A stretch of DNA of 64,000 nt from Escherichia coli. Lineage in GTDB: Bacteria; Pseudomonadota; Gammaproteobacteria; Enterobacterales; Enterobacteriaceae. The DNA lies in assembly GCF_050920415.1 (NCBI RefSeq), contig NZ_CP169309.1, one strand, 5' to 3'. A program made the translations under genes and the position numbers. Positions 1 through 64,000 of this stretch are shown here, piece by piece (positions within the stretch are counted from its first letter, which is position 1; every line of letters starts with the position of its first letter). The notes beneath the pieces are model-generated. The model ran no database searches and had not been told where the DNA came from. It saw only the letters and a program-made list of their open reading frames with translations.

Positions 1-2128
<2,128 letters not shown>

Positions 2129-2132
2129 ACCT

Positions 2133-2432
2133 ATGGCGCTTACAAAAGCTGAAATGTCAGAATATCTGTTTGATAAGCTTGGGCTTAGCAAGCGGGATGC
2201 CAAAGAACTGGTTGAACTGTTTTTCGAAGAGATCCGTCGAGCTCTGGAAAACGGCGAACAGGTGAAACTCTCTGGTTTTGGTAACTTCGATCTGCGTGAT
2301 AAGAATCAACGCCCGGGACGTAACCCGAAAACGGGCGAGGATATTCCCATTACAGCACGGCGCGTGGTGACCTTCAGACCCGGGCAGAAGTTAAAAAGCC
2401 GGGTCGAAAACGCTTCGCCCAAAGACGAGTAA
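2133..2432 (+). CDS. ihfA: Integration host factor alpha subunit
   Basis: 99 aa, ATG at 2133, N-terminus [17 protein letters not shown] matches IhfA; hairpin terminator downstream. Confidence 0.97.
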
Positions 2433-2446
2433 TCTGATCTAACTAA

Positions 2447-2475
2447 AAAGGCCGCTCTGCGGCCTTTTTTCTTTT
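2447..2475 (+). terminator. Rho-independent terminator after ihfA
   Basis: GC stem ggccgctctgcggcc followed by T-tract tttttctttt. Confidence 0.7.
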
Positions 2476-2532
2476 CACTGTCGAAGAGTCACCGTAAAAT
2501 CAACGCCATGACACTTCAGCAGAACGGATACC

Positions 2533-3513
2533 ATGCTGACACTTGCCCGCCAACAACAGCGACAAAATATTCGCTGGTTATTATGCCTGTCAGTTTTGAT
2601 GCTGCTGGCGCTTCTCTTAAGCCTTTGCGCCGGTGAACAATGGATTTCGCCAGGTGACTGGTTTACTCCTCGTGGCGAACTGTTCGTCTGGCAAATTCGC
2701 CTGCCACGTACGCTGGCTGTATTGCTGGTTGGTGCGGCGCTGGCTATATCCGGCGCTGTAATGCAGGCATTGTTTGAAAATCCTCTGGCAGAACCTGGAC
2801 TACTTGGCGTCTCTAACGGCGCAGGCGTAGGGCTTATCGCCGCGGTATTGCTTGGGCAAGGGCAACTCCCAAACTGGGCACTAGGGCTGTGTGCGATTGC
2901 TGGCGCGCTTATCATCACTTTAATACTCTTACGTTTTGCCCGTCGTCATCTTTCGACCAGTCGGTTATTGCTGGCTGGTGTTGCATTAGGGATTATCTGT
3001 AGCGCACTAATGACGTGGGCTATCTATTTTTCCACCTCTATTGATTTACGTCAGCTGATGTACTGGATGATGGGCGGTTTTGGCGGCGTAGACTGGCGGC
3101 AAAGTTGGCTGATGCTGGCATTGATCCCCGTGTTGTTGTGGATCTGTTGTCAGTCCAGACCGATGAATATGTTAGCACTTGGCGAGATCTCGGCGCGGCA
3201 ACTTGGTTTACCCCTGTGGTTCTGGCGCAATGTGCTGGTGGCAGCGACCGGCTGGATGGTTGGCGTCAGTGTGGCGTTGGCGGGTGCTATCGGCTTTATT
3301 GGTCTGGTGATCCCACATATTCTCCGGTTATGTGGTTTGACCGATCATCGCGTATTACTTCCCGGCTGCGCGCTGGCAGGGGCGAGCGCATTACTGCTGG
3401 CCGATGTTGTAGCGCGCCTGGCATTAGCTGCCGCAGAGCTGCCTATTGGCGTGGTCACCGCAACGTTGGGTGCGCCGGTGTTTATCTGGTTATTGTTAAA
3501 AGCAGGACGTTAG
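2533..3513 (+). CDS. btuC: Vitamin B12 ABC transporter permease
   Basis: 326 aa highly hydrophobic protein, ATG at 2533, N-terminus [17 protein letters not shown] matches BtuC. Confidence 0.95.
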
Positions 3514-3573
3514 CCGCAAAAAGACGGTCTATGATTAAAAGCTAAGATTTTTACTGACCACCCAGGAGAAACG

Positions 3574-4125
3574 ATGCAAGATTCCATTCTGACGACCGTA
3601 GTGAAAGATATCGACGGTGAAGTGACCACGCTGGAGAAGTACGCCGGTAATGTGCTGTTGATTGTCAATGTCGCCTCAAAGTGTGGCTTAACGCCGCAAT
3701 ATGAGCAGTTGGAGAATATTCAGAAAGCCTGGGCCGATCGTGGTTTTGTGGTGTTGGGATTCCCGTGCAACCAGTTTCTGGAGCAAGAACCGGGCAGCGA
3801 TGAAGAGATTAAAACTTACTGCACCACTACATGGGGGGTGACGTTCCCGATGTTCAGTAAGATTGAAGTTAATGGCGAAGGACGCCATCCGCTGTATCAA
3901 AAATTGATTGCCGCAGCGCCGACGGCAGTCGCGCCGGAAGAGAGCGGATTCTATGCCCGTATGGTCAGCAAAGGTCGTGCACCGCTGTACCCTGATGATA
4001 TTTTATGGAATTTTGAGAAATTTTTAGTTGGCAGGGACGGATTGGTCATCCAGCGTTTTTCCCCGGATATGACGCCGGAAGATCCCATTGTGATGGAAAG
4101 CATTAAACTGGCGTTGGCGAAATAA
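3574..4125 (+). CDS. btuE: Glutathione-peroxidase-family thiol peroxidase
   Basis: 183 aa, RBS aggaga 8 nt upstream of ATG 3574; GPx-type NVASKCG active-site motif with Cys; stop overlaps btuD start by 1 nt (TAATG). Confidence 0.93.
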
Positions 4126-4874
4126 TGTCTATTGTGATGCAGCTACAGGATGTTGCGGAATCAACCCGCCTTGGGCCGCTTTCTGGCGAGGTTCGGGCTG
4201 GGGAGATCCTGCATCTGGTGGGGCCGAATGGCGCGGGTAAGAGTACCTTACTGGCGCGAATGGCCGGAATGACCAGCGGTAAGGGAAGCATTCAGTTCGC
4301 GGGGCAACCACTGGAAGCATGGTCCGCAACAAAACTCGCGCTGCATCGCGCCTATCTTTCACAACAACAGACGCCACCGTTTGCAATGCCGGTCTGGCAC
4401 TACCTGACACTGCATCAGCACGATAAAACGCGTACCGAACTACTGAATGATGTCGCAGGGGCGCTGGCTCTTGATGACAAACTCGGACGTAGCACCAATC
4501 AACTTTCCGGCGGCGAATGGCAACGCGTACGTCTTGCTGCGGTGGTGCTGCAAATCACACCACAAGCCAATCCCGCAGGTCAATTGCTGCTTCTTGATGA
4601 GCCTATGAACAGTCTTGACGTTGCGCAACAAAGTGCGTTAGACAAAATTCTGAGCGCGCTGTGTCAGCAAGGACTGGCGATTGTGATGAGCAGTCACGAT
4701 CTCAACCACACCTTGCGTCATGCGCATCGGGCGTGGTTGCTAAAAGGTGGAAAAATGCTGGCCAGTGGACGCAGAGAAGAGGTGCTCACGCCGCCAAATC
4801 TGGCGCAGGCCTATGGGATGAATTTTCGCCGTCTGGATATCGAAGGTCACAGAATGCTGATTTCGACCATCTGA
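4125..4874 (+). CDS. btuD: Vitamin B12 ABC transporter ATP-binding protein
   Basis: 249 aa, Walker [10 protein letters not shown] and ABC signature LSGGEWQR visible. Confidence 0.95.
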
Positions 4875-4951
4875 ATTCATGAGTATCTTGAAAATCGGGT
4901 AATTACGACGCTAAATTAATGCAAGAATAAAAAACAGAGGAACCGTACGGA

Positions 4952-5416
4952 ATGCGTTTCTGCCTTATTTTGATCACAGCACTGTTTCTGGCCGGGTGCA
5001 GCCATCATAAAGCTCCGCCGCCAAATGCCAGACTTTCTGACTCGATTACCGTTATTGCCGGGTTGAACGACCAGCTACAAAGCTGGCATGGCACACCGTA
5101 TCGTTATGGTGGTATGACGCGCCGCGGTGTGGACTGTTCGGGGTTTGTGGTTGTGACGATGCGCGATCGTTTCGATTTGCAGCTGCCCCGTGAAACCAAA
5201 CAACAAGCCTCTATCGGCACGCAAATTGATAAAGACGAGTTGCTGCCTGGTGACCTGGTCTTTTTCAAAACGGGTTCTGGACAAAATGGTTTGCATGTAG
5301 GTATTTACGATACCAACAACCAATTTATCCACGCCTCTACCAGCAAGGGAGTGATGCGTTCCTCTCTTGATAATGTCTATTGGCAGAAAAATTTCTGGCA
5401 GGCGAGACGAATCTAG
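4952..5416 (+). CDS. nlpC: NlpC/P60 family lipoprotein peptidase (MepS paralogue)
   Basis: 154 aa, lipoprotein signal with lipobox LAGC, NlpC/P60 Cys (DCSGF) present. Confidence 0.9.
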   Translation: MRFCLILITALFLAGCSHHKAPPPNARLSDSITVIAGLNDQLQSWHGTPYRYGGMTRRGVDCSGFVVVTMRDRFDLQLPRETKQQASIGTQIDKDELLPGDLVFFKTGSGQNGLHVGIYDTNNQFIHASTSKGVMRSSLDNVYWQKNFWQARRI

Positions 5417-5427
5417 TATGTCGAAAA

Positions 5428-5460
5428 ATGGACGGCGATGATACATCGCCGTCCATTTAC
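5428..5460 (+). terminator. Hairpin terminator after nlpC
   Basis: Inverted repeat atggacggcgatg...catcgccgtccat directly after the nlpC stop. Confidence 0.6.
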
Positions 5461-5662
5461 TCCTGAATACAGTAGTATTTTGCAGACAAAAATTCCGTAA
5501 ATGGATTATTCGTTTATAATCAGGATAATCTAAAAAAAGGACCCCTGAAAAAGTGGTTAACATGGAACAAATGAAAGTTACTCCTTCTGTAATTGTTATG
5601 TCTTATGGCCTCATCCCTTTTAGCCGGATACTGAAAAACATCCTTCGAGAGGGACGGTTACC

Positions 5663-6376
5663 ATGAAGATTTTTTTGGAGAATCTTTATCATTCTGATTG
5701 CTATTTCCTGCCGATAAGAGATAACCAGCAAAACCTTGTCGGCGTTGAGTTAATTACCCATTTCTCCAGTGAAGATGGTACGGTTCGTATACCGACGAGT
5801 CGGGTTATAGCGCAACTTACCGAGGAGCAACATTGGCAATTATTTTCTGAGCAGTTGGAATTGCTAAAATCATGCCAACACTTTTTTATTCAACATAAAC
5901 TCTTTGCCTGGCTTAATTTAACCCCACAAGTGGCTACTTTATTATTAGACAGGGATAATTACGCGGGCGAACTATTAAAATATCCGTTTATTGAACTGTT
6001 GATTAATGAGAATTACCCGCATCTCGATGAAGGAAAAGATAATCGCGATCTTTTGTCCTTATCGCAAATGTATCCCCTTGTGTTAGGTAATTTGGGCGCA
6101 GGCAATAGCACAATGAAAGCGGTTTTTGATGGTCTTTTCACCCGCGTCATGCTGGATAAAAGTTTTATTCAGCAACAAATCACGCATCGCTCCTTCGAAC
6201 CGTTTATTCGTGCGATCCAGGCGCAAATTTCCCCATGTTGCAATTGCATCATCGCGGGGGGCATTGATACGCCAGAAATAATGGCACAGATTACCCCCTT
6301 TGATTTCCATGCTCTCCAGGGATGCCTGTGGCCTGCCGTTCCTGTAAATCAGATAACGACGTTGGTTCAGCGATAA
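5663..6376 (+). CDS. ydiV: Degenerate EAL-domain protein, anti-FlhD4C2 factor
   Basis: 237 aa, N-terminus MKIFLENLYHSDCYFLPIRDNQQ matches YdiV; the EAL motif position reads ELI. Confidence 0.9.
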   Translation: MKIFLENLYHSDCYFLPIRDNQQNLVGVELITHFSSEDGTVRIPTSRVIAQLTEEQHWQLFSEQLELLKSCQHFFIQHKLFAWLNLTPQVATLLLDRDNYAGELLKYPFIELLINENYPHLDEGKDNRDLLSLSQMYPLVLGNLGAGNSTMKAVFDGLFTRVMLDKSFIQQQITHRSFEPFIRAIQAQISPCCNCIIAGGIDTPEIMAQITPFDFHALQGCLWPAVPVNQITTLVQR

Positions 6377-6399
6377 CCCTCCTGTTTGCTGGTGTTTAA

Positions 6400-7875
<1,476 letters not shown>

Positions 7876-7878
7876 AGG

Positions 7879-8070
7879 CTACTTGGTCAACAGCAGCTTG
7901 CCAGCCTGAGTTTTACGGAGCAGATATTCTTGCCCGTCATGATCGATAATCAGTTTGCCATCCGGACCTAACAGTGTCTGGCTGGTAATTCGCCGAATGG
8001 GCTGCGGGGAGGCGGTCTTGTGATTGGCATCCGTTTCAGGCGTGAGTTTTCTGCTATCCGTATAACGCAT
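7879..8070 (-). CDS. ydiE: Small HemP-like protein (YdiE)
   Basis: 63 aa from in-frame ATG ([14 protein letters not shown]); the ORF-track 5' extension starts at a non-ATG codon. Confidence 0.75.
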
Positions 8071-8201
8071 AAAAATTAATAATAATTGATATAACAATGA
8101 TTCTTATTATCAATATTCTGGCGGGCCAGAGCAAGCAGTAATTTGTTGAGAAGACAACAAGTTGCGCAGAAATGCCCATTCCGTCAGGAATGGGCACGCA
8201 T

Positions 8202-9248
8202 TCAGAAGCGGGTATCAACCGCAGAGGCGAGTTTTTCGACCAGGCGTTCGGTATCTTCCCAGCCCAGACACGGGTCGGTAATCGATTGACCGTAAGTGAG
8301 CGGCTGACCGCCGACGATTTTTTGCGTTCCTTCGCGCAGGAAACTTTCCGCCATAATTCCAGCAATCGCCGTAGAGCCATTGCGGATTTGCTGACAAATA
8401 TCCTCACAAACTTCTAACTGGCGACGATGCTGCTTCTGGCAGTTGCCGTGGCTGAAATCCACCACCAGATGTTCAGGTAAATCAAACTCGTGCAACGTAT
8501 CGCAGGCAGCGGCGATATCATCCGCATGGTAATTCGGCTTTTTGCCGCCACGCATAATAATGTGGCCATACGGATTGCCGCTGGTCTGATAGATGGTCAT
8601 CTGACCATTTTTGTCTGGCGAGAGGAACATATGGCTGGCGCGGGCTGCGCGGATAGCATCCACGGCAATCCGCGTGTTGCCATCGGTACCATTTTTGAAA
8701 CCTACCGGACAGGAGAGTGCCGAAGCCATTTCACGGTGGATCTGACTTTCGGTAGTACGTGCGCCAATCGCGCCCCAACTGATTAAATCAGCAATAAACT
8801 GACCGGTCACCATATCGAGAAACTCAGTCGCGGTAGGGACGCCCAGCTCATTGACCTGTAAAAGTAATTTGCGCGCCAGCTCCAGACCGTGATTTACCCG
8901 ATAGCTGCCGTTTAAATCCGGGTCGGAGATTAGCCCTTTCCAGCCGACTACAGTTCGTGGTTTTTCAAAATAGGTGCGCATTACGATTTCCAGCCGTGAC
9001 TGGTACTGATTGCGCAGTGACTGCAGGCGGGTGGCGTACTCCATTGCAGCGGTGAGATCGTGGATCGAGCAGGGGCCAATAATGACCAACAGTCGCTTGT
9101 CTTCACCATTCAGTATTTTTTCAATTCTGCGACGGGAGTCGGTGACATGGGTGGCGACGCCAGGCGTTACGGGATACCGTAGCGCGAGTTCGGCGGGCGT
9201 TACCAGGCTCTCAATACGCGCAGTACGGAGTTCGTCAGTTCTGTTCAT
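8202..9248 (-). CDS. aroH: Tryptophan-sensitive DAHP synthase
   Basis: 348 aa, N-terminus MNRTDELRTARIESLVTP matches AroH; TrpR-type operator upstream. Confidence 0.95.
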   Translation of the reverse strand: MNRTDELRTARIESLVTPAELALRYPVTPGVATHVTDSRRRIEKILNGEDKRLLVIIGPCSIHDLTAAMEYATRLQSLRNQYQSRLEIVMRTYFEKPRTVVGWKGLISDPDLNGSYRVNHGLELARKLLLQVNELGVPTATEFLDMVTGQFIADLISWGAIGARTTESQIHREMASALSCPVGFKNGTDGNTRIAVDAIRAARASHMFLSPDKNGQMTIYQTSGNPYGHIIMRGGKKPNYHADDIAAACDTLHEFDLPEHLVVDFSHGNCQKQHRRQLEVCEDICQQIRNGSTAIAGIMAESFLREGTQKIVGGQPLTYGQSITDPCLGWEDTERLVEKLASAVDTRF

Positions 9249-9392
9249 TACAAGTCTCAGAAATTTGTTGCTTCTACGGCAGGACTACCGGGAAGTGATG
9301 CGCATCACGATAAACCAATCGCAGCTGATTTCAAGTGCGAGGTGTGTCACACCTCGCCGGGTGGTTAGCATGATAACAAAAAAACAAGTTAA

Positions 9393-9412
9393 TGCACTAG
9401 TTCTCTAGTACA
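9393..9412 (-). promoter_or_regulatory. TrpR operator-like palindrome of the aroH promoter
   Basis: Palindrome tgcactagttctctagtaca with paired CTAG half-sites, about 145 bp upstream of the aroH ATG and overlapping the ppsR stop. Confidence 0.6.
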
Positions 9413-10238
9413 TTCGACGGCTAAGGCCCATGATATCAAGGATCTTGGTGGCAATCTCTTCTACCGAATAATTGGTACTGTTAATCCACGGGATCTGATT
9501 TTTACGGTACAACGCTTCCACTTCCGCGACTTCCATCCTGCACTGACGAAGCGAGGCATAGCGACTGTTCTCCCGACGTTCCTCGCGAATCGCTGCCAGA
9601 CGTTCCGGGTCGATAGTCAGGCCGAACAATTTATGCTGAAGCGGTTTGAGCGACGCGGGTAGCACCAGATTATCCATATCGTCGGCAATAAAGGGGTAGT
9701 TTGCCGCGCGGATACCAAATTGCATTGCCAGATACAGACTGGTGGGGGTTTTACCACAGCGAGAAACGCCGAGCAGGATCACCTGAGCCTGGTCCAGATT
9801 GCGCAACGAAATGCCGTCGTCATGGGCAAGGGTGTAATCAATCGCCGCAATGCGCGCATCGTATTTATTGAGATTATTAGGGTTAAGGCCATGGGTACGA
9901 TGAGCAATCGGCGTTGGATCCAGTTTCATCTCTTGTTGTAGCGGGGCAACCAGCGCCTGAACGATATCCTGGCAAAAGCCTTCACTTTGCAAGATGATGG
10001 CGCGAATCTCCGGCAACACGATGGAGTAGAAGACCAGTGGGCGCACACCTGTCTGGTGATAAATTGCGTCAATCTGATCCTTCACTGCCCGTGCACGGCT
10101 CTCATTTTCGACAAACGGCAGCGTAATGCTGCTGATAGTGACGGGAAATTGTGACATTACTGCGTGTCCTAATACCTCCGCAGTTATTGCCGTACCATCA
10201 GAAATATAAAAAACGTGGCGATCAACAGCATTATCCAT
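9405..10238 (-). CDS. ppsR: PEP synthetase regulatory protein (bifunctional kinase/pyrophosphorylase)
   Basis: 277 aa, N-terminus [22 protein letters not shown] matches YdiA/PpsR; divergent from ppsA. Confidence 0.93.
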
Positions 10239-10569
10239 TTTGTTCTTCCCGTAATGCAGACATAATTCTATGAAAGCATAAATTAAAAACGCACAGAAGC
10301 GTAGAACGTTATGTCTGGTTTATAAAATGAACCTTCAATTTTATTTTTATGAAAACAGCATTTCATTTTTACGGTTTCGTTTATACCGATGGTTTATGTG
10401 GAAATTGTCGAAGAGAGCAGATTTGCGCAACGCTGGGATCAGTCTTAAAAAGTAAAAAAATATATTTGCTTGAACGATTCACCGTTTTTTTCATCCGGTT
10501 AAATATGCAAAGATAAATGCGCAGAAATGTGTTTCTCAAACCGTTCATTTATCACAAAAGGATTGTTCG

Positions 10570-12948
10570 ATGTCCAACAATGGCTCGTCACCGCTGGTGC
10601 TTTGGTATAACCAACTCGGCATGAATGATGTAGACAGGGTTGGGGGCAAAAATGCCTCCCTGGGTGAAATGATTACTAACCTTTCCGGAATGGGTGTTTC
10701 CGTTCCGAATGGTTTCGCCACAACCGCCGACGCGTTTAACCAGTTTCTGGACCAAAGCGGCGTAAACCAGCGCATTTATGAACTGCTGGATAAAACGGAT
10801 ATTGACGATGTTACCCAGCTTGCGAAAGCGGGCGCGCAAATCCGCCAGTGGATTATCGACACTCCCTTCCAGCCTGAGCTGGAAAACGCCATCCGCGAAG
10901 CCTATGCACAGCTTTCCGCCGATGACGAAAACGCCTCTTTTGCGGTGCGTTCCTCCGCTACTGCAGAAGATATGCCGGACGCTTCCTTTGCCGGTCAGCA
11001 GGAAACTTTCCTCAACGTTCAGGGGTTTGACGCCGTTCTCGTGGCAGTGAAACATGTATTTGCTTCTCTGTTTAACGATCGCGCCATCTCTTATCGTGTG
11101 CACCAGGGTTACGATCACCGTGGCGTGGCGCTCTCCGCCGGTGTTCAGCGGATGGTGCGCTCCGACCTCGCATCTTCTGGCGTGATGTTCTCCATTGATA
11201 CCGAATCCGGCTTTGACCAGGTGGTGTTTATCACTTCCGCATGGGGCCTTGGTGAAATGGTCGTGCAGGGTGCGGTTAACCCGGATGAGTTTTACGTGCA
11301 CAAACCGACACTGGCGGCGAATCGCCCGGCTATCGTGCGCCGCACCATGGGGTCAAAAAAAATCCGCATGGTTTACGCGCCGACCCAGGAGCACGGCAAG
11401 CAGGTTAAAATCGAAGACGTACCGCAGGAACAGCGTGACATCTTCTCGCTGACCAACGAAGAAGTGCAGGAACTGGCAAAACAGGCCGTACAAATTGAGA
11501 AACACTACGGTCGCCCAATGGATATTGAGTGGGCGAAAGATGGCCACACCGGCAAACTGTTCATTGTGCAGGCGCGTCCGGAAACCGTGCGCTCACGCGG
11601 TCAGGTCATGGAGCGTTATACGTTGCATTCACAGGGTAAGATTATCGCCGAAGGCCGTGCTATCGGTCATCGCATCGGCGCGGGTCCGGTGAAAGTCATC
11701 CATGACATCAGCGAAATGAACCGCATCGAACCTGGTGATGTGCTGGTTACTGACATGACCGACCCGGATTGGGAACCGATCATGAAGAAAGCATCGGCCA
11801 TCGTCACCAACCGTGGCGGTCGTACCTGTCACGCGGCGATTATCGCTCGTGAACTGGGCATTCCGGCGGTAGTGGGCTGTGGTGATGCAACAGAACGGAT
11901 GAAAGACGGTGAGAACGTCACTGTTTCTTGTGCAGAGGGTGATACCGGTTACGTCTATGCTGAGTTGCTGGAATTTAGCGTGAAAAGCTCCAGCGTAGAA
12001 ACGATGCCGGATCTGCCGTTGAAAGTGATGATGAACGTCGGTAACCCGGACCGTGCTTTCGATTTCGCCTGCCTGCCGAACGAAGGCGTGGGCCTTGCGC
12101 GTCTGGAATTTATCATCAACCGTATGATTGGCGTCCACCCACGCGCACTGCTTGAGTTTGACGATCAGGAACCGCAGTTGCAAAACGAAATCCGCGAGAT
12201 GATGAAAGGTTTTGATTCTCCGCGTGAGTTTTACGTTGGTCGTCTGACTGAAGGGATCGCGACGTTGGGTGCTGCGTTTTATCCGAAGCGTGTCATTGTC
12301 CGTCTCTCTGATTTTAAATCGAACGAATACGCCAACCTGGTCGGTGGTGAACGTTACGAGCCAGATGAAGAGAACCCAATGCTCGGCTTCCGTGGCGCGG
12401 GACGTTATGTTTCCGACAGCTTCCGCGACTGCTTCGCACTGGAGTGTGAAGCGGTGAAACGTGTGCGCAACGACATGGGACTGACCAACGTTGAGATCAT
12501 GATCCCGTTCGTGCGTACCGTAGATCAGGCGAAAGCGGTGGTTGAAGAACTGGCGCGCCAGGGGCTGAAACGTGGTGAAAACGGGCTGAAGATCATCATG
12601 ATGTGTGAAATTCCGTCCAACGCCTTACTGGCAGAGCAGTTTCTCGAATATTTCGACGGCTTCTCAATTGGCTCAAACGATATGACGCAGCTTGCGCTTG
12701 GTCTGGACCGAGACTCCGGCGTGGTGTCTGAACTGTTCGATGAGCGCAACGATGCAGTGAAAGCACTGCTGTCGATGGCGATTCGTGCCGCGAAGAAGCA
12801 GGGCAAATATGTCGGGATTTGCGGTCAGGGTCCGTCCGACCATGAAGACTTTGCCGCCTGGCTGATGGAAGAGGGGATCGATAGCTTGTCCCTGAACCCG
12901 GACACTGTGGTACAAACCTGGTTAAGCCTGGCTGAACTGAAGAAATAA
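10570..12948 (+). CDS. ppsA: Phosphoenolpyruvate synthase
   Basis: 792 aa, N-terminus [34 protein letters not shown] matches PpsA. Confidence 0.97.
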
Positions 12949-12956
12949 AATAAATA

Positions 12957-12982
12957 CCCGGCGGCGTTTTGTCGCCGGGTTT
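12957..12982 (+). terminator. Hairpin terminator between convergent ppsA and fadK
   Basis: cccggcggcg-tttt-gtcgccggg stem-loop followed by ttta. Confidence 0.6.
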
Positions 12983-13004
12983 ACGTGATCCCCGAGTATG
13001 AAAC

Positions 13005-14705
13005 TTATTCAACCTCTTCACAGACATCCTGAATTAATCGCCGCATAATATCTTTCCTTAACAAAAACTTTTGTATTTTACCTGATGCAGTACGTGGTAA
13101 TTTCTCTGTTACCACAATATGTTCAGGATATTTATATTTTGCTACCCGTTTACGGCTAAAAAAAGCCACTATGTCTTCCAGCGATATTGAATGATGCGGC
13201 GCTTTCAGCACGACATAAGCGCATGAACGTTCACCTAAACGTTCATCGGGCATCGCAACCACACAGGCATCATGAATTTTAGGATGCTGTAATAAAATAT
13301 CTTCCACTTCACGACTGCTAATATTTTCCCCGCCGCGGACAATAATATCTTTCTTGCGCCCGGTTATTTTTATATAGCCAGCTTCATCCATTCGGCAGAG
13401 ATCGCCGCTGTAATACCAGCCTTCTTCATCCAGCGCACGGGCGGTTAATTCCGGTTCATCAAAATAACCCATAAACACATTGGGACCACGCGAAGCCTCT
13501 TCACCTACACAACCAGGCGGTAAGGTCTTGCGTGCATCATCGACCACTTTAATCTCTACGCCTGCGGCAGCGTAACCATCGGTGTTCATAAAGCGCGACA
13601 AAGGATCGTCGAGATTTACCACCGCATGCGGCGAACTTTCTGTGGAACCATAAACACTTAATAATTTAATGCCGCGTTGTTGGCATTCACGCGCCACCTT
13701 TTTGGGGATCGTGGTGCCGCCGCAAAGAAAGAAGCGTAGTGCAGAAAGGTCTGCGGGCTGTTTCTCCAGTAAATTCAAAAGGTCATAGACAAACGGTGTT
13801 GCGCCGAGCATGCAGGTACACCGTTGCTGCTCAAGTAGCAAAAGACAGGCTTCCGGGGTAAAGATATCTAACAACACGCTGCGAGCGCCAATTAAAAATG
13901 GTGCCGTTACGCCATGCAGAAAGCCCGTTGCGTGACCGAGTGGTGCAGGCATCATAAAGACATCCTGCCAGGTCAGGTTCAGCCGCGCGCAATATGCCCG
14001 CTCACTGGCGAGAATATTGTTATGCGTTAGCATCACGCCCTTTGGCTGCCCCTCAGTTCCGGAGGTAAATAGCACTGCTGCTAATTCATCGCCGTGGGTC
14101 GTTATCGCCGTAGTCAGTGGGGTATTGTCGGCGAGAATCTGACTTAATGAGAGGGACGAGGTGGCGGGAGCCAGTTTGTCCACGCCGACAATTTGTTGTA
14201 GTTGTGGAAGCTGATTTTGCAGCGGCAGGATTAAATCTACCGGACGCGTTTGTTTAAACAACGTCGGTGCAAAGAACATTTTTGCCTGACACTTATTGAG
14301 CACCCACACCAGTTCTGCTTCCCGCCAGGAAGGTAACAGCGGCACGGAAACCGCACCGGTTTTCAGGCAGGCAAGATAGATAACGGTAAATTCACACCAG
14401 CCTGGCAGTTGAAATGCGATGCGATCCCCTGATTCAATACCCTTCGCCAGCATCCAGTTTGCCAGACAGCTCGCGGCATGATCGAGCTCGCTATAGGTGT
14501 ACGATGCACCATGATTATCGACCACGGCAATTTTATCTGGCATCGCACGAGCGGTCTGCTGCCAGTAATCGGCCAGCGAAGCATCGCCCCATAATCCTTG
14601 CTGACGATACGCCGCACGACGTTGTTCGTTAAACGTTAATGTCACTTTCATTTTGGACTCTCGAAACAGAACATCAGGCCCGAGATACGGGCCTGTGGGA
14701 TGCAT
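13005..14705 (-). CDS. fadK: Short-chain acyl-CoA synthetase (anaerobic)
   Basis: 566-aa ORF with AMP-binding motifs (TSGTEGQPKG); ATG at 14705; an alternative start at MKVTLTF 17 codons in cannot be excluded. Confidence 0.88.
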   Translation of the reverse strand: MHPTGPYLGPDVLFRESKMKVTLTFNEQRRAAYRQQGLWGDASLADYWQQTARAMPDKIAVVDNHGASYTYSELDHAASCLANWMLAKGIESGDRIAFQLPGWCEFTVIYLACLKTGAVSVPLLPSWREAELVWVLNKCQAKMFFAPTLFKQTRPVDLILPLQNQLPQLQQIVGVDKLAPATSSLSLSQILADNTPLTTAITTHGDELAAVLFTSGTEGQPKGVMLTHNNILASERAYCARLNLTWQDVFMMPAPLGHATGFLHGVTAPFLIGARSVLLDIFTPEACLLLLEQQRCTCMLGATPFVYDLLNLLEKQPADLSALRFFLCGGTTIPKKVARECQQRGIKLLSVYGSTESSPHAVVNLDDPLSRFMNTDGYAAAGVEIKVVDDARKTLPPGCVGEEASRGPNVFMGYFDEPELTARALDEEGWYYSGDLCRMDEAGYIKITGRKKDIIVRGGENISSREVEDILLQHPKIHDACVVAMPDERLGERSCAYVVLKAPHHSISLEDIVAFFSRKRVAKYKYPEHIVVTEKLPRTASGKIQKFLLRKDIMRRLIQDVCEEVE

Positions 14706-14707
14706 GA

Positions 14708-15001
14708 TTAGCCGTAGCGAAAATCAATACCGAAGGTGCCTGCGGGATATTGCCACTGTTCGAGAATCGTATTGCCACACAACACCCGACAGGTGCCGCA
14801 TTCGAGACAACCGGCGGAATCAAAATGTATGTTTCCTGCGTCATCCTGCTTATACAGTCCGGCAGGGCAAGCTTTCATTAATTTACGGAATTCATTGATA
14901 TCGGGATTTGCCGCCAGAATGATATGCGGGTGACCCTCATCAACATGGAATTTATTGACACCTAATTTGATGTCGACGTTAACCGTAGCGTTCTGGCTCA
15001 T
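14708..15001 (-). CDS. ydiT: Ferredoxin-like protein (FixX family)
   Basis: 97 aa with Cys cluster CLECGTCRVLC; start overlaps ydiS stop (ATGA). Confidence 0.9.
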   Translation of the reverse strand: MSQNATVNVDIKLGVNKFHVDEGHPHIILAANPDINEFRKLMKACPAGLYKQDDAGNIHFDSAGCLECGTCRVLCGNTILEQWQYPAGTFGIDFRYG

Positions 15002-16287
15002 AGCGCGGTTGCTCCCTTAATGCCATCTTTCAGCAAGTTGATCAGCCCAATTTTCTTCGCGTGTCCCATGATCATTTTGCGTACCGGCTGGTTTGGTTTG
15101 CCGTCGATGGTGAACATATCGTTCATGATGTCGGCGACCATTCGTGGGTATTGGCTAAACAGGCGCGGGTTTTCCATCAGCGCCGGGATCTTGCGGAAAT
15201 GCTGCATATCGCGCATAACACAACTTTGTTCCAGCTCACGTTTGTATTGCGCCAGGCTGCTGGCGGAGAAGTCAGCGCGTTCTTTAGCGGCAATCACTGT
15301 TGTGGCGGCAGCCTGGGCCGATGCGATGGCTAAATCCATTCCGCGAACCGTAAAGCCCAGATTGAGGCAGAAACCTGCGGCATCACCGACGATCATCACG
15401 CCCTCATTAACCAGCTGCGGCACCATCGCCAGACCGCCTTCCGGTACCATGTGCGCGGAATATTCAAGCAGTTTGCCGCCGCTAATCAGTGAGCGAATGG
15501 CGGGGTGTTGTTTAAAATCTTCCAGCATTTGCGGCACGCTTTTTTTTGCATGGGCGATATCACCCAATCCACAAACCAGCCCCAACGATACGGAATCCTT
15601 GTTGGTATAGAGGAATCCGCCGCCCATCAGGCCGTCAGAAGGGGAACCGGCAAACAGCCAGGCGGCACCTTCCTCGCCCATAACATTAAAGCGATCGTTG
15701 ATTTGCTCTGGTGTAAGACCAATAATCTCTTTAACACCAACTGCGTAATGATGCGGATCGGAAGCGGGAACCATTCCCAGCGAGCGGCCAAGCATTGAGT
15801 TAACGCCATCAGCCAGAATCACCACATTCGCTTCAAGAACATCATCCCCGGCCTGAACGCCAGTGACCTTATTTCCTTCACGAACCAGCGCATCGACACG
15901 AACGCCCGGGATAAACTGCGCGCCAGCCTGTTCGGCTTGTTCCATCAACCACGGGTCCAGACGATTACGCAATACGGTATAAGACGCGTGTTGCGGAACA
16001 TCTGGTTGCTCGCGGTGAAAATCGAGGGTAACGGCACTCTCTTCGGTTAAGAAGGAGATTTTCTCGCGTGTGACCTTGCGTTCTACCGGCGCTGATGCTG
16101 CAAAGCCTGGAATAATCGCTTCAAGTGTGTGGGCATAAAGACGCCCGCCGGTCATGTTTTTACATCCGGCACTGTCGCCGCGTTCTATCACCAGGACATC
16201 CAGCCCGGCTCGCGCCATGACCAGTGCGGCAACGCTACCGGCAACGCCCGCACCGACCACAATGGCATCAAATTTGTCATCCGACAT
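14998..16287 (-). CDS. ydiS: ETF-quinone oxidoreductase-like flavoprotein (FixC family)
   Basis: 429 aa, N-terminal FAD fold motif DAIVVGAGVAGS. Confidence 0.92.
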   Translation of the reverse strand: MSDDKFDAIVVGAGVAGSVAALVMARAGLDVLVIERGDSAGCKNMTGGRLYAHTLEAIIPGFAASAPVERKVTREKISFLTEESAVTLDFHREQPDVPQHASYTVLRNRLDPWLMEQAEQAGAQFIPGVRVDALVREGNKVTGVQAGDDVLEANVVILADGVNSMLGRSLGMVPASDPHHYAVGVKEIIGLTPEQINDRFNVMGEEGAAWLFAGSPSDGLMGGGFLYTNKDSVSLGLVCGLGDIAHAKKSVPQMLEDFKQHPAIRSLISGGKLLEYSAHMVPEGGLAMVPQLVNEGVMIVGDAAGFCLNLGFTVRGMDLAIASAQAAATTVIAAKERADFSASSLAQYKRELEQSCVMRDMQHFRKIPALMENPRLFSQYPRMVADIMNDMFTIDGKPNQPVRKMIMGHAKKIGLINLLKDGIKGATAL

Positions 16288-16342
16288 GCGTTATGCTCCC
16301 TTCCCGCTGCATTTACAGCGGGAGATGTGGTTGAAAGGGGAA

Positions 16343-17281
16343 TTAGCGGCTCAACTGGCTAATCAGGGCAGGGACGACTTTGTAAATATCGCCCACCAGG
16401 CCGTAGTCGGCATAATTGAAGATTGGCGCGTTTTTATCTTTATTGATGGCGACAATCACTTTTGCGCCGTTGCCGCCAACCATATGTTGGATCTGCCCGG
16501 AGATCCCCAGCGTCAGGTAGAGATCGGATTTCAGCAACACGCCGGAGACACCGATATAACGTTCACGCTCCATCCAGTTCTCGCCTTCGGCAATTGGACG
16601 TGAACAGCCGACTTCAGCATTCAGCACCGCCGCCAGTTCGTGGACCATTTTCAGGTCATCCTGCGCCGCCAGACCGCGACCGACGCCAACCACACGTTTT
16701 GCTTTGCTCAGGTCCACGCTGCTTGCCGCTTTCGCTCGGCGTTCGCGACAGAGAATTTCATGACGCGGGGCAACATAAGGTACCGTTTCTGTCGGGCACT
16801 GATGAGAGATATCACTGGTGCACGGTTCCTGAACACCGGGTGCAAGGGTAATGATCGCCAGCGGGCTGTTGATCTTTTCCTGAGCGAACGCTAACCCGCC
16901 ATACATCCGGTGTTCGGCGCAAATGTGACCATCGACAATATCCACCGCCGTGGCATCGTTCACCAGCGCCGCATTCAGTTGCACACTTAACCGTGCTGCC
17001 AGAGCTTTACCACGTTTCGTCGCGGCCAGCAGCAACATAGCGGGGTGTTTATCTTTCAGCAGGGCAGCAATGCTTTCGGCGTAATTTTCAGTACGTTGCA
17101 GCGCGTCGTTTTGCTCAAGAACATAAATACATTTTGGCCCATAAGGCATAACTGCCTGCGCCTGGTCGGTATTTTGTACAATGGCATACACCTGTTGGCC
17201 CCATTGCTGCGCGCCGCCAAACAGTTCAGCATAACGTTCAGGATTATCGCTAAAGACCCAGACGCTGTTTAATTGACTCAT
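16343..17281 (-). CDS. ydiR: Electron transfer flavoprotein alpha subunit
   Basis: 312 aa, ETF-alpha/FixB-like sequence. Confidence 0.92.
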   Translation of the reverse strand: MSQLNSVWVFSDNPERYAELFGGAQQWGQQVYAIVQNTDQAQAVMPYGPKCIYVLEQNDALQRTENYAESIAALLKDKHPAMLLLAATKRGKALAARLSVQLNAALVNDATAVDIVDGHICAEHRMYGGLAFAQEKINSPLAIITLAPGVQEPCTSDISHQCPTETVPYVAPRHEILCRERRAKAASSVDLSKAKRVVGVGRGLAAQDDLKMVHELAAVLNAEVGCSRPIAEGENWMERERYIGVSGVLLKSDLYLTLGISGQIQHMVGGNGAKVIVAINKDKNAPIFNYADYGLVGDIYKVVPALISQLSR

Positions 17282-17300
17282 CGTTTCTTCTCCGTAGGCT

Positions 17301-18065
17301 TCAGTTCAGGGCTTTCTTCAGATGTTCCGCCAGCTCGGCAATGGCCTCCGGCGAATCGTTATCGAGAATGATGTGCTTACGTTCTGTTTGCGGCGGTACG
17401 CGAATGCCGGTCAGTTCAGCAAGTGGCGTGCTCTGGCTCCAGCCAATATCACTTGCCTGCCACTGATTTACCGGTTTTTTACCCGCGCCGAGAATGGCTT
17501 TCATCGAAGGAATGCGTGGCATGTTAATATCGGAGGTGACGCAGAGCACGGCTGGAACAGAGAGCTCAATAACTTCAACATCATCTTCAAGCGTGCGTTC
17601 AATCACCAGTGTATTGCCCTGACGCTGAATAGCACTCACTGCATTAATCACCGGAAGTTGCAGAATTTCTCCGACCAGCAAGCCAACCTGCTGGGCATAA
17701 AGGTCGCCGGAACCTTCACCAAAGATCAGTAAATCGAAGCCGATCTTTTCAACTGCTGCCGCCAGCGCCTTTGCGGTATCGAGAGGCAGTGCATGTTCAA
17801 GTTGCGCATCCTGCACCAAATACAGGCTATGCGGCCCGCGGGATAGCACGTCTTTGCGCACTTTCGAGTTCTGCAACAATGAGCCGCCAATGGTCAGCGC
17901 GGCTATCTCATCGTCATCTGTTGCAATCTGGCTTGCAGCTTCAATGGCATTGAGATCGAACTGGCTGATTTTGGCGTCGGCATTGTCGAAATTCAGGGTA
18001 TATTCTGGAGTGACAACAATGTCCTGTTCTTCAGGCACCAGCTTAAAGCAGGTTATTATTTTCAT
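17301..18065 (-). CDS. ydiQ: Electron transfer flavoprotein beta subunit
   Basis: 254 aa from ATG at 18065 (MKIITCFKLVPEE) with RBS caggag upstream; the ORF-track 33-codon 5' extension is rejected. Confidence 0.88.
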   Translation of the reverse strand: MKIITCFKLVPEEQDIVVTPEYTLNFDNADAKISQFDLNAIEAASQIATDDDEIAALTIGGSLLQNSKVRKDVLSRGPHSLYLVQDAQLEHALPLDTAKALAAAVEKIGFDLLIFGEGSGDLYAQQVGLLVGEILQLPVINAVSAIQRQGNTLVIERTLEDDVEVIELSVPAVLCVTSDINMPRIPSMKAILGAGKKPVNQWQASDIGWSQSTPLAELTGIRVPPQTERKHIILDNDSPEAIAELAEHLKKALN

Positions 18066-18180
18066 GATTTCTCCTGTGAGTCGCATACGGAACCATCTCC
18101 GATGGAAGGTAAAAATGGCCTGAAAATAGTGTGCGATAGCGGTGCGGGGTTTTCGACGGAGCAAGCTGTTTTCCTTGCCA

Positions 18181-18264
18181 ACAATCTTGCAAAAAAAATG
18201 CGATCGCTAAAACAAAAGTGCAATTTGCGGCAATGTTGTTATTCCATGACCGTACAATCTTGCA
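18181..18264 (+). promoter_or_regulatory. Divergent ydiQ/ydiP promoter region with direct 11-mer repeat ACAATCTTGCA (copies at 18181-18191 and 18254-18264)
   Basis: Identical 11-mer twice, 73 bp apart, in a 216-bp intergenic region. Confidence 0.4.
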
Positions 18265-18380
18265 TTCAGTGTAAATAATCTTGTTTAGCTCTCGCTAAAC
18301 GCGGTTGTATAACCGCAATACACGCCGTATTTTATCCGGCATATATTGTTTTTGCTTGCTCATGGAATAGGGAGGTTGTC

Positions 18381-19292
18381 ATGTATCAACGCTGTTTTGA
18401 TAACGCCAGCGAAACGCTGTTTGTCGCCGGTAAAACGCCACGGCTTTCACGTTTTGCATTTAGCGATGATCCAAAATGGGAGTCCGGACATCACGTTCAT
18501 GACAATGAAACCGAGTTGATTTACGTCAAGAAAGGGGTAGCAAGGTTTACCATCGATTCTTCGTTATATGTCGCGCATGCCGATGACATTGTGGTGATAG
18601 AACGTGGCAGGTTGCATGCGGTGGCCTCTGACGTTAACGATCCAGCAACGACGTGTACCTGTGCGCTGTACGGCTTTCAGTTTCAGGGGACTGAGGAAAA
18701 TCAGCTACTGCAACCGCATTCTTGCCCGGTCATTGCCGCAGGGCAGGGAAAAGAAGTCATTAAAACCTTATTTAATGAGCTAAGTGTGATTTTGCCGCAA
18801 AGTAAAAATAGCCAAACATCTTCGTTATGGGACGCATTTGCCTATACGTTAGTAATTCTTTACTACGAAAACTTTAAAAATGCTTATCGTTCGGAGCAGG
18901 GATATATTAAAAAAGATGTTCTGATAAAAGATATTCTTTTCTATCTGAATAATAATTATCGCGAAAAAATCACTTTAGAGCAGTTATCGAAAAAATTTCG
19001 TGCCAGCGTCAGTTATATCTGCCATGAATTTACCAAAGAGTATCGTATTTCCCCTATTAACTATGTTATTCAACGGCGTATGACGGAAGCGAAATGGTCA
19101 CTCACTAATACTGAATTATCACAGGCAGAGATCTCCTGGCGTGTGGGTTATGAAAATGTCGATCACTTTGCCAAACTGTTTTTGCGCCATGTCGGCTGTT
19201 CGCCCAGCGATTACCGCAGGCAATTTAAAAACTGTTTTGCGGAACAAGAAATCTTATCTGAATTTCCTCAACCGGTAAGTCTTGCCGGATAA
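18381..19292 (+). CDS. ydiP: AraC/XylS family transcriptional regulator
   Basis: 303 aa, cupin-like N-terminus and C-terminal AraC-type HTH region. Confidence 0.9.
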   Translation: MYQRCFDNASETLFVAGKTPRLSRFAFSDDPKWESGHHVHDNETELIYVKKGVARFTIDSSLYVAHADDIVVIERGRLHAVASDVNDPATTCTCALYGFQFQGTEENQLLQPHSCPVIAAGQGKEVIKTLFNELSVILPQSKNSQTSSLWDAFAYTLVILYYENFKNAYRSEQGYIKKDVLIKDILFYLNNNYREKITLEQLSKKFRASVSYICHEFTKEYRISPINYVIQRRMTEAKWSLTNTELSQAEISWRVGYENVDHFAKLFLRHVGCSPSDYRRQFKNCFAEQEILSEFPQPVSLAG

Positions 19293-19334
19293 ATCTGGCG
19301 GCGCAGTTTGTTAAGAAGCTGCGCCGCCTGCAGA

Positions 19335-20486
19335 TTATTTGTTCTGATAATCTTTCAGGATCTGCCGACCCGCTACGTAAATCATAATTTCGTCTGTACC
19401 GCCGCCGATACGTTCACAACGGACATCACGCCAGAAGCGAGAGACGCGCGCCTCATCGGTATAGCCCAGACCGCCCATGATTTGAATCGCATCATCAATG
19501 ACTTCCATTGCGGTACGTGCGCAGTACAGTTTTGCCAGCGCCGCGCTGGTGCGCAGTGACTGATGCTGATCGGCTTGCCATGCCACTTTCAACACCATGT
19601 TGCGCATGTTGTCGATCTTAATCGCCATCAGCGCCAGTTTTTCCTGAATCATCTGGTTATGACCAATGGGCTTACCAAAAGCGATACGTTGGTTGGCATA
19701 GCGGGCGGCATCTTCGAATGCGCATTCGGCAAAGCCGGTGCTGCGCGCGGCGTTGATCAGGCGCTCCATCTCAAAGTTGTACATCACATTGAGGAAACCC
19801 ATTCCTTCTTCGCCCACCATGTCGCTCTCTTCAACTTCCACGTTGTTGAGATAGACTTCGCAGGTGCTGAGCATATGCCAGCCGATTTTATGCAGCGGGT
19901 TAATCTTAATGCCGGGCTTACTGGAGTCGACCCACCACAGGGTGAAGGCTTTTTTGGGATCTTTCGGTTCTGGATCGCGCGCCAGCACCAGCATATACGG
20001 GTACTCTTTCGCGCCGGTAATAAAGGTTTTCTGGCCGTTGATGTAAACCTTGCCATTTTTACGCGTGTAAGTGGTAGTAGCACTGTTATTGTCTGAGCCT
20101 GCGCCTGGTTCCGTCAACGCCAGGGCATAGGCGGGATCACCCGTTTCCAGGGTGCTCTCTGCCGTTTTACGTAGCTGCTCAGCAGAACCGAAACGGCGCA
20201 TGCTGTGAATACATTGACCGTTGGTAATCAAAAATGCCGGAGCACCGCATTTTGACACTTCCATCAGCGCCAGCATTTGGGTGACGTAATCCGCAGGGAT
20301 ACCACCAAATTCTTCCGGCACGCCAAGCATTGAAATACCGTTATCCGCCAGTGCCCGCATAAACTCACGCGGGTATGTCCCGTTTTGATCGCAGGTGCGG
20401 AAATACTCTTCCGGAAAGTTGGTCGTAATCAACTCGCGAATACTGGCCAGCAGCAGTTCTTGTTCTTCAGTTAAAGAAAAATCCAT
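19335..20486 (-). CDS. ydiO: Acyl-CoA dehydrogenase (CaiA/butyryl-CoA dehydrogenase-like)
   Basis: 383 aa from ATG 20486 (MDFSLTEEQELL); acyl-CoA dehydrogenase-family sequence. Confidence 0.9.
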   Translation of the reverse strand: MDFSLTEEQELLLASIRELITTNFPEEYFRTCDQNGTYPREFMRALADNGISMLGVPEEFGGIPADYVTQMLALMEVSKCGAPAFLITNGQCIHSMRRFGSAEQLRKTAESTLETGDPAYALALTEPGAGSDNNSATTTYTRKNGKVYINGQKTFITGAKEYPYMLVLARDPEPKDPKKAFTLWWVDSSKPGIKINPLHKIGWHMLSTCEVYLNNVEVEESDMVGEEGMGFLNVMYNFEMERLINAARSTGFAECAFEDAARYANQRIAFGKPIGHNQMIQEKLALMAIKIDNMRNMVLKVAWQADQHQSLRTSAALAKLYCARTAMEVIDDAIQIMGGLGYTDEARVSRFWRDVRCERIGGGTDEIMIYVAGRQILKDYQNK

Positions 20487-20499
20487 CATTATACTCCTG

Positions 20500-22095
20500 T
20501 TAATGAGCCGCTTCAGGCAGGACAAAACCCATCGCCGCATCGATAAATAATCTTTCGTCCATCAGTTTGAGTTCTGGCGAAATCACTGGGGTGAAATCCA
20601 TTTTGTCGAGAATATCTTTTTGTAAATCGACGCCAGGAGCGATTTCGATTAAATGCAGGCCGTCTTCTTTTAGCGTGAATACGGCGCGCTCAGTGATATA
20701 ACGAACATCCAGTCCTCGCTCGAGAGCGATTTTTCCGCTGAAAGTAATTTCCGGTAGTTCCTGAATAAATTTCTTCACCCGTCCTTCCTGGACGATATTT
20801 AATTTGCCGTCGGCAATTTCTGTTTTTAAACTGCCCGCAGTTAATGTGCCGCAGAAAATGATTTTCTTCGAAGTGGCACTGATATCAATAAATCCACCGG
20901 TGCCCATGATTTTACCATTGAATTTATGCACGCCGACGTTACCGTGCTGGTCGACTTCAGCAAAACTCAAATAACAAACATCCAGACCGCCACCGTGATA
21001 AAAATCAAACTGGGACGTCATATCCAGAATGGCACGGGTATTCACGTTCGCGCCAAAGGCGATCCCCTGTGAAGTAATACCGCCAATTGGGCCTGTTTCT
21101 ACCGTCAGAATAAAGTCATCAGCACAACCTTCTTCCCGGGCGACCAGGCCAATGCCGTCAGCAATACCGACGCCGACATTCCCCACCGCGCCTTTGCGCA
21201 TTTCGAATAATGCGCGCCGTGCAACTAATTTACGTTGGTTTAGGGGTAGGCTAAGTTTGGTGCTGTCATCAAGGGTGAAGTCACCAGAAATAAAGCGGTT
21301 AACCGGCGCACCGCCATACAGTTGGGTTTGATCCGGATCGACTACCACAATATCCACCAGATAACCCGGAATACGGACAGATTTAGGATGCAGCGTGGCT
21401 TTCTTAACCATCTTCTGCACCTGCATCATCACAATACCGCCGTTATTGTGCACCGCCTGAGCAATAACCAATGCGTCGAGATACATCACCTCATCTTCAA
21501 AGGTGGCGTAGCCTTCGCTGTCGCAGGTGGTGGCGCGAATAAAGGCGATATCCGGCGCAATCGCTTTGTAATAGAGATATTCTTTGTTATCAAACTCGAC
21601 CAGTTTAATCAGGTCTTCTTTAGTGACTTCATTCAGTTTGCCGCCTTGCTGGCGTGGATCGACAAATGTTCCGATGCCAATATCACTAATAATACCAGGC
21701 TGGTGGGCTGCGGCGGCGCGTAAGGTTTGTGTAAGTACACCTTGTGGATAGTTATAAGCAATAATTTTATTTTGTTCTGCGAGATCAGAAATACGCGGCG
21801 ATTGTCCCCAGTGACCGCATAATGCCCATTTCACCAGACCTTCTTGTGCCAGCGGACTAATACCACGGTCGGCGCGATCGCCAAGCCCTGTTGGACTAAT
21901 AATCGATAAATTACGTGGTGTTTGAGTCTGTTTATATTTATCAGCAAGAGCAGTAATTAACGTGGTGGCTTCCAGAATACCGCCGCCAGCGCCTAACACA
22001 CAAAGTGTTGCTTCGTCGGGAATATAATTCACCGCTTCCTGTGCCGACAGGACCGGCACTCGTCCATTAATACGAGGTGGTTTTACAGGTTTCAT
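20500..22095 (-). CDS. ydiF: Fused alpha/beta acetate/3-ketoacid CoA-transferase
   Basis: 531 aa, N-terminus MKPVKPPRINGRVPVLSAQEAV matches YdiF. Confidence 0.92.
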   Translation of the reverse strand: MKPVKPPRINGRVPVLSAQEAVNYIPDEATLCVLGAGGGILEATTLITALADKYKQTQTPRNLSIISPTGLGDRADRGISPLAQEGLVKWALCGHWGQSPRISDLAEQNKIIAYNYPQGVLTQTLRAAAAHQPGIISDIGIGTFVDPRQQGGKLNEVTKEDLIKLVEFDNKEYLYYKAIAPDIAFIRATTCDSEGYATFEDEVMYLDALVIAQAVHNNGGIVMMQVQKMVKKATLHPKSVRIPGYLVDIVVVDPDQTQLYGGAPVNRFISGDFTLDDSTKLSLPLNQRKLVARRALFEMRKGAVGNVGVGIADGIGLVAREEGCADDFILTVETGPIGGITSQGIAFGANVNTRAILDMTSQFDFYHGGGLDVCYLSFAEVDQHGNVGVHKFNGKIMGTGGFIDISATSKKIIFCGTLTAGSLKTEIADGKLNIVQEGRVKKFIQELPEITFSGKIALERGLDVRYITERAVFTLKEDGLHLIEIAPGVDLQKDILDKMDFTPVISPELKLMDERLFIDAAMGFVLPEAAH

Positions 22096-22239
22096 TGTTA
22101 ATTCCTGATTCAGGTGTAATTTTCCCTACGCCAGATGGAGAATTAGAGCGCAGAGACTCACGAAATATTTTTATTAAATACGGTTGAATATATTTTTTTA
22201 GTTCGGCGGGGGAGGGTATTCCCGCCGAAATATTATTGC

Positions 22240-22998
22240 TTATGCCTGATGTAAAATAGTTAATACCGTGCGCAAATCATTTACCGAGATTTGCCCTGGC
22301 GCAGAGGCTTTTTTTACCGCACCAAAAGTTGCCGCCGACCCAAATACTTCACCAGCCAGACGAGAAATTACGCCAGTTTTTGCCATCGACATCGTGATGA
22401 TTGGACGATCGGCATACTGCTCCTGCATCTCCAGGGTCGCGGCAAGCAACGTCAGCACATCGCTGGTACTTTGCGGCATCAGCGCAATCTTAGGAATATC
22501 GGCGTCGAAGGACTGCATTTTACGCAGACGGGCAATGATTTCTTCGGCTTCCGGCGTTTTATGGAAGTCATGGTTGGACATGACAACTTTCACATCATGC
22601 GCGTGGGCGTAGGCGACGGTTTCTTTAACTTGATCATCACCGGTAAATAACTCCAGATCGATCATATCAACCAGGCCGCTGTCGATGGCTGCACGATTGA
22701 GTGCAATATAAGCCTCGGTGGAAATCGCCTGCTCGCCGCCTTCTTTGGCACTGCGGAAGGTAAACAGCAGCGGTTTTTCTGGCATGGTTTCACGGAGAAT
22801 TTTTGCCGCTGCCATGACAGACTCCACATTGGATAGGTCGGCATAGTGGTCAACACGCCATTCCAGAATATCAAAGTCCGCTTCACGATAGGCGAGAGCT
22901 TCGGATTTCACGCTGGCGATATCTTTCGCCATCAGCGAGACGATGATTTTAGGTGCGCCCGTACCAATGACGAGATCTTTTACAGTTACGGTTTTCAT
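22240..22998 (-). CDS. aroD: 3-dehydroquinate dehydratase type I
   Basis: 252 aa, N-terminus [26 protein letters not shown] matches AroD. Confidence 0.95.
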
Positions 22999-23028
22999 TT
23001 TTTACCCTTTCTGCACGCGGTCAGCCTG

Positions 23029-23895
23029 TCAGGCACCGAACCCCATGACCTGTTTAACATATTCCAGAGGGAAATCTTTGCCAGTCCATAACGTGAACTG
23101 TTCAGCCCCTTGCCACAACAACATGCCGTATCCATCAATCGTTTTGCAACCAGCTTGTTGCGCCTGCTGCAATAACTTCGTCATATGCGGGTTATACACG
23201 CATTCAGTGACCAGAAGTCCCGGATGTAACAGACTGATATCATTAACCAATGATTCATTCTCAAGGGGTTTCATGCCCACTTTTGTGCCATTGGTTAAAA
23301 TGTCGGCGGAAGCCAGGGCTTCAGCAAAGGCTTGCTGATCGGCGAGATCGGTAACCGTGACGACACAATCGGTGTTTTCGTTAACCCGCTGCGCGAAGGC
23401 GAGGGCTTTATCGAAGAACTCATCCCGACGGTTAAAGAGTTTAATTTCTTTTAAACCTTCAATTGCCCCCTGCGCGCCAATTGCCGTTGAGGCACCTCCG
23501 GCCCCTAACAGCACCATCGTTTTGCCTTTGATATCAAAACCGCTCTCTTTAATGGCGCGAATATGGCCCGTGCCGTCGGTGTTATAGCCACGCAGATAGC
23601 CATCATCATTTACGATGGTGTTGATGGCACCCACCAGTTTGGCTGCTGGCGTTAATTCATCAACATATTCACACGCCAGTTGTTTGTTCGGCATTGATAC
23701 ACCAGTTCCGCGCATTTTGAGGGCTTTTAATCCTTCAATTGCTCCGGGAAAACTATCGTTATCCACTTCAAAGGCCATATAGGTAAATGGCAATCCCGCT
23801 TTTTCTAAGGCTTTGTTCTGCATTTCGGGCGATAAACTGTGGCGGATGGGATAGGCCATCAACCCAATCAATTCGTATTTTGCGGTAACATCCAT
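23029..23895 (-). CDS. ydiB: Quinate/shikimate dehydrogenase (NAD(P)-dependent, AroE paralogue)
   Basis: 288 aa, N-terminus [23 protein letters not shown] matches YdiB. Confidence 0.95.
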
Positions 23896-23906
23896 AATTA
23901 ACTCCT

Positions 23907-25172
23907 TTAACCTCTATGCTTAATTGTGTTTAACCGGGTGCTAAATTTATGCTCGCCAAACCGCACATCATTTTCAGGAATAATGAAAACGCGGTAATAG
24001 CGGATAAAAACAATAATTGCGGTAATCAGGGCCAGCAGCGCGAAAGTAAAATCGAGAACAATGATATATTGCAGGCCGATGTTCGACAGATAACCGGTAA
24101 TCAGCGGAATAACAAAGTTAGCCAGTCCACCCATCATCATATATATACTGGTGACTTTGGCTTTGCTTTTGGGGAAAAACTCTGACATGACCGAAACGCC
24201 GAGCTGTAAAATGCCGCCAGCTGCTGAGAAACCGATAACAAAGGCTCCGGCATTACACACCAGTGGAGAAGGGTACAGGTAGATAATGGCAGCTGTTATT
24301 GTTGCCAGTGCAGAGTTAAATACATTAGCCCAGATGGGCCGGACCATTTTTTTCAGCAGTGCGGCAAAAATAAAGACACAGACCAGCGAACCCATACTGT
24401 AATAAGAGATGGTTTTTAATGCCTCAGCTTCTGACATACCAGCAAAAGCCATCGCATATTTGGGCATCCACACCACAATCACATAAAAGGTCGAGAATGC
24501 GGCTACACCGAACAGTACCGATGAAACACCTTCCAGCCAGACTAACGGTTTGCTGTTCATTTGCGGTAATTCATTAGCTACGCTGGCGTCCACCAACTGG
24601 CTGGGGAATTTGCTTTTCAACAGCATCAGCGTGATCAGTACAAACAGAATACCCGGAATAATCAGCCCATAGCCGTACCAGATATTATTGAGCAACATAT
24701 AGCTCACCAGCATTGGGTAGAACATTTGCCCGAATGACACCATCGCTTTAACCAGTATGACTGCCGAACCAGAGGCTTTCGGAAAGCATTCCATGAGCGC
24801 AGGGTAGCCACCCGTATCCAGCGCTGAGTTAGCGATACCTACGCACACTGCCAGACAGTAGGCGAGAGTTAAATTCGGGCAAGCGGGAATACCAAAGAAG
24901 AATAGCAGATACATTATTACTGCCATTAATATCACCGCCCGACGACCAAACTTATCGGAGATCACACCGAAGAATAAAATACTGATCAATCGCCCCAAAC
25001 CGATACCGGAAATTAAATAGGCAATGCCCGCGTTGTCAGTGGAAAACTTTTCTGCCAGAGATGACATATTTTGGGCAAGCGTAATAACACTAATGCCGTG
25101 CAGAAAATAGCTGAAGTAAATACAAAGAACAGCCAGGATAAATGGCGTGCTGAAAGCCTTATTTTGAGACAT
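23907..25172 (-). CDS. ydiN: MFS transporter
   Basis: 421 aa from ATG at 25172 (MSQNKAF); the ORF-track start at 25178 is GTG; multi-pass hydrophobic protein. Confidence 0.88.
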
Positions 25173-25398
25173 TTTCACAGCTCCTTGCTGAAAGATTATT
25201 TCGTTACCGTACGTATTGTTCTCCGACGGTTTACATAATTACTATACTGAAGATGATTTTCCCTGGGTACATGGCATAAAGTTTATGTTTCCAGGAATAT
25301 TGCATGTCATAGTTTGTTTTTGATCGCGATTTTCCTTAGTTAGCGCAGAAAGAGTTATTTATCCGTAAGATCTTGCATGACCTGAAAAGAATATTGCA

Positions 25399-26613
25399 TT
25401 ACCCACCCGGAGCGACATTTTCCTTTAGCGAGTTATGCTGCGTTTCTTTGCGGCTGCGTAAGCCGATAAACAGTGCCAGTAAAAAACCGATGGCAGCGAT
25501 GGCGGTATCGAACCACATAATATCGGCAATACTTCTTTGGGACAGATGAGCCGTAATCAACGGAATAGTAAAGGTCGCAATACTGCCCGCACTGTAATAG
25601 ATCCCTGTAGCTTTACCTTTAGCGTAGGGGAAACGTTCAGCCATTAACGTCAGGCCAATTTGCACAACACCTCCAGCAGAGGTAAAACCAATGACAAAAG
25701 CAAATATTATCACCACATAAAATGTGGGATGCAGGCAGACGGTAAACAGAGCAATAAATGAGATAAAGGTGTACAGCATCAGTAATGTTGTTGGGCGAAC
25801 GATATTACGAATGAGTGGAGCGGTAATAAATACACAAAGCAGCGAACCCACGGTGTAGATACTGAGTAGTTTGATCGACATAGTGTATGACATGCCTGCA
25901 ACAAATTGTCCGTACTGTGCCAGCCACTGGCTAACCAGATAAAAGGTTGCCATTGAGATATAGCCATATAAGGTATAACTGGCTAAATCGATAATTGAAC
26001 AGCGATGTTCCGTAGAGTTGGTGGCTTTCTCTATGACAGGTAAGCGACGACCCGGATGGGGTGGGAACGTACAACGGTATAAAAACAGAGCATTAATAAA
26101 CATAATGCCTGCGGCAATCATAAAGGACCAGCCGAACCACAGTTCAGCCCACACTAACAGGCTGATGATTAGCGGTAATAAAAATTGCCCGCTGGAAACA
26201 AATGCTTTAATTAAAATATTAGCTGTACCCGGTGAACGTGGAAAAGCTTCCATCAAACTGGGATAGGTGCCTGCATCGAGAAAACTGTTTGCCATTCCCG
26301 CCAGAAAGCCCAAACCATAAGCGATAATGATGTTATTGGTGTGCAGGATGCCAAAAAAGAAGGCCATATAGCAGCACATCCCGAGCATGATAAAAGGGCG
26401 GCGACCAAAGCGATCGGATAATAATCCTGCAAAAAGCAAGACACTTAATCGACCAATACCCAGCGATGAGATAACTATTGAGACGCCTGCGGCATTAGTC
26501 TGCCAAAGCGTCTCCAGCGAGGCCATATTCAGGCTCATCAAAATGACGCCCATACCATGCACCAGGTAATTAAAATACAACCCAAGTGCGGTAGGGAAAT
26601 AGGGATTTTTCAT
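25399..26613 (-). CDS. ydiM: MFS transporter
   Basis: 404 aa, ATG at 26613, about 12 hydrophobic segments. Confidence 0.88.
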   Translation of the reverse strand: MKNPYFPTALGLYFNYLVHGMGVILMSLNMASLETLWQTNAAGVSIVISSLGIGRLSVLLFAGLLSDRFGRRPFIMLGMCCYMAFFFGILHTNNIIIAYGLGFLAGMANSFLDAGTYPSLMEAFPRSPGTANILIKAFVSSGQFLLPLIISLLVWAELWFGWSFMIAAGIMFINALFLYRCTFPPHPGRRLPVIEKATNSTEHRCSIIDLASYTLYGYISMATFYLVSQWLAQYGQFVAGMSYTMSIKLLSIYTVGSLLCVFITAPLIRNIVRPTTLLMLYTFISFIALFTVCLHPTFYVVIIFAFVIGFTSAGGVVQIGLTLMAERFPYAKGKATGIYYSAGSIATFTIPLITAHLSQRSIADIMWFDTAIAAIGFLLALFIGLRSRKETQHNSLKENVAPGG

Positions 26614-26711
26614 AGGTTCTACTTAGCAAAGGTGCTTTAAAAAGTGAAGCGATGTTGTCTCAGCATCCGTTCATTATTGTTGTAACAACGACAATTCCTT
26701 TCTTTGGAAAA

Positions 26712-27068
26712 TTAACAAAGGCGCTCCAGATCGTGTGCATATAATTCAGCGGCTACCGATTGATAGATCTTCCAGTCAATAAAATTGCCATCAGGGTAGA
26801 CACGTTGAAACGCGGTTAAGTCAGGGAAAAAACGCATGGTGTTGTTGCCGATGCGGTTATTTATTTTCTCTATGATGGCATGAAGATGTTTTTTTCGTTG
26901 CTGTCGCATAGCCAACAGTTGCTCGACCACACGATCAGGAATGGCGCATTTGCCATTTTCCCACTGACGCCAGCTTTCACTGTCACCGGTCTGGGCAATC
27001 CAGGTCGCGCATTCATCAATAGTCATGGCAAAAATATGGCGAAGTGCCTGGAGTTCATAAGCGTTCAT
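26712..27068 (-). CDS. ydiL: DUF1870-type small protein YdiL
   Basis: 118 aa from in-frame ATG (MNAYELQALRHIF); the ORF-track start at 27095 is TTG. Confidence 0.75.
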   Translation of the reverse strand: MNAYELQALRHIFAMTIDECATWIAQTGDSESWRQWENGKCAIPDRVVEQLLAMRQQRKKHLHAIIEKINNRIGNNTMRFFPDLTAFQRVYPDGNFIDWKIYQSVAAELYAHDLERLC

Positions 27069-27206
27069 CGTGTAATGGCTGCATGAAATAAACAATAAAA
27101 TATAAATAACATTATCAGCCTGCCGACGGCTTGAAGAGAGTCACAGTATCTTGTGCAACATTATTGGAAAGAGTGAGGGGGCGAGGTAGCGAAGCGGAAA
27201 AATGTT

Positions 27207-27312
27207 AAAAAAAAGCCCATCGTGGGAGATGGGCAAAGACTACACACAGCAATTCGTTGTTTCACTCAGGGGATTTCCATGCTTATAAATCAATATGTTG
27301 ATTTATAACCGT
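27207..27312 (-). ncRNA. rprA: RprA small regulatory RNA (Hfq-dependent activator of rpoS translation)
   Basis: Reverse complement reads ACGGTTATAAATCAACATATTGATTTATAAGCATGGAAATCCCCTGAGTGAAACAACGAATTGCTGTGTGTAGTCTTTGCCCATCTCCCACGATGGGCTTTTTTTT, recognised as RprA with its intrinsic terminator. Confidence 0.88.
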
Positions 27313-27497
27313 GAGCTAATAGTAGGCATACGGACTTTTTGCGTCGATCAGATTCGTCTCATTAGTTTAAAAACTGTAAAGAATTTGCGACAGGTACTAC
27401 CAGCTGAAAGGCGGTAAGCAGGAAAATATAGTGAAGAGCAAGCAAATATCAATTAGCGGTGGTTAACAATCAGGCGGCAGAACCGCCTGATGAGAAA

Positions 27498-28610
27498 TTA
27501 CTTATTCGGTTTCTCGATTTCGCCAAGTTCTTCGAGAACTTCTTCCGGTTGGTCAGTCGGCGGTGGGACTTCTTCCACCCACGCGGCAAACAGACGCCAG
27601 GAAACGGCTAACAGAACCGGACCAATAAACAGACCGATCATCCCGAAAGCAATCAAACCACCAATAACGCCAGAGAGGATCAGGATCAGCGGTAAATCGG
27701 CACCCATGCGAATTAACATTGGGCGGATGACGTTATCCAGCGTGCCAACCACACCGCTCCACACTAACAATACCGTTCCCCAGGTGGTATCGCCGGTCCA
27801 GTAGAGCCAGATAATCGCCGGAATCAGTACCGGCAATGGGCCAAGCTGGACAAGGCAGGAGAGGATCATTAACACCGTGAGCAACGTTGCATAAGGTACG
27901 CCGGATACCGCGAGGCCGATACCGCCAAGCACTGCCTGTACTAACGCTGTCACCACAACACCCAGCGCCACTGCGCGGATAGCTTGTGCCGCTAGCAGCA
28001 CGGCGGCATCTCCACGAACGCCTGCCAGACGGGTAGCAAAATGGCGAATGCCTTGCGCCACTTGTTCACCGCGCCAATACAGCAGGGCGCTGAAGAGAAG
28101 CATCAGCGCACAATGCACCATAAAGCGCCCGATATGCGCCGCCTGCCCAACGAACCAGGTGGTGGTGGTGCCAATATAAGGACGGACTTTGGCCATGATC
28201 GCCGTGCCTCCCATATCCAGCAAGTTGTGCCAGCCTGCATACAGCTTCGTGCCAATCACCGGTATGGTATTAAGCCATGCCAGATCGGGTAACGTCATGT
28301 CACCGCTGGAAATGGCTTTAATCAGTGGACCGCTGCCATCGACAATACTGTTAACCAGCAAAGCAATAGGGATGATAAACACCATCACTAATAACAGCGT
28401 CATCACCAGAACGGCAAGAGAGCGGCGACCAAACATGATCTTTTGCAAACGTAACAATACCGGCCAGGTGGCGATAACCACCGTACCAGCCCATGCAAAG
28501 CCGAGAATAAAGGGTTGTACAATCCACAGACATGCCACAATCATGATGGCTAAAAACAGCACCGAAAGCAGAATTTGTGCGACATCCCTGGGCTGACGAA
28601 CATTTACCAT
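27498..28610 (-). CDS. ydiK: AI-2E (UPF0118) family inner-membrane transporter
   Basis: 370 aa, ATG at 28610, N-terminus MVNVRQPRDVAQILLSVLFLAIMIV. Confidence 0.9.
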   Translation of the reverse strand: MVNVRQPRDVAQILLSVLFLAIMIVACLWIVQPFILGFAWAGTVVIATWPVLLRLQKIMFGRRSLAVLVMTLLLVMVFIIPIALLVNSIVDGSGPLIKAISSGDMTLPDLAWLNTIPVIGTKLYAGWHNLLDMGGTAIMAKVRPYIGTTTTWFVGQAAHIGRFMVHCALMLLFSALLYWRGEQVAQGIRHFATRLAGVRGDAAVLLAAQAIRAVALGVVVTALVQAVLGGIGLAVSGVPYATLLTVLMILSCLVQLGPLPVLIPAIIWLYWTGDTTWGTVLLVWSGVVGTLDNVIRPMLIRMGADLPLILILSGVIGGLIAFGMIGLFIGPVLLAVSWRLFAAWVEEVPPPTDQPEEVLEELGEIEKPNK

Positions 28611-28998
28611 AACTACTTTTCACCTTTTTTGTGCGTCAAATCGTCGACGCGACGTGAACACGCGAAACTCACCTGCATAATGATGAGCAATTTCAGCGGT
28701 TTTTAACAGGCCGATTCTGCCCTTAATTCTGATGGGCGTGTTAGAAAAAAATGTGGTACAACAACTCAGGCAACACGCAAACGATTTACTCGTCGTATTT
28801 CAAATTGCATGTGCTGCGGCTACGTTCGTTCACCCCAGTCACTTACTTTTGTAAGCTCCTGGAGTTCACTCGCTTGCCGCCTTCCTGCAACTCGAAATCC
28901 ATAGAGTAAACAAACATCACCTTTCAGTGCGCTATTGCAGCCGCCTGAAAGAATAGTGTATCGACCTACATCACAGACCGCAGGAAAGGGTCAATATA

Positions 28999-31900
28999 AT
29001 GATTCCACAGATTTCCCAGGCACCCGGCGTCGTTCAACTGGTGCTTAATTTTTTGCAAGAGCTGGAGCAACAGGGTTTTACCGGTGATACGGCGACAAGT
29101 TATGCCGATCGTCTGACAATGTCGACCGACAACAGTATTTACCAACTTCTCCCCGATGCGGTGGTATTTCCGCGTTCAACCGCAGATGTGGCGCTGATCG
29201 CCCGTCTTGCCGCGCAGGAACGCTATTCTTCGCTGATCTTTACCCCCCGCGGCGGCGGCACCGGCACTAACGGTCAGGCGCTCAACCAGGGGATTATTGT
29301 TGATATGTCCCGCCATATGAACCGCATCATCGAAATTAACCCTGAAGAGGGCTGGGTGCGCGTTGAGGCCGGGGTGATAAAAGATCAACTCAATCAGTAC
29401 CTGAAACCGTTCGGCTACTTTTTTGCGCCGGAACTTTCGACCAGCAACCGGGCAACGCTCGGTGGGATGATCAATACCGATGCATCCGGTCAGGGATCGC
29501 TGGTCTATGGCAAAACGTCAGATCACGTACTTGGCGTACGCGCGGTGTTGTTGGGGGGCGATATTCTCGATACGCAACCTTTACCCGTCGAACTGGCGGA
29601 AACGCTGGGTAAATCCAATACTACAATCGGGCGAATTTATAACACGGTTTATCAACGTTGCCGTCAGCAACGTCAGTTAATTATCGACAAATTCCCCAAA
29701 CTTAACCGTTTTCTGACGGGTTACGATCTGCGTCATGTCTTTAACGATGAGATGACTGAGTTCGACCTGACGCGCATTCTGACGGGTTCAGAAGGGACGC
29801 TGGCCTTTATTACCGAAGCGCGGCTGGATATTACGCCCTTGCCTAAAGTGCGCCGTCTGGTGAACGTCAAATATGACTCTTTTGACTCCGCGCTGCGTAA
29901 CGCGCCGTTTATGGTTGAGGCGCGGGCGCTTTCGGTAGAGACGGTGGACTCAAAAGTGCTGAATCTGGCGCGGGAAGATATTGTCTGGCATTCCGTCAGC
30001 GAGTTGATTACCGATGTGCCTGACAAAGAAATGCTCGGGCTGAACATTGTGGAATTTGCTGGTGATGATGAGACGCTGATTGATGAGCGGGTAAATGCAC
30101 TCTGTGCGCGGTTGGATGAACTGATTGCCAGCCAACAGGCAGGTGTGATTGGCTGGCAGGTGTGCCGCGAACTGGCGGGTGTTGAACGTATCTATGCGAT
30201 GCGCAAAAAAGCCGTTGGTCTGCTTGGCAATGCCAAAGGTGCCGCTAAGCCAATTCCGTTTGCTGAGGATACCTGCGTACCGCCGGAACATCTGGCCGAT
30301 TATATTGCTGAATTTCGCGCGCTGCTCGACAGCCACGGCTTAAGCTACGGTATGTTCGGTCATGTCGACGCAGGCGTCTTACACGTCCGTCCGGCACTGG
30401 ATATGTGCGATCCACAACAAGAGATTTTGATGAAGCAAATCTCTGATGACGTGGTGGCGCTGACTGCGAAATACGGTGGTTTGTTGTGGGGCGAGCACGG
30501 CAAAGGTTTTCGTGCCGAATACAGCCCGGCGTTTTTCGGTGAGGAACTTTTTGCAGAACTGCGCAAAGTGAAAGCGGCATTTGACCCGCATAACCGACTC
30601 AACCCAGGGAAGATTTGCCCGCCAGAAGGTCTCGATGCGCCGATGATGAAAGTGGACGCGGTGAAGCGCGGTACATATGACCGGCAGATCCCCATTGCGG
30701 TACGCCAGCAGTGGCGCGGTGCGATGGAGTGTAACGGCAACGGTTTATGCTTCAACTTTGATGCCCGTAGTCCGATGTGTCCGTCGATGAAGATCACCCA
30801 GAACCGGATTCATTCACCGAAAGGGCGCGCAACGCTGGTGCGTGAATGGCTGCGCTTGTTGGCGGATCGCGGCATTGACCCACTCAAACTGGAACAAGAA
30901 CTGCCTGAATCCGGCGTCAGTTTGCGGACGTTAATTGCCCGCACGCGCAATAGCTGGCATGCGAATAAAGGCGAATATGACTTCTCACACGAAGTCAAAG
31001 AGGCGATGTCGGGCTGTCTGGCCTGTAAAGCTTGTTCGACCCAGTGCCCCATCAAAATTGATGTGCCGGAGTTTCGCTCTCGTTTCCTGCAGCTCTATCA
31101 CACACGTTATTTACGCCCATTACGTGACCATTTGGTGGCAACGGTTGAGAGCTACGCGCCGCTGATGGCACGCGCGCCGAAAACCTTTAACTTCTTCATT
31201 AACCAGCCGCTGGTGCGCAAACTCTCGGAAAAACATATCGGCATGGTTGATTTGCCACTGCTGTCGGTTCCCTCGCTGCAACAACAAATGGTGGGGCATC
31301 GCTCGGCAAACATGACGCTGGAACAGCTTGAAGTTCTCAATGCAGAGCAGAAATCGCGCACGGTGTTGGTGGTGCAGGACCCCTTTACCAGCTATTACGA
31401 TGCGCAAGTGGTGGCGGATTTTGTCCGTCTGGTCGAAAAATTAGGTTTCCAGCCCGTGTTACTGCCATTTTCGCCGAATGGCAAAGCCCAGCATATCAAA
31501 GGCTTTCTTAATCGTTTTGCGAAGACGGCGAAAAAAACGGCGGATTTTCTCAACCGAATGGCGAAATTGGGAATGCCAATGGTGGGCGTCGATCCAGCGC
31601 TGGTACTTTGTTATCGCGATGAATATAAACTGGCGCTGGGCGAGGAGCGTGGCGAGTTTAAGGTCTTACTGGCGAATGAATGGTTGGCAAGCATACTTGA
31701 GTCACAGCCAGTGGCTACAGTCAGCGGTGAATCATGGTATTTCTTTGGTCACTGTACCGAAGTTACCGCCTTGCCGGGCGCGCCAGCACAATGGGCGGCA
31801 ATATTTGCCCGTTTTGGCGCGAAACTGGAAAATGTCAGCGTGGGTTGCTGCGGCATGGCAGGGACTTACGGACATGAAGCGAAAAACCATAAAAATTCGC

Positions 31901-32055
31901 TCGGGATCTATGAGTTATCCTGGCATCAGGCGATGCAGCGACTGCCGCGTAATCGCTGTCTGGCGACCGGATATTCCTGTCGCAGCCAGGTAAAACGGGT
32001 TGAAGGCACGGGGGTACGCCATCCTGTGCAGGCTTTACTGGAGATTATTAAATGA
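28999..32055 (+). CDS. ydiJ: FAD-linked oxidoreductase with C-terminal Fe-S/CCG domains (D-2-hydroxyglutarate dehydrogenase, YdiJ)
   Basis: 1018 aa; FAD-binding PCMH-type region near N-terminus, Cys motifs (CLACKACSTQCP) mid-protein; stop overlaps menI start. Confidence 0.93.
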   Translation: MIPQISQAPGVVQLVLNFLQELEQQGFTGDTATSYADRLTMSTDNSIYQLLPDAVVFPRSTADVALIARLAAQERYSSLIFTPRGGGTGTNGQALNQGIIVDMSRHMNRIIEINPEEGWVRVEAGVIKDQLNQYLKPFGYFFAPELSTSNRATLGGMINTDASGQGSLVYGKTSDHVLGVRAVLLGGDILDTQPLPVELAETLGKSNTTIGRIYNTVYQRCRQQRQLIIDKFPKLNRFLTGYDLRHVFNDEMTEFDLTRILTGSEGTLAFITEARLDITPLPKVRRLVNVKYDSFDSALRNAPFMVEARALSVETVDSKVLNLAREDIVWHSVSELITDVPDKEMLGLNIVEFAGDDETLIDERVNALCARLDELIASQQAGVIGWQVCRELAGVERIYAMRKKAVGLLGNAKGAAKPIPFAEDTCVPPEHLADYIAEFRALLDSHGLSYGMFGHVDAGVLHVRPALDMCDPQQEILMKQISDDVVALTAKYGGLLWGEHGKGFRAEYSPAFFGEELFAELRKVKAAFDPHNRLNPGKICPPEGLDAPMMKVDAVKRGTYDRQIPIAVRQQWRGAMECNGNGLCFNFDARSPMCPSMKITQNRIHSPKGRATLVREWLRLLADRGIDPLKLEQELPESGVSLRTLIARTRNSWHANKGEYDFSHEVKEAMSGCLACKACSTQCPIKIDVPEFRSRFLQLYHTRYLRPLRDHLVATVESYAPLMARAPKTFNFFINQPLVRKLSEKHIGMVDLPLLSVPSLQQQMVGHRSANMTLEQLEVLNAEQKSRTVLVVQDPFTSYYDAQVVADFVRLVEKLGFQPVLLPFSPNGKAQHIKGFLNRFAKTAKKTADFLNRMAKLGMPMVGVDPALVLCYRDEYKLALGEERGEFKVLLANEWLASILESQPVATVSGESWYFFGHCTEVTALPGAPAQWAAIFARFGAKLENVSVGCCGMAGTYGHEAKNHKNSLGIYELSWHQAMQRLPRNRCLATGYSCRSQVKRVEGTGVRHPVQALLEIIK

Positions 32056-32462
32056 TATGGAAACGAAAAATCACCCTGGAAGCACTGAATGCAATGGGTG
32101 AAGGAAACATGGTGGGGTTGCTGGATATTCGCTTTGAACATATTAGTGATGACACCCTTGAAGCGACAATGCCAGTAGACTCGCGGACAAAGCAGCCTTT
32201 CGGGTTGCTGCATGGAGGGGCATCCGTGGTACTGGCCGAAAGTATCGGTTCCGTTGCCGGTTATTTATGTACCGAAGGTGAGCAAAAGGTGGTTGGTCTG
32301 GAAATCAATGCTAACCACGTCCGCTCGGTACGAGAAGGGCGGGTGCGCGGCGTATGCAAACCGTTGCATCTCGGTTCGCGTCACCAGGTCTGGCAGATTG
32401 AAATCTTCGATGAGAAAGGGCGTTTGTGCTGTTCGTCACGATTGACGACCGCTATTTTGTGA
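32052..32462 (+). CDS. menI: 1,4-dihydroxy-2-naphthoyl-CoA hydrolase (hotdog-fold thioesterase)
   Basis: 136 aa, N-terminus MIWKRKITLEALNAMGEGNMVG matches YdiI/MenI; ATGA overlap with ydiJ. Confidence 0.92.
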   Translation: MIWKRKITLEALNAMGEGNMVGLLDIRFEHISDDTLEATMPVDSRTKQPFGLLHGGASVVLAESIGSVAGYLCTEGEQKVVGLEINANHVRSVREGRVRGVCKPLHLGSRHQVWQIEIFDEKGRLCCSSRLTTAIL

Positions 32463-32561
32463 CGTTGTCACCAGAAAAGTGTGACGCATATTGCTTTTGG
32501 TCATTATCTGCACAGTAAACGGTGGTATACTGTGCAGGTCTTGTCTAAAAGCGAGGATGCT

Positions 32562-32750
32562 ATGTCTACTCAACTTGATCCCACCCAGCTGGCCATTGAA
32601 TTTTTACGTCGTGACCAGAGCAATCTTTCACCTGCCCAATATCTCAAACGTCTGAAACAACTAGAACTTGAATTCGCTGACTTGCTTACTCTCTCTTCTG
32701 CTGAATTAAAAGAAGAAATCTACTTTGCCTGGCGTTTGGGCGTGCATTGA
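32562..32750 (+). CDS. ydiH: Small protein YdiH
   Basis: 62 aa from ATG at 32562 (MSTQLDPTQLAIEFL); the ORF-track 5' extension is rejected. Confidence 0.7.
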   Translation: MSTQLDPTQLAIEFLRRDQSNLSPAQYLKRLKQLELEFADLLTLSSAELKEEIYFAWRLGVH

Positions 32751-32949
32751 TCCTGACGTAATGCCGCGAGTTCGCCAAATCGGCCTGGATTAATCTTCGT
32801 CCAGGTTCGAGGGCCTTCTTAATACTGCTTTTCTACCCGCCTGATAACGTTCAAAAATAATACAAATCGCAGTTTGTGCTAAAACAGCGGCTTAGCTTTA
32901 TGAGACTATTCTTATCGCCCCTTCAAGAGCTAAGCCACTGTGAGTGCCG

Positions 32950-33017
32950 GAGATAAGCGCCGGATGGGGTAGAAACCCTTAAGCCTGTGATGCACAGACT
33001 TAAGGGTTTTCTTATTT
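32950..33017 (+). ncRNA. rydB: Candidate RydB sRNA (boundaries approximate)
   Basis: Strong hairpin aacccttaagcctgtg...cacagacttaagggtt plus T-tract in the ydiH-sufA spacer, where rydB is expected; the RydB sequence itself was not recalled. Confidence 0.4.
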
Positions 33018-33103
33018 CTGAACGCTGCACTTTTTTACCTATCTCTTAAATAGTCATTTTCAATACAACTTTTTCTTTTTCATCTCAGCCTTAATGCTCC
33101 TTA

Positions 33104-33119
33104 GATAATAATCATTATC
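33104..33119 (+). promoter_or_regulatory. Distal Fur-box-like palindrome upstream of sufA
   Basis: gataataatcattatc, a near-perfect GATAAT/ATTATC inverted repeat about 180 bp upstream of the sufA ATG. Confidence 0.45.
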
Positions 33120-33233
33120 TAACAATGAGATACCTAATTCTTAGCGTGCCTGTTAACCCACACATCAGGGTCTATGCTTATTAAAAGCAGGCAAAAAGCA
33201 TGTTTTACGGTAAAGCCCCTGCGTTTGCTGGGT

Positions 33234-33252
33234 TGAACTGATAATCATTATC
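33234..33252 (+). promoter_or_regulatory. Fur box in the sufA promoter
   Basis: gaactgataatcattatca matches the Fur consensus (GATAATGATAATCATTATC), about 50 bp upstream of the sufA ATG. Confidence 0.7.
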
Positions 33253-33298
33253 ACTAACATGCTGTTATACGCTGAAAGCGATGAAGTGAGGTAAATCG

Positions 33299-33667
33299 AT
33301 GGACATGCATTCAGGAACCTTTAATCCACAGGATTTCGCCTGGCAGGGCTTAACGCTGACACCCGCAGCCGCTGTCCACATCCGTGAGCTGGTGGCAAAG
33401 CAACCAGGTATGGTCGGCGTGCGCTTAGGCGTGAAGCAAACGGGCTGCGCGGGATTTGGCTATGTGCTCGACAGTGTTAGCGAGCCAGACAAAGACGATC
33501 TGCTGTTTGAACATGACGGCGCGAAGCTGTTTGTCCCGCTGCAAGCGATGCCGTTTATTGATGGCACGGAAGTCGATTTCGTTCGTGAAGGACTTAATCA
33601 GATATTCAAATTTCACAACCCGAAAGCCCAGAATGAATGTGGCTGTGGCGAAAGCTTTGGGGTATAG
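33299..33667 (+). CDS. sufA: Fe-S cluster assembly A-type carrier
   Basis: 122 aa, N-terminus [22 protein letters not shown]-terminal CGCGESF motif. Confidence 0.95.
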
Positions 33668-33675
33668 GCGGTACT

Positions 33676-35163
33676 ATGTCTCGTAATACTGAAGCAACTG
33701 ACGATGTCAAAACCTGGACCGGCGGCCCGCTGAATTATAAAGAAGGATTCTTCACCCAGTTAGCCACTGATGAGCTGGCAAAGGGGATAAACGAAGAGGT
33801 GGTGCGCGCAATATCGGCGAAGCGTAATGAGCCGGAGTGGATGCTGGAGTTTCGTCTCAAAGCTTATCGCGCATGGCTGGAGATGGAAGAGCCGCACTGG
33901 CTGAAAGCGCACTACGACAAGCTGAATTATCAGGAATACAGCTACTACTCAGCACCATCGTGCGGTAATTGTGACGACACTTGCGCGTCGGAACCCGGCG
34001 CGGTGCAGCAAACTGGCGCGAACTCCTTTTTAAGTAAAGAGGTGGAGGCGGCGTTTGAGCAGTTGGGCGTTCCCGTACGGGAAGGCAAAGAAGTGGCAGT
34101 GGATGCCATTTTCGACTCTGTTTCGGTTGCCACCACTTATCGTGAAAAACTGGCGGAGCAGGGAATTATTTTCTGTTCCTTTGGCGAGGCGATCCACGAT
34201 CACCCGGAACTGGTGCGGAAATATCTCGGCACCGTGGTGCCGGGGAATGACAACTTCTTTGCCGCGCTTAATGCGGCGGTGGCCTCTGACGGTACATTTA
34301 TTTATGTGCCTAAAGGCGTGCGCTGCCCGATGGAACTCTCCACCTATTTTCGCATTAACGCGGAAAAAACCGGACAGTTTGAGCGCACCATTCTGGTGGC
34401 CGACGAAGACAGCTACGTCAGCTACATTGAAGGCTGTTCCGCTCCGGTGCGTGACAGCTATCAGTTACACGCGGCGGTGGTGGAAGTCATCATCCATAAA
34501 AACGCCGAGGTGAAATATTCCACGGTACAAAACTGGTTCCCTGGCGATAACAACACCGGCGGTATTCTCAATTTCGTCACCAAGCGTGCTTTGTGCGAAG
34601 GCGAAAACAGCAAAATGTCATGGACGCAATCAGAAACCGGGTCAGCGATTACGTGGAAATATCCCAGCTGCATTTTGCGCGGCGATAACTCCATTGGTGA
34701 GTTTTACTCGGTGGCACTGACCAGCGGTCATCAGCAAGCGGATACCGGCACCAAGATGATCCACATCGGTAAAAACACCAAATCGACCATTATCTCGAAA
34801 GGGATCTCTGCCGGACACAGCCAGAACAGTTATCGCGGCTTAGTGAAAATCATGCCGACGGCAACCAATGCACGTAACTTCACCCAGTGCGACTCAATGC
34901 TGATAGGCGCTAATTGTGGGGCGCATACTTTCCCGTATGTCGAATGTCGCAATAACAGCGCGCAACTGGAGCACGAGGCAACGACATCACGTATTGGTGA
35001 AGATCAACTGTTTTACTGCCTGCAACGCGGGATCAGCGAAGAAGACGCCATCTCGATGATTGTTAACGGTTTCTGCAAAGACGTGTTCTCAGAACTGCCG
35101 CTGGAATTTGCCGTTGAAGCACAAAAACTCCTCGCCATCAGTCTTGAACACAGCGTCGGATAA
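33676..35163 (+). CDS. sufB: Fe-S cluster assembly scaffold SufB
   Basis: 495 aa from ATG 33676 ([10 protein letters not shown]); the ORF-track 13-codon extension is rejected. Confidence 0.95.
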
Positions 35164-35172
35164 GGAATAAAC

Positions 35173-35919
35173 ATGTTAAGTATTAAAGATTTACACGTCA
35201 GCGTGGAAGATAAAACTATCCTGCGCGGATTAAGCCTCGACGTTCGTCCCGGCGAAGTTCACGCCATTATGGGACCCAATGGTTCGGGGAAAAGTACCTT
35301 ATCGGCAACGCTTGCCGGACGCGAAGATTATGAAGTGACGGCTGGCACGGTTGAGTTTAAAGGCAAAGATTTGCTTGCGCTGTCGCCGGAAGAACGTGCA
35401 GGCGAAGGCATCTTTATGGCCTTCCAGTATCCGGTGGAAATACCCGGCGTCAGTAACCAGTTTTTCCTGCAAACGGCACTTAATGCGGTACGCAGCTATC
35501 GCGGCCAGGAAACGCTCGACCGCTTTGATTTTCAGGATTTGATGGAAGAGAAAATCGCTCTTCTGAAAATGCCGGAAGATTTATTAACGCGTTCGGTAAA
35601 CGTTGGTTTTTCCGGCGGCGAGAAAAAGCGCAACGATATTTTGCAAATGGCGGTGTTGGAACCGGAGTTATGCATTCTTGATGAGTCGGACTCCGGGCTG
35701 GATATTGACGCATTAAAAGTGGTTGCCGATGGCGTGAACTCGCTGCGTGACGGCAAGCGTTCATTCATCATTGTTACGCACTACCAACGCATTCTCGACT
35801 ACATCAAGCCTGATTACGTCCATGTGCTGTATCAGGGACGAATTGTGAAATCCGGCGATTTCACGTTGGTCAAACAACTGGAGGAGCAGGGTTATGGCTG
35901 GCTTACCGAACAGCAGTAA
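35173..35919 (+). CDS. sufC: Fe-S cluster assembly ATPase SufC
   Basis: 248 aa, Walker A GPNGSGKST; 3' end overlaps sufD by 26 nt. Confidence 0.97.
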   Translation: MLSIKDLHVSVEDKTILRGLSLDVRPGEVHAIMGPNGSGKSTLSATLAGREDYEVTAGTVEFKGKDLLALSPEERAGEGIFMAFQYPVEIPGVSNQFFLQTALNAVRSYRGQETLDRFDFQDLMEEKIALLKMPEDLLTRSVNVGFSGGEKKRNDILQMAVLEPELCILDESDSGLDIDALKVVADGVNSLRDGKRSFIIVTHYQRILDYIKPDYVHVLYQGRIVKSGDFTLVKQLEEQGYGWLTEQQ

Positions 35920-37165
35920 CGCGCTGCAACAGTGGCATCACTTGTTTGAAGCCGAGGGTGCAAAACGCTCCCCGCAAGCACAGCAGCATTTACAACAATT
36001 GCTGCGTACCGGACTGCCGACACGTAAACATGAAAACTGGAAATATACGCCGCTGGAAGGGCTGACCAATAGCCAGTTTGTCAGTATTGCGGGGGAGATA
36101 TCCCCACAGCAGCGTGATGCCTTAGCGTTAACGTTAGACGCCGTGCGGCTGGTGTTTGTCGATGGACGTTACGTGCCCGCGCTGAGCGATGCAACTGAAG
36201 GCAGCGGATATGAAGTGAGCATTAACGATGACCGCCAGGGGTTACCCGACGCTATTCAGACGGAAGTGTTTCTGCATTTGACGGAAAGCCTGGCGCAAAG
36301 CGTGACGCATATCGCCGTGAAGCGCGGTCAACGACCGGCAAAGCCATTGCTGTTAATGCATATTACCCAGGGCGTGGCAGGTGAAGAGGTGAACACTGCC
36401 CATTACCGACATCATCTGGATCTGGCGGAAGGTGCCGAAGCGACGGTGATCGAACATTTTGTCAGCCTTAATGATGCTCGTCATTTCACCGGAGCGCGCT
36501 TTACCATCAATGTCGCAGCGAACGCCCACTTGCAGCATATCAAGCTGGCGTTTGAAAACCCGGTCAGTCACCACTTTGCCCATAACGATTTGTTGCTGGC
36601 TGACGATGCTACCGCATTTAGCCACAGTTTCCTGCTTGGTGGCGCAGTGTTACGACACAACACCAGTACGCAACTCAATGGCGAAAACAGCACGCTGCGG
36701 ATCAATAGTCTGGTGATGCCGGTGAAAAACGAGGTGTGTGATACCCGTACCTGGCTGGAACACAATAAAGGTTTTTGTAACAGCCGACAGTTGCACAAAA
36801 CTATCGTCAGCGATAAAGGCCGCGCGGTATTTAACGGTTTGATCAACGTCGCGCAGCACGCCATCAAAACGGATGGTCAGATGACCAACAATAATCTGCT
36901 GATGGGCAAACTGGCAGAAGTGGATACGAAACCGCAGCTGGAAATCTATGCAGATGATGTGAAATGCAGCCACGGCGCGACGGTGGGGCGTATTGATGAT
37001 GAACAGATGTTCTATCTGCGCTCGCGTGGGATCAATCAGCAGGATGCCCAGCAGATGATCATTTACGCCTTTGCTGCCGAACTGACGGAAGCACTGCGTG
37101 ATGAGGGGCTTAAACAGCAGGTGCTGGCCCGAATCGGTCAACGACTGCCAGGAGGTGCAAGATGA
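35894..37165 (+). CDS. sufD: Fe-S cluster assembly protein SufD
   Basis: 423 aa, ATG 35894; stop overlaps sufS start (ATGA). Confidence 0.95.
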
Positions 37166-38382
37166 CTTTTTCCGTCGACAAAGTGCGGGCCGACTTTCCG
37201 GTGCTTTCTCGTGAGGTAAACGGTTTGCCGCTGGCTTATCTCGACAGCGCCGCCAGTGCGCAGAAACCAAGCCAGGTGATTGACGCCGAGGCCGAGTTTT
37301 ATCGTCATGGCTACGCGGCGGTGCATCGCGGTATTCATACCTTAAGCGCCCAGGCGACCGAGAAAATGGAGAACGTGCGCAAGCGTGCTTCGCTGTTTAT
37401 CAATGCCCGTTCCGCGGAAGAATTGGTGTTTGTCCGCGGCACCACGGAAGGCATTAACCTGGTCGCCAATAGCTGGGGCAACAGCAACGTGCGAGCGGGC
37501 GATAACATCATCATCAGCCAGATGGAGCACCACGCTAACATTGTTCCCTGGCAAATGCTTTGCGCGCGAGTGGGTGCAGAGCTGCGTGTGATTCCTCTCA
37601 ACCCCGACGGTACGTTGCAGCTGGAGATACTGCCTAATCTGTTCGATGAGAAAACTCGCCTGCTGGCAATTACCCATGTCTCCAACGTGCTTGGGACAGA
37701 AAATCCGCTGGCCGAGATGATCACCCTTGCACACCAACATGGCGCAAAAGTACTGGTGGATGGCGCTCAGGCGGTGATGCATCATCCGGTGGACGTTCAG
37801 GCGCTGGATTGCGATTTTTACGTGTTCTCCGGGCATAAACTGTATGGCCCCACTGGAATTGGCATTCTTTATGTCAAAGAAGCCTTGTTGCAGGAGATGC
37901 CGCCGTGGGAAGGGGGCGGTTCTATGATCGCCACCGTAAGCCTGAGTGAAGGCACTACCTGGACTAAAGCACCGTGGCGGTTTGAAGCCGGTACACCCAA
38001 TACCGGAGGTATCATTGGTCTTGGCGCGGCACTCGAGTATGTTTCGGGGCTGGGGCTTAATAACATAGCCGAGTATGAACAGAATCTGATGCATTACGCG
38101 CTGTCACAGCTGGAATCTGTACCGGATCTCACTCTCTATGGTCCCCAGAACAGACTTGGCGTTATTGCTTTTAATCTTGGTAAACACCACGCCTATGATG
38201 TTGGCAGTTTTCTCGATAATTACGGCATTGCTGTGCGTACCGGCCATCACTGCGCTATGCCATTAATGGCCTATTACAACGTTCCTGCCATGTGTCGGGC
38301 GTCGCTGGCTATGTATAACACCCATGAAGAAGTGGATCGTCTGGTGACCGGCCTGCAACGTATTCACCGTCTGCTGGGATAA
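37162..38382 (+). CDS. sufS: Cysteine desulfurase SufS (PLP-dependent)
   Basis: 406 aa, RBS ggaggt upstream, sequence recognised as SufS. Confidence 0.97.
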
Positions 38383-38394
38383 CAGGGAGGCACT

Positions 38395-38811
38395 ATGGCT
38401 GTATTGCCGGATAAAGAAAAATTGCTGCGTAATTTTTTACGCTGCGCCAATTGGGAAGAGAAATATCTCTACATTATTGAGCTGGGCCAACGTCTGCCAG
38501 AATTACGCGACGAAGACAGAAGCCCACAAAATAGCATTCAGGGCTGCCAGAGTCAGGTGTGGATTGTCATGCGCCAGAATGCGCAGGGAATTATTGAATT
38601 GCAGGGCGACAGCGATGCGGCGATTGTGAAAGGGCTTATTGCGGTGGTCTTAATACTCTACGATCAGATGACGCCGCAGGATATTGTCAATTTCGATGTG
38701 CGTCCGTGGTTTGAAAAAATGGCGCTCACCCAACATCTCACCCCATCTCGTTCACAAGGTCTGGAAGCGATGATTCGCGCAATTCGCGCCAAAGCCGCTG
38801 CACTTAGCTAA
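38395..38811 (+). CDS. sufE: Sulfur acceptor SufE
   Basis: 138 aa, RBS gggagg upstream of ATG 38395. Confidence 0.95.
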
Positions 38812-38959
38812 ACTAAAGGGACAGCTTTCATCCGGTTGGCTCACATTGCCGGGTGGTCAATGTTTACACTGGCCTGCACAGGAGTGTTTTGGTTTCAGGT
38901 GAACATAAGCGCCATCCGACGTTTCAGCGTGAGTCTCCGGCAAATACAGGAGGTTTACA

Positions 38960-39964
38960 ATGAAACGCGCGTCTTTGCTTACACTCACGCTTATCGGCGC
39001 TTTTAGCGCCATTCAGGCTGCCTGGGCGGTTGATTATCCGCTACCACCAACCGGAAGCCGACTGGTTGGGCAAAATCAAACGTATACGGTGCAAGAAGGG
39101 GATAAAAACCTTCAGGCCATCGCCCGACGTTTTGATACTGCGGCAATGTTGATACTTGAAGCCAATAACACTATCGCCCCGGTGCCAAAACCTGGTACGA
39201 CGATAACTATTCCTTCGCAACTGTTATTGCCTGATGCGCCGCGTCAGGGGATTATCGTTAACCTTGCAGAGCTGCGCCTTTATTATTATCCGCCGGGAGA
39301 AAATATCGTGCAGGTCTATCCGATAGGTATTGGTTTGCAGGGGCTGGAAACGCCGGTGATGGAAACGCGTGTGGGACAGAAAATCCCTAATCCAACCTGG
39401 ACGCCAACGGCGGGCATTCGTCAGCGTTCGCTGGAGCGTGGCATTAAATTACCGCCCGTCGTTCCTGCCGGGCCAAATAACCCGCTAGGACGTTACGCAC
39501 TGCGCCTCGCGCATGGTAATGGCGAATACCTCATTCATGGCACCAGTGCGCCGGACAGCGTCGGTTTGCGCGTCAGTTCAGGGTGTATTCGCATGAATGC
39601 ACCGGATATTAAAGCCTTGTTCTCCAGCGTGCGGACGGGAACGCCGGTGAAAGTGATCAACGAACCGGTGAAATATTCTGTGGAGCCTAACGGGATGCGT
39701 TATGTGGAAGTGCATCGACCACTATCAGCAGAAGAACAGCAGAACGTTCAGACAATGCCTTACACACTGCCAGCAGGCTTCACGCAATTTAAAGATAATA
39801 AGGCTGTAGACCAGAAGTTAGTCGATAAAGCGTTGTATCGTCGGGCAGGGTATCCAGTTGCCGTGAGCACTGGCGCAACGCCTGTAGCCAGCAATGCGCC
39901 TTCAGTAGATTCAGCGCAGAATGGTGAACCAGAGCAAGGGAATATGTTACGCGCGACGCAGTAG
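38960..39964 (+). CDS. ldtE: L,D-transpeptidase (YnhG/LdtE)
   Basis: 334 aa with signal peptide and YkuD-type active site (SSGCIRM); RBS aggagg upstream. Confidence 0.92.
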
Positions 39965-39979
39965 CGGTAAATGGCAGGC

Positions 39980-40011
39980 AAAAAAATGGCGCACAATGTG
40001 CGCCATTTTTC
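39980..40011 (-). terminator. Bidirectional Rho-independent terminator (lpp terminator)
   Basis: Perfect palindrome atggcgcacaatgtgcgccat flanked by an A-tract and a T-tract, between convergent ldtE and lpp. Confidence 0.85.
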
Positions 40012-40026
40012 ACTTCACAGGTACTA

Positions 40027-40275
<249 letters not shown>

Positions 40276-40517
40276 CTAGATTGAGTTAATCTCCATGTAG
40301 CGTTACAAGTATTACACAAAGTTTTTTATGTTGAGAATATTTTTTTTATGGGAAGGCACTTATTTTTGATCGTTCGCTCAAAGAAGCATCGAACGCTGGG
40401 TTTTAGATAAAAAAATTGAGAGAAAACAGGATGCTTCCATCGGATTCATCTTAGATAAAGTGGGATTATATAGTGAAATCCGATTTGATTTTTTATTGCT
40501 TCTGGTTATCGATTAAA

Positions 40518-40545
40518 TAAAAAAAGCGCCCATCAGGGCGCTTCG
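40518..40545 (-). terminator. Rho-independent terminator of pykF
   Basis: On the minus strand: stem gcgccctgatgggcgc followed by a T-tract, just after the pykF stop. Confidence 0.75.
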
Positions 40546-40573
40546 ATATACAAATTAATTCACAAAAGCAATA

Positions 40574-41986
40574 TTACAGGACGTGAACAGATGCGGTGTT
40601 AGTAGTGCCGCTCGGTACCAGTGCACCAGAAACCATAACTACGACGTCACCTTTGTGTGCCAGACCGCTCTGCAGAGCCAGTTCTTTACCCAGACGGTAG
40701 AAATCATCAGTAGAAGTGATTTCTTTAACCAACTGCGGCACAACGCCTTTGCTCAGTACCAACTGATGAGCCGTTTTTTCGTTGGTGGTCAGTGCCAGGA
40801 TGGTGGCATCCGGGAAGTATTTACGTACTGCACGAGCAGATTTACCGCCCTGGGTAGCAACCACGATCAGCGGAGCATCCAGTTTTTCAGCAGTTTCAAC
40901 CGCGCCACGGCATACTGCTTCGGTAATGCGCAGTTTACGGTTGTCATTGTTGAACTCGAGACGGCTGTTCATAACGCGGTCGGTACGTTCGCAGATGGTC
41001 GCCATGATAGAAACTGCTTCCAACGGGTATTTACCTTTTGCGGATTCACCAGACAGCATTACTGCGTCAGTACCGTCGAGGATGGCGTTCGCAACGTCAC
41101 CGGCTTCTGCGCGAGTCGGGCGTGGGTTTTTGATCATTGAATCGAGCATCTGGGTCGCAGTGATAACGACTTTACGTGCACGGATACATTTTTCGATCAT
41201 CATCTTCTGGGCGAAGATAACTTCTTCTACCGGGATTTCTACACCCAGGTCGCCACGCGCAACCATGATGCCGTCAGAGGCTTCGAGGATTTCGTCGAAG
41301 TTGTTGAGGCCTTCCTGGTTTTCGATTTTGGAGATGATTTGGATGTTTTCACCACCGTGTGCTTTCAGATGTTCACGGATTTCGATAACGTCAGAACGCT
41401 TACGAATAAAGGAAGCAGCAACAAAGTCTACGCCTTGTTCGCAACCGAAGATCAGGTCTTGTTTGTCTTTTTCAGCCAGTGCTGGCAGGGCAATAGAAAC
41501 ACCCGGCAGGTTCACACCTTTGTTTTCGCCCAGGTCGCCGTTGTTCAGCACTTTACAGATAACTTTGTTACCTTCAATGGCGGTAACTTCCATACCGATC
41601 AGACCATCGTCAACCAGTACGGTGTTGCCAACAGACAGGTCAGTAGTGAAACCTTCATACGTTACCGCAACCATTTCGCTGTTGCCGATAACAGATTTAT
41701 CAGTGGTGAAAGTAAAGGTCTGACCCGCTTTCAGAGAAACGTCGTTACCGCCTTCCAGTTTCATGGTGCGGATTTCCGGACCTTTGGTATCAAGCAGGAT
41801 AGCGGCGGTTTTACCGGTTTTGCTCATCACGTTGCGCAGATTCTGAATGCGCTGACCGTGTTCTGCATAGTCACCATGAGAGAAGTTCAGACGCATAACG
41901 TTCATGCCAGCGTCCAGCATTTTAGCTAACATCTCTTCAGATTCGGTTTTCGGTCCGATGGTGCAAACAATTTTGGTCTTTTTCAT
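40574..41986 (-). CDS. pykF: Pyruvate kinase I (FBP-activated)
   Basis: 470 aa from ATG 41986 ([40 protein letters not shown]); the 72-codon ORF-track extension is rejected. Confidence 0.97.
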
Positions 41987-42191
41987 GACAGTCTTAGTCT
42001 TTAAGTTGAGAAGGATGGGAGAAACTTGCTTTCTGGGCGCACTGCCGGAAAGCGAATTCGGTATTACGAAAGTGGTGGTGCCTCGCTCTAAGGATAGGTG
42101 ACATCGAAAAAGCGTGCAGAGGAATGTGTGCTTGTGTCTCAGCCCAACGTGAGTGCCTGTTTTTGAGTCGTTGAGTTCTACAGTCCAAAGT

Positions 42192-42207
42192 GCTGAAACC
42201 ATTCAAG
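42192..42207 (+). promoter_or_regulatory. Cra (FruR)-like operator upstream of pykF
   Basis: gctgaaaccattcaag resembles the Cra consensus (TGAAWC...TTCA); about 210 bp upstream of the pykF ATG. Confidence 0.4.
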
Positions 42208-42542
42208 AGTCAATTGGCGCGCATTATACGCTGAAATTAATCCAAAAGGAAAACAAAAACAGCGTTTCAAAAAATATACAACTCGTTAGACAATAAATTG
42301 TTATCAAAGATTTAACGTTCCAGGGAAAACGTTACGCAAAAACTTCGCTGTTTGCGCAACGTCTGGAGTCAGATTTGTCAGTGTGAGGACGAGTGAAAAT
42401 TCATTAGGTGTACAAATACATCATCGCTAAATTGCTTCAGTTAAAATAATTTATCGCGTTATTTGTATGATTTTCTTTGGTTTTTGTTTAATTGGTTAGA
42501 TTGATATATGCTGATAGTTGGCATGATAAATAGGTATAAAGA

Positions 42543-42752
42543 ATGGGAAACCGGACAAAAGAGGATGAACTGTACCGAGAAATGTGCAGAGTTGTCGGTA
42601 AAGTTGTGCTGGAAATGCGCGATCTGGGGCAGGAACCAAAGCATATTGTTATCGCAGGCGTATTACGTACAGCATTAGCCAATAAACGCATTCAGCGCAG
42701 TGAGCTGGAAAAGCAGGCGATGGAAACCGTCATTAACGCACTGGTTAAATGA
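42543..42752 (+). CDS. fumD: Small protein YdhZ (fumarase D)
   Basis: 69 aa, MGNRTKEDELYREMCRVVGKVVLEMRDLGQEP recognised as YdhZ. Confidence 0.8.
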   Translation: MGNRTKEDELYREMCRVVGKVVLEMRDLGQEPKHIVIAGVLRTALANKRIQRSELEKQAMETVINALVK

Positions 42753-42992
42753 CCATTCAGGATGAGGCGGTAAGCTTCATCCTGATATTCTTAGTTCAGT
42801 TGCAGTCCAGTTAATCATTCTAAATAACAACTGCTGAAATTATACAAATTTCGGTATGTATTTTAATTTATAGCGCTAATGTTATTTTTATTTTCTGTAA
42901 TAAAAGTCACAAATAATTGTCGCTTAAGTTAAATTTATTTTAAATGATAATAAATATCAGTTCACTTATAATTTCTTGCTTTGTGATTTTAA

Positions 42993-43006
42993 TTGATAAC
43001 GATCAA
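42993..43006 (+). promoter_or_regulatory. FNR box upstream of the ydhY operon
   Basis: ttgataacgatcaa is a perfect match to the FNR consensus TTGAT-N4-ATCAA, in the AT-rich spacer about 200 bp upstream of the ydhY ATG. Confidence 0.7.
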
Positions 43007-43207
43007 TGTTAAGAGCTCAGAATAATCACATTATTTTTCCTCCTAACCATAAAGGATTAGTTTATCAGCGTTAAATCTTTTCTCATACACTATCGGGTTA
43101 GGGAAAATATCTGGTGTTGGGGACAGAGTCAGCAGCGTATTAGTTGAATGCTTAATATCAGGCTGCTGAATTGTCAGCACTGTGTTTGCGAAGAGGATGC
43201 GAAATAA

Positions 43208-45957
<2,750 letters not shown>

Positions 45958-45960
45958 GGA

Positions 45961-46620
45961 ATGGGTGAGATGAACCATCAGGATGTCTTGCCGTTAGCGG
46001 AAGTCAGCGAAATTGACGAGGCGAAGCGGCAATGGTTGCAGGGGATGCGCCACCCCGTTGATACGGTAAGTGAAGACATCACAGAACCAGAACCTGCTGA
46101 AATCCTGGCAGAGTTCATTCGCCAGCATTCTGCGGCTGGGCAGTTGGTGGCGCACGCCGTGTTTCTCTCGCCACCCTATTCGGTTGCAGAAGAGGAACTG
46201 TCAGTTTTGCTGGAAAACATTAAGCAGAACGGAGACTACGCGGATATCGCGTGTATGACGGGAAGCCAGGATGATTACTATTACTCAACGCAGGCCATGA
46301 GTGAAAACTACGCGGCGATGTCTTTGCAAGTTGTGGAGCAGGACATTTGTCGCGCTATTGCACACGCCGTTCGTTTTGAGTGCCAGACATATCCCCGTCC
46401 TTACAAAGTCGCCATGCTGATGCAAGCGCCATATTACTTCCAGGAAGCGCAGATTGAAGCCGCGATCGCCGCGATGGATGTTGCACCTGAATATGCCGAT
46501 ATACGGCAGGTGGAGTCATCGACGGCGGTGTTGTACTTGTTTAGCGAGCGATTTATGACCTATGGCAAAGCTTATGGCTTATGCGAATGGTTCGAGGTAG
46601 AGCAGTTTCAGAACCCCTGA
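45961..46620 (+). CDS. ydhW: Protein of unknown function YdhW
   Basis: About 216-219 aa acidic protein in operon position; the start may be ATG 45961 or 45970. Confidence 0.8.
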   Translation: MGEMNHQDVLPLAEVSEIDEAKRQWLQGMRHPVDTVSEDITEPEPAEILAEFIRQHSAAGQLVAHAVFLSPPYSVAEEELSVLLENIKQNGDYADIACMTGSQDDYYYSTQAMSENYAAMSLQVVEQDICRAIAHAVRFECQTYPRPYKVAMLMQAPYYFQEAQIEAAIAAMDVAPEYADIRQVESSTAVLYLFSERFMTYGKAYGLCEWFEVEQFQNP

Positions 46621-46683
46621 AATTTCAGGGAGATGTCATGGATAGGGTGGACAGTTGTAGCCACTGCATTAGGGGATAATCAG

Positions 46684-47352
46684 ATGTCCTTCACTCGACG
46701 CAAATTTGTTCTGGGGATGGGAACAGTAATCTTTTTTACTGGTTCAGCGTCTTCTCTGTTAGCGAACACGAGGCAAGAAAAGGAAGTTCGGTATGCCATG
46801 ATTCATGACGAGTCACGGTGCAATGGCTGTAATATTTGCGCCCGCGCATGCCGTAAAACCAATCATGTCCCCGCTCAGGGAAGCCGTTTATCGATAGCAC
46901 ACATACCGGTCACCGATAACGACAACGAAACGCAGTATCACTTTTTTCGCCAGTCATGCCAGCACTGTGAAGATGCTCCTTGCATCGACGTTTGCCCAAC
47001 AGGAGCGTCATGGCGTGATATGCAGGGGATCGTGCGGGTAGAAAAATCGCAGTGCATCGGCTGCAGTTATTGCATTGGCGCTTGCCCGTACCAGGTTCGC
47101 TACCTTAACCCTGTCACTAAAGTTGCAGATAAATGTGATTTCTGCGCTGAGTCCCGACTGGCAAAAGGCTTTCCGCCCATTTGCGTCAGCGCCTGTCCGG
47201 AACACGCATTGATCTTTGGTCGCGAAGATAGCCCAGAAATTCAGGCGTGGTTGCAGGAAAATAAATACTATCAATATCAGCTACCTGGTGCCGGGAAACC
47301 GCATCTGTATCGCCGATTCGGTCAACATTTGATTAAAAAGGAAAATGTATGA
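46684..47352 (+). CDS. ydhX: Tat-signal 4Fe-4S ferredoxin-like protein
   Basis: 222 aa from ATG 46684; twin-arginine motif TRRKFVLG; four Cys clusters; stop overlaps ydhU start (ATGA). Confidence 0.85.
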   Translation: MSFTRRKFVLGMGTVIFFTGSASSLLANTRQEKEVRYAMIHDESRCNGCNICARACRKTNHVPAQGSRLSIAHIPVTDNDNETQYHFFRQSCQHCEDAPCIDVCPTGASWRDMQGIVRVEKSQCIGCSYCIGACPYQVRYLNPVTKVADKCDFCAESRLAKGFPPICVSACPEHALIFGREDSPEIQAWLQENKYYQYQLPGAGKPHLYRRFGQHLIKKENV

Positions 47353-48134
47353 ACCCGTCGCAACATGCTGAACAGTTTCAGAGCCAGTTGGCGAACTATG
47401 TGCCACAGTTCACTCCCCAATTTTGGCCGGTGTGGTTGATCATTGCTGGACTATTGCTGGTAGGGATGTGGTTTGTGCTGGGGCTGCATGCCTTGCTTCG
47501 TGCTCGTGGCGTGAAGAAATCAGCCACCGACCATGGTGAGAAGGTTTATCTTTACAGCAAAGCGGTCAGATTATGGCACTGGTCGAATGCGTTACTCTTT
47601 GTATTGTTGCTGGCAAGTGGGCTGATAAATCACTTTGCGCTGGTGGGCGCAACTGCGGTTAAAAGTCTGGTTGCGGTGCATGAAGTTTGCGGATTTTTGT
47701 TACTGGCATGCTGGCTCGGCTTTGTTCTGATCAATGCCGTTGGGGGTAATGGTCACCACTATCGCATTCGTCGTCAGGGGTGGCTGGAGCGAGCGGCAAA
47801 ACAAACGCGATTCTATTTGTTTGGCATTATGCAGGGGGAAGAACATCCTTTCCCGGCAACAACCCAGTCTAAATTTAATCCCTTACAGCAGGTTGCCTAT
47901 ATTGGTGTCATGTATGGATTGCTGCCGTTGTTACTATTGACGGGGCTGCTGTGTCTCTATCCGCAAGCCGTGGGAGATGTGTTTCCTGGCGTAAGATACT
48001 GGTTATTGCAGGCGCATTTTGCTCTGGCATTTATAAGCCTCTTTTTTATCTTCGGTCATCTTTATCTTTGCACCACGGGGCGTACGCCACACGAAACCTT
48101 TAAAAGCATGGTCGATGGCTATCACCGGCACTAA
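47349..48134 (+). CDS. ydhU: Cytochrome b-type membrane anchor (PhsC-like)
   Basis: 261 aa with multiple hydrophobic helices and conserved His residues. Confidence 0.88.
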   Translation: MNPSQHAEQFQSQLANYVPQFTPQFWPVWLIIAGLLLVGMWFVLGLHALLRARGVKKSATDHGEKVYLYSKAVRLWHWSNALLFVLLLASGLINHFALVGATAVKSLVAVHEVCGFLLLACWLGFVLINAVGGNGHHYRIRRQGWLERAAKQTRFYLFGIMQGEEHPFPATTQSKFNPLQQVAYIGVMYGLLPLLLLTGLLCLYPQAVGDVFPGVRYWLLQAHFALAFISLFFIFGHLYLCTTGRTPHETFKSMVDGYHRH

Positions 48135-48137
48135 CGA

Positions 48138-48950
48138 ATGATCATTACACGAGCAGACCTGCGAGAATGGCGTATCGGAGCGGTGATGTATCGCTGGTTC
48201 CTGCGCCATTTCCCACGCGGCGGTAGTTATGCCGATATTCATCATGCACTTATTGAGGAAGGATATACGGACTGGGCGGAGAGTCTGGTTGAGTATGCGT
48301 GGAAAAAATGGCTGGCGGATGAAAACTTCGCGCATCAGGAAGTTTCTTCTATGCAAAAACTGGCCATAGATCCCGGAGATAGACCATTTTGCAGTCAGTT
48401 TGCCCGCAGCGACGATCATGCTCGCATCGGCTGTTGTGAGGATAATGCCAGAATCGCAACTGCTGGGTATGCCGCGCAAATTGCCAGTATGGGTTATAGC
48501 GTGCGGATTGGAAGTGTCGGCTTTAACAGTCACATTGGCAGCTCCGGTGAACGCGCACGGGTTGCTGTAACCGGTAATTCTTCGCGGATAAGCAGCGCTG
48601 GAGATAGTAGTCGGATTGCGAATACCGGAATGCGAGTACGCGTTTGCACATTGGGTGAACGGTGTCATGTCGCCAGTAATGGTGACCTGGTGCAAATCGC
48701 CAGCTTTGGCGCAAACGCCAGAATTGCCAACAGCGGCGACAATGTACACATCATTGCCAGCGGTGAAGATTCAACAATAGTGAGCACGGGCGTGGTCGAC
48801 TCAATTATTCTCGGGCCAGGGGGAAGCGCCGCACTGGCATATCATGACGGCGAAAGAGTTCGCTTCGCCGTCGCCATTGAAGGTGAAAACAATATTCGAG
48901 CCGGAGTCCGCTATCGCCTTAATGAACAGCATCAGTTTGTTGAGTGCTGA
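48138..48950 (+). CDS. ydhT: Protein YdhT with 9-residue tandem repeats
   Basis: 270 aa; residues ~91-226 form about 15 tandem nonapeptide repeats of type G-x-x-x-x-R-[IV]-[AG]-S. Confidence 0.85.
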   Translation: MIITRADLREWRIGAVMYRWFLRHFPRGGSYADIHHALIEEGYTDWAESLVEYAWKKWLADENFAHQEVSSMQKLAIDPGDRPFCSQFARSDDHARIGCCEDNARIATAGYAAQIASMGYSVRIGSVGFNSHIGSSGERARVAVTGNSSRISSAGDSSRIANTGMRVRVCTLGERCHVASNGDLVQIASFGANARIANSGDNVHIIASGEDSTIVSTGVVDSIILGPGGSAALAYHDGERVRFAVAIEGENNIRAGVRYRLNEQHQFVEC

Positions 48951-48955
48951 TAGCT

Positions 48956-50566
48956 TTACATTTGATCAAACGAAAGACGCCGACGAGCACGGGATGCAGG
49001 CTTTACGACCGCCTGAGCCATCGCCTCACCAATTTCTGCACATGCCGTAAGTCCCTGTACGAATGGCCGGTCGTGCATCAACCAGGGCAACGCGCCGAAC
49101 GCTACGCGCCCACGAATTTCTTCGGGTTGCTGTAGCGTATAATCTTCGCCAACATCAGGGATTTCATCCCCTGTTTTCTGTAATTGTTCGCGTAGTCCAG
49201 GGAAAGGAATATCTTTCACTTTAAGCGGACGCTGCCCGCGGGCATCAATAAAAACGTCAAACGAGTAGCTATCGTCTTCCGTTTTCAGGACGGTGCGCGA
49301 CTCATTAATTTCCATTTCGTAGTCTTCACCGAGGGCGAGAATATGAATGATTCCCGCTTCACGTAAGGCCAGTAGTCGACGAATAGACTCTGAAGGGATT
49401 GCCGCATAATTATCGATGAAAACCCGGGCAAGGCCTTTACTGAACCGTTTATGGTCGTGTTCATTCAGATGAGGAACAATTTCCTGTACGGCTTCATGCA
49501 GGCGCAGAATGACATAACGCCAGGGAACAGTATGTTTTTCTCGTTTATTGCGTTCGACTTCCTGGAGATTTTTTTCTGCCCAGTCGAATGGGTCGCGTTG
49601 TTTGCGCTCGGCAAACCAGGCTTGAGCAAAGGAATCGACATTCAGGCTCTCTAAGGCTATGCGTTGGCTCCAGTCTGGATCAGCAAATTTGATTTCCTCT
49701 ACTATTAATTCGAATACTCGATCCAAAAGGCCCTCTTCGCCTTTTTGAATCTCCGCATTTAATGCCTGTTCAGTGACGATGTGTAAGGGCTCGTAGGGAA
49801 TAGGGCAATAGAAATCGGCTTCGGGTAAAATACCCGTGCGCGACATCAACGTAATATTTAGCTTTTCACTTGCGTTATCGCGGTGAAAAACGACGTGTTG
49901 TTTATCATCTTCAATGAACGAACCATGCTGAATAGCCACTGCCATTGCCGCATCCAGTCCGCTCAAGGATGTTCCCATAATACCCACGTTACACGCATCG
50001 ACCTTTGCTTCCATCAGGCCTGACCACGGGCTGGGAAAATACGTTCTGGTTGCTTCTTCTTCATCAGGCCAGACGTGACCCGTCGCGATCACCGCTAAAT
50101 CAAACGTCTCGCTGGGTAAATCCTGATTTGTAGCGAGCATGACGCCAGCATTTATAATTTGCAGATCGGTAACCTGGCATGATTCATAAACAGCCACTGC
50201 AAATTTTTGCTGTCGTGCCTGGTCTACTAATCGTAAAAATTGATCGCGGAAATATTCGCCCAGCAGAATTCGCGGTAAAAACTGGCGATCGTGCAAGGTT
50301 TCTTTTTTAACGCCATAACGCTGGAGATGGCTGGCTTCTTGCTTTTGTAGCCATTCGAGATACGTACAATAAATCGGCGGTATTTCAATACTGGCAATAT
50401 TTGCCAGCATCAGTTTTGAGTTTTCCTCATCACTGTATGGCATCCCGACACCGGCTTCGTCAGCCTGCTCGAAGATAGAAATAGAAAGTGGAGTTTGTTG
50501 CTGTAGAAGCGAGAATAAGGTGTAGATCCCCGTAGGCCCGGCACCCACAATAGCAATTTTTTTCAT
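48956..50566 (-). CDS. ydhS: FAD/NAD(P)-binding protein YdhS
   Basis: 536 aa, N-terminal Rossmann motif IAIVGAGPTG. Confidence 0.88.
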   Translation of the reverse strand: MKKIAIVGAGPTGIYTLFSLLQQQTPLSISIFEQADEAGVGMPYSDEENSKLMLANIASIEIPPIYCTYLEWLQKQEASHLQRYGVKKETLHDRQFLPRILLGEYFRDQFLRLVDQARQQKFAVAVYESCQVTDLQIINAGVMLATNQDLPSETFDLAVIATGHVWPDEEEATRTYFPSPWSGLMEAKVDACNVGIMGTSLSGLDAAMAVAIQHGSFIEDDKQHVVFHRDNASEKLNITLMSRTGILPEADFYCPIPYEPLHIVTEQALNAEIQKGEEGLLDRVFELIVEEIKFADPDWSQRIALESLNVDSFAQAWFAERKQRDPFDWAEKNLQEVERNKREKHTVPWRYVILRLHEAVQEIVPHLNEHDHKRFSKGLARVFIDNYAAIPSESIRRLLALREAGIIHILALGEDYEMEINESRTVLKTEDDSYSFDVFIDARGQRPLKVKDIPFPGLREQLQKTGDEIPDVGEDYTLQQPEEIRGRVAFGALPWLMHDRPFVQGLTACAEIGEAMAQAVVKPASRARRRLSFDQM

Positions 50567-50691
50567 TGTTACTTACCTGTACGCATTCTTTCGAATTTAG
50601 TGTTATCAGATAAGTTTGGTTGAAATTTTTAGAATTTGAGAAATTTCAGACAGGGATGAAAAGGGCGCTAACCGCCCTTGGTTAAAATCTG

Positions 50692-50997
50692 TCAGGCGAG
50701 TTTTGCCTGATTGATTTGACTCAGTGGCTCATTGACATCGAAAACTTTGGCGACAACTTCCTCAACGCCGAGATTTTTCAGTCGGGCAGTATGTTTTTCC
50801 AGATAGGCAAGGGCGCTTTTTTCATCAGTGAAAAGGTAGATCCCACCGGCTTCGTGGTTCTTTTCACTTTCTGTCCATACCTTCCACAGAAAACCAGGTT
50901 CCTGATTAATTGACTCAGCAAGCGGTTTAAGCTGCTCAGCCATTGCGTCGCCAAATGGGCCATTAAAAGCAAAATGAAGTTGTAACAAAGTTGCCAT
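50692..50997 (-). CDS. ydhR: Small dimeric alpha/beta-barrel (putative monooxygenase) protein YdhR
   Basis: 101 aa, ATG 50997, [16 protein letters not shown]. Confidence 0.85.
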
Positions 50998-51104
50998 AGC
51001 GATTCTCCTTCTGATAACGCATACGAAGACAGTGTAAATCTTTTAACGTATTGGATACAGAGAAGAAACAGAGGGAAAAAGGAGAAGACCAGATTAAGAA
51101 AATC

Positions 51105-51181
51105 TGGTGCGTCCGAGTGGACTCGAACCACCGACCCCCACCATGTCAAGGTGGTGCTCTAACCAACTGAGCTACGGACGC
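51105..51181 (-). tRNA. valW: tRNA-Val (anticodon GAC), downstream copy
   Basis: Reverse complement GCGTCCGTAGCTCAGTTGGTTAGAGCACCACCTTGACATGGTGGGGGTCGGTGGTTCGAGTCCACTCGGACGCACCA folds as tRNA with anticodon GAC and encoded CCA; valV/valW names assigned by position only. Confidence 0.95.
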
Positions 51182-51185
51182 AGGA

Positions 51186-51262
51186 TGGTGCGTTCAATTG
51201 GACTCGAACCAACGACCCCCACCATGTCAAGGTGGTGCTCTAACCAACTGAGCTATGAACGC
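51186..51262 (-). tRNA. valV: tRNA-Val (anticodon GAC), upstream copy
   Basis: Reverse complement GCGTTCATAGCTCAGTTGGTTAGAGCACCACCTTGACATGGTGGGGGTCGTTGGTTCGAGTCCAATTGAACGCACCA; 4-nt spacer to the second copy. Confidence 0.95.
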
Positions 51263-51568
51263 AACGTTGTAGGTGACAACGGGGACGAATATTAGCGGCA
51301 GAGTGGGAAGGTGGCAAGAGGCAAAACGTATTTTTCTGCGGTATTTCGACCGTTTGCAGAGCTTTTAAGCAAATTGGCTATATTTTGTTGATTTGCAAGG
51401 GCGATTTTTATTCAGGATCGCATTTACATCTGACACAACCCAATAATCTTTATCAGAGTTTAAACAGAGTTGTTTGCCACCATCTCAAAATCTGTCGTGG
51501 ATAAATCCTCCGTAGCCTTTACACTTAGGTAGCAATAAAGGCACACAGATGCAGCAAAGGAATAAATC

Positions 51569-52825
51569 ATGGGATCTGATGCGAAAAACTTGATGAGCGA
51601 CGGGAACGTGCAAATTGTTAAGACCGGCGAGGTCATTGGCGCGACGCAACTTACTGAAGGTGAGTTAATTGTTGAAGCTGGCGCAAGAGCCGAAAATACC
51701 GTGGTCACGGGGGCCGGTTGGTTGAAAGTGGCAACCGGTGGGATCGCCAAATGCACACAGTACGGCAACAATGGCACGCTATCGGTCAGTGACGGTGCCA
51801 TTGCCACAGATATTGTTCAGTCAGAGGGAGGCGCAATTAGTCTCTCTACGCTCGCTACGGTTAATGGCCGCCATCCAGAAGGTAAATTTAGCGTTGATCA
51901 AGGTTATGCCTGCGGTTTGTTGCTGGAAAATGGCGGTAACCTGCGTGTACTGGAAGGCCATCGCGCGGAAAAAATCATTCTCGATCAAGAGGGCGGCCTG
52001 TTGGTCAATGGGACAACCTCAGCGGTCGTGGTAGATGAAGGTGGTGAATTGTTGGTGTATCCAGGTGGGGAAGCCAGCAATTGTGAGATTAATCAGGGCG
52101 GCGTTTTTATGCTGGCGGGGAAAGCCAGTGATACATTGCTTGCTGGTGGCACCATGAATAATCTCGGTGGTGAAGACTCTAACACTATTGTTGAGAATGG
52201 AGCCATTTATCGTCTGGGGACGGATGGCCTTCAGCTCTATAGTTCCGGTAAGACGCAAAACCTGTCCGTTAATGTGGGTGGTCGGGCTGAAGTGCATGCT
52301 GGTGCGCTGGAAAACGCGGTAATACAAGGTGGGACAGTGATCTTGTTGTCACCCACCAGCGCGGACGAAAATTTTGTCGTAGAGGAAGATCGCGCACCGG
52401 TTGAACTGACCGGGAGTGTTGCATTACTGGACGGCGCTTCAATGATTATTGGCTATGGCGCAGATCTGCAACAATCATCGATTACTGTACAGCAGGGCGG
52501 TGTGTTGATTTTCGATGGCAGCACGGTAAAAGGTGACAGTGTCACTTTCAATATTGGTAACATCAATCTGAATGGTGGAAAACTGTGGCTGATCACTGAT
52601 GCGGCAACGCATGTGCAACTGAAAGTGAAACACCTGCGCGGAGAGGGAGCGATTTGCCTGCAAACCAGTGCGAAAGAAATTTCACCTGACTTCATCAATG
52701 TGAAAGGGGAAGTTAACGGTGATATACACGTTGAGATAACCGATGCCAGTCGGCAAACTCTGTGTAACGCACTGAAACTACAGCCAGACGAAGACGGGAT
52801 TGGCGCAACGCTCCAGCCTGCGTAA
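51569..52825 (+). CDS. ydhQ: Autotransporter-passenger-like protein lacking signal peptide and beta-barrel
   Basis: 418 aa Gly/Asn/Thr-rich beta-helix-like repeats; no N-terminal signal sequence and no C-terminal translocator. Confidence 0.88.
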   Translation: MGSDAKNLMSDGNVQIVKTGEVIGATQLTEGELIVEAGARAENTVVTGAGWLKVATGGIAKCTQYGNNGTLSVSDGAIATDIVQSEGGAISLSTLATVNGRHPEGKFSVDQGYACGLLLENGGNLRVLEGHRAEKIILDQEGGLLVNGTTSAVVVDEGGELLVYPGGEASNCEINQGGVFMLAGKASDTLLAGGTMNNLGGEDSNTIVENGAIYRLGTDGLQLYSSGKTQNLSVNVGGRAEVHAGALENAVIQGGTVILLSPTSADENFVVEEDRAPVELTGSVALLDGASMIIGYGADLQQSSITVQQGGVLIFDGSTVKGDSVTFNIGNINLNGGKLWLITDAATHVQLKVKHLRGEGAICLQTSAKEISPDFINVKGEVNGDIHVEITDASRQTLCNALKLQPDEDGIGATLQPA

Positions 52826-52831
52826 AAACAC

Positions 52832-52865
52832 AGGCGCAACCCGTGAAGGTTGCGCCTTGTCTTTA

Positions 52866-52868
<3 letters not shown>
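52832..52868 (+). terminator. Hairpin terminator between convergent ydhQ and mdtK
   Basis: aggcgcaacc-cgtgaa-ggttgcgcct followed by tgtctttatt. Confidence 0.65.
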
Positions 52869-54260
<1,392 letters not shown>

Positions 54261-54453
54261 TTATATGAGAGACTAAAAAGCCGCCTGAATGGGCAGCAAA
54301 AAGAAGAAGCAGGGGAAATTCAGTCTATTGTAGCGAGGATTTATTAATTCTCCAGTGAAAAAATAGCCATTCTTACCCCTTCACTGGTAAGGGCGTTTTC
54401 CACCTGCTATTGTGCTGAACAGAATGTCTTAACTGATTTCAGGAGTTGTGAGT

Positions 54454-55095
54454 ATGTTTACGGGGATTGTACAGGGCATCGCAAAACTGGTGTCGATTGA
54501 CGAGAAACCAAATTTTCGCACACATGTGGTTGAGTTACCTGACTACATGCTGGACGGGCTGGAAACCGGTGCGTCCGTGGCGCATAACGGTTGCTGCCTG
54601 ACCGTAACGGAAATTAACGGCAACCATGTCAGTTTTGACCTGATGAAAGAAACGTTACGCATTACTAATCTTGGCGATTTAAATGTGGGGGATTGGGTAA
54701 ACGTTGAGCGTGCGGCGAAATTCAGCGATGAAATTGGCGGACACTTAATGTCAGGTCATATTATGACCACCGCTGAAGTGGCGAAAATATTAACCTCGGA
54801 AAATAATCGTCAGATCTGGTTTAAAGTCCAGGATAGTCAGTTGATGAAATATATCCTGTACAAAGGATTTATTGGCATCGACGGTATTAGCCTGACCGTC
54901 GGCGAAGTCACGCCAACGCGTTTTTGCGTCCATTTAATTCCGGAAACACTGGAACGCACTACCCTTGGGAAGAAAAAACTCGGCGCACGCGTCAACATTG
55001 AAATCGATCCACAAACTCAGGCAGTGGTAGATACGGTAGAACGTGTGCTGGCGGCACGAGAAAATGCCATGAATCAACCAGGTACAGAAGCCTGA
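54454..55095 (+). CDS. ribC: Riboflavin synthase (alpha chain)
   Basis: 213 aa from ATG 54454 (MFTGIVQG) with RBS aggag at 54441-54445; the ORF-track start at 54448 is GTG. Confidence 0.93.
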
Positions 55096-55101
55096 TCTGA
55101 A

Positions 55102-55124
55102 ATCGCCCCCGGAGCGGGGGCGAT
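55102..55124 (+). terminator. Bidirectional hairpin between convergent ribC and cfa
   Basis: atcgcccccg-gagc-gggggcgat perfect stem-loop. Confidence 0.65.
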
Positions 55125-55134
55125 AGAATAGCCT

Positions 55135-56283
55135 CTAGCGAGCGACTCGAAGGCCGTTTTCGACTCCGCGAGAGAACACCACCTGCCAGAGCTGAATATC
55201 ACGGGCGCGGAAAGCACCTGCACAGGCATTCAGATAATAGGTAAACATCCGTTTAAAGCGTTCACTGTAGTTATCCGCAATTTCTGGCCATGCAGCGAGG
55301 AAACGTTCATACCACGCCATCAACGTAGTATCGTAATCAGCACCGAAGTTATGCCAGTCTTCCATCACAAAGTGGGGTTCGCTGGACTGAGCAATCTGGC
55401 GTACAGAGGGCAGGCAACCGTTCGGGAAAATATATTTATTAATCCAGGGATCAACATTCAGATCGGTTTTTTTCGAACCGATAGTATGGAGCAGGAATAT
55501 ACCTTCCGGTTTCAAATTACGATCCACCACCGCAAAATAGGTATCGTAATTTTTCGGTCCGACGTGCTCGAACATCCCCACAGAAACAATACGATCAAAC
55601 TGGTCGTTCAGGTCACGATAATCTTGCAGCAAAATGGTGACATCCAGGCCTTCACAGCGTTCCTGAGCCATTTTTTGCTGTTCAGCAGAAATGGTGACGC
55701 CCACCACGCTTACGTCATAGTTAGACGCCATGTAATGCGCCAGTCCGCCCCAACCACAGCCAATATCCAGTACGCGCATCCCTGGTTTTAACTGCAATTT
55801 TTCACAAATCATTTTGAGCTTCGCCTGCTGGGCAGATTCCAGATTATCGGCATCTTTCCAGTAAGCGCAGGAATATTGCATGAACGGATCAAGCATGCGA
55901 CTGAATAAGTCATTACCCAAATCGTAATGCTCTTTGCCGACTATCCAGGCACGTTTTTTACTCTGCAGATTGAAGAGACGAGCGCTGGCAATACGCAGCG
56001 TGTCTTTGAAATGATGGGGGAGTTGGTTCTCGAGACCTGCGCGTAAGACTTTGCTAAAAAACATATCCAGTCGGTCACATTCCCACCAGCCATCCATATA
56101 ACTTTCGCCTAACCCCAACGATCCTTCCTGCAGAACGCGTTTAAAAAAATCGGGATTTTTCACACGAATATCCGCCGGGGCAGAACCGTTAATGGCTATA
56201 CCGGCACGGCTAAGTAATTCGTTGGCGATACGGTACCAGTTGTCATCCGGTACGCTGACTTCTTCTATACACGATGAACTCAT
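55135..56283 (-). CDS. cfa: Cyclopropane-fatty-acyl-phospholipid synthase
   Basis: 382 aa, MSSSCIEEVSVPDDNWYRIANELL; SAM-binding motif VLDIGCGWGG. Confidence 0.95.
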   Translation of the reverse strand: MSSSCIEEVSVPDDNWYRIANELLSRAGIAINGSAPADIRVKNPDFFKRVLQEGSLGLGESYMDGWWECDRLDMFFSKVLRAGLENQLPHHFKDTLRIASARLFNLQSKKRAWIVGKEHYDLGNDLFSRMLDPFMQYSCAYWKDADNLESAQQAKLKMICEKLQLKPGMRVLDIGCGWGGLAHYMASNYDVSVVGVTISAEQQKMAQERCEGLDVTILLQDYRDLNDQFDRIVSVGMFEHVGPKNYDTYFAVVDRNLKPEGIFLLHTIGSKKTDLNVDPWINKYIFPNGCLPSVRQIAQSSEPHFVMEDWHNFGADYDTTLMAWYERFLAAWPEIADNYSERFKRMFTYYLNACAGAFRARDIQLWQVVFSRGVENGLRVAR

Positions 56284-56573
56284 AGTTTCTCCATCACTGG
56301 TCGGTGATCAGAACCTTAAAACAGCGTAGACGCTTTTTGGGCTTTGTGAGAAATCTCGCAGAAAAAACTGCGAGTCTATAATCCGACGTAGAACAGAGGG
56401 AAAGGAGGAACCCTTGCCGAAATGACCATCCATAGTGAGTAGGGAACGTTCCTGTCCCCATAAAAACATAATATTTATCGTAGTCTTAACAACTCGAAAT
56501 TAGTATAGGCCGCTAATTTCAATCATACAACAAAATTTTGTTAGCAGCCTAAGTATAAGCATATCGATATAGA

Positions 56574-57785
56574 TCAGTGTGATTCGCTATGCGCCACTTC
56601 GGCATTGCCATGGCTCTGGCAATCCACTTCTTCACTGCGTTGCATCATGTAACCGAGAGCGACCAGCACTACTGTTGATAACATCACGCTGGTGGTGGTG
56701 AGCAATGGCGTACTGATACTGATAAGCCAGGACACTACCAGACTTGCGAGGAAGCACAGACCCAGTTGTAGAGTGTTCTGCAACGCTGCGGCGCGACCAG
56801 TTGCATGTGGGAAAGGACGCAGTGCCTGGGCGACAACAATCGGGTAGATCGCGCCGTTGGCAATCGCCATCACACAGAATGGGATCAGGATTTCGGCCAG
56901 CGACACATGGCTAATGAAGCCCGCAGCCCAGGTCGCAATGACGCTGACAGCAAACAGCACCAGCAACCACGGTAATAACTGCTTGCCTTGCCATTTTTGT
57001 AGTGCGGCGCGACAGCCATAGCCACCAATCAGAAACGCGATAGTTTGCGGGACATAGCTTAAACCAATCACTGCCGGGCTGTAACCCATTTCGCTAAGGA
57101 TGAACGGTGAACCGGTCAGCCATGCAAAAAAACTGGCTGAACAGGCCGCGTAAATCAGCACGTTGCCGCGATAGGTTTTAGAACGTAGCAGATCGGTAAA
57201 GGTCAGACCATCCTGACTATTGTTACGGGCCTTCGTCGTGGGTTTAAGCCAGAAAATAGGCAAAATCAGTACCACGGTAATGGCAAACAGTGTGGCGAAA
57301 ATCGCCTGCCAGGAAAAATGGACCAGAAGCCAACTTCCTAAAAGAGGAGCCAGTGCCGGAGATAGACCCACTAGCGGCATGATGGTCGCAAAAATACGGT
57401 TAACTTTCTGTGAAGGATAATAATCCGTCACTAACGCTTGCCAGATAACCGCCGCGGCGCAGACACCTATAGCCTGTACAAAACGCAATACCAGCAGCGT
57501 GGCGGCGTTTTCAACCCACAGCATCCCCATACTACCTAACGCAAAAATTGTCAGGCCGATTAATAACACCGGTTTACGACCATAACGGTCGGAGAGCGGC
57601 CCCCACAGAAGCTGGGCTGCGGCAAATCCGGCAAGGAACAGACTAAGGCTGGCACTGACAGCAGACGCAGGCGTTTGCAGGTCGGCCTGTATGGCGGCGA
57701 AAGCAGGCAGATACATATCGGTTGCCAGAAAACCGAGTACGCTCAAACCTGCCAGCCAGACTAAAAATCTTTTCCCAGGTTGCAT
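56574..57785 (-). CDS. punC: MFS transporter (YdhC/PunC purine nucleoside transporter)
   Basis: 403 aa, 12-TMS-like hydrophobic profile; divergent from the LysR regulator. Confidence 0.88.
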
Positions 57786-57897
57786 GTATATTCTCTAAAT
57801 CTCTCAATTAAACACCGCCGCAAAGTGTAGGGAGTGAAATTAGTGTTGTGAAACGGTAATATTTGATGACTGGTTTCAAAAATTTTGCAGGCAGACT

Positions 57898-58830
57898 ATG
57901 TGGTCAGAATATTCACTCGAAGTTGTTGATGCGGTAGCGCGTAATGGTAGTTTTAGCGCTGCAGCCCAGGAGTTGCATCGCGTTCCTTCTGCGGTCAGCT
58001 ATACCGTGCGTCAGCTGGAAGAGTGGCTGGCGGTGCCGCTGTTTGAACGACGTCACCGTGATGTGGAACTGACCGCTGCCGGGGCGTGGTTTCTCAAAGA
58101 AGGGCGCTCTGTTGTCAAAAAAATGCAGATCACTCGGCAGCAATGTCAGCAGATAGCGAACGGCTGGCGCGGTCAGTTAGCTATCGCAGTGGATAATATT
58201 GTCAGACCAGAACGTACACGGCAGATGATCGTTGATTTTTATCGCCATTTTGATGATGTCGAACTTCTTGTCTTTCAGGAAGTGTTTAACGGTGTCTGGG
58301 ATGCGCTTTCCGACGGGCGCGTGGAACTGGCGATTGGCGCAACACGCGCGATTCCGGTAGGCGGTCGTTATGCCTTCCGGGATATGGGGATGCTAAGCTG
58401 GAGTTGCGTTGTTGCCAGCCACCACCCGCTGGCGTTGATGGATGGCCCGTTCAGCGATGATACGTTGCGCAACTGGCCGTCATTGGTGCGCGAAGACACC
58501 TCGCGAACGCTACCTAAACGTATTACCTGGTTGCTGGATAACCAAAAAAGACTTGTCGTGCCTGACTGGGAATCATCGGCAACCTGTATCTCGGCAGGAT
58601 TATGCATAGGGATGGTGCCAACACATTTCGCCAAACCGTGGCTTAATGAGGGGAAGTGGGTAGCATTAGAACTGGAAAACCCCTTTCCGGATTCGGCATG
58701 TTGTCTGACATGGCAGCAAAATGATATGTCGCCTGCGTTAACCTGGTTGCTTGAGTATCTCGGCGATAGTGAGACGCTGAATAAGGAGTGGCTGCGGGAG
58801 CCGGAAGAGACTCCCGCAACGGGTGATTAA
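57898..58830 (+). CDS. punR: LysR family transcriptional regulator (YdhB/PunR)
   Basis: 310 aa, N-terminal LysR HTH ([23 protein letters not shown]). Confidence 0.88.
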
Positions 58831-59852
58831 CGACGATAGTCTCGGAACGGGCCGTCAGCCACGGAGCGGCGTTCAATCAAGCGCGGATGCACTTCAATGG
58901 ACTGCGGTTCTTCACGTTTGTTGACGATACGATCCAACAGCATGTTGAACGCTGTTTCACCCAGCGAATCTTTTGGCTGATGGATCGTGGTCAGCGCCGG
59001 CGTAAAATAGCGGGCGTTGCGCACGTTATCATAACCGATCAGCGAAACATCCTGCGGGACGCGCAGACCCATTTCATCAGCAGCACAAAGTGCGCCCATT
59101 GCCATGATATCGCCACCACAGAAGACGGCAGTAGGGCGATGCGGCTGCGACAGTATTTGCTGCATGGCGCGATAACCGGATTCAGGTTCAAAGTCACCCT
59201 GTACAATCCAGCTTTCCGGCACTTTGATCATCGCTTCTTCCATTGCCTTCATAAAACCGGCAAGGCGGCCTGCACCAGTGTTACGTTCCAGAGGACCGGG
59301 GATAACGCCGATTTCACGGTGACCACGTTCAATCAGATAACGCCCGGCCATGTAGCCGCCTTCAAACGCGTTATCAATGACTGCATCGGTAAAGTCTGCC
59401 TTTGCTTCACCCCAGTCCATCACCACCATTGGGATATGGCGATACTCTTCCAGCATCGCCAGCAGCGGCTCTGGGTACTCAGAACACATCACCAGCAGAC
59501 CATCGACGCGTTTTTGCGCCATCATCGACAGATAAGCCCGCTGTTTCTCAAGATTGTTCCACGCATTACCCAGAATCAGGGTGTAACCTTTCTGGAAGCA
59601 ATTTTTTTCAACCGCTTCAATGATCTCGGCAAAATAGGCCGCTTCGCTGCTGGTCGCCAGCAAACCGATAGACTTGGTGTGGTTAACCTTCAGGCTACGC
59701 GCCACCGCGCTAGGGGAGTAGTGTAATTCTTTAATCGCTGCCCACACGGCGTTGCGCGTTTCTTCAGCGACGAAACGTGTTTTGTTGATTACGTGTGACA
59801 CAGTTGTAGTGGAAACGTTTGCTCGTTTCGCTACATCTTTTATTGTTGCCAT
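58827..59852 (-). CDS. purR: Purine repressor (LacI family)
   Basis: 341 aa, [36 protein letters not shown]; the 3' end overlaps punR by 4 nt. Confidence 0.97.
59810..59825 (-). promoter_or_regulatory. PUR box (PurR operator O2) inside the purR 5' coding region
   Basis: Minus-strand GAGCAAACGTTTCC contains the pur box core GCAAACGTTT. Confidence 0.55.
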
Positions 59853-59896
59853 TCCATTTCACTCCAGACCCTAACTTCAGCTCCTGCAAAATCGCA

Positions 59897-59912
59897 AGGT
59901 AAACGTTTGCCT
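59897..59912 (-). promoter_or_regulatory. PUR box (PurR operator O1) in the purR leader
   Basis: Minus-strand GGCAAACGTTTACC, palindromic pur box core about 50 bp upstream of the purR ATG. Confidence 0.55.
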
Positions 59913-60150
59913 TTACACACCTTACGCACAACAAAAATGTTGCGGTACGCCGGAAAAACGACACGGAGCGTCAGGAAGGGGTCAATGGCCAGTACGCAAA
60001 TAGTGTAAGCGTGGAATTTTGGCCGATCTTGACGAAAAGGGGAAGTGGTAAAAACACTTATCATTATAAATGACGGGAGATTTTTTCATCACAGTGTGTA
60101 AAAATGCGTAATATCACTTTTTGTGTGGTAATAAAAAAGGAGAAAACTTG

Positions 60151-60240
60151 ATGAGCACCGACCTTAAATTTTCACTGGTAACAACAATTATCGTCCTCGG
60201 TTTGATCGTGGCCGTGGGTTTGACTGCCGCGCTGCACTGA
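60151..60240 (+). CDS. ynhF: Small membrane protein YnhF (29 aa)
   Basis: ATG at 60151 encodes MSTDLKFSLVTTIIVLGLIVAVGLTAALH, a single transmembrane helix, with RBS aggaga upstream; not in the ORF track because it is under 60 aa. Confidence 0.6.
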   Translation: MSTDLKFSLVTTIIVLGLIVAVGLTAALH

Positions 60241-60405
60241 TTTCCTCTCGAGGGAGCGCGTTCTCCCTCGCATCTCCTTCCTGTTTGTTAGCAAAATGGC
60301 AAAAGTGTTTTCTCTTTTTGTTATTTTCATTTTTTTGTGATTGCTGTCATGCTTTCGCCACTTTAATGAATATCGCGTAATGACGCGAAGAGGTGGAGAT
60401 AAGGC

Positions 60406-61575
60406 ATGAAAATTAACTATCCGTTGCTGGCGCTGGCGATTGGCGCGTTTGGTATCGGGACAACGGAGTTCTCGCCAATGGGCTTGTTGCCCGTCATTGC
60501 GCGCGGTGTGGATGTCTCGATTCCCGCTGCCGGAATGTTAATCAGTGCCTATGCAGTTGGCGTAATGGTGGGCGCGCCGCTGATGACGCTTCTACTTTCT
60601 CATCGTGCCCGCCGCAGTGCGTTGATTTTCCTGATGGCGATTTTCACGCTCGGCAACGTACTTTCCGCCATCGCGCCGGATTATATGACCCTGATGCTTT
60701 CACGCATTTTGACCAGCCTGAATCACGGAGCATTTTTTGGTTTGGGTTCAGTCGTGGCCGCAAGCGTGGTGCCAAAACATAAACAGGCCAGCGCAGTTGC
60801 CACTATGTTTATGGGGTTAACCCTGGCAAATATCGGTGGCGTGCCGGCGGCGACCTGGTTGGGTGAAACCATCGGCTGGCGGATGTCATTTCTGGCAACG
60901 GCGGGGCTGGGCGTGATTTCAATGGTAAGTCTGTTCTTCTCATTACCTAAAGGTGGCGCAGGGGCGCGACCTGAAGTGAAAAAAGAGCTGGCGGTATTAA
61001 TGCGTCCGCAGGTGCTGTCTGCATTGCTGACGACGGTGCTGGGAGCTGGCGCCATGTTTACCCTCTACACCTATATCTCTCCGGTACTGCAAAGTATTAC
61101 CCACGCAACACCGGTGTTCGTCACGGCAATGCTGGTGCTGATTGGTGTCGGGTTCTCTATTGGGAACTATCTCGGCGGCAAACTGGCAGATCGTTCAGTT
61201 AACGGCACGTTGAAAGGCTTTTTGTTGCTGCTGATGGTGATTATGCTGGCAATCCCGTTCCTGGCCCGCAATGAGTTTGGCGCAGCTATTAGCATGGTGG
61301 TGTGGGGAGCAGCAACCTTTGCGGTCGTACCGCCGTTACAGATGCGCGTGATGCGTGTCGCCAGTGAAGCGCCTGGTCTGTCTTCATCAGTCAATATTGG
61401 TGCCTTTAATCTAGGAAATGCGCTGGGAGCAGCTGCTGGTGGTGCGGTAATTTCCGCTGGGCTGGGATACAGTTTTGTGCCGGTGATGGGGGCGATTGTC
61501 GCGGGACTGGCATTATTGCTGGTGTTTATGTCAGCCAGAAAACAACCTGAGGCAGTTTGCGTTGCCAACAGCTAA
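60406..61575 (+). CDS. ydhP: MFS transporter YdhP
   Basis: 389 aa, 12 predicted hydrophobic segments, RBS ggtggag upstream. Confidence 0.88.
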   Translation: MKINYPLLALAIGAFGIGTTEFSPMGLLPVIARGVDVSIPAAGMLISAYAVGVMVGAPLMTLLLSHRARRSALIFLMAIFTLGNVLSAIAPDYMTLMLSRILTSLNHGAFFGLGSVVAASVVPKHKQASAVATMFMGLTLANIGGVPAATWLGETIGWRMSFLATAGLGVISMVSLFFSLPKGGAGARPEVKKELAVLMRPQVLSALLTTVLGAGAMFTLYTYISPVLQSITHATPVFVTAMLVLIGVGFSIGNYLGGKLADRSVNGTLKGFLLLLMVIMLAIPFLARNEFGAAISMVVWGAATFAVVPPLQMRVMRVASEAPGLSSSVNIGAFNLGNALGAAAGGAVISAGLGYSFVPVMGAIVAGLALLLVFMSARKQPEAVCVANS

Positions 61576-61584
61576 TTAAACAAA

Positions 61585-61610
61585 AACGCAGAAGGATAAC
61601 CTTCTGCGTT
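61585..61610 (+). terminator. Bidirectional terminator between convergent ydhP and sodB
   Basis: aacgcagaagg-ataa-ccttctgcgtt perfect hairpin. Confidence 0.7.
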
Positions 61611-61720
61611 ACAGTTGCTGGCAACGTGCGATTTATCTTGCCGGATGCGGTGTTAACGCTTCATCCGAGTTGGCATGGTAAGCGAAGCGCATCAGGCAAT
61701 GTTGCATTTGCCATCAGTTA

Positions 61721-62302
61721 TTATGCAGCGAGATTTTTTGCTACGAATTCCCAGTTCACCAGCGCCCAGAAGTGCTCCAGATAGCCAGGACGTGCATTGC
61801 GATAGTCGATGTAATAAGCGTGTTCCCAGACATCAACGGTCAGCAGTGGAGTCGCATCGGTGGTCAGCGGAGTACCCGCGTTAGAGGTTGAAACGATAGC
61901 CAGTTTGCCATCGCTGTTTTTCACCAGCCAGGTCCAGCCAGAACCAAAGTTTTTGATTGCTGCATCAGTAAACTGTGCTTTGAAATCGGCAAAGCTGCCA
62001 AAAGATGCGGCGATAGCTTCAGCGACTTTTCCAGTCGGTTCGCCACCCGCGTTCGGTGCCAGGCAGTTCCAGTAGAAAGTATGGTTCCAGACCTGAGCTG
62101 CGTTGTTGAATACGCCACCTTCAGAGCTGCGAATAATCTCTTCCAGTGATTTACCTTCAAACGCGGTACCTTTAATCAGGTTGTTCAGGTTAGTGACATA
62201 AGTCTGATGATGCTTGCCGTAGTGATACTCGATGGTTTCCGCAGAAATGTGCGGTGCCAGAGCATCTTTAGCATATGGTAGTGCAGGTAATTCGAATGAC
62301 AT
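61721..62302 (-). CDS. sodB: Iron superoxide dismutase
   Basis: 193 aa, [35 protein letters not shown]. Confidence 0.97.
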
Positions 62303-62429
62303 TGCTACTCTCCTTTATTATTAATTTGCATACGTACAATAGCCTTATTGTGCGTATGGATAGGGTAGCAAATTAAAAGGTGAGACAAAAGATGAACTTA
62401 CCCTGTTGCCGTAACAACAGGGTAAAGTT

Positions 62430-63257
62430 TTAGCGAAGTGTTTTTGGGGTCATTACCCGGCGAGCGCCAACATAGTGGCGCTGCCAGTAGTCTTCACTGA
62501 GAGAAGTGATTTGAATTTCCTGACCCGTACGCGGTGACTGAATAAATTTGCCGTTGCCGACATACACGCCGACATGATCGGCTGTACCGCGTCCCTGAGT
62601 ACGGAAGAAGACCAGGTCGCCGTTTTTCAGTTCACTACGTTCGATAGGTGCTGCATCACGCAGGTGATACATTTCATTCGCCGTACGCGGAATACGAATT
62701 TTTACCAAATCTTTATAAGCGTAATAAACCAGACCGCTGCAATCAAAACCGGTACGCGGTGAGCTGCCACCCCAACGATATGGCTTACCAATTTGCTGCA
62801 TCAGTTTATTCATTGCCACTTTTGTGGCTTTTTGCACCTTCGCTTTGTGTGCGTCGGCAAGGGTTCCTGACGCGGCATTTTTGACTTTCACACAATGCGA
62901 TTTATAGCCCTTACGTTTGGTACACTTTTCGGTAAAGCTGGCTGAGGCCGTTTTATTGACGACGTGTTTGCTGCGAGTTTTGGCGTTTTTAGAAGCGGTA
63001 ATGGAAGATTTTTTAACGGAGGAAGCGGTTTTGCTTTTGGTCGTACTTTTACTGGCGGCTTTTTTCGCTGTTTTCTGGCTGGCTTTCTGGGTCTTTTTGG
63101 TGGTTGCCGTGCTTTTCTTTTTATCTGCTTTTTTGGTGATATGAGTGGTAGCAGAACTCTCCCTGGCTTGCTTTGAAGCATGGGCCATAGGCATTAAAGG
63201 CAGGGTGGTAAAAAGTAAAGCACAGAGCGTGATCGAAATACGGTTTATCCGCGCCAC
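62430..63257 (-). CDS. mepH: NlpC/P60 murein DD-endopeptidase (YdhO/MepH) with Lys/Thr/Ser/Ala-rich linker
   Basis: 275-aa ORF; signal peptide, low-complexity linker, C-terminal NlpC/P60 domain (DCSGLV); the first codon at 63255-63257 is GTG. Confidence 0.85.
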   Translation of the reverse strand: MARINRISITLCALLFTTLPLMPMAHASKQARESSATTHITKKADKKKSTATTKKTQKASQKTAKKAASKSTTKSKTASSVKKSSITASKNAKTRSKHVVNKTASASFTEKCTKRKGYKSHCVKVKNAASGTLADAHKAKVQKATKVAMNKLMQQIGKPYRWGGSSPRTGFDCSGLVYYAYKDLVKIRIPRTANEMYHLRDAAPIERSELKNGDLVFFRTQGRGTADHVGVYVGNGKFIQSPRTGQEIQITSLSEDYWQRHYVGARRVMTPKTLR

Positions 63258-63591
63258 TGAGCGTCCCTCTGTTAAGGCAGGTCTATCATGCCTGCGTCTG
63301 ATTTACAAAACTTGATAATTCTAATGCATAGAAGAAGAGAAAGTTAATAGCTTTTATTGTTAAAAAATACGTTTCGTCGGCGAGCGCAAAAAAATGCAGC
63401 AGTGGAAGCTAAAAATGGTTATAAATACGCCAGTTTGCCGTGCATAAGGGAAGAAACGAATATTTGAAATGCAACAAATAGAACAAAGGGATAAAATAGC
63501 AAAAGCGTGATGAAAATGTTATTTTCCGATGCCGCACTGACCCGCTACAATGTCAGATTACTGCCGTAAAGAAGTTTGAGGAAGCAAGACA

Positions 63592-63939
63592 ATGAGCACC
63601 ACTATCGAAAAAATCCAACGCCAGATTGCTGAAAACCCGATCCTGCTGTACATGAAAGGTTCACCGAAACTGCCGAGCTGCGGTTTCTCTGCCCAGGCAG
63701 TCCAGGCGCTTGCCGCATGTGGCGAACGTTTTGCCTATGTTGATATCCTGCAGAATCCGGACATTCGTGCGGAACTGCCGAAATATGCTAACTGGCCGAC
63801 CTTCCCGCAACTGTGGGTTGACGGCGAGCTGGTCGGCGGTTGTGATATCGTGATCGAAATGTATCAGCGTGGCGAACTGCAGCAGCTGATCAAAGAAACT
63901 GCCGCTAAATACAAGTCTGAAGAGCCGGACGCTGAATAA
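63592..63939 (+). CDS. grxD: Monothiol glutaredoxin Grx4
   Basis: 115 aa, CGFS active site (PSCGFSAQ). Confidence 0.95.
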   Translation: MSTTIEKIQRQIAENPILLYMKGSPKLPSCGFSAQAVQALAACGERFAYVDILQNPDIRAELPKYANWPTFPQLWVDGELVGGCDIVIEMYQRGELQQLIKETAAKYKSEEPDAE

Positions 63940-63955
63940 TCCGTCCTGCAATACT

Positions 63956-63990
63956 GACGGATGCGAACGGGCATCCGTCAGTCCTTTCTC
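63956..63990 (+). terminator. Hairpin terminator after grxD
   Basis: gacggatgc-gaacgg-gcatccgtc stem-loop followed by a T-rich run. Confidence 0.6.
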
Positions 63991-64000
63991 TATCCCCAAT

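Follow-up and report, generated by a model that had tools for sequence, protein, structure and literature searches.

The minus-strand element at positions 27207-27312 of the window, the term used here for the whole 64,000-nt stretch of Escherichia coli DNA that was analysed, is with a probability of about 97 % the chromosomal rprA gene of this strain, and would encode the approximately 105-nt, Hfq-dependent small RNA (sRNA) RprA. It is a known, routinely annotated and near-universal E. coli sRNA gene and, as such, an ordinary find; no new biology arises from rprA itself. The gene anchors the window as the ydiK-rprA-ydiL region, situated at approximately 1.77 Mb on the K-12 map and in reverse orientation. 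The sRNA link that runs from Rcs to RpoS and CsgD appears to be intact in the strain, promoter included.

The rprA gene, its structure and its promoter

The whole window was searched by cmscan with Rfam 15. A match to the RprA family (RF00034) was obtained on the minus strand at 27312-27205; it scores 118.5 bits (E=1.6e-16), where the gathering score is 70, and covers model positions 1-108 of 108 without truncation. The first-pass annotation had reported a full-length RprA on the minus strand, complete with terminator hairpin and U-tract and situated between ydiL and ydiK, and had named a covariance-model search as the means of checking it; that search, with the threshold exceeded over the full model, clearly upholds the identification. 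Direct comparison with rprA of K-12 MG1655 (b4431; NC_000913.3 1770372-1770477) revealed identity at 106 of 106 positions, so the interval proposed in that annotation coincides exactly with the boundaries of the K-12 gene. The label given to the gene by PGAP in a 100 %-identical strain (NZ_CP169399.1) is 'antisense sRNA RprA'. The coordinates of the gene, its parts and its neighbours are collected in Table 1, together with those of related elements discussed below.

The predicted fold of RprA consists of a 5' hairpin, an open linker and a terminator, in agreement with the helices of RF00034, and its stability shows a modest excess over that of shuffled sequences (z = -1.99). A terminator scan recovered the hairpin GCCCATC-TCCCAC-GATGGGC at 27234-27215, followed by eight T residues, as the first-pass annotation had described; the 3' end formed in this way is the putative Hfq-binding end. 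The 18-nt core ATTGCTGTGTGTAGTCTT occurs once in the window, with two mismatches allowed, as compared with 0.00 occurrences expected from 100 shuffles, so the match is not due to chance.

The surroundings of the gene are those found in K-12, with the order ydiJ<, ydiK>, rprA>, ydiL>, ydiM>, and the two flanking ORFs place rprA between ydiL and ydiK, as had been claimed. The transcription start lies directly downstream of ydiK, whose stop codon is at 27498. The orientation and the terminator are also the same as those of K-12 RprA, there is no difference within the gene, and the 96 bases that precede the start (-96 to -1), including the dyad TGAGACGAATCTGA and the -10 element, do not differ from K-12 either. 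The block containing TGAGACGAATCTGA is conserved in an alignment of 102 chromosomal loci. At the level of sequence, the features expected of the family are all present (a score above the gathering threshold, identity to K-12, the terminator, adjacency to ydiK and identity of the promoter), and so is the Rcs-box-like dyad of the promoter.

Table 1. Positions of the rprA gene, its parts and neighbours in the window, and of RprA-related elements elsewhere. Positions are those of the window unless a locus (L number) is given.
Feature	Position	Strand	Basis or remark
rprA, full-length RprA sRNA, 106 nt per K-12 annotation	27207-27312	-	Rfam RF00034; identity to b4431
rprA +1	27312	-	
rprA 3' end, in U-tract	27207	-	Rfam and PGAP reach 27205
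RprA 5' stem-loop, nt 3-32	27281-27310	-	MFE and centroid folds; equals first helix of Rfam consensus
RprA linker, nt 33-62, rpoS mRNA leader-pairing region	27251-27280	-	Duplex with K-12 leader; PMC3465796
Conserved core ATTGCTGTGTGTAGTCTT, nt 60-77, 5' end of processed RprA60-105	27236-27253	-	18-mer match; PMC3465796, PMC9262595
Intrinsic terminator: 7-bp stem (5 G-C pairs), 6-nt loop, T8	27207-27234	-	Terminator scan
-10-like hexamer TACTAT (-12 to -7)	27319-27324	-	Read from sequence; assigned by position
Rcs-box-like dyad TGAGACGAATCTGA (-49 to -36), putative RcsB site just upstream of -35	27348-27361	-	Read from sequence
ydiK, AI-2E family transporter, 370 aa, upstream neighbour, full length	27498-28610	-	ORF list; annotation in matching genomes
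ydiL, DUF1870 protein, 118 aa, downstream neighbour, full length	26712-27068	-	ORF list; annotation
RprA modules of P1-like phage-plasmids	L006 2947-3049; L007 2955-3057; L009 2930-3057		
RprA module of Erwinia phage Ea9-2	L251 2490-2552		KF806588.1 ~22,126-22,188
RprA module of Escherichia phage vB_EcoM-606R2	L250 3501-3546		
K-12 e14 element inside annotated ymfH	L254 1480-1565		NZ_CP032667.1 ~2,680,123-2,680,208
Further lambdoid elements: STnc100-type stem-loop, RprA-core-like seed and DicF hairpin	L142 7800-8000; L153 8201-8401; L158 148-207		

That the element is no working sRNA gene but the remnant of one, decayed or silent, or simply the terminator of ydiK, is very improbable. The presence of a sequence is in general no proof of its expression, and the rprA promoter went undetected in a simple sigma-70 scan, but the latter result is expected, because that promoter is activator-dependent and lacks a good -35 element. 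Against such a remnant stands the comparison with the functional K-12 gene, from which neither the RNA nor 96 bp of promoter differs at any position, in a setting where the neighbouring genes have each diverged by 3.1 % (35 of 1,113 positions in ydiK and 11 of 357 in ydiL). The Rfam match is, moreover, full length, and ydiK possesses a hairpin of its own straight after its stop codon, at approximately 27470-27492.

The stretch without K-12 differences around rprA extends from 27178 to 27408 (231 nt) and ranks 24th among 1,667 identical runs, the median of which is 20 nt; it is in the same class as the runs at ihfA and the tRNA-Val genes. Outside rprA, the differences from K-12 are substitutions at -97, -118, -120 and -170, and one inserted C and one substitution in the gap between rprA and ydiL. 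Approximately 115-140 nt upstream of the rprA start, at 27425-27452 on the minus strand, the sequence TTGATA-16 nt-TATATT resembles a sigma-70 site (10 of 12 matches) and has the orientation of rprA. Of the four intergenic differences from K-12, two (27432 and 27430) fall within it, and the change at 27430 converts the K-12 hexamer CATATT into the better -10 hexamer TATATT. In this lineage, transcription from the site might read through into rprA and yield a longer RNA.

Distribution of the locus and the RNA families of the window

The 2-kb ydiK-rprA-ydiL segment was matched in 5,424 of 5,426 complete E. coli genomes, where PGAP applies the label already mentioned, and the 108-nt RprA alone in 5,423 of the 5,426, with an identity of at least 99 % in 5,421. 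It is apparent from the last figure that RprA is unable to separate K-12 from other strains. The same is not true of the 2-kb locus (26700-28650), which reaches an identity of at least 99 % in only two of the 5,425 matching E. coli records and is 100 % identical only to that of MFDS1022581, an animal-source food isolate from Korea. For this reason, the window would appear to come from an uncommon lineage or to contain a locally divergent block of alleles.

The first-pass annotation had further concluded from RprA that the sRNA complement is K-12-like. As an inference from a near-universal gene this does not hold, but for the window the statement stands on other evidence. The 64-kb window forms one reverse-oriented block with K-12 1,733,693-1,797,684, with 97.26 % identity and no large indels, and the K-12 interval is annotated with rprA, rydB and the two tRNA-Val genes valV and valW, for all four of which the window has Rfam matches. 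The RNA set of the window is therefore K-12-like, in view of this colinearity and the shared RNA-family matches. The strain itself is not especially K-12-like, with a divergence of approximately 2.7 % (1,761 differences) over the window and its best match in MFDS1022581.

Additional Rfam matches in the window were to STnc550, STnc540 and HPnc0260. The STnc550 match (59853-60243, plus strand, 395 bits) ends in the 29-codon cydH (ynhF) ORF, ATGAGCACCGACC...CACTGA, and is colinear with K-12 b4602; because it ends there, this 'sRNA' family corresponds to the 5' UTR and coding region of the mRNA for a small accessory protein of cytochrome bd-I. The STnc540 match (2374-2532, plus strand, 67 bits) is colinear with K-12 and comprises the last ~60 nt of ihfA and the 3' UTR up to btuC, and so represents a candidate 3'-UTR-derived RNA. 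The match to HPnc0260, a 'bacterial antisense RNA' (50981-51143, plus strand, 112 bits), overlaps the tRNA-Val genes at 51108-51181 and 51189-51262 on the minus strand. Its score appears to owe much to a 3' part that is the reverse complement of a tRNA-Val gene, and the match is probably an artefact of the family model and not an sRNA gene here. The rydB match (32917-32977, plus strand, 83 bits) is situated upstream of sufA, at the position equivalent to that in K-12.

Beyond E. coli, contigs representing one genome per species were scanned for exact matches to the 18-nt core, and at least 120 Enterobacterales loci were found. Among the matches listed, the carriers include Escherichia, Salmonella relatives, Klebsiella/Enterobacter, Yersinia, Serratia, Erwinia, Pantoea, Dickeya, Pectobacterium, Photorhabdus, Xenorhabdus, Providencia, Proteus, Morganella, Edwardsiella and Arsenophonus. 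A ydiK homologue is located directly upstream of the core in 102 of the 120 genome loci listed, and this adjacency is also seen in Klebsiella. These 102 loci were aligned; since they were fetched by exact core match, the invariance of the core in the alignment is not evidence of conservation. Three of the seven pairs of the terminator stem have undergone compensatory double changes that preserve the pairing; 16 sequences have UA in place of CG, nine have GC or UA in place of AU, and four have CG or AU in place of UA. The 5' half of RprA, including the rpoS-pairing linker, is conserved within the Enterobacteriaceae and varies widely outside that family.

Several variations on this arrangement were observed. 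In Klebsiella, rprA is followed by ppsA instead of ydiL. Several Klebsiella records of 110-144 kb that are filed as plasmids contain ydiJ-ydiK-rprA-ppsA, with a full-length RprA (113.5 bits) that is 98 % identical to that of E. coli; an example is the K. pneumoniae 'plasmid' NZ_CP079158.1 (46,175-54,280; L008), with related records H27-H31. A plasmid-borne RprA gene in Klebsiella was considered and rejected, the segments being chromosomal ones filed under plasmids; the records are either mislabelled pieces of chromosome or plasmids with captured chromosomal DNA. The core is present twice in some species, one of the two copies having no ydiK in front of it (pairs L043/L044, L053/L054, L069/L070 and L082/L083); at least L043 and L070 cluster with the viral copies and are therefore of the prophage type. 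In one locus (L091) RprA is reduced to its 3' part, beginning at AAATCCCCTGAGTG and preceded by unrelated sequence; another (L113) has a full rprA with its Rcs box and no ydiK within 800 nt.

Expected activities of RprA

The present analysis covers the sequence of the gene, its promoter-proximal 96 bp, its structure and its position; the steps described below are taken from published work on the identical K-12 RprA. By analogy, phosphorylated RcsB, from the Rcs envelope-stress phosphorelay, would act at the Rcs box that immediately precedes the -35 region and thereby bring about transcription of rprA. RcsB-dependent regulation of rprA has been described (PMC3465796, PMC7241856, PMC7814967), and in Erwinia the Rcs box lies immediately upstream of -35 (PMC7814967). 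The linker (nt ~33-62) would pair with the rpoS leader at approximately -117 to -94 and open an inhibitory hairpin, so that more RpoS is translated; such anti-antisense activation of rpoS by RprA is documented (PMC3465796). Cleavage of RprA would release a ~47-nt 3' fragment that begins at nt ~60 and carries the conserved core, and both the full-length and the processed RNA would be expected to repress csgD, ydaM (dgcM) and narP. For K-12 RprA, expression, Hfq dependence and processing by RNase E to the ~47-nt form are known (PMC3465796, PMC9262595). In this manner RprA may tie envelope stress to stationary-phase and biofilm decisions.

The rpoS, csgD and narP leaders of the strain lie outside the window, and the K-12 rpoS leader was used for the pairing calculations. 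With that leader, a duplex of -23.1 kcal/mol was obtained between RprA 33-62 and rpoS -117 to -94. A scan of the leader in 30-nt windows against RprA nt 31-78 put the published site in third place, and energies as good as that of the best site were reached with 33 of 100 shuffled linkers. An RNAduplex calculation with full-length RprA and the 597-nt rpoS leader was discarded; the resulting structure was loop-rich and unrealistic, and 24 of 100 shuffles did as well. Because the energy scans fail to single out the site, the pairing with rpoS rests on the published compensatory-mutation work (literature in PMC3465796 and PMC7547250).

A different weighting of the activities of the same gene has to be considered, and it is a substantial possibility, albeit one held at less than even odds. 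The dominant activity would then be the repression of csgD, ydaM and narP, and of other targets, by the core of the processed fragment, and not the activation of rpoS by the linker. In an rprA knockout the levels of sigma-S are hardly changed, while csgD and ydaM are clearly repressed by RprA (PMC3465796). The last 47 nt, RprA60-105, coexist with the full-length RNA (PMC3465796, PMC9262595) and are enough on their own for repression of csgD (PMC3465796) and for one mode of narP control (PMC9262595). The core and terminator are, in addition, conserved among loci that were fetched by exact core match, and the 5' half is the part that varies outside the Enterobacteriaceae. The compensatory mutations cited above argue in the opposite direction, as does the conservation of the linker within the Enterobacteriaceae, and the two activities are not exclusive of each other.

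The activating region of the rpoS leader with which RprA pairs is also the pairing site of DsrA and ArcZ, the other sRNA activators of rpoS in the core genome, and of the phage RNA StxS, and ArcZ, RprA and StxS all act as 3' fragments processed by RNase E (PMC7547250). DsrA, ArcZ and StxS nevertheless share neither sequence nor locus with RprA, and their inputs differ from that of RprA, which is Rcs. They are functional analogues and not members of the family.

RprA-core sequences on mobile elements

Comparison of RprA with plasmids and phages yielded partial matches that span only nt ~52/60-107, none of which is annotated. The 3' module of RprA is carried by P1-like phage-plasmids of E. coli, Enterobacter, Citrobacter and Klebsiella, where its neighbours are pacase A, a late promoter activator, tRNAs and the anti-Thoeris protein Tad2. 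Lytic N4-like phages of Erwinia, Ea9-2 among them, have it as well, as do E. coli phages of ~42 kb in which repressor, ner and transposase are arranged as in Mu. For the phage-plasmid copies, the alignment extends over the whole Rfam RprA model, but at 55-63 bits the scores stay below the threshold of 70; the range for mobile copies overall is 44-63 bits.

The exact 18-nt core was found on at least 120 viral contigs (loci L130-L249), and in none of those listed is ydiK situated upstream. The copies fall into 61 sequence clusters. Of the 114 that are clearly without ydiK, 85 have a hairpin with a T-run immediately after the core. In predicted folds, the phage core precedes a strong terminator and shows weak pairing at best, an arrangement also seen in processed RprA.

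RNAs with the 18-nt core and a terminator thus exist on mobile elements, and the window copy could in principle be one of them, a DicF/STnc100-type prophage sRNA or a phage-plasmid copy, and not the core-genome rprA. This is extremely unlikely. The window copy has a complete 5' half and scores 118.5 bits, well outside the range of the mobile copies; it lies directly downstream of ydiK, a placement seen in 0 of the 120 viral loci listed; and no inserted prophage interrupts the colinearity of the window with K-12. A DicF/STnc100-type identity was also rejected for the element, which has RprA's own terminator and shows no match to DicF or STnc100 at the site. The identification as chromosomal rprA is accordingly retained.

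The RprA 3' end could be present in phages as an attP site for integration at rprA; this explanation was rejected for the carriers examined, which do not include every one of the 61 clusters. For these carriers the idea fails because Ea9-2 is lytic, the Mu-like phage, with its repressor, ner and transposase, is transposable and the P1-like phage-plasmids do not integrate. For the lambdoid copies it fails because they lie inside the immunity/early region and not next to an integrase.

Many of the viral copies are located in lambdoid immunity/early regions, near CI-type repressors, SieB and a DnaB-like helicase, as is characteristic of elements of the DicF (RF00039)/STnc100 (RF02076) type; a large protein encoded downstream of the lambdoid copies looks RecE-like by eye. 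Many elements of this type have the core of RprA nt 60-77, or a close variant, single-stranded before the terminator. They differ from RprA in lacking its 5' hairpin, its rpoS-pairing linker and synteny with ydiK, and they score below the RprA gathering threshold. Alignment with the K-12 dicF locus revealed that the hairpin after the core in the lambdoid copies is the 3' structure of DicF, GGCGGTAYCAG...CCGCCC(T)n. The upstream stem-loop of STnc100 is present in some of them as well; in L153 (RF02076, 48.9 bits) the RprA core replaces the usual pre-terminator segment of that family. K-12 carries such an element in its prophage e14, within the ORF annotated as ymfH; it has TATGCTGTGTGTAGTCTT, a 16 of 18 match to the RprA core, with sub-threshold scores for DicF and STnc100.

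A second census was anchored on the DicF-type hairpin and not on the core. It returned at least 120 viral loci, and 113 of those listed were new. Among the matches listed, the seed AAAGCTGTGTGGAGTCTT occurred 28 times, the e14 type nine times and the exact RprA core seven times; over all hairpin-census loci listed, the exact core was present in 14 of 120. Clearly different seeds, such as GGCAGTTGTGTAGTTGTTT, were also recovered, and the census as a whole delineates a graded seed family around GCTGTGTG(G/T)AGTCTT. These sequence comparisons suggest that DicF, STnc100/PasD and the lambdoid RprA-core elements form one modular family with swappable seeds.

No description of a link between the RprA core and phages was found in the searchable literature, which leaves out most subscription-journal papers; since that coverage is incomplete, novelty of these elements cannot be claimed firmly. 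RprA is never linked to phage in a Pas sRNA preprint dealing with STnc100/PasD or in a paper on Erwinia RprA, and for ymfH no E. coli sRNA paper was found in the same literature. The nearest precedent for a phage RNA at the rpoS site used by RprA, DsrA and ArcZ is StxS (PMC7547250).

A broader reading is offered tentatively and must be regarded as rather doubtful: the RprA 3' module would be one allele of a seed family borne by mobile-element sRNAs, and the phage RNAs would either mimic processed RprA or share ancestry with the chromosomal RprA. The carriers of the family would then comprise the lambdoid DicF/STnc100-type elements, including 'ymfH' of e14, the P1-like phage-plasmids, the Mu-like phages and the lytic N4-like Erwinia phages. 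If they are mimics, the phage RNAs would turn on the output of Rcs and RprA (for example, repression of csgD and narP) independently of envelope stress. If the phage copies are functional, prophages, phage-plasmids and lytic phages could trigger part of the envelope-stress and biofilm programme of the host, and the StxS precedent would be extended to direct sharing of a seed with a core-genome sRNA.

Exact 18-mers in a few of the loci (L209, L109, L077 from Bacteroides, and L099) are attributed to chance, as they have no terminator after them and lie in unrelated contexts. The matches in N4-like phages of Salmonella and Shigella were likewise set aside; they span nt 76-107 only and represent similarity of the terminator.

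Follow-up and report, generated by a model that had tools for sequence, protein, structure and literature searches.

Where ydiJ meets menI in Escherichia coli, the last codon of one gene and the first codon of the other share bases, and the locus raises the question of whether this arrangement ties the synthesis of an FAD/Fe-S dehydrogenase to that of a menaquinone-pathway thioesterase, and whether any such tie reflects a relation between 2-hydroxyacid oxidation and quinone metabolism. The locus was analysed in a 64-kb stretch of E. coli DNA, hereafter the window, and all coordinates are given relative to its first base (Table 1).

Identity of the two genes and anatomy of the junction

The upstream gene had been described in the first-pass annotation as encoding a 1018-aa FAD/Fe-S dehydrogenase, and this description was borne out: YdiJ scored 1728 bits over residues 1-1016 against the NCBIfam equivalog NF049975 (cutoff 1350), contained the Pfam domains FAD_binding_4, FAD-oxidase_C and Fer4_8, and possessed conserved cysteines at positions 578, 584, 594, 673, 676, 679 and 683. 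With a score over the equivalog cutoff, an FAD domain of the GlcD type and an Fe-S domain of the GlpC type, the window protein, which was 99% identical to the common E. coli YdiJ clusters, is confirmed as YdiJ and predicted to be a D-2-hydroxyglutarate (D-2-HG) dehydrogenase. Oxidation of D-2-HG has been demonstrated for the YdiJ orthologue of E. coli MG1655/W3110 (PMC9504171; PMC12297413).

The identification of the downstream product as a menaquinone-pathway hotdog thioesterase likewise held. MenI scored 307 bits against NCBIfam NF007631 (cutoff 226) and 197 bits against the EntH model NF007607, under the cutoff of 237, which places it with MenI/YdiI and not with EntH, and its best PDB matches were the YdiI entries 4K49, 1SBK and 1VH5 (E about 1e-87 over residues 1-136). 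Gln48, His54, Glu63 and His89, the catalytic residues in the structural literature on YdiI/YbdB, were all present in the translation, as was the YdiI-type Val68. The start codon assigned to menI is backed by the PDB YdiI chains, which align from residue 1, and by the N-terminus MIW(K/R)R, which was kept in 14 aligned junctions; the next ATG, at 32057, is out of frame.

Direct reading of bases 32050-32059 (AAATGATATG), re-checked by script, located the menI ATG at 32052-32054 and the ydiJ TGA at 32053-32055, in agreement with the earlier claim of an ATGA overlap. The pair is thus unidirectional with a 4-nt stop/start overlap, and a Shine-Dalgarno (SD)-like GGAG, made by the Leu-Glu codons CTG GAG, is situated within the upstream gene at a suitable spacing (8-nt spacer) from the menI start.

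Table 1. Features of the ydiJ-menI locus in window coordinates
Feature	Position	Strand	Basis or remark
ERIC-like imperfect palindrome, ydiK-ydiJ intergenic	28785..28910	.	inverted-repeat arms 28785-28809 and 28886-28910
ydiJ CDS, 1018 aa, FAD/Fe-S D-2-hydroxyglutarate dehydrogenase (predicted), upstream gene	28999..32055	+	ORF, RefSeq annotation, NCBIfam, Pfam
SD-like GGAG for menI	32040..32043	+	inside ydiJ, 8 nt 5' of ATG
ATGA stop/start overlap, ydiJ/menI	32052..32055	+	read directly, script re-check
menI CDS, 136 aa, DHNA-CoA thioesterase (MenI/YdiI)	32052..32462	+	ORF, annotation, NCBIfam, PDB
Weak terminator-like hairpin, menI 3' end	32433..32448	+	consensus scan; 6-bp stem then CCGCTATTTT
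Promoter-like site for ydiH, TTGTCA-16-CATATT	32465..32492	+	scan; downstream boundary of two-gene unit

Matching coordinates and names for ydiJ and menI were found in the RefSeq annotation of a 100%-identical genome (NZ_CP169399.1), and E. coli K-12 has the same locus (ydiJ, b1687; menI, b1686) with a -4 overlap and the neighbours ydiK, ydiH, rydB and sufA. The junction is core to the species: of 5426 complete E. coli genomes, 5419 contained a 60-mer spanning it either unchanged or with no more than 3 mismatches, and even the most divergent copies are annotated with the 4-nt overlap. Compared over 4.7 kb of this locus, every complete genome except one is about 1.6% divergent from the window strain; these differences are evenly spread and leave the junction unaffected.

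As a sequence feature, the ydiJ/menI junction is real and conserved, yet not unusual, the four-base overlap being the most frequent type of junction in operons of bacteria. Four of the 41 co-directional adjacent pairs in the window (ydiS/ydiT, ydiJ/menI, sufD/sufS and ydhX/phsC) had ATGA junctions, and Huber et al. (2023) found the -4 ATGA to be the commonest configuration among unidirectional pairs of E. coli, 707 of 2,987 of which lie between -8 and +6 (PMC10666635). Their supplement catalogues ydiJ/menI as NGHB#1655 with a spacing of -4 and the flag 'CMPLX not' (PMC10666635); the junction is an already known, ordinary operon junction.

Among relatives, ATGA was found in 13 of the 14 aligned enterobacterial junctions, the exception being Acerihabitans with TAATG. 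The last ydiJ codon varied (AAA, GGA, CCA, GAA or CAA), its final A always being the A of ATG, and the TGGA was invariant while adjacent third codon positions were variable. The GGAG was retained in 11 of 12 tight junctions, compared with 2 of 15 other loci encoding the same Leu-Glu dipeptide (Fisher p = 7e-5, uncorrected for phylogeny). Maintenance of GGAG by synonymous codon choice where the genes abut suggests that the menI ribosome-binding site inside ydiJ is under selection.

Initiation of menI

Since the AUG and UGA overlap and the GGAG lies in the Leu-Glu codons of ydiJ, ribosomes terminating on ydiJ would be positioned to re-initiate on menI. Of 5 native -4 pairs of E. coli examined with dual reporters by Huber et al. 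(2019), 4 showed coupling, usually in an SD-dependent manner (PMC6728339), and by analogy, translational coupling from ydiJ to menI is plausible and a reasonable expectation. An occluding RNA structure that would enforce such coupling was considered and rejected, as none was predicted at the junction; folding of the junction RNA was not significant (z = -1.18), and the menI initiation region had a predicted opening cost of 3.35 kcal/mol, the lowest of 13 sites in the window (others 4.6-11.8). A start region predicted to be this open speaks for independent initiation as a possibility and implies no set ratio of the two proteins, so that the dosage of YdiJ and MenI may be unequal. The A/U-rich and unstructured character of the site would probably also let free 30S subunits begin directly at menI. 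As to amounts, the supplement of Mori 2021 gives a MenI mass fraction of about 6e-5, and both ydiJ and menI are missing from the Burkhardt 2017 and kasugamycin-translatome supplements.

The reading that we prefer, with a probability of about 80%, is that of an ordinary operon of two genes (ydiJI), in which menI, having no recognisable promoter of its own, would be read off the ydiJ transcript and translated by termination-reinitiation plus probable direct initiation. Transcriptional control would then be shared, and the protein ratio would not necessarily be fixed at 1:1.

It is also conceivable, though we think it rather unlikely, that the overlap represents compact packing only, the genes being still co-transcribed but menI being translated essentially de novo and its dosage untied from that of YdiJ. 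The predicted openness of the initiation region, the lack of significant structure hiding the start and the canonical spacing of the GGAG all agree with this possibility, as does bioBF, which has been documented as a -4 pair starting de novo (PMC6728339). Moreover, menI in Haemophilus, Rahnella and Psychromonas lies at +11 to +63 nt behind its own SD in the spacer, and coupling collapses, being nearly abolished, at a spacing of about 20 nt (PMC10666635). Against it stand the coupling of most native -4 pairs in the reporter study and the fact that the ATGA form, although found in only part of the Enterobacterales, is strictly kept at -4 in Enterobacteriaceae and Morganellaceae despite the freedom of the final ydiJ codon to change.

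Neighbourhood of ydiJ and a possible metabolic link

Located 3' of ydiJ in 19 of 79 ydiJ-family loci, menI was spaced at -4 in 10 of them, -1 in one and +1 to +63 nt in five; two others had 614 or 834 nt between the genes, and in the last one 518 nt preceded a likely degraded menI fragment. The ydiJ-menI order occurred in all Enterobacterales sampled, in three of four Pasteurellaceae, and in Aeromonas and Psychromonas, whereas among the same 79 loci menI did not follow ydiJ in Vibrio, Shewanella, Pseudomonas, Orbaceae and one Haemophilus locus. Judged from these loci, the adjacency is restricted to one gammaproteobacterial clade. Replacement of menI by a different hotdog thioesterase in the other taxa was considered and rejected; the small ORFs downstream of ydiJ belong to unrelated families, i.e. 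PEMT/ICMT-like methyltransferases (Vibrio and Succinatimonas), DUF1285 (Shewanella), RraA-like (Marinobacterium) and DUF4826 (Glaciecola).

The first-pass annotation had further suggested, from the tight coupling, that the oxidation of 2-hydroxyacids and the metabolism of quinones are possibly linked in function. This suggestion found no support, since the -4 junction is generic, the two genes are adjacent in only 19 of the 79 loci and other genes take the place of menI in Vibrio and Shewanella; a metabolic link between YdiJ and MenI is thus speculative. Such a link might consist of transfer of electrons from YdiJ to the (demethyl)menaquinone pool, of supply or protection of the 2-oxoglutarate-dependent MenD, or of a physical association, and we regard it as improbable. 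In its favour, the adjacency persists across Enterobacterales, Pasteurellaceae, Aeromonas and Psychromonas, which are menaquinone- or demethylmenaquinone-containing facultative anaerobes, and hemH (ferrochelatase), a respiratory cofactor gene, comes next after menI in Haemophilus and Rodentibacter. The only bridge between the two pathways is a published suggestion that the GlpC domain may allow YdiJ to hand electrons to quinone directly (PMC12297413), a study in which menI is not mentioned. On the other hand, in Pseudomonas and other taxa homologues of YdiJ are common but have no menI in their vicinity, unrelated genes follow ydiJ in the Orbaceae and one Haemophilus locus as well as in Vibrio and Shewanella, and in Aeromonas two terminator-like hairpins separate the genes. 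Two of five distant YdiJ homologues adjoin polyprenyl synthase or UbiE/UbiB genes, but a search of the 79 ydiJ loci for homologues of polyprenyl synthase, UbiB and UbiE returned one UbiB-like match only, and a systematic association of YdiJ with quinone biosynthesis genes was accordingly rejected and treated as coincidence. Short overlaps are enriched among the subunits of complexes (PMC10666635), yet this pair carries the flag 'CMPLX not' in the same work and the homotetramer of YdiJ has activity on its own (PMC9504171). A literature search for ydiJ together with menI or ydiI returned gene lists only and no paper linking both.

Carried further, the linkage of ydiJ and menI from Enterobacterales to Psychromonas and its extension by hemH could identify YdiJ as a D-2-hydroxyglutarate:(demethyl)menaquinone oxidoreductase with an expression deliberately coupled to the making of its acceptor; alternatively, MenI may have a second substrate in 2-HG/2-oxoglutarate metabolism. 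Either idea appears to us very unlikely. If the former were true, disposal of D-2-HG, a by-product of SerA, would be connected to anaerobic respiration; as it stands, the conserved proximity to a gene of menaquinone synthesis offers an inexpensive hint toward naphthoquinones as the physiological electron acceptor of YdiJ, and no more.

The transcription unit and comparison with known systems

Promoter scans found no convincing sigma-70 match upstream of ydiJ. The ERIC-like palindrome between ydiK and ydiJ may lie within the ydiJ 5' leader; the ERIC2 primer sequence matches 28827-28848 with 1 mismatch (0 matches expected by chance). A crude consensus scan of the + strand from 28500 to 32460, including the interior of ydiJ and the junction, found no sigma-70-like site at threshold, and neither a promoter-like nor a terminator-like site was detected between the two genes. 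The first + strand sigma-70-like site past the junction is the one at the downstream boundary of the unit, whose hexamers are identical to those that Shimada et al. (2014) assign to ydiH in a table where the adjacent unit is named 'ydiJI' (PMC3946193). On the strength of that table and of the simple scan for consensus sites, ydiJ and menI are probably co-transcribed. The hairpin at the menI 3' end may be the end of the ydiJ-menI transcript, although this is uncertain, terminator-like sites in the region being no more numerous than in shuffles.

A promoter for menI within the 3' portion of ydiJ, which would make the two genes largely independent transcription units, is quite improbable in view of the empty scan and of the tabulation of ydiJI as a single unit, even though E. 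coli genes commonly contain internal promoters, the scan was crude, and menI of Aeromonas and Rodentibacter must be expressed without an abutting ydiJ.

The two-gene operon that we favour has little significance as it stands. In practice, full ydiJ deletions or marker replacements, as used in D-2-HG studies, may change MenI expression through polarity or lost coupling, and in view of such possible effects, the menaquinone and D-2-HG phenotypes of ydiJ mutants need non-polar alleles.

Among E. coli pairs, hyfHI, astDB, ydbH/ynbE as well as menDH (PMC6728339) resemble ydiJ/menI in being co-directional, in their ATGA junction and in having the SD in the upstream gene. Coupling of those four pairs is a dual-reporter result, whereas that of ydiJ/menI is predicted from the sequence. 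In addition, according to a hypothesis of Huber et al. (2019), de novo starts at coupled sites are suppressed by local structure, whereas an unusually open site is predicted for menI; nor are YdiJ and MenI, according to the flag in Huber et al. (2023), known subunits of one complex. The bioB/bioF pair of a biosynthetic operon overlaps by -4 as ydiJ/menI does and exemplifies the rival outcome, since bioF was initiated de novo without coupling in a reporter construct (PMC6728339).

Another point of comparison is the menI paralogue entH (ybdB), whose product, a thioesterase with the hotdog fold, belongs to the subfamily of MenI (PDB 4K4C, E = 3e-51). Like menI, entH is a distal operon gene, being the last one of the enterobactin operon. 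EntH is, however, encoded among the genes of its own pathway, whereas menI is located apart from the other men genes, behind the gene for an enzyme of a different pathway.

Junction and genomic setting

Inspection of the sequence revealed that window positions 32050–32059 read AAATGATATG, with the menI frame (136 codons) beginning at the ATG at 32052–32054 and the ydiJ frame (1018 codons) ending at the TGA at 32053–32055; the two codons therefore overlap as ATGA at 32052–32055, as described in the first-pass annotation. The gene identities proposed there were also upheld, since both proteins exceeded the cutoffs of their own equivalog models: YdiJ, containing FAD_binding_4, FAD-oxidase_C and 4Fe-4S dicluster domains, scored 1728 bits against the NCBIfam equivalog 'D-2-hydroxyglutarate dehydrogenase YdiJ' (cutoff 1350), and MenI scored 307 bits against the DHNA-CoA hydrolase equivalog (cutoff 226) and 197 bits, under the cutoff of 237, against the model for its paralogue EntH. 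D-2-hydroxyglutarate (D-2-HG) dehydrogenase activity has been published for E. coli YdiJ (PMC9504171; PMC12297413), and YdiI (MenI) is a DHNA-CoA thioesterase, as summarised in a preprint on Listeria MenI. The annotated menI start is the correct one, since the ATG that follows, at 32057, belongs to another frame, 14 aligned junctions share the N-terminus MIW(K/R)R, and crystallised YdiI chains align with MenI residues 1–136. A GGAG is located at 32040–32043, 8 nt 5′ of the menI AUG; in the ydiJ frame it arises from CTG GAG, which encodes Leu-Glu in the C-terminal stretch ALLEIIK.

Features at and around the ydiJ-menI junction (gene order is the RefSeq annotation of NZ_CP169399.1 transferred to the window)
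Feature	Position	Strand	Basis or remark
btuE/btuD overlap	4125	+	1 nt
ydiS/ydiT overlap	14998–15001	-	ATGA
RprA sRNA gene	27205–27312	-	Rfam, above gathering threshold
ydiK	27498–28610	-	RefSeq
ERIC/IRU-like imperfect palindrome	28785–28910		ydiK-ydiJ intergenic; inverted arms 28785–28809 and 28886–28910
ERIC2 primer match	28827–28848	-	1 mismatch
ydiJ	28999–32055	+	RefSeq
menI	32052–32462	+	RefSeq
Weak hairpin and T-rich run	32433–32448
TTGTCA-16-CATATT	32465–32492	+	sigma-70 consensus scan
ydiH	32562–32750	+	RefSeq
rydB sRNA gene	32917–32977	+	Rfam, above gathering threshold
sufABCDSE	3′ of ydiH		RefSeq
sufC/sufD overlap	35894–35919	+	26 nt
sufD/sufS overlap	37162–37165	+	ATGA
ydhX/phsC overlap	47349–47352	+	ATGA

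Over the 4.7 kb around ydiJ-menI (28600–33300), strain MFDS1022581 (NZ_CP169399.1) was 100% identical to the window and 5420 further complete E. coli genomes were 95–99% identical, the best of this band reaching 98.4% among the matches listed; identity of at least 99% was found in just one of 5426 genomes. Mismatches to NZ_CP098223.1 were scattered fairly evenly across 16.7 kb, with peaks at 32600–33100 (ydiH-rydB spacer) and 36100–36600 (sufD), and this spread suggests that the strain represents a lineage with few sampled members and not a local import. It was also noticed that the ydiK-ydiJ-menI-ydiH block is bracketed by two sRNA genes, RprA and rydB, and that the palindrome, 90–215 nt 5′ of the ydiJ start, possibly belongs to the ydiJ leader; the ERIC2 primer sequence matches within it, with 0 matches expected by chance.

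The sigma-70 consensus scan revealed no plus-strand site within ydiJ and no convincing promoter upstream of it. The first plus-strand site was located just 3′ of menI, and its hexamers are the same as those of the ydiH promoter of Shimada et al. (PMC3946193). The weak hairpin may be the end of the transcript, although sites of this quality are no commoner here than in shuffled sequence. ATGA junctions were present in 4 of the 41 co-directional adjacent gene pairs of the window. The supplement of Huber et al. has the entry 'b1687 ydiJ / b1686 menI, -4, CMPLX not' (PMC10666635), and the two genes are already listed together as 'ydiJI' in an older promoter survey (PMC3946193); the overlap was thus already catalogued and is an ordinary operon junction.

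Conservation of the pair and of the internal Shine-Dalgarno sequence

Of 5426 complete E. coli genomes, 5419 contained a match to a 60-nt junction probe, identical in 2416 and with at most 3 mismatches in the remainder, and the most divergent copies examined still had the 4-nt overlap annotated. Among 79 loci encoding YdiJ-family proteins (37–96% identity), from a collection with one genome per species, 19 had a MenI homologue 3′ of ydiJ on the same strand. This order was found in every Enterobacterales sampled (Escherichia, Citrobacter, Enterobacter, Superficieibacter, Photorhabdus, Providencia, Acerihabitans, Rahnella and one uncultured member), in three of four Pasteurellaceae, in Aeromonas and Psychromonas and, with an apparently degraded menI, in one marine MAG; it was absent in Vibrio, Shewanella, Pseudoalteromonas, Pseudomonas, Halomonas, Methylobacterium and the remaining taxa, where the downstream genes were unrelated (PEMT/ICMT-like methyltransferase, DUF1285, RraA-like, DUF4826). 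The 19 junctions were 1) ATGA (-4) in 10 loci, from Enterobacteriaceae, Photorhabdus and Providencia, 2) TAATG (-1) in Acerihabitans, 3) spaced by +1 to +63 nt in five loci, each with its own spacer Shine-Dalgarno (SD) sequence, and 4) separated by 518, 614 and 834 nt in a marine MAG (to an apparently degraded menI fragment), Aeromonas and Rodentibacter, respectively. This spread and varied geometry indicate that the pair is old, with the tight overlap confined to part of the Enterobacterales.

At individual loci (coordinates locus-internal), the Aeromonas caviae spacer (L038, 7055–7672) contained two strong terminator-like hairpins (7081–7107 and 7562–7585) and no credible ORF, a DUF559 endonuclease-like gene sits between ydiJ and menI in Rodentibacter (L036, 7269–7706), and the fragment in the marine gammaproteobacterial MAG (L013, 7381–7650), ~520 nt 3′ of ydiJ, was akin to the C-terminal half of MenI only (...PLHLGATTQVWQIDIHDEKG) and might reflect either decay of menI or a frameshift from assembly. 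Clusters of ydiJ-menI-hemH, with menI and hemH on the same strand, were present in Haemophilus haemolyticus (L012, 7098–8482) and Rodentibacter rarus (L036, 7817–9303). Directly 3′ of ydiJ and co-directional with it, Vibrio (L011, L027, L046 and L074; ~7030–7600) and a Succinatimonas MAG (L064, 3292–3762) encode a small membrane PEMT/ICMT-like methyltransferase; we know of no connection of this recurring neighbour to ydiJ.

The Leu-Glu codons spell GGAG in 11 of the 12 loci with abutting genes (-4, -1 or +1), versus 2 of 15 others that have this dipeptide (5 with menI behind its own spacer and 10 lacking menI), which otherwise use TTAGAA, CTGGAA, CTTGAA and similar. This difference (Fisher's exact p = 7e-5) is only suggestive of an internal SD kept by codon choice, because the test is uncorrected for shared ancestry or base composition (the Pasteurellaceae are AT-rich). 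In the junction alignment TGGA is invariant and the third-codon positions around it vary freely; the last YdiJ codon varies (Lys, Gly, Pro, Glu or Gln), its final base always being the A of the ATG.

Proposed link to quinone metabolism

A real metabolic connection of YdiJ with MenI or menaquinone would be in keeping with retention of the pair in several gammaproteobacterial orders, with the ferrochelatase gene hemH coming after menI in Haemophilus and Rodentibacter (4-nt overlap in H. haemolyticus), and with two of five distant YdiJ homologues adjoining polyprenyl synthase or UbiE/UbiB; however, the linkage is absent in Vibrio and Shewanella, which also produce menaquinone, terminators appear to part the genes in Aeromonas, and a search of the 79 loci for polyprenyl synthase, UbiB and UbiE homologues gave a single UbiB-like match (L034). 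A 2025 study suggested that the GlpC domain lets YdiJ use quinone directly as electron acceptor (PMC12297413), but YdiJ is active on its own as a homotetramer (PMC9504171) and its homologues are common in ubiquinone-only Pseudomonas, with PP4493 as the characterised enzyme (PMC12297413). Neither menI nor menaquinone is mentioned in two papers on YdiJ (PMC12297413 among them), and searches for literature naming both genes gave gene lists only. Such a connection is improbable; of the earlier interpretation, the overlap and gene identities stand, whereas the functional link is speculative, no direct support for it having been found.

The distant metagenomic homologues (34–35% identity) included one adjoining polyprenyl synthase (L084, 1823–2749, minus strand), one adjoining UbiB and UbiE (L088, 6335–8604, minus strand) and one directly 3′ of a set of genes for 2-oxoacid dehydrogenase E1/E2 (L085, 1–2958, plus strand).

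Possible coupling and direct initiation at menI

Dual-reporter experiments revealed coupling, mostly SD-dependent, in four of five native -4 pairs of E. coli (PMC6728339), and coupling drops steeply with distance to almost none at ~20 nt (PMC10666635). The ydiJ-menI arrangement fits the termination-reinitiation class, and the translational coupling proposed earlier is plausible. The ydiJ transcript would also carry menI, some re-initiating ribosomes would reach menI from ydiJ, and menI would also be able to recruit ribosomes directly; because of this direct recruitment, the overlap does not imply a fixed YdiJ:MenI ratio, the 'coordinated dosage' of the first-pass annotation. MenI makes up ~6e-5 of proteome mass, near-constant across conditions (Mori 2021 supplement). 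What is added here is modest, namely the phylogenetic extent of the pair and codon-level evidence for a maintained internal SD, together with the caution that ydiJ deletions, as used in work on D-2-HG, may have polar effects on menI.

Around its start, menI is rich in A/U and lacks structure; the predicted opening energy of this initiation region (-16 to +10), 3.35 kcal/mol, was the lowest of 13 tested in the window (others 4.6–11.8 kcal/mol), and the local junction fold was no better than shuffled sequence (z = -1.18). This predicted openness speaks against strict coupling, structure having been proposed to block de novo initiation at coupled sites (PMC6728339). In the same study, bioBF is also a -4 pair, yet it initiates de novo (PMC6728339).

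Follow-up and report, generated by a model that had tools for sequence, protein, structure and literature searches.

M1 RNA of RNase P and tRNA precursors such as leuX are transcribed with an intrinsic terminator that is cut off after transcription. Classical Hfq-dependent small RNAs (sRNAs) keep the terminator hairpin and its 3′ oligo-U. Lambdoid phages such as the Stx phages carry cargo ("moron") and tRNA genes in the late region between Q and S, and in lambda the stretch from Q to the lysis genes gives rise to the pR′-6S RNA-tR′ leader, an abundant short transcript that ends at a terminator. The sRNA RydB (RF00118, b4430; synonyms tpe7 and IS082) of Escherichia coli had no known targets and no known transcription factors as of 2024 (PMC11230228). 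Its response to paraquat is SoxR dependent (PMC2064960), and it is among the most ppGpp-repressed sRNAs, alongside SsrA and SsrS (PMC3963941). When overexpressed, RydB has been reported to regulate rpoS negatively, and deletion of rydB was linked to persister phenotypes in a preprint. RydB has been classed as Hfq independent (PMC3933206), with a 2.5-fold enrichment of the Salmonella RNA in Hfq coimmunoprecipitation (PMC2515195). The Salmonella gene was annotated at 105 nt (Sittka et al. 2008; PMC2515195), long enough to take in a hairpin that follows the conserved part of the RNA, and rydB is listed with a Rho-independent terminator (PMC12306157), indicating that this hairpin was already recognised as the rydB terminator.

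We analysed a 64-kb stretch of E. coli DNA, hereafter the window, in which ydiJ, menI, ydiH, sufA and sufB follow each other in this order. A 548-bp spacer on the plus strand separates ydiH (32562-32750, +) from sufA (33299-33667, +). A reading made from the sequence alone (the sequence-only reading) had placed a candidate RydB in this spacer and named an alignment to the Rfam model as the check. That alignment bore out the call, as RF00118 matched positions 32917-32977 (+) over its full length (model 1-61 of 61; 83.0 bits against a gathering score of 50; E value, 3.5e-18) and nowhere else in the spacer, and no further family was found in the spacer when it was searched against Rfam at E ≤ 1. 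K-12 rydB (b4430; NC_000913.3, 1764713-1764780, minus strand), also located between ydiH and sufA, aligns to 32905-32972. The flanking genes and their orientation are the same and the spacers are 97% identical, with one difference in the RydB core and only two in the hairpin, both in its apical loop. The window copy and b4430 are thus the same gene.

rydB and its terminator are already recognised features of the E. coli gene. Of 5426 complete E. coli genomes, 5420 carry RydB with its hairpin, almost all of them in a single copy, and rydB is absent from the PGAP annotation of E. coli genomes. In K-12, b4430 is annotated as a 68-nt gene that stops 5 nt short of the 3′ end mapped by Term-seq and begins 12 nt upstream of the predicted start. 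The interval proposed in the sequence-only reading, 32945-33020, contained the hairpin and the 3′ half of RydB but missed the beginning of the gene, which lies approximately 28 nt further upstream. The value of the hairpin call itself is mostly one of annotation, rydB being missing from PGAP-annotated genomes and its K-12 coordinates agreeing neither with the mapped 3′ end nor with the predicted start.

The 621-bp ydiH-sufA stretch is 100% identical to that of strain MFDS1022581 and approximately 96.5% identical to that of K-12. At least 99% identity to window positions 32700-33320 was found in just 10 of 5421 E. coli genomes, most of them being approximately 96.5% identical, which indicates that the window DNA comes from an uncommon E. 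coli lineage. Other features of the window were recorded along the way. The longest close inverted repeat of the 64 kb is in the menI-ydiH spacer, directly upstream of the ydiH start (32493-32552; arms of 28 nt, 79% complementary). Further Rfam matches in the window, at 27205-27312 (-), 2374-2532 (+), 59853-60243 (+), 50981-51143 (+) and 51108-51262 (-), are to RprA, STnc540, STnc550, two tRNA genes and HPnc0260; the HPnc0260 match, which overlaps a tRNA on the opposite strand, is probably spurious. A small open reading frame of 18 codons (ATG at 32900, TAA at 32956) was rejected as a coding sequence: its frame is broken by 1- to 2-nt indels in Salmonella, Klebsiella and several Citrobacter, and the ATG is lacking in Rahnella.

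The hairpin downstream of the RydB core is 39 nt long and occupies 32972-33010 (+). The sequence-only reading had pointed out two complementary 10-nt arms and a T-tract on the plus strand, and we found both arms, AACCCTTAAG at 32974-32983 and CTTAAGGGTT at 32999-33008, with perfect complementarity and a U-rich tail. The distances it gave, about 200 bp after ydiH and 280 bp before sufA, were close to the measured 221 and 288 nt. The lower stem comprises 12 bp (GAAACCCUUAAG/CUUAAGGGUUUU) and is separated by a C·A mismatch (32984/32998) from an upper stem of 5 bp (32985-32989/32993-32997), closed by a 3-nt loop (32990-32992). The U-rich tract, UUUUCUUAUUUCU, runs from 33007 to 33019 (+) and contains 10 U in 13 positions; its UUUU at 33007-33010 makes the last pairs of the stem, opposite GAAA at 32972-32975, and is followed by CUUAUUUCU at 33011-33019. 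This tract is interrupted in E. coli and nearer to canonical (UUUUUU) in Salmonella and Citrobacter. The minimum free energy (MFE) of the hairpin is -24.4 kcal/mol, compared with -11.4 ± 2.6 kcal/mol for 200 shuffled sequences (z = -4.97), none of which was as stable. Among the close inverted repeats of the window the hairpin ranks second in length, with arms of 17 nt that are 94% complementary.

Thus, a stable, G+C-containing stem-loop stands directly before a U-rich tract, as in intrinsic terminators. A consensus terminator scan, whose rule calls for a loop of 3 to 8 nt and an uninterrupted stem right before the T run, passed over the hairpin. The internal mismatch violates the requirement for an uninterrupted stem, so this miss is an artefact of the rule and provides no evidence against the hairpin.

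We then compared the locus in 78 ydiH neighbourhoods from species representatives of the Enterobacteriaceae, chosen independently of RydB. RydB was found beside or near ydiH in Escherichia, Salmonella, Citrobacter, one Leclercia metagenome-assembled genome and Pseudenterobacter, and it was not found near ydiH in 20 loci of other genera (Enterobacter, Lelliottia, Kluyvera, Kosakonia, Trabulsiella and others). Among 30 distinct sequences from Escherichia, Salmonella and Citrobacter, compensatory changes affect 12 of the 18 pairs of the hairpin. In that alignment 91.9% of the hairpin cells are paired, versus 20 to 59% when the 3′ partner is slid, and none of 500 shuffles matched the observed values. 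In Citrobacter koseri, Citrobacter sp. Awk4, R56 and NCU1, and Pseudenterobacter, the stem has an entirely different sequence (e.g., CGGUCAGCGCUG...CAGCGCUGACCG) at the same site and with the same shape. The hairpin, which begins 2 to 3 nt past the core, is therefore conserved as a structure and not as a sequence.

The 54-nt RydB core behaves differently, as it is almost invariant, whereas the hairpin sequence is freely replaced between genera. Its closing helix P1 (32917-32921/32966-32970) has compensatory changes in two pairs, and the pair between positions 1 and 54 occurs as G-C, A-U and G·U. Helices P2 and P3 are invariant, so they are neither supported nor contradicted by covariation, and the comparative support is for P1 alone. 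The 61-mer does not fold more stably than shuffled sequences (z = -0.08). Unrelated hairpin and U-tract terminators follow the core in Klebsiella, in two of three Pantoea loci, in Rahnella and in the inspected viral contigs described below, at distances from 2 to approximately 90 nt; among the inspected copies, the exceptions without such a terminator are those of P. piersonii and P. stewartii. A functional RNA core with an unspecific terminator behind it would be expected to look like this. On this comparative evidence, we regard the core as the conserved functional part and the terminator as a required but replaceable accessory.

The 3′ end of RydB has been mapped in K-12 by Term-seq (Adams et al. 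2021; PMC7815308, supplement 1), which called a single rydB 3′ end, 1764708(-), in three growth conditions. The two read counts shown for this end, 2.17e6 and 4.14e6, compare with 1.8e5 and 0.8e5 for lpp, i.e., 12 to 50 times as many (PMC7815308). By direct reading of the K-12 locus, 1764708 is the second C of GAAACC|CUUAAG and corresponds to window position 32977, which is the last base of the Rfam model. It lies 8 nt past P1, with six bases of the hairpin's 5′ arm kept in the RNA. The abundant form of RydB is therefore an RNA of 61 nt without the terminator, 32917-32977 (+), with its 3′ end mapped in K-12 and its 5′ end predicted. Its length agrees with the northern band of approximately 60 nt that Wassarman reportedly obtained for RydB in 2001. 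The hairpin thus marks the rydB gene and is not part of the abundant RNA. The sequence-only reading had expected a discrete transcript ending at the hairpin; one strong end does exist there in K-12, but it falls at the sixth base of the 5′ arm instead of downstream of the T-tract.

The U-tract corresponds to 17646xx in K-12, where the curated Term-seq tables call no end in any of the three conditions (PMC7815308), so that 3′ ends of the kind left by a terminator in vivo do not appear there. Rapid processing would give the same picture, and the missing U-tract end therefore lowers the case for a terminator without removing it. As no such end was called, termination at the hairpin in vivo is something that we infer, and do not observe, from the structure, its position, its covariation and the terminators that follow the core in homologues. 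In the soil isolate E. coli SC434, a copy of IS1397 (IS3 family) sits exactly between the RydB core and the hairpin, at the equivalent of window positions 32974-32976 (4560-6003 in the retrieved SC434 piece), with a 3-bp AAC target duplication, and parts the gene from its terminator.

Upstream of RydB, conservation points to a promoter that belongs to the gene. In many Citrobacter, approximately 2 kb separate ydiH from RydB, and yet approximately 85 bp upstream of RydB are still conserved. This region contains a block, CTGATAACG...AAAAATAATACAAATCGCAGTTTGTGCTAAAA, at 32841-32884 (+), part of which (...GCAA..TTGTTAAA) is found again before the copies of Klebsiella, Pantoea, Rahnella and many phages, always 22 bp from the -10 hexamer. 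The block may be a regulator site or an UP-like element. It is followed by a putative extended -10 element, TG-a-GACTAT, at 32901-32909 (+), with the TG at 32901-32902 and the hexamer at 32904-32909, identified by its conservation. We compared the enterobacterial copies, those of Klebsiella, Pantoea and Rahnella, and the phage copies that have this promoter. All the promoter-bearing copies examined share the TG and, within the hexamer, an A in position 2 and a T in position 6, and positions 3 to 5 vary, a pattern that we take as the signature of an extended -10 promoter. Since the block and the -10 region move with RydB away from ydiH, RydB probably has its own promoter. Transcription is predicted to start at about G/A 32917, which is the 5′ boundary of the Rfam model and the 5′ partner of the covarying first pair of P1. 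Two alternative -10 hexamers, TATGAG (17 bp from a TTGTTA-like element) and TATTCT, were discarded because the key A is lost in several species. The supplements of the SMRT-Cappable-seq and Cappable-seq studies had no entry near 17647xx.

Taken with the mapped 3′ end, these features make it probable, in our judgement, that rydB transcription ends at a Rho-independent terminator made up of the hairpin (32972-33010) with its U-rich tail and that this terminator is then removed. Transcription would start near G32917 from the extended -10 promoter (TGaGACTAT, 32901-32909), and the polymerase would cross the 54-nt core and terminate at the hairpin, giving a precursor of approximately 95 to 103 nt. 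The terminator would then be processed off to yield the 61-nt RNA. Two routes can be envisaged, an endonucleolytic cut followed by trimming by a 3′ exonuclease that would stall before P1, or a direct cut by RNase III in the stem of about 18 bp. That the 61-nt form arises by processing is the most likely explanation. 3′ exonucleases leave an 8-nt tail when they stall at a closing helix, and the 8-nt tail that follows P1 therefore points to an endonucleolytic cut with trimming, the route by which M1 RNA and certain tRNA precursors are matured. Nevertheless, an end located inside an 18-bp helix could equally come from a direct RNase III cut. The likeness of RydB to M1 RNA and leuX, as we draw it by analogy, would be that the terminator ends transcription and is then lost, leaving an abundant structured RNA with a short 3′ tail. 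M1 RNA differs in being a ribonucleoprotein component, which RydB is not known to be.

The stem might chiefly be an RNase III site whose cleavage yields the 3′ end at 32977, while the U-tract would be a secondary site of termination or termination would take place further downstream. The end mapped by Term-seq falls within the stem, at six pairs' distance from the base and twelve from the loop, its position is the single dominant one in each of the three conditions, and exonucleases by themselves would not easily cross an intact hairpin of -20 to -24 kcal/mol. However, for an RNase III substrate the stem is short and mismatched at one position, and the 8-nt tail past P1 is also compatible with exonuclease stalling. 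The copies in other genera have ordinary short terminators 10 to 35 nt from the core and would need another route. In addition, rydB is absent from the main text of a study of RNase III targets (PMC6212723). We consider this explanation unlikely, although it survives better than those that follow.

A 3′ end inside the hairpin might also mislead as to which RNA matters, the true RydB being a terminated transcript of approximately 95 to 105 nt of the classical Hfq type and the 61-nt species a product of decay or of library preparation. Most enterobacterial sRNAs do retain their terminator, the 105-nt Salmonella annotation (PMC2515195) would accommodate such an RNA, and the hairpin is well conserved, with compensatory changes in 12 of 18 pairs. 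Against this, the K-12 Term-seq end equivalent to 32977 has millions of reads in three conditions, with none at the U-tract, and the Rfam model stops at the same base. The Hfq enrichment is weak at 2.5-fold (PMC2515195), RydB has been classed as Hfq independent (PMC3933206), and the hairpin sequence is swapped freely between genera, in contrast with the nearly invariant core. We find this explanation improbable, and the reported northern band of about 60 nt also argues against it. A classical Hfq-dependent sRNA retains its hairpin and 3′ oligo-U, whereas the abundant RydB ends before a complete hairpin, and its weak association with Hfq is in keeping with the lack of a terminator and U-tail. 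The core and the hairpin of Salmonella rydB are orthologous to those of the window; the Salmonella coordinates span the terminator, whereas the E. coli RNA mapped by Term-seq ends before it.

That the hairpin is unrelated to RydB, being a terminator of the ydiH mRNA or a REP-like extragenic palindrome, is highly improbable: it does lie downstream of ydiH on the same strand, and IS1397, which targets palindromic units, has inserted at its base in SC434, but ydiH has its own stem-loop at about 32780-32810, the Citrobacter hairpin stays directly 3′ of the core even where about 2 kb part RydB from ydiH, and its single copy per genome, unlike REP elements, rules out a REP-like repeat.

RydB copies were also found away from the ydiH-sufA locus. 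These outside copies, spread across three bacterial families, are 91 to 95% identical in the core and score 73 to 81.5 bits, above the Rfam cutoff, this range coming from the copies scanned with Rfam. In Klebsiella pneumoniae, RydB is located downstream of patD (1518-1578 in the retrieved piece). Other copies are carried by Pantoea plasmids of approximately 500 kb and a P. stewartii plasmid, and by Rahnella megaplasmids, including a plasmid of Rahnella sikkimica. Outside Escherichia, Salmonella and Citrobacter, the nonphage contexts are after patD, beside a stress gene with a KGG domain and after an O-antigen ligase gene. In Rahnella aceris, RydB is part of a lambdoid prophage on pRAHAQ01 (1203-1263 in the retrieved piece), between a DNA methyltransferase gene and the holin-lysozyme-Rz genes, on the late-gene strand. 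Apart from those of P. piersonii and P. stewartii, the outside bacterial copies each have a different downstream terminator.

The exact core pattern was found in 44 viral contigs of IMG/VR, 8 of which were scanned with Rfam; as this set was picked by the exact pattern, the invariance of the matched bases within it is circular. Approximately 35 of these contigs have a holin-sized open reading frame 120 to 300 nt past the core, followed by endolysin- and spanin-sized frames, and the two holins and two endolysins tested all matched phrog_20 and phrog_7. All six upstream frames tested were Q-like antiterminators (PHROG families phrog_753, 79, 127 and 943). Wherever the flanks of viral copies are annotated, RydB is thus between a Q antiterminator and holin/endolysin genes. 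The position between Q and the lysis cassette is shared by the Rahnella prophage and the IMG/VR contigs and not by the window copy, which is chromosomal, at the ydiH-sufA site, with no phage genes nearby, and in this respect differs from moron cargo. The phage copies do occupy the Q-to-S cargo position, many with their own promoter and terminator. The lambda pR′-6S RNA-tR′ leader is likewise a short, abundant, terminated transcript of that region, but RydB was rejected as a late leader of this type, because a separate lambda-like pR′ and tR′ are found directly after Q, upstream of RydB. The same RydB promoter occurs beside three Q families, and it is therefore not a Q-specific loading site.

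In one phage type RydB has no promoter, and genes for tRNA-Gly(UCC) and tRNA-Asn(GUU) lie 72 nt upstream on the same strand (tRNAs at 339-494 and RydB at 553-613 in an example piece). Two other viral contigs have tRNAs nearby (1249-1404 and 2399-2474 in the respective pieces), tRNA-Asn and tRNA-Phe genes lying approximately 250 nt downstream of RydB in such contigs. This neighbourhood suggests cotranscription and tRNA-like processing of the phage RydB, and it is a further likeness between RydB and stable RNAs of the tRNA type. In two viral contigs, STnc100 (RF02076) is just upstream of RydB (1078-1257 and 441-641 in the respective pieces), indicating that the Q-to-holin region of such phages carries several small-RNA genes. 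A search of deposited phage genomes (INPHARED) returned no RydB copy, and YdiH had no match among the PHROG phage families. We found no paper linking RydB to phages, although our coverage of the literature was incomplete and this is no proof of novelty.

A tentative view, to which we give a little less than even chances, is that RydB is not a base-pairing sRNA of chromosomal origin but a mobile, phage-associated stable RNA, of which the copy of E. coli, Salmonella and Citrobacter would be domesticated. The travelling unit would comprise a promoter or tRNA neighbours, the nearly invariant 54-nt core and any terminator, and it would be found in the Q-to-holin cargo region of phages with several Q types, on megaplasmids of Pantoea and Rahnella and at unrelated chromosomal sites. 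The hairpin would then be disposable, maturation would resemble that of tRNAs and M1 RNA, and the invariant loops would bind a conserved host factor instead of pairing with mRNAs.

The spacer also contains candidate regulatory sites of the suf operon. A CTAT-N7-ATAG palindrome, CTATCTCTTAAATAG, conserved in Escherichia and several Citrobacter, is present at 33039-33053, approximately 30 bp past the U-tract, and presumably resembles the central part of the OxyR site in the suf promoter. Fur-box-like sequences are found in the suf regulatory region at 33104-33119 (GATAATAATCATTATC), with one base different from K-12 (T for C), and at 33240-33252 (GATAATCATTATC), just upstream of sufA. The terminator would shield the OxyR/Fur-controlled sufA promoter, approximately 30 bp downstream, from the very active RydB promoter. 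Given its distance of about 30 bp from the putative OxyR site, its efficiency may matter for the tight regulation of suf.

Two aspects of RydB merit the attention of specialists, namely that the mature RNA lacks its terminator and that phages carry homologues. A mature RydB without its terminator falls outside the usual mould of Hfq-dependent sRNAs, a possible reason for the failure to identify a target since 2001. The phage copies located beside tRNAs and STnc100 provide a testable lead on the origin and function of this orphan RNA, for instance through an effect on lysogens or on the timing of lysis, or through a protein partner.

Follow-up and report, generated by a model that had tools for sequence, protein, structure and literature searches.

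Gene Order and Conserved Elements Upstream of sufA

The window, i.e., the whole stretch of 64,000 nt that was analysed, is from Escherichia coli and carries on its plus strand, in this order, ydiJ, menI, ydiH, rydB, a hairpin terminator and sufABCDSE. The region 32760–33320 is 100% identical to strain MFDS1022581, and of the 5421 complete genomes in which it is present, most match it at 96–97% identity. The coding sequence of sufA, the first gene of sufABCDSE, occupies 33299–33667 on the plus strand with its ATG at 33299, according to both the open reading frame and the RefSeq annotation of the identical strain. The small RNA rydB, which is annotated in K-12, lies at 32917–32977 on the plus strand (Rfam RF00118, 83 bits, E=1e-19) and is followed by its terminator, a hairpin with a T-run (≈32975–33016, with ACCCTTAAGCCTGTG..CACAGACTTAAGGGTTTTCTT). 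Together, rydB and the hairpin are the upstream boundary of the sufA regulatory region. The rydB hairpin differs between the window and K-12 in the loop only (AT here, TC in K-12). Among Escherichia species both sides of the stem vary, e.g., in the locus L003, and the changes look compensatory.

Conservation of the region was analysed by a SufA-guided scan that gave 80 Enterobacteriaceae loci, an alignment of 14 representatives and a column profile over 74 non-Escherichia loci. Alignment and profile revealed five conserved blocks: the OxyR block (33038–33074), 33108–33133, 33165–33187, the IscR block, and a block comprising the -35 element, the Fur box and the -10 element. The OxyR element (ORE-I), with the sequence CCTATCTCTTAAATAGTCATTTTCAATACAACTTTTT, is 80–99% conserved across the 74 non-Escherichia loci, and its assignment follows PMC8300815. 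The IscR element (ORE-III; AAAGCCCCTGCGTTTGCTGGG, 33211–33232) is likewise a conserved block that can be assigned from the literature (PMC8300815; PMC4155840). The same reviews place IHF at ORE-II, between OxyR at ORE-I and IscR/Fur at ORE-III.

The most conserved stretch of the whole sufA upstream region is the block CAGGGTCTATGCTTATTAAAAGC at 33165–33187 (-102 to -80 from the sufA transcription start site, TSS), with 90–99% column conservation over the 74 loci and no variation in the alignment of 14 representatives. A small inverted repeat, GCTT-ATTAA-AAGC, lies within this block. The accessible accounts of sufA give it no OxyR, IHF, IscR or Fur assignment. It might be an NsrR site; RegulonDB-derived tables list NsrR as a suf regulator.

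Core Promoter and Proximal Fur Operator

The sufA core promoter was read from the sequence at 33233–33260 on the plus strand, with the -35 element TTGAAC at 33233–33238 and the -10 element TAACAT at 33255–33260. In Table S6 of PMC10219339 the sufA Fur site is centred at -53 relative to the ATG and at -21 relative to the TSS, and from this placement we derived a TSS at 33267. The Fur operator spans 33237–33255, between the -35 and -10 elements, and its 7-1-7 core TGATAATCATTATCA at 33239–33253 has no mismatches to the consensus.

Candidate Fur sites were scored with a symmetric 19-bp matrix built from 15 aligned K-12 operators, taken from NC_000913.3 at the coordinates of PMC2189734 Table 4. 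The scores agree within ≈2 bits with the values of PMC2189734 for sufA (19.0 bits here), ydhY (20.1 bits) and ydiE (18.6 bits). As only strong operators went into the matrix, it probably scores weak but real sites too low. The proximal box, 19.0 bits on this scale, is found ≈60 bp upstream of the ATG in nearly all of the 80 Enterobacteriaceae loci, and TGATAATCATTATCA is the known sufA Fur operator, overlapping the -35 and -10 elements. PMC2189734 Table 4 lists for sufA the Fur site at -53 alone, with 21.3 bits, 3 sites and 31 bp. Both K-12 Fur tables (PMC2189734 Table 4 and the accessible part of PMC10219339 Table S6) give only this -53 site, but Table 4 is confined to clusters above 17 bits and that part of Table S6 has a single sufA row, so that a weak second sufA site might go unlisted in either.

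One locus, L058 from Intestinirhabdus alba, has a perfect Fur box at -158 from the sufA start defined by tblastn, ≈100 bp farther than at all other loci. From this distance, the start codon may be a different one, or the leader may carry an insertion.

The matrix also found the known Fur clusters of the window at coordinates that agree with PMC2189734 Table 4, namely 8075–8114 upstream of hemP/ydiE (12.3, 18.6, and 16.6 bits) and 42943–43010, ≈256 bp upstream of ydhY (20.1 and 9.9 bits). Further, unassigned matches lie at the very start of ydiV, which encodes an anti-FlhDC factor (5675–5693, 15.4 bits), inside ydiP (18873–18891, 14.3 bits) and across the ydhS start codon (50549–50567, 12.5 bits). 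A moderate match of 11.1 bits, TTAAATAGTCATTTTCAAT, lies inside the OxyR block at 33046–33064, so that here, too, the AT-rich site of another regulator looks like a Fur box.

Fur Likeness of the Distal Palindrome

The original prediction described two Fur-box-like palindromes upstream of the suf operon, one about 50 bp from sufA and a near-perfect second one about 130 bp further upstream. Both palindromes are present, with the proximal core at 33239–33253 and the distal palindrome, GATAATAATCATTATC, at 33104–33119 (-163 to -148 from the TSS). The distances agree as well: the proximal box, quoted as gaactgataatcattatca (33235–33253), is centred at 33246, 53 nt upstream of the sufA ATG, and the distal one, quoted as gataataatcattatc, is centred at 33113, which is 133 bp upstream of the proximal centre and ≈-154 from the TSS. 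The distal site is indeed near-perfect and Fur-like. Its 6-bp inverted arms GATAAT and ATTATC, which flank AATC, are perfect, and 12 of 14 positions agree when the sequence is read as a 7-1-7 Fur box (TAATAATcATTATCT). The core ATAATAATCATT is identical to that of the ryhB and fhuA operators. Such sequences are rare in the window, where GATAATNATTATC with at most one mismatch occurs four times against 0.16 times expected from shuffles; of the two matches beyond the sufA boxes, one belongs to the known ydhY Fur cluster.

On the Fur matrix, the distal site reaches 12.8 bits and ranks seventh among all 19-mers of the window. A score of 12.8 bits is reached by 0.27% of the 35-nt blocks in the window and one of 10 bits, the genome-scan cut-off of Chen et al. 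(2007; PMC2189734), by 0.6%. In that study, all 13 tested sites of 12–26 bits were shifted with 150 nM Fur. The word "strong", as used in the original prediction, overstated the case, given that the site scores 6 bits less than the proximal box and less than every one of the 15 training operators (18–28 bits, leave-one-out). Partner sites at an offset of 6 bp are the mark of multi-dimer, high-affinity Fur operators (PMC2189734). The distal palindrome has one main Fur register at 33113 and a minor one of 6.7 bits at a 3-bp offset, and the matrix scan found no Fur-like partner at ±6 bp. To judge from its sequence, the distal site is plausible as a weak Fur binder, not as a strong one.

Two Fur-like sites in one regulatory region could in principle cooperate, with dimers at -154 and -21 forming a loop, or with Fur polymerising between them, and so tighten repression. 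The 11.1-bit match in the OxyR block and the Fur footprints of up to 103 bp on record would fit such an arrangement. Yet the spacing of 133 bp from centre to centre corresponds to 12.7 helical turns, which is out of phase for looping, and the matrix scan found no positive-scoring Fur site between the boxes (33134–33236) that could bridge them. Reported clusters have a spacing of 3 or 6 bp, with contiguous sites over at most ≈140 bp, and most genera lack the distal site yet have the proximal box. We therefore consider cooperation between the two boxes to be highly improbable.

The Palindrome Within the IHF Element

The original prediction also put the distal palindrome where OxyR, IHF and IscR sites are expected; it does lie in the part that holds the OxyR and IHF elements, and the comparison across genera locates it still more closely, inside the IHF element itself. 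The majority sequence of the conserved block 33108–33133, AAATcCATTATT-TATCAATGCATTG, is that of a canonical IHF site with AAATcCATTATT as the consensus of the arm. We assign the IHF site (ORE-II) to 33102–33136 on the plus strand, based on the cross-genus alignment for the position and on the literature for IHF binding (PMC8300815; PMC4155840). The site has the conserved OxyR block (33038–33074) upstream and the promoter (33233–33267) downstream. Lee et al. (2004) reportedly placed ORE-I (OxyR) at -236 to -196 and ORE-II at -156 to -126, while ORE-III (IscR) spans -56 to -35; ORE-II would then be 33111–33141 in the window, which fits the placement of our IHF site.

The E. coli IHF core TAACAATGAGATA at 33120–33132 aligns with WATCAANNNNTTR of the other genera, and for this reason the palindrome sits exactly at the position of the IHF upstream arm. 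This AT-rich 5' arm (33102–33119) holds the entire palindrome. Among 75 non-Escherichia loci, the aligned core matches WATCAANNNNTTR perfectly in 45 and with one mismatch in 23, i.e., with at most one mismatch in 68 of 75, while a perfect IHF core was seen in 0.6% of shuffled segments. The core lies at -179 to -182 from the sufA ATG in 65 of the 75 loci. The E. coli core matches at seven of the nine specified positions and has two mismatches. The sequence TAATAA at 33106–33111 lies at -14 to -9 from the core start, the same offset as the A-tract of lambda H'. A minus-strand IHF core, TATCTCATTGTTA, was considered as well, but the cross-genus alignment puts the conserved core on the plus strand.

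The two arms of the palindrome differ in their conservation. The right arm TCATTATC is part of an xCATTATT segment that is conserved across genera, and column conservation is high at 33108–33133. GATAAT, the left arm, occurs in Escherichia alone and belongs to the spacer that separates the OxyR site from the IHF site, where conservation is low (30–60% at 33069–33107). No non-Escherichia locus has kept the GATAAT/ATTATC palindrome, and among the 80 loci a distal match of the 7-1-7 type was found in Escherichia only. In these alignments, the IHF core of Escherichia looks degraded and its upstream arm remodelled.

The palindrome could also serve another regulator or nucleoid protein, act as a -10-like element of an unannotated promoter, or reflect mere AT-richness. 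Such a role is improbable in our view, even if GATAAT and TATTAT resemble -10 hexamers and the left arm lies in a fast-evolving spacer. No sigma-70-like pair of -35 and -10 elements overlaps the distal palindrome on either strand, by which a promoter made of GATAAT or TATTAT was ruled out. Conservation of the right arm and of the core next to it is that of an IHF site. An RNA element at the palindrome was rejected too: the Rfam scan of 32000–34000 gave rydB as the sole significant match, which lies upstream, and no match overlapped the palindrome.

When the highest Fur score within each orthologous IHF site (n=75) is taken, the median is 2.7 bits and the 90th percentile 8.3 bits. At least 10 bits are reached in three of the 75 sites (L040, L082, and L051), each with a different Fur-like sequence in the IHF arm, and at least 12.8 bits in one (L051). 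Matches of at least 10 bits are about seven times richer in orthologous IHF sites than in generic sequence (3 of 75 against 0.6%). Fur likeness is in part a by-product of the IHF site. Yet just one of the 75 orthologous sites attains the 12.8 bits of E. coli, whose arm is unusually Fur-like and speaks to that extent against a reading of the palindrome as an IHF arm alone. The score of the E. coli T allele (see below) corresponds to the 98.7th percentile of the orthologous IHF sites and so stands at the top of the distribution, which keeps a weak Fur interaction under consideration.

In L051 (Enterobacteriaceae bacterium UBA5654), the IHF arm reads independently as a 16.1-bit Fur-like site, AATATTATTTATTATCAAT, at ≈-192 from the sufA ATG. 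This is the sole non-Escherichia locus whose Fur-like arm outscores that of E. coli.

Variation at the Palindrome Centre and a Possible Competition of Fur With IHF

The 282 bp from the rydB terminator to the sufA ATG differ at two positions between the window and K-12, and one of these, 33112, lies in the centre of the palindrome. The base is T in the window and in O157:H7, and C in K-12 (GATAATAACCATTATC). Alleles were counted with short-word searches in which a 28-mer seed was forced to include 33112. Among 5426 complete E. coli genomes we found T in 2140 (39%), C in 3267 (60%) and G in none; the G allele is known from one GTDB 'E. coli' representative (L003). The Fur-matrix score is 12.8 bits with T, 10.6 with C and 7.2 with G, so that the change from T to C costs 2.2 bits. 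As T at 33112 is common to E. albertii, E. whittamii and a cryptic clade, the sequences suggest that it is probably the ancestral allele. Across the Escherichia lineages, the distal site scores 7.2, 7.3, 9.3, 10.6, or 12.8 bits, a drift that speaks against selection for Fur binding.

These data bear on the possibility that the palindrome is a secondary, single-dimer Fur operator of Escherichia, at which Fe-Fur competes with IHF when iron is plentiful. The bend would then be blocked and OxyR-dependent activation damped, in addition to occlusion at the proximal box, and the T/C variation would tune the effect between strains. Several features agree with this. The scores of both common alleles lie above the 10-bit cut-off, sites of at least 12 bits bound Fur in gel shifts (PMC2189734), and the core is the same as in the ryhB and fhuA operators. 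As the site is wholly inside the IHF site, binding would be mutually exclusive. Its score is high for an orthologous IHF site (98.7th percentile), and the better Fur match (T) is probably the ancestral one. Against it stand the lack of conservation outside Escherichia, the 7.2–9.3 bits in three Escherichia lineages and the majority allele of E. coli, C, which weakens the site. The site is also without a 6-bp partner, and single-dimer sites of the F-F type are weak, with a Kd of ≈250 nM (PMC2189734 Table 1). Moreover, 83% of Fur clusters overlap promoters and upstream action of Fur in E. coli has been argued against (PMC2189734), and the sufA descriptions in the accessible parts of PMC8300815 and PMC10219339 have one Fur box. 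Overall, we regard such a competition as unlikely. Its fuller form would have the IHF arm evolve in Escherichia into a single-dimer Fur operator, with Fe-Fur and IHF competing for the same 35 bp, OxyR-driven suf induction becoming conditional on iron, and T/C at 33112 as a natural variant worth ≈2 bits of Fur affinity; this we find rather doubtful.

Comparison With Known Systems

The closest known system is the sufA ORE-II/IHF site itself (Lee, Yeo & Roe, 2004, Mol Microbiol 51:1745; cited in PMC8300815 and PMC4155840), at the same locus and the same position. Both reviews cite Lee et al. (2004) for IHF binding and IHF-dependent activation at E. coli ORE-II. This IHF-binding element, between the OxyR site and the promoter, includes the palindrome's right arm together with the core next to it. 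The accessible accounts are silent on a Fur-like upstream arm and on a polymorphic central base.

Another likeness is seen with the H' site of lambda attP (AAAAAAGCATTGCTTATCAATTTGTTG), in which an A/T tract 9–14 bp 5' of the core is followed by xCATTxxT and then by WATCAANNNNTTR. Its layout, AAAAAAGCATTGCT-TATCAATTTGTTG, matches the sufA family consensus AAATcCATTATT-TATCAATGCATTG, and the right arm TCATTATC of the palindrome, which separates the A/T tract from the IHF core, has its counterpart in GCATTGCT of lambda H'. The natural lambda H' sequence was confirmed in lambdoid phages. The structure of IHF on lambda attP H' was reportedly described by Rice et al. in 1996. Unlike lambda H', E. 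coli sufA has a core (TAACAATGAGATA) with two mismatches, and its arm is the GATAAT/ATTATC palindrome instead of an A-tract. With the Fur matrix, lambda H' reaches only 1.4 bits.

With the classical Fur box (19-bp GATAATGATAATCATTATC; 7-1-7, Baichoo & Helmann, 2002; M9 model, PMC2189734) the distal site shares 12 of 14 positions and scores 12.8 bits on the M9-like matrix. It differs in that it is located far 5' of the promoter (-154), is single and not conserved, and has a polymorphic informative base. Overlapping Fur, ArcA, and IHF sites at the E. coli sodA promoter are said to have been described by Compan and Touati in 1993 (J Bacteriol). The sodA case is a precedent for overlapping AT-rich DNA being recognised by Fur and IHF in one oxidative-stress promoter. 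There, however, the overlap is at the core promoter and Fur binding is established, whereas at sufA it is far upstream and involves a candidate site only.

Role of the Distal Palindrome

The distal palindrome is probably the 5' AT-rich arm of the sufA IHF site, with a lineage-specific likeness to a Fur box and within an ordinary promoter architecture. IHF bound at ≈33102–33136 would bend the DNA, and the bend may let OxyR, ≈60–80 bp further upstream at 33038–33074, reach RNA polymerase at the promoter. Fur would repress through the single proximal operator that overlaps the -35 and -10 elements. The left arm GATAAT may be an Escherichia-specific AT-rich replacement that by chance completed a Fur-like inverted repeat, and we infer that the Fur likeness matters little or not at all for regulation.

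Some observations pull against the palindrome being an IHF arm and nothing else. The T allele scores above the 10-bit cut-off of PMC2189734, in the 12–26-bit range where all tested sites were shifted, and the core ATAATAATCATT is that of real Fur operators (ryhB and fhuA). The E. coli IHF core has two mismatches. On the other side, the contribution to repression or to cooperative Fur binding that had been proposed for the distal site is not supported by a site that is restricted to Escherichia, polymorphic (T/C), out of phase with the proximal box and without a 6-bp partner or an overlapping promoter.

The regulatory architecture of sufA has been known for a long time, and the element that contains the palindrome is part of it. 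What is new is confined to three details: the IHF arm can be read as Fur-like, this likeness is limited to Escherichia, and the T/C polymorphism is common. Should the palindrome act as a Fur operator after all, this would mean an iron-gated antagonism of IHF and a regulatory polymorphism at the strain level, a modest refinement and not a new principle. If it is an ordinary IHF arm, the textbook order of sufA, with OxyR, IHF, and IscR/Fur at the promoter, stands unchanged, and the distal "Fur box" is a reminder that motif scans may take the AT-rich arms of IHF sites for Fur boxes.

Follow-up and report, generated by a model that had tools for sequence, protein, structure and literature searches.

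The 16 bp at positions 42192-42207 of the window, by which we mean the whole 64,000-nucleotide stretch of Escherichia coli DNA analysed here, are almost certainly the known Cra (FruR) operator of the distal pykF promoter. The element, for which these coordinates are exact, reads gctgaaaccattcaag on the plus strand and CTTGAATGGTTTCAGC in the orientation of pykF; as a feature it is assigned to neither strand. The pykF coding sequence (pyruvate kinase I, 470 aa) occupies 40574-41986 on the minus strand and is identified by the NCBIfam PykF equivalog NF006664 (992 bits, E 2e-299). The A of its ATG is at 41986, and the operator lies 206-221 nt upstream of it, in keeping with the distance of about 210 bp given in a preliminary description of this DNA. 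On the plus strand the two operator halves are GCTGAAAC and CATTCAAG, of which GCTGAAAC, the promoter-distal (downstream) half, is perfect with respect to the consensus.

The preliminary description had seen a Cra/FruR half-site pattern in these bases, and this was borne out by the sequence comparisons. The operator is an exact fit to the classical, Ramseier-type Cra pattern RSTGAAWCSNTHHW, a 14-mer, and 14 of its 16 bases are identical with the proximal operator of fruB. Like other Cra sites described by RSTGAAWCSNTHHW or gcTGAAtCGaTTCAgc, it is an imperfect palindrome of 14-16 bp with one strong half-site. The window holds three matches to RSTGAAWCSNTHHW against 0.48 expected, a number that none of the shuffled sequences reached; they include the pykF operator and the Cra site of ppsA, and one intragenic match is found at 41645. 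When the 16-mer palindrome GCTGAAWCGWTTCAGC, the consensus of both Kim 2018 and O-cra, was searched with up to three mismatches, five matches were found where 1.1 were expected. The pykF operator differs from this palindrome at three positions (13/16 identical), and the ppsA site likewise has three mismatches.

A position weight matrix (PWM) scan for Cra, proposed in the preliminary description, gave a concordant result. The matrix was trained on four operators other than that of pykF, namely fruB proximal, fruB distal, O-cra and ppsA. The pykF operator scored 15.5 bits and came second among about 128,000 positions in the window. First was the Cra site of ppsA, but as this site lies in the window and also belongs to the training set, its rank is circular, and information can be drawn from the rank of the pykF site alone. 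Shuffled sequence yields 0.25 hits per 64 kb at or above 15.5 bits, and about 0.002 chance hits would be expected at this score in the 556-bp intergenic region. The third-best match (13.9 bits) is GCTGAACAGTTTCAGA at 47367-47382, which fits TGAAWCNNTTCA and lies in the ydh cluster downstream of ydhV. It is probably an intragenic chance match.

The Cra assignment would have been weakened by a Cra site elsewhere in the pykF promoter. Neither the consensus nor the PWM scans found a better Cra-like site than 42192-42207 in the pykF-fumD intergenic region. Three candidates for a second Cra site were rejected, each being a half-site only and falling below the top PWM ranks: the upstream TGAAAC at 42264-42269, GCTGAAAT overlapping the promoter spacer at 42230-42237, and GCTGAGAC in the leader at 42136-42143. 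The last of these, on the minus strand, corresponds to a perfect strong Cra half-site, GCTGAAAC, in Salmonella, Citrobacter and Enterobacter, where it lies some 72-79 nt downstream of the distal transcription start. This leader element may be a cryptic half-site, or just the conserved codons W-A-E-T of the leader open reading frame ynhH described below. One published position differs from ours. The Cra site was put "197 nt upstream" of the ATG (Olvera 2009), which is 9-24 nt off the 206-221 nt observed here, and there is no Cra-like sequence at 42183, the position to which 197 nt corresponds.

Short degenerate motifs of this kind arise at 0.25-0.5 per 64 kb, and the intragenic match at 41645 is an example at hand. 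In an intergenic region rich in A and T, the resemblance of the operator to the Cra consensus might accordingly be accidental and without function. The comparison of 80 pykF loci from about 27 genera, ranging from Escherichia to Proteus, Yersinia, Dickeya, Xenorhabdus and Budvicia, leaves this reading with practically no chance of being right. The core TGAAWGGWTTCAGC was present in 78 of the 80 loci, in each as the best Cra-like candidate in the 600 nt that precede pykF, at a distance of 211-279 nt from the ATG (median 227). All 79 core-bearing sequences (the window included) have a -10 hexamer, TATAAT in 73 and TATACT in 6, and in 78 of them the hexamer ends 15-18 nt before the core, most often 17. 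In a MAFFT alignment of the 27 genera, 42207-42192 is the most conserved 16-mer of the 340 nt upstream of pykF, with a mean column conservation of 0.947 as compared to 0.54 elsewhere. Chance resemblance is thus ruled out by the near-invariance of the operator across the bacterial order, in a leader that has otherwise diverged to about 54% column conservation, and by its fixed spacing to the conserved -10 hexamer. The other conserved islands of the alignment are the -10 hexamer itself, a T-rich block, the proximal CTATCCT and the ribosome-binding region.

The variation that does occur in the orthologous operators is also of the kind associated with Cra sites. In the thirteen variants found, changes occur solely at the two W positions and at the outermost two bases of the weak half, where the consensus is degenerate or specifies little. 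Judged from the alignment, such a pattern would be expected where selection preserves the contacts of Cra. The two loci without a Cra core, from a Plesiomonas metagenome-assembled genome (L062) and from Rosenbergiella epipactidis (L065), each have a sequence resembling a decayed core where one would be expected, some 280 nt before pykF; in L065, for instance, it reads TCTGTTTGGTTTCCGG.

That pykF is a Cra-repressed glycolytic gene, as the preliminary description stated, accords with its published Cra-dependent regulation. Direct binding of Cra at pykF reportedly goes back to Bledig, Ramseier and Saier in 1996, the source to which Olvera and colleagues attribute it. The gene is recorded as FruR/Cra-regulated together with the Bledig 1996 promoter (Olvera 2009). 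Repression of pykF by Cra in vivo was seen in a comparison with a cra deletion, in a study that did not find binding of CRP to the pykF promoter. Mutation of the "Cra binding site" deregulates reporters in which pykF is fused to gfp, and such reporters have been used to compute Cra activity. Because there is no other candidate, the "Cra site" of these reporter papers should be the 16 bases described here. In a ChIP-exo study of Cra (Kim 2018), pykF is named nowhere in the main text; the same study lists epd, pdhR, gapA and mtlA as promoters where Cra represses from sites over the -10 element or the transcription start, or downstream of them.

These genetic data also bear on whether the site might be the operator of another LacI/GalR-family factor with a similar half-site, which we consider extremely improbable. 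It is true that operators of this family share a central CG and halves of the AAAC/GTTT type, and that the centre of the pykF operator is an invariant CC where the consensus has CG. However, a TGAAWC half-site with flanking GC is the signature of Cra, the older Cra consensus permits S at the central position, and the 14/16 identity is to fruB O1, an operator of Cra itself. The published genetics credit Cra, and EcoCyc, as cited in a reporter paper, lists Cra as the sole regulator of pykF.

The position of the operator was compared with the mapped starts of pykF, as the preliminary description had suggested. The distal promoter, pykFp, is a sigma70 promoter on the minus strand with the -10 hexamer TATAAT at 42223-42228 (Olvera 2009, Kim 2012, Ramachandran 2012). 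Its sequence has a G+C-rich discriminator, GCGCGCC (42216-42222, minus), between -10 and +1. Transcription starts at the A at 42215, on the same strand, 7 nt past TATAAT and 229 nt upstream of the pykF ATG. In E. coli K-12 this start was mapped at 1753493 with a 229-nt untranslated region, 88 reads and the upstream string …GCGTATAATGCGCGCCA (Kim 2012), and in Salmonella it is the primary start P732 of a dRNA-seq study, with an identical promoter string and a sigma70 -10 (Ramachandran 2012). A 96-bp segment containing promoter and operator matches K-12 MG1655 with 100% identity, so that the published start coordinates carry over to the window; 5330 of 5425 genomes have this segment at an identity of 99% or more. 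The operator is the same element as the FruR/Cra operator of K-12 pykF (RegulonDB/EcoCyc, promoter pykFp), and it is contained verbatim both in the published pykFP string (Olvera 2009) and in the "pykF promoter" of a strain-engineering paper. The Bledig 1996 promoter "pykFP", as quoted by Olvera 2009, is given as …TTTCAGCGTATAATGCGCGC with a distance of 231 nt from the ATG and FruR as regulator. The start predicted there corresponds to 42217, 2 nt upstream of the mapped 42215 (-231 predicted vs. -229 mapped). The distal transcript was not detected by 5'RACE on glucose, where starts at -34, -80 and -97 were found instead (Olvera 2009).

By these mapped starts, the operator covers +9 to +24 of the distal promoter in both E. 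coli K-12 and Salmonella, with its centre at +16.5. The preliminary description had concluded from the distance to the ATG that there must be either a long leader or a distal operator. The first alternative holds and the second does not: with the start 229 nt upstream of the ATG, the leader is long and the operator is promoter-proximal. The site is thus found in the promoter of a central-carbon gene, at a position suited to repression.

A sigma70 two-hexamer scan found no -35 element resembling TTGACA at 16-18 bp spacing in pykFp. The best candidate picked by hand is TTTCCT, with 3 of 6 bases and an 18-bp spacer. The -35 region contains a T-rich block, GTTTTTGTTTTCCTTTT (42244-42260, minus), that is conserved in the alignment. 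An inverted repeat of the form TGAAAC-N3/4-GTTTYCA lies at 42254-42269 on the minus strand, -54 to -39 of the distal start. It is kept in Enterobacteriaceae (Salmonella, Citrobacter, Klebsiella and Enterobacter) and absent from Yersinia, Serratia and Erwinia, and in the E. coli copy the right half is degenerate (TGAAACGCTGTTTTTG). The repeat contains a Cra-like half-site, with spacing that is wrong for a Cra operator, and is placed where a class I/II activator would bind at a promoter lacking a -35 element. At the orthologous Salmonella start, 6 reads were counted in the wild type vs. 43 in relA spoT, a difference of about 7-fold (Ramachandran 2012). This suggests that the distal promoter is also under stringent (ppGpp) control, which may be tied to the GCGCGCC discriminator.

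The E. coli lineage of the window is not that of K-12. The pykF-fumD intergenic region (41987-42542) has matches in 5425 of 5426 complete E. coli genomes; with strain MFDS1022581 the identity is 100%. Only 3 of the 5426 reach at least 99% identity over this region; most strains are about 98% identical. The divergence is concentrated away from the promoter-operator core, which is itself identical to K-12.

These positions are compatible with a simple steric mechanism. RNA polymerase starting at the A at 42215 would need the DNA from +9 to +24 for its open or initially transcribing complex, and Cra bound there would keep the polymerase from initiating or from escaping the promoter, in the manner of LacI at lac O1. 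With gluconeogenic carbon sources, Cra free of inducer would bind and less ynhH-pykF mRNA would be made. On glycolytic sugars, fructose-1-phosphate (fructose-1,6-bisphosphate being more debated) would free Cra from the operator and lead to derepression, the "catabolite activation" of this gene. A proximal promoter would supply Cra-independent expression of pykF.

This proximal promoter, of the sigma38/sigma70 type, lies at 42084-42097 on the minus strand, with the -10 element CTATCCT at 42097-42091 and the start at the G at 42084. This start precedes the ATG by 98 nt and follows the distal start by 131 bp; it is thus downstream of the Cra operator and inside ynhH. It corresponds to a K-12 start with 145 reads located 98 nt upstream of the ATG (Kim 2012), to Salmonella P733, which is at the position equivalent to -98 and was assigned "Sigma 38" (Ramachandran 2012), and to pykFP4-P5 at -97 (Olvera 2009). 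The CTATCCT block has a C at -13, is conserved over the 27 genera and is of the sigma38 type according to Olvera 2009 and Ramachandran 2012. From its position, the proximal promoter should be outside the control of Cra. A Cra-independent proximal promoter would explain the modest effect of Cra on total pykF mRNA, noted by Olvera 2009.

The closest known relative of the pykF operator is the proximal operator of fruBKA (fruB O1), regarded as the archetypal high-affinity and strongest natural Cra operator. Written side by side, GCTGAAACGTTTCAAG of fruB and GCTGAAACCATTCAAG of pykF agree in their perfect left half and in the weak half TTCAAG, and both sites repress. The central GT of fruB O1 is CA in pykF, which accounts for the invariant CC instead of CG at the centre. 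Two operators are present at fruB, against a single recognisable one at pykF.

The Cra site of ppsA, a Cra-activated gene, provides an internal positive control. It is GGTGAATCGTTCAAGC at 10468-10483 on the minus strand, in the ppsR-ppsA intergenic region, and is the top PWM match in the window. It shares with the pykF site the protein, the number of mismatches to the palindrome and a weak half of the TTCAAGC type. The two differ in position and effect: with the ppsA start at 10521, as mapped in K-12 at 49 nt upstream of the ppsA ATG, the ppsA site lies at -53 to -38 (centre -45.5) and activates, whereas the pykF site lies at +9 to +24 and represses. This pair conforms to the general behaviour of Cra, an activator when bound upstream and a repressor when its site overlaps the promoter or lies downstream. 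The placement of the pykF operator also resembles that of lac O1, where LacI, a member of the same family, binds a pseudo-palindrome just downstream of +1 and is freed by a sugar-derived inducer. The protein and the inducer are different, and auxiliary operators or looping are not evident at pykF.

The leader between the operator and pykF contains an open reading frame. RefSeq annotates it as "protein YnhH", 64 codons at 41994-42188 on the minus strand with a TTG start and a TAA stop. The TTG is 4 nt downstream of the operator and the TAA is 7 nt before the pykF ATG. YnhH had no match to a protein family, and we found no literature on the expression or function of ynhH. The frame is nonetheless widespread. 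In the leader, roughly 200 nt long, one frame is free of stops in 69 of the 79 core-bearing sequences, as against about 24% expected, and the other two frames have 2-6 stops each. Counted by genus, 23 of 27 are open where dinucleotide shuffles predict 6.6 (binomial 6e-11, with phylogeny not corrected). In all 69 open loci the frame ends -14 to +14 nt from the pykF ATG; in 17 of them stop and start codon overlap as ATGA. The leader thus holds a conserved open frame that begins close to the mRNA 5' end and stops beside or within the start of pykF.

This arrangement raises the question of whether the conserved block of the operator owes its maintenance chiefly to a role at the RNA or translation level in the ynhH-pykF mRNA, be it in initiation of the open reading frame or as a site for an sRNA or RNase, with its likeness to Cra sites being secondary. 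In 65 of the 69 open loci an in-frame TTG, ATG or GTG is found 2-8 nt after the core, in-frame TTG, GTG or ATG codons occur within the weak half-site as well, and sRNAs against the pykF 5' untranslated region have been reported in Salmonella. However, the start codon drifts among lineages (TTG at +2 or +3, ATG at +2, GTG at +6 or +8) while the block is invariant, and the block contains no Shine-Dalgarno-like sequence. Shuffled sequences fold as well as the 60 nt at the 5' end of the mRNA (z = +0.69), and Rfam gave no match at E ≤ 1. Proteus and Budvicia keep both the block and TATAAT, though their open reading frame is lost or broken. The variation, moreover, is restricted to the degenerate or weakly specified positions of the Cra consensus. 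On these grounds we rejected an RNA-level explanation as highly unlikely. The block does abut the start codon of ynhH, and conservation of the Cra operator could partly serve translation.

What ynhH itself does is a separate matter. Its peptides are barely alignable between families, and within Enterobacteriaceae pN/pS is 0.4-0.96 in frame as compared to about 1.0-1.2 out of frame. These sequence comparisons suggest that selection acts on translation through the leader (coupling or protection from Rho) and not on the protein. The distal transcript would then be a ynhH-pykF bicistron in which translation of the leader is required for expression of pykF from the Cra-controlled promoter, a proposal that we put forward only tentatively and that may well be wrong. 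Such a role could be exerted by termination-reinitiation coupling at the pykF start, which has no obvious Shine-Dalgarno sequence, or by shielding of the leader from Rho.

The Cra operator of pykF is textbook biology and was already known, so that its identification here matters as confirmation only. Regulation of pykF by Cra is a standard example of flux-dependent control, and the pykF promoter serves as a reporter of glycolytic flux. To this the present analysis adds the geometry of the operator, at +9 to +24 relative to a start mapped in two species, the conservation across the entire order of a distal promoter, together with its operator, that was missed by one 5'RACE study, and a proximal promoter that would escape Cra. 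The conserved ynhH leader open reading frame is the only element that might lead to something new. If translational coupling through ynhH were true, it would add an undescribed translational layer to the output of this "flux sensor".

What the first reader, a model, noticed from the sequence alone, without database searches (positions are those of the whole stretch)
48408..48815. YdhT carries about 15 tandem nonapeptide repeats (27-nt period)
Reading the YdhT translation, residues ~91-226 are a regular 9-residue repeat (ARIGCCEDN / ARIATAGYA / AQIASMGYS / VRIGSVGFN / SHIGSSGER / ARVAVTGNS / SRISSAGDS / SRIANTGMR ...) with a conserved [RQH]-[IV]-[AG]-S core and Gly at fixed spacing. Such periodicity suggests a beta-solenoid fold. 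A structural or scaffolding role within the ydhYVWXUT complex is possible, but this is inference only.
Basis: seen in the sequence. Interest (0 to 1): 0.5.

Follow-up and report, generated by a model that had tools for sequence, protein, structure and literature searches.

The report
YdhT nonapeptide beta-solenoid, phage-related family
The E. coli protein YdhT really contains about 16 back-to-back nine-residue repeats, predicted to stack into a rigid beta-solenoid rod, and it belongs to a large uncharacterised family found mostly in phage early regions, so its role in the ydh oxidoreductase operon is probably accessory, not catalytic.

Summary
ydhT (48138-48950, +) encodes a 270-aa protein. 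Residues 86-229 form 16 units of 9 residues, consensus [ASV]-[RQH]-[IV]-[AG]-S-x-G-[DE..]-x. Protein self-similarity at lag 9 has z = 11.5, and DNA identity at lag 27 has z = 7.7.

An exhaustive profile search finds about 1,170 clusters with the same solenoid and C-cap. All six non-enterobacterial members whose context I examined sit in phage or prophage non-structural regions. There the 27-nt units are near-identical, vary in copy number, and differ only at unit positions 2, 8 and 9.

In Enterobacterales, ydhT always follows ydhYVWX(U), in about 12 genera, and is under purifying selection (dN/dS about 0.05). Three ydhYVW operons outside the order lack it.

The beta-solenoid reading is supported. 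A scaffold or accessory role in the Ydh system is plausible but unproven. A core redox role is unlikely.

The parts
48138..48950 (+). ydhT coding sequence (270 aa plus stop). The ATG lies 3 nt after the ydhU stop codon.
48138..48368 (+). N-terminal 5-helix domain (residues 1-77), Pfam YdhT_N (PF27195). Conserved motif: W-x-AC/VG-x-x-G/Y-x-WF-x3-FP-x-GG-x-Y.
48369..48392 (+). Variable linker (residues 78-85). This is the lowest-confidence part of the model, and its length varies between orthologues.
   Evidence: pLDDT 66-77 in blocks 71-90; gaps in alignment A1
48393..48824 (+). Nonapeptide repeat region (residues 86-229): 16 units with a 27-nt period, predicted as 16 beta-strand rungs of a beta-solenoid.
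48825..48947 (+). C-terminal beta cap domain (residues 230-270), the most conserved part of the family. Motif: AYHDGERxRFAVAxEGENGIRAGVxYRLN.
   Evidence: Column entropy 0.71 against 1.14 for the solenoid; dN/dS 0.013; family alignment A4; AF2 strands 230-236, 241-247, 258-261 and 267-269
43208..48134 (+). Upstream genes ydhY, ydhV, ydhW, ydhX and ydhU of the FNR-activated ydhYVWXUT operon, which form the context of ydhT.
   Evidence: Annotation of the identical RefSeq locus; tblastn synteny; FNR class II site listed in PMC3688515
48956..50566 (-). Convergent gene ydhS. Its stop codon is 5 nt from the ydhT stop codon.
   Evidence: the ydhS-ydhT pair is listed as an excludon in PMC12288877

Best explanation
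YdhT is a soluble, cytoplasmic protein without a cofactor. It is built as a capped rod.

Structure (predicted):
- Each 9-residue unit supplies a 4-residue beta-strand (positions 2-5) and a 5-residue arc with a near-invariant Gly at position 7.
- Ile/Val at position 3 and a small residue (Ser/Ala) at position 5 fill a narrow core.
- Positions 2 (Arg/Gln/His), 8 and 9 (Asp/Glu/Asn/Tyr) point outward.
- Two units most likely make one 18-residue coil. That gives about 8 coils and a rod of roughly 3.5-4 nm.
- A 5-helix N-domain closes one end and a small beta domain closes the other, so the rod cannot grow end to end.
- Individual rungs keep their own conserved surface residues (Y111, Q114, R139, R141, N147, R166, D183). 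This points to a specific binding surface, not a featureless spacer.

Origin (inferred): the gene belongs to a large family of phage and prophage early-region proteins with the same solenoid and C-cap. It was probably captured at the 3' end of the ydhYVWXU operon in an ancestor of Enterobacterales and then frozen at about 15 units.

Function (inferred, not shown): it is co-translated with the FNR-induced Ydh molybdo-oxidoreductase system. It acts as a non-catalytic accessory protein, a docking, assembly or scaffold factor on the cytoplasmic side, and not as an electron-transfer subunit.
For: - Repeat and significance.
- Cytoplasmic location: the maximum 19-residue hydropathy is 1.25 and the N-terminus is not signal-like.
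- No cofactor motif: no Cys is invariant or nearly invariant among the 11 orthologues of A1, and only two His (H35, H236) are nearly invariant, with no Cys/His cluster.
- Synteny: ydhT lies directly after ydhU in 36 of the 39 genome loci found. The genera are Escherichia, Citrobacter, Budvicia, Limnobaculum, Serratia, Symbiopectobacterium, Proteus and a Raoultella MAG. One further locus (L049) holds degraded ydh genes, and the other two are not ydh operons. ydhT is also after ydhU in Musicola and Brenneria, and after ydhX in Edwardsiella.
- Gene spacing: there is a 3-nt gap between ydhU and ydhT.
- Selection: dN/dS is 0.05-0.06 within Escherichia, similar to ydhU.
- Rung-specific conservation.
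- Family size and phage context: 1167 clusters at E <= 1e-3, with phage contexts.
- FNR activation of the operon: PMC3688515.
Against: - No experiment links YdhT to any Ydh protein.
- The operon exists without ydhT in Telmatospirillum, Cetobacterium and a metagenomic lineage at 70% YdhV identity. YdhW, not YdhT, is the accessory protein that always travels with YdhV.
- Full-length relatives (YdhT_N, solenoid and cap) occur in phages that carry no oxidoreductase genes in the stretches examined. The ancestral function therefore cannot depend on Ydh.
- The structure is a prediction. No family member has a solved structure.
Confidence: 0.5

Rival explanations
1. YdhT keeps the ancestral phage-family function, some role in phage-host conflict such as exclusion, anti-defence or decoy. 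Its place at the end of the ydh operon is only positional and it does not act on the oxidoreductase.
For: - Relatives lie in early or accessory regions of temperate phages. In Edwardsiella phage GF-2, gp55 sits directly after the N-like antiterminator and before cIII. Others lie between integrase and primase, or next to ParB or cI-like genes.
- Some family members carry an N-terminal DarG-like macrodomain (PADLOC DarG, E 2e-20 and 4.5e-17).
- Copy-number-variable arrays are typical of conflict genes.
- ydh operons outside Enterobacterales work without ydhT.
Against: - The gene has kept the same position, tightly packed after ydhU or ydhX, in about 12 genera whose synonymous sites are saturated. 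This is unusual for a hitch-hiking conflict gene.
- The array is frozen and under purifying selection, not diversifying.
- YdhT gives no PADLOC hit.
- It is expressed from an FNR-dependent anaerobic promoter.
Confidence: 0.25
2. YdhT is a dedicated maturation or Tat-proofreading chaperone for the exported YdhY/YdhX-YdhV module. This is a specific sub-case of the accessory role.
For: - YdhX and YdhY start with twin-arginine-like leaders (output). The Cetobacterium operon even carries tatA and tatC.
- YdhT and YdhW are the only two operon products with no cofactor domain recorded. On homologous operons the only Pfam families recorded for them are YdhT_N and YdhW_C.
- From general knowledge, system-specific chaperones are commonly encoded at operon ends.
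Against: - YdhW is the universally co-occurring candidate.
- Phage relatives have no Tat substrates nearby.
Confidence: 0.12
3. The repeat is an RTX-type calcium-binding beta-roll, or an ice-binding or adhesin-type extracellular solenoid.
Against: - No GGxGxD or G.G.D motif and no TxT motif.
- No Pfam HemolysinCabind hit even at E <= 10.
- No signal peptide or transmembrane segment.
- It lies in a cytoplasmic operon context, and the solenoid has net charge 0.
Confidence: 0.02
4. YdhT polymerises into filaments, in the manner of bactofilin or curli, through open solenoid ends.
Against: Both ends are capped by folded, conserved domains in a high-confidence model. There is no Pfam bactofilin or curlin hit. 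The C-cap is the most conserved part of the whole family.
Confidence: 0.04
5. YdhT is an electron-transfer or catalytic subunit of the oxidoreductase.
For: UniProt-derived names call it 'oxidoreductase subunit', and it is a member of the operon.
Against: No cofactor-binding domain is found. No Cys is invariant or nearly invariant among the 11 orthologues of A1. The E. coli Cys lie at 85, 99, 100, 170, 176 and 270. It is absent from homologous operons in other phyla. It evolves far faster than YdhV: 33-45% against 80-86% identity to Proteus and Budvicia.
Confidence: 0.02

Closest known systems
RTX nonapeptide beta-roll (Pfam HemolysinCabind, GGxGxDxUx), e.g. CyaA block V
   Different: It has no GGxGxD calcium-binding turn and no Pfam match. 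The protein is cytoplasmic and has no T1SS context. The turn uses a single Gly, and the strand is 4 residues long, not 3.
Marinomonas primoryensis antifreeze protein region IV (PDB 3p4g)
   Different: Sequence identity is 8%. MpAFP has a 19-residue Ca-bound coil, an extracellular ice-binding face and Thr/Asx arrays. YdhT has none of these motifs.
DUF7666-domain phage and bacterial proteins (Pfam PF24703)
   Same: They share the homologous nonapeptide solenoid and the C-terminal cap. The profile search gives E down to 1e-40, and PHROG 4433 and 18079 also match. AFDB50 fold hits carry the name 'DUF7666 domain-containing protein'.
   Different: The N-terminal domain differs. They have DUF7666, with a C...GFHxC motif, while YdhT has YdhT_N, and YdhT shows no DUF7666 hit. 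Their arrays are DNA-level variable-number repeats (VNTRs), whereas the YdhT array is diverged and fixed.
Edwardsiella phage GF-2 gp55 ('putative collagen-like protein')
   Same: It has the same three-part architecture over its full length: YdhT_N, 21-22 nonapeptide units and the cap. Identity is 33% over residues 1-269.
   Different: It is encoded in the PL early operon of a lambdoid phage, between N and cIII. Its units are identical at DNA level except at positions 2, 8 and 9. The collagen annotation is a compositional artefact.
TAL-effector style repeat arrays (repeat-variable residues)
   Same: This applies only to the phage relatives. Their units are near-identical at DNA level, and all variation is confined to fixed positions drawn from a small alphabet. 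Unit number and order differ between close relatives.
   Different: The fold is different (beta-solenoid against alpha-solenoid) and the unit is 9 residues against 34. No ligand is known. E. coli YdhT itself no longer shows this pattern.

Membership tests
YdhT (NCBIfam NF007410 equivalog; Pfam YdhT_N PF27195) | Whole-protein HMM score above the curated cutoff | tested here: met
   487.6 bits against a cutoff of 300, covering residues 2-270. PF27195 is precomputed on all close homologues.
YdhT (operon-linked orthologue group) | Located directly downstream of ydhYVWX(U) | tested here: met
   Window annotation. The same order holds in 36 of 39 genome loci, and also in Edwardsiella, Musicola and Brenneria.
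Beta-solenoid fold | Regular stack of short beta-strands with one rung per repeat unit | tested here: met
RTX / HemolysinCabind beta-roll | 9-residue period | tested here: met
   Autocorrelation z = 11.5 at lag 9
RTX / HemolysinCabind beta-roll | GGxGxD calcium-binding consensus and a Pfam PF00353 match | tested here: not met
   No GG.G.D or G.G.D motif. The Pfam scan lists no such hit even at E <= 10.
RTX / HemolysinCabind beta-roll | Secreted substrate of a type I secretion system; calcium-dependent folding | not testable with these tools
   No T1SS genes are adjacent and no signal or transmembrane segment is present. Folding was not tested.
Pentapeptide, hexapeptide (LbH) and bactofilin repeat families | Pfam PF00805, PF00132 or PF04519 match; 5- or 6-residue period | tested here: not met
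   No Pfam hits. No autocorrelation signal at lags 5, 6, 10 or 12.
Ice-binding or antifreeze solenoids (MpAFP-like) | Flat array of Thr/Asx (TxT/TxN) on one face; extracellular location | tested here: not met
   Zero TxT motifs. The protein is predicted to be cytoplasmic.
DUF7666 protein family (PF24703) | N-terminal DUF7666 domain | tested here: not met
   No DUF7666 hit in YdhT, whereas 22 of 43 distant homologues have it.
DUF7666 protein family (PF24703) | Shared nonapeptide solenoid plus C-terminal cap module | tested here: met
   The profile search aligns positions about 110-302 of the YdhT profile to these proteins. The C-cap alignment A4 includes them.
Redox subunit of the Ydh (class V WOR) oxidoreductase | Cofactor-binding motif (Fe-S Cys cluster, haem or pterin domain) | tested here: not met
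   No cofactor domain. No invariant or nearly invariant Cys among the 11 orthologues of A1.
Redox subunit of the Ydh (class V WOR) oxidoreductase | Co-occurrence with YdhV wherever the operon occurs | tested here: not met
   Absent from the operons in Telmatospirillum, a metagenomic lineage and Cetobacterium.
Redox subunit of the Ydh (class V WOR) oxidoreductase | Physical association with YdhV/Y/X/U | not testable with these tools
   No multimer prediction or interaction data were available.
TALE-like repeat-variable arrays | Units near-identical at DNA level, with variation confined to fixed residues | tested here: not met
   For E. coli ydhT, TRF is silent and identity at lag 27 is 46%. The feature is met only in the phage relatives L002, L004 and L009.

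The most novel reading that the evidence does not exclude
The YdhT/DUF7666 solenoid may be a programmable recognition scaffold. Each 9-residue rung would display a small code, made of position 2 and the position 8-9 diresidue, along the ridges of the rod. Phages would rewrite the code by shuffling, adding or deleting 27-nt cassettes to track a periodic or rapidly evolving intracellular target, for example a host defence protein or a nucleic-acid or filament lattice. Enterobacterial YdhT would then be a domesticated copy with a frozen code that now recognises a component of the Ydh oxidoreductase system.
Probability: 0.1. Interest if true: 0.85.

Novelty: new variant of a known kind. Interest (0 to 1): 0.5.

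Why it matters
YdhT is one of the remaining E. coli K-12 proteins with no known function, and it sits in an operon whose enzyme (a class V AOR/WOR molybdoenzyme) also has no assigned substrate. Showing that YdhT is a capped nonapeptide solenoid of phage-family origin, restricted to Enterobacterales, changes how the operon should be dissected. YdhY, V, W, X and U form the conserved system, and YdhT is a lineage-specific add-on. The work also brings to light a family of more than 1,100 clusters, all members examined being phage-borne, with copy-number-variable arrays and variable residues at fixed positions. No structure, Pfam description of the repeat or publication exists for this family. It is a tractable candidate for new phage-host biology or for a designable beta-solenoid scaffold.

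Tried and rejected
- Tandem Repeats Finder on the window found no 27-nt array. The periodicity appears only by autocorrelation.
- The Pfam-A scan of YdhT gave nothing significant. The local library seems to lack PF27195.
- PDB sequence searches found nothing with the whole protein, the N-domain profile or the C-cap profile.
- PADLOC gave no hit for YdhT.
- I rejected the DNA-mimic idea. The solenoid net charge is 0 in YdhT, and the median is 0 per unit across 126 family members.
- Literature: there are no papers on DUF7666 or YdhT_N. Most 'YdhT' text hits are unrelated, namely B. subtilis ydhT or YTHDF typos. The synthetic-lethal 'ydhT' in PMC5120140 is a misprint for yhdT. Partridge et al. 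2008 is not held.
- 'Escherichia phage 503046', 98% identical to ydhT, is colinear with the chromosome over 7.7 kb. It is not evidence for a phage-borne ydhT.
- PHROG 'tail fiber' and 'collagen' hits of the phage relatives are low-complexity matches to Gly/Ser repeats, and the genes lie in non-structural regions.

Full report
**Observation.** The ORF at 48138-48950 (+) encodes a 270-aa protein. It is E. coli ydhT: 100% identical to a RefSeq chromosome and present in 5417 of 5426 complete E. coli genomes. It matches NCBIfam NF007410 'protein YdhT' at 487.6 bits against a cutoff of 300.

In 9-residue register, residues 95-229 read ARIGCCEDN, ARIATAGYA, AQIASMGYS, VRIGSVGFN, SHIGSSGER, ARVAVTGNS, SRISSAGDS, SRIANTGMR, VRVCTLGER, CHVASNGDL, VQIASFGAN, ARIANSGDN, VHIIASGED, STIVSTGVV and DSIILGPGG. 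A degenerate unit lies at 86-94.

- BLOSUM62 autocorrelation against 1000 shuffles gives z = 11.5, 10.2, 10.2 and 9.1 at lags 9, 18, 27 and 36. No other lag gives a positive signal.
- At DNA level, identity at lag 27 is 46%, against 28.5% for codon-shuffled controls (z = 7.7). The signal is strongest at codon positions 1 and 2.
- Tandem Repeats Finder finds no 27-nt array, so the repeat is ancient and diverged at DNA level.
- Over 16 units, Gly occupies position 7 in 13, Ile/Val position 3 in 15, and R/Q/H position 2 in 14.

The boundaries are better set at 48393-48824.

**Structure.** An AlphaFold2 model built on 11 orthologues has mean pLDDT 91.9 and pTM 0.88. It shows three parts:

- five helices (residues 5-77);
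- sixteen 4-residue strands spaced exactly 9 residues apart (87-225);
- a small beta domain (230-270).

The close superposition on a 19-residue two-sheet coil, and a core made only of Ile/Val (position 3) and Ser/Ala (position 5), point to two units per 18-residue coil. This is an inference, because I could not inspect the coordinates.

**Family.** A word-based search found only enterobacterial orthologues, which vary in length from 225 to 333 aa through gain or loss of whole units. An exhaustive profile search of 1.84 billion representatives found 1167 clusters at E <= 1e-3 and 500 at E <= 1e-10.

Almost all share one plan: a variable N-terminal region, then 7-33 nonapeptide units, then a 50-60-residue C-terminal cap with consensus AG.GG.IAL...D.G.R.R..V.YVGENGIKA.T.Y.LN..GEFVE.

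The N-terminal domains are of several kinds:
- YdhT_N (PF27195), also found in many non-enterobacterial members;
- DUF7666 (PF24703), in 22 of 43 longer members;
- a DarG-like macrodomain followed by DUF7666;
- occasionally a PcfJ-like domain.

AFDB50 fold hits are the same proteins. They are named 'oxidoreductase subunit' by transfer, 'DUF7666 domain-containing protein', or misnamed 'Hemolysin IA', 'Collagen' and 'Ice nucleation protein'. I found no publication on these domains.

**Genomic context outside Enterobacterales.** Every non-enterobacterial member I located on a long contig lies in a phage or prophage, in non-structural regions:

- between integrase and primase;
- after ParB and before terminase;
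- next to a cI-like repressor and a DNA methylase;
- upstream of small ORFs and terminase;
- after the helicase/primase genes in Paracoccus phage Shpa;
- in the lambdoid Edwardsiella phage GF-2, directly after the N-like antiterminator and before cIII.

The record 'Escherichia phage 503046' that carries a 98% identical ydhT is colinear with the chromosome over 7.7 kb, so I discount it.

**Context in Enterobacterales.** A genome-collection scan returned 39 loci. In 36 of them, tblastn finds ydhU ending immediately before the YdhT homologue. One further locus (L049, a Symbiopectobacterium) holds degraded ydh genes. The other two (Sphingopyxis and a Patescibacteria MAG) are not ydh operons. The genera are Escherichia, Citrobacter, Budvicia, Limnobaculum, Serratia, Symbiopectobacterium, Proteus and a Raoultella MAG. 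Musicola and Brenneria show the same order. Edwardsiella has lost ydhU but keeps ydhT after ydhX.

YdhT diverges much faster than the catalytic subunit. Identity to Proteus and Budvicia is 33-45%, against 80-86% for YdhV. Within Escherichia, however, its dN/dS is 0.05-0.06, like ydhU and lower than ydhW, and the C-cap is at 0.013. It is therefore a constrained, functional gene.

Individual rungs keep their own conserved surface residues across genera: Y111, Q114, R139, R141, N147, R166 and D183.

In contrast, ydhYVW(XU) operons in Telmatospirillum, in a metagenomic lineage with 70% YdhV identity, and in Cetobacterium have no ydhT. All of them keep ydhW. The operon is FNR-activated from a class II site (PMC3688515). 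Its enzyme has no assigned activity (PMC13328260).

**Frozen and live arrays.** In three independent phage genes the 27-nt units form true DNA-level tandem repeats: 21.3 copies at 88%, 14.9 copies at 93% and 20.9 copies at 89%. Within each array, the codons for positions 1 and 3-6 are nucleotide-identical in every regular unit, and Gly at position 7 is invariant. Only the one or two degenerate terminal units differ. All variation sits at position 2 (Q/R or Q/K) and in the 8-9 diresidue, drawn from a small alphabet specific to each array:

- DR/ND/YY/DS in GF-2;
- WN/DD/NR in L002;
- HG/DR/DW in L004.

Members of the same 90%-identity cluster differ in the number and order of unit types, with 10, 16, 21 or 28 units. 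A published evolution experiment recorded a 54-bp (two-unit) deletion in a 1413-nt 'ydhT_1' gene of Serratia symbiotica. By the paper's own coordinates this gene lies inside its mitomycin-inducible prophage (PMC12505973). E. coli ydhT shows none of this. Its array is diverged, rung-specific and fixed.

**Interpretation.** The following is shown or strongly predicted: a real nonapeptide repeat, a capped beta-solenoid, a cytoplasmic protein with no cofactor, membership of a large family whose examined non-enterobacterial members are phage-borne, strict synteny restricted to one bacterial order, and purifying selection.

The following is inferred. The gene was captured from the phage family at the 3' end of the operon in an ancestor of Enterobacterales. 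It now serves as a non-catalytic accessory (docking, assembly or scaffold) factor for the Ydh system. The main rival is that it retains a function unrelated to Ydh, inherited from the phage family, and merely rides on the operon. Extracellular RTX-like, ice-binding, filament-forming and redox-subunit readings each fail at least one defining test.

**Novelty and score.** The beta-solenoid fold is a known kind. This repeat is a distinct variant: nonapeptide, with no calcium motif, cytoplasmic and capped at both ends. It belongs to an undescribed family seen so far in phage contexts. The in-window finding on its own is moderately interesting, as structural insight into a gene of unknown function. 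The repeat-variable arrays in the phage relatives are the most intriguing lead.

Noticed in passing
L009 7279-7843 (Edwardsiella phage GF-2 gp55); L002 10871-11445; L004 10878-11278: Phage relatives of YdhT carry DNA-level 27-nt tandem arrays of 15-21 copies at 88-93% identity. The scaffold codons are nucleotide-identical across the regular units. All variation sits at unit position 2 and the 8-9 diresidue, drawn from a small alphabet specific to each array. This resembles TALE repeat-variable residues. Close relatives differ in unit number and order.
   Followed up: partly
L002 10001-11641 (P0067) and L004 10001-11473 (P0096): Some phage family members have an N-terminal DarG-like macrodomain (PADLOC DarG, E 2e-20 and 4.5e-17), followed by DUF7666, the solenoid and the cap. 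This architecture suggests an anti-DarT (anti-ADP-ribosylation) counter-defence protein.
   Followed up: no
window 48948-48958: The stop codons of the convergent genes ydhT and ydhS are only 5 nt apart, and no terminator-like hairpin lies between them. The nearest candidate, at 49156, is no better than chance. The pair is listed as a transcriptional excludon in PMC12288877.
   Followed up: partly
window 45970-46620 (ydhW); L054, L056, L057: YdhW (Pfam YdhW_C), not YdhT, is the uncharacterised protein that accompanies YdhY and YdhV in every operon examined, including outside the Proteobacteria. The Cetobacterium operon also carries tatA, tatC and two moeA genes.
   Followed up: partly
L059 (CP025887.1 'Escherichia phage 503046') 2684-10331: This 23-kb 'phage genome' record is colinear at 97% identity with chromosomal window positions 44809-52477 (ydhV to beyond ydhS). 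It holds host DNA, not a phage-borne ydhT.
   Followed up: yes
window 48003-48749, minus strand: A 248-aa antisense ORF runs through the 3' end of ydhU and most of ydhT, including most of the repeat region. It is probably a by-product of the repeat's codon composition. I did not test whether it is coding.
   Followed up: no
P0010 (E. coli, 198 aa) and P0036 (225 aa): Occasional enterobacterial alleles lack whole blocks of units in frame, by 72 and 45 residues. Unit loss therefore still happens in chromosomal copies.
   Followed up: no
N-terminal regions of P0065, P0075, P0094, P0173 and others: The DUF7666 domain shows a strongly conserved YKGF...C.GFQY.VG.TY...G....C..GFHAC..P.DV..YY pattern. 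The conserved Cys and His could form a metal site or an active site.
   Followed up: no
window about 51569-52825 (ydhQ, by offset from L001): About 2.6 kb downstream lies ydhQ, annotated as an AIDA repeat-containing protein. It is a second, unrelated beta-helix repeat protein in the same window.
   Followed up: no
PMC12505973, Tables 1 and 2: A 54-bp deletion, equal to two nonapeptide units, arose during laboratory evolution in the 1413-nt 'ydhT_1' gene of Serratia symbiotica. The gene lies at 782,372, inside the mitomycin-inducible prophage that starts at 771,733 and spans 48 kb.
   Followed up: partly

Follow-up and report, generated by a model that had tools for sequence, protein, structure and literature searches.

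The closest fold kin of YdhQ from Escherichia coli are the SAAT passengers Ag43 (PDB 4kh3, 7koh, 7ko9, 7kob), TibA (4q1q) and AIDA-I, with which the protein shares approximately 20-30% identity overall. In Ag43, TibA and AIDA-I, which are surface adhesins, the signal peptide is extended, the autochaperone is complete and an alpha-helical linker leads to a 12-stranded barrel; YdhQ has none of these parts and was cytosolic in the sole localisation experiment on record (PMC13101318). The gene, the AIDA-repeat nature of its product and the missing signal peptide are already known. In RefSeq, the K-12 ortholog is named 'ydhQ, AIDA repeat-containing protein', and the protein described by NF007409 / PRK09945 has been termed a 'leaderless autotransporter' (PMC13101318). 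In K-12, ydhQ still counts among the uncharacterised genes, and in practice it is commonly handled as a neutral site that the cell can spare, with delta-ydhQ strains serving as neutral control for T7 infection and the gene serving as neutral integration site. The present analysis itself shows the homology and fold of the protein, its lack of export modules, and the conservation of the gene under selection; sigma-32 control, expression and location were taken from published work. New are the genus-wide survey of conservation and selection, a map of the truncation relative to YejO and Ag43, the lack of leader or barrel debris around the gene and an empty locus in Citrobacter.

The window, i.e., the whole stretch of 64,000 nucleotides of E. 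coli DNA that was analysed, contains ydhQ as an open reading frame from the ORF list encoding 418 aa and ending with a TAA stop, with the N-terminus MGSDAKNLMSDG (Table 1). On the NCBIfam equivalog profile NF007409 (YdhQ), whose cut-off is 830 bits, the product reaches 928, with aa 1-418 lying on profile positions 1-418. The locus equals the K-12 ydhQ locus, with ydhS, ydhR, valV/valW, mdtK, ribE and cfa as common neighbours; the order in the window is ydhS and ydhR (-), two tRNA-Val(GAC) genes at 51105-51262 (-), ydhQ (+), mdtK (-), ribC/ribE (+) and cfa (-). YdhQ of K-12 is the same gene, and the common E. coli form is 96% identical to that of the window in protein and about 97% in DNA, with a dS of 0.093 between the window and K-12. 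Comparison of positions 51296-52865 with 5,426 E. coli genomes identified the allele of the window as rare, since an identity of at least 99% was reached in six of 5425 genomes and nearly all others, including K-12, showed about 97%. The GC content of ydhQ, about 50%, is similar to that of the surrounding genome. A Shine-Dalgarno motif, AAGGA, is located at 51557-51561, 8 nt 5' of the start. A search with PADLOC for a role in defence gave no match, and in the 5'UTR neither a structure (folding z-score 0.52) nor a relevant Rfam match was found. Upstream, the Rfam model RF02194 ('HPnc0260 bacterial antisense RNA') matches window positions 50981-51143 (+) with 112 bits against a gathering value of 59 (E 1.2e-15), antisense to the first tRNA-Val and the ydhR 5' end; the match is probably spurious, an artefact of this family on sequence antisense to tRNAs. 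Further along, YdhS of the window (48956-50566, -) comprises 536 aa and ends in ...SFDQM, while in K-12 and other Escherichia it is two codons shorter (534 aa, with the stop directly after ...SFD).

Table 1. Features of the ydhQ locus in window coordinates.
Feature	Position	Strand	Basis
Candidate sigma-32-type promoter (GTTTAAA, 13-nt spacer, CACCATCT)	51458..51485	+	12/15 consensus positions
Shine-Dalgarno motif and in-frame TAA	51557..51565	+	Read from sequence
ydhQ CDS	51569..52825	+	ORF list; NF007409 match; K-12 ortholog annotation; dN/dS
AIDA-repeat beta-helix body (~aa 7-259)	51587..52345	+	
Conserved acidic loop, aa 261-280 (SPTSADENFVVEEDRAPVEL)	52349..52408	+	Junction of repeats and C-terminal segment
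Truncated pertactin-type autochaperone/junction segment (aa 330-403)	52556..52777	+	Pfam PF03212
Bidirectional intrinsic terminator, common to ydhQ and mdtK	52832..52857	.	Terminator scan: 10-11 bp GC-rich stem, T-runs on both strands

The preliminary description regarded the protein as built of Gly/Asn/Thr-rich beta-helix repeats. The repeats themselves are well founded, as the Pfam AIDA family PF16168 matches five stretches at 100 bits (cut-off 27; E 6.5e-29) and the strand-loop-strand repeat TIGR04415 two at 43.6 bits (cut-off 30), which is far beyond chance. With 14.8% G, 7.2% T and 6.2% N the composition is clearly Gly-rich, while the enrichment of Asn and Thr is moderate only. Solved Ag43 and TibA passengers were matched with E values down to 1e-26 by the single sequence and 8e-30 by the ortholog profile. 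The expected beta-helix was borne out by structure prediction: the AlphaFold2 model (23 sequences) is all-beta without any helix of at least four residues, at a mean pLDDT of 90.1 and a pTM of 0.87, and Foldseek assigned it to Ag43 and TibA with a probability of 1.0. The C-terminal 137 aa found no match among PDB sequences. The best-conserved stretch comprises aa ~76-135, including VNGRHPEG and LLLENGGNLRVLEGHRAEK. YdhQ is acidic overall (50 D/E versus 24 K/R), and in the acidic loop 17 of 20 residues are invariant among 10 orthologues down to 70% identity. This loop is 7 residues longer than its YejO-type counterpart and is modelled with low confidence (pLDDT <50 at aa 263-275). Besides, the first eight residues (MGSDAKNL) are nearly invariant and disordered in the model; because this conservation reaches synonymous positions, it suggests a constraint on the RNA or on translation initiation.

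When 1.84 billion representatives were searched exhaustively with HMMER, 463 relatives of YdhQ were obtained. Above 50% identity only YdhQ itself and its fragments were found in this set, and the next match was 38% identical. Most of the other relatives are long (~900 to 6000 aa), and those checked carry AIDA repeats. In a scan of genome contigs for YdhQ-like sequences, five loci were detected, all of them in Escherichia. The sole relative colinear with nearly the whole protein is P0090, a YejO-type autotransporter encoded between narP and yejM and thus at the yejO locus, which over its aa 72-486 is 28% identical to aa 2-392 of YdhQ and shows the same succession of AIDA repeats and Pertactin segment. 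Alignment to full-length autotransporters, by which the preliminary description hoped to find truncation points, placed the break inside the autochaperone segment. YdhQ covers positions 2-78 of the 121 of the Pertactin profile PF03212 (26.3 bits, cut-off 22; E 7.6e-6) and stops 15 residues after position ~78, whereas YejO covers positions 2-120 and continues into a PF03797 barrel; the full-length relatives extend through the rest of PF03212 and then the barrel. The autochaperone family PF18883 did not match in YdhQ, and compared with P0090 the last hairpin of this domain appears to be missing. Likewise, YdhQ aa 26-380 corresponds to Ag43 aa 252-605. Judged by these alignments, YdhQ is a passenger minus the leader and first rungs, which ends before the last autochaperone hairpin, the linker and the barrel. 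The protein is best explained as a stand-alone right-handed beta-helix derived from a passenger of AIDA-I/Ag43/TibA/YejO-type (type Va) autotransporters, with the repeat helix and most of an autochaperone-like C-terminal segment retained.

Type Va autotransporters combine an N-terminal Sec signal peptide, which often bears an ESPR extension, and a beta-helical passenger domain ending in a complete autochaperone/junction domain (PF03212 or PF18883) with an alpha-helical linker and a C-terminal 12-stranded barrel (PF03797). YdhQ has the passenger domain and neither of the two export modules, as had been noted from the sequence at the outset. Averaged over 11 residues, Kyte-Doolittle values within the first 60 residues peak at 1.25, and a hydrophobic core is absent; the first 12 residues hold one K/R and two D/E. 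SignalP 6.0 did not predict a signal peptide for YdhQ either (PMC13101318). The in-frame stretch upstream of the start measures 1 to 34 codons in eight lineages and is never hydrophobic or leader-like. In five of the eight an in-frame stop lies two codons upstream, in the window the TAA at 51563-51565, which shuts off any N-terminal extension; the stretch of 34 codons occurs in one lineage. The ESPR family PF13018, carried by the relatives P0029 and P0085, was not matched in YdhQ, and a tblastn search with the Ag43 N-terminus revealed no remnant in the flanks of the gene. For the barrel, neither a PF03797 match in the protein nor, by tblastn with four autotransporter barrels, any similarity in the flanks or the whole 64-kb window was obtained. 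The terminator hairpin begins 6 nt after the TAA stop and lies within the 40 nt which separate this stop from the end of the convergent mdtK (stop at 52866); an equivalent hairpin follows ydhQ in all eight lineages. Because YdhQ has neither leader nor barrel, 'leaderless autotransporter' is a misnomer; without a translocator domain, the published autotransporter label is not borne out. Lacking both modules, YdhQ would not be able to secrete itself and would fold and stay in the cytoplasm.

The consensus of sigma-32 promoters reads TTGAAA, spacer, CCCCATnT. Upstream of ydhQ, a candidate promoter of this type (Table 1) is identical in K-12; equal scores were obtained in 19 of 420 random 300-nt windows (4.5%). 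The -10-like element is kept in most Escherichia lineages, whereas the -35-like element is not. Both the frequency in random windows and the unconserved -35 element weaken this site on sequence and count against the stress-related part of the reading proposed below. Transcription of ydhQ under sigma-32, as the literature would have it, is indicated by a list of the RpoH regulon (PMC2710865), by a sigma-32 ChIP signal of 1.4 in an independent re-examination, according to which earlier ChIP-chip work and other methods had detected this target as well (PMC2996942), and by co-variation with the sigma-32 genes ycjX, ycjF, yciS and yhdN (PMC2868799). A FlhDC gSELEX peak in the ydhQ-valV spacer and predicted CsrA sites upstream have also been described. 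A block of ~140 bp just upstream of valW/valV (window 51274-51410) is near-invariant throughout the Escherichia lineages, even in the most distant. In the alignment with L001-L006 it is conserved more strongly than the ydhQ-proximal spacer, and it is presumably the promoter of the tRNA operon with UP and Fis-type sites.

On the best reading, YdhQ is a former passenger domain of an autotransporter which has been kept as a stress-induced beta-helix protein of the cytoplasm, a view to which we assign a probability of roughly 0.6. Between the two options initially considered, a cytoplasmic beta-helix protein and a remnant of an autotransporter, the first is favoured by the conserved architecture, a dN/dS of ~0.1, and the sigma-32 regulon and cytosolic location known from the literature. 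The protein was quantified in whole-cell proteomes (PMC6561319), and YdhQ fusions without a signal peptide were cytosolic and fluorescent, while agarase fusions were inactive outside the cell (PMC13101318). After addition of a signal peptide, surface display was reported and YdhQ was used as outer-membrane 'anchor scaffold', with the lacking barrel unaddressed (2026, PMC13101318). This display counts against a cytoplasmic protein, as do sites reported to be under positive selection, which is more typical of exposed proteins. The mechanism of such display without a barrel is not known, and the result may reflect leakage or lysis; both the 'leaderless autotransporter' label and the use as display anchor rest on a protein without translocator domain. 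A further objection to the cytoplasmic reading is the use of the deletion as a neutral control and of the gene as a neutral integration site. If it is true, an outer-membrane adhesin module was recycled as an intracellular protein, which would offer a ready-made system to study the folding of autotransporter beta-helices without secretion.

More tentatively, the sigma-32-induced beta-helix could bind specific partners in the cytoplasm during heat or proteotoxic stress. In the mode of action that seems most likely, the rigid helix would be the scaffold to which such partners, one or several, bind. They might contact the face around aa ~76-135, the best-conserved of the protein, and the invariant acidic loop (aa 261-280), a putative binding site. 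Hints at the translation machinery or RNA as partners are the co-purification of YdhQ with EF-Tu (PMC2672614) and its appearance among uncharacterised RNA-binding proteins in an RNA interactome (bioRxiv 2023.07.03.547468). Overall, this specific role is considered possible, though less likely than not. EF-Tu is a common co-purification contaminant, which reduces the weight of the first of the two hints. If partner binding holds true, the adhesin fold would for the first time have a function inside the cell, and an autochaperone-bearing helix would be able to fold without vectorial secretion.

Alternatively, YdhQ might be an extracellular adhesin which gets to the cell surface or into the biofilm matrix by a non-classical route, such as by lysis, in outer-membrane vesicles, by piggy-backing on the barrel of another autotransporter or by means of an unrecognised N-terminal signal, and which binds cells or surfaces as the Ag43 and TibA passengers do. 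Its fold, by Foldseek and sequence matches that of self-associating adhesins, is in line with this, and the invariant disordered N-terminus MGSDAKNL could act as a signal, although conservation of the first codons down to synonymous sites rather points to the constraint on RNA or translation initiation named above. A passage in PMC9110714, citing Roux et al. (2005), states that ydhQ is needed for early adhesion. YDHQ is moreover listed among the COG3468 proteins of vesicle proteomes, and together with the reported positive selection and the FlhDC peak these observations speak for an adhesin; the adhesion statement and the vesicle list equally stand against the cytoplasmic reading. Nevertheless, cytoplasmic proteins commonly contaminate vesicle preparations. 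Neither a signal peptide nor a barrel is available for export, the protein stayed cytosolic without an added leader and the agarase fusions remained inactive outside, and sigma-32 control better fits a cytoplasmic role. An adhesin function is accordingly considered unlikely.

The conservation of ydhQ bears on the question of whether the gene is still functional at all. The 418-aa form with the same first and last residues is present in E. coli/Shigella, E. ruysiae, E. marmotae, E. whittamii, E. albertii and further clades, and a form of 419 aa in one lineage at 70% identity, in which mdtK is 83% identical to that of the window (87% in E. albertii). The synteny around ydhQ is conserved in the Escherichia lineages. 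Of the 5426 complete genomes of E. coli, all but one carry the gene (5425), and in 5424 the coverage is at least 80%. Nei-Gojobori dN/dS values range from 0.07 to 0.15 in every pair, at a dS of up to ~1 against E. albertii and >1.7 (to ~2.5) against the most distant lineage; bootstrapping gave 95% intervals of 0.08-0.16 for E. albertii and, within E. coli, of 0.07-0.29. Among the neighbours, mdtK and cfa are under tighter constraint (0.012-0.019) and ydhS is similar to ydhQ (0.07-0.15). Within Escherichia, ydhQ belongs to the core genes and is under clear purifying selection. The truncated form is probably older than the split of the known Escherichia lineages, and selection against change has maintained it since then, for which reason it is taken to be a working gene.

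A functionless relic, i.e., a truncated autotransporter fragment which has not yet decayed, would explain why YdhQ looks like an excerpt of a larger architecture without leader, autochaperone end, linker and barrel, and why its deletion is without a reported laboratory phenotype. This is highly improbable, given the low dN/dS at saturating dS, the absence of frameshifts and stops from ydhQ in eight lineages, start, stop and terminator identical in position in all lineages, the near-universal presence in E. coli, the expression of the protein in the literature, and the lack both of flanking debris by tblastn and of an autotransporter at the Citrobacter sedlakii locus. From the idea of a remnant, the ancestry therefore stands, with homology to AIDA/Ag43/TibA/YejO-type proteins and an end inside the autochaperone, and the decay does not, as the gene is intact, evolves at a dN/dS of ~0.1 and is free of debris in its flanks. 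A mis-annotation, in which another start, a frameshift or a stop read-through restores a signal peptide or barrel, is the least credible reading, with nothing found in its favour and, against it, the stop two codons upstream in five of eight lineages, the non-hydrophobic 34-codon stretch, the 40 nt with terminator hairpin before the mdtK end and no barrel-like sequence in any frame. Cryptic leaders or barrels gained by alternative starts, stops or extensions, which were envisaged in the preliminary description, did not appear and are ruled out by the eight lineages and by tblastn in the flanks and the 64-kb window; the pseudogene and mis-annotation readings are excluded.

Regarding the origin of the gene, a spacer of 152 bp separates mdtK of Citrobacter sedlakii from the tRNA-Val pair, and ydhQ is absent; tblastn at this locus found neither a trace of ydhQ nor an autotransporter. 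The loci of C. rodentium and Raoultella were uninformative, with ydhR located elsewhere. Either the Escherichia lineage acquired ydhQ by insertion between mdtK and the valVW promoter, or Citrobacter lost it, a step that is provisional because C. sedlakii is the one informative outgroup obtained. In this species (L014 2771-7000), four extra genes absent in E. coli lie between the tRNAs and ydhR, encoding an HSP20 protein, TauE, a LysR-type regulator and an MscS-type channel. Within the genus, Escherichia sp. MOD1-EC7003 (L001 5287-5536) lacks ydhR in its usual place next to ydhS, ahead of the two tRNA-Val genes. In the same contig (7300-7590), the ydhQ terminator is followed directly by an unrelated ORF (MKIFITDQQKAELERLHDSSRDGRVRDRIK...) in place of mdtK, which we take to resemble a transposase of the IS630 family.
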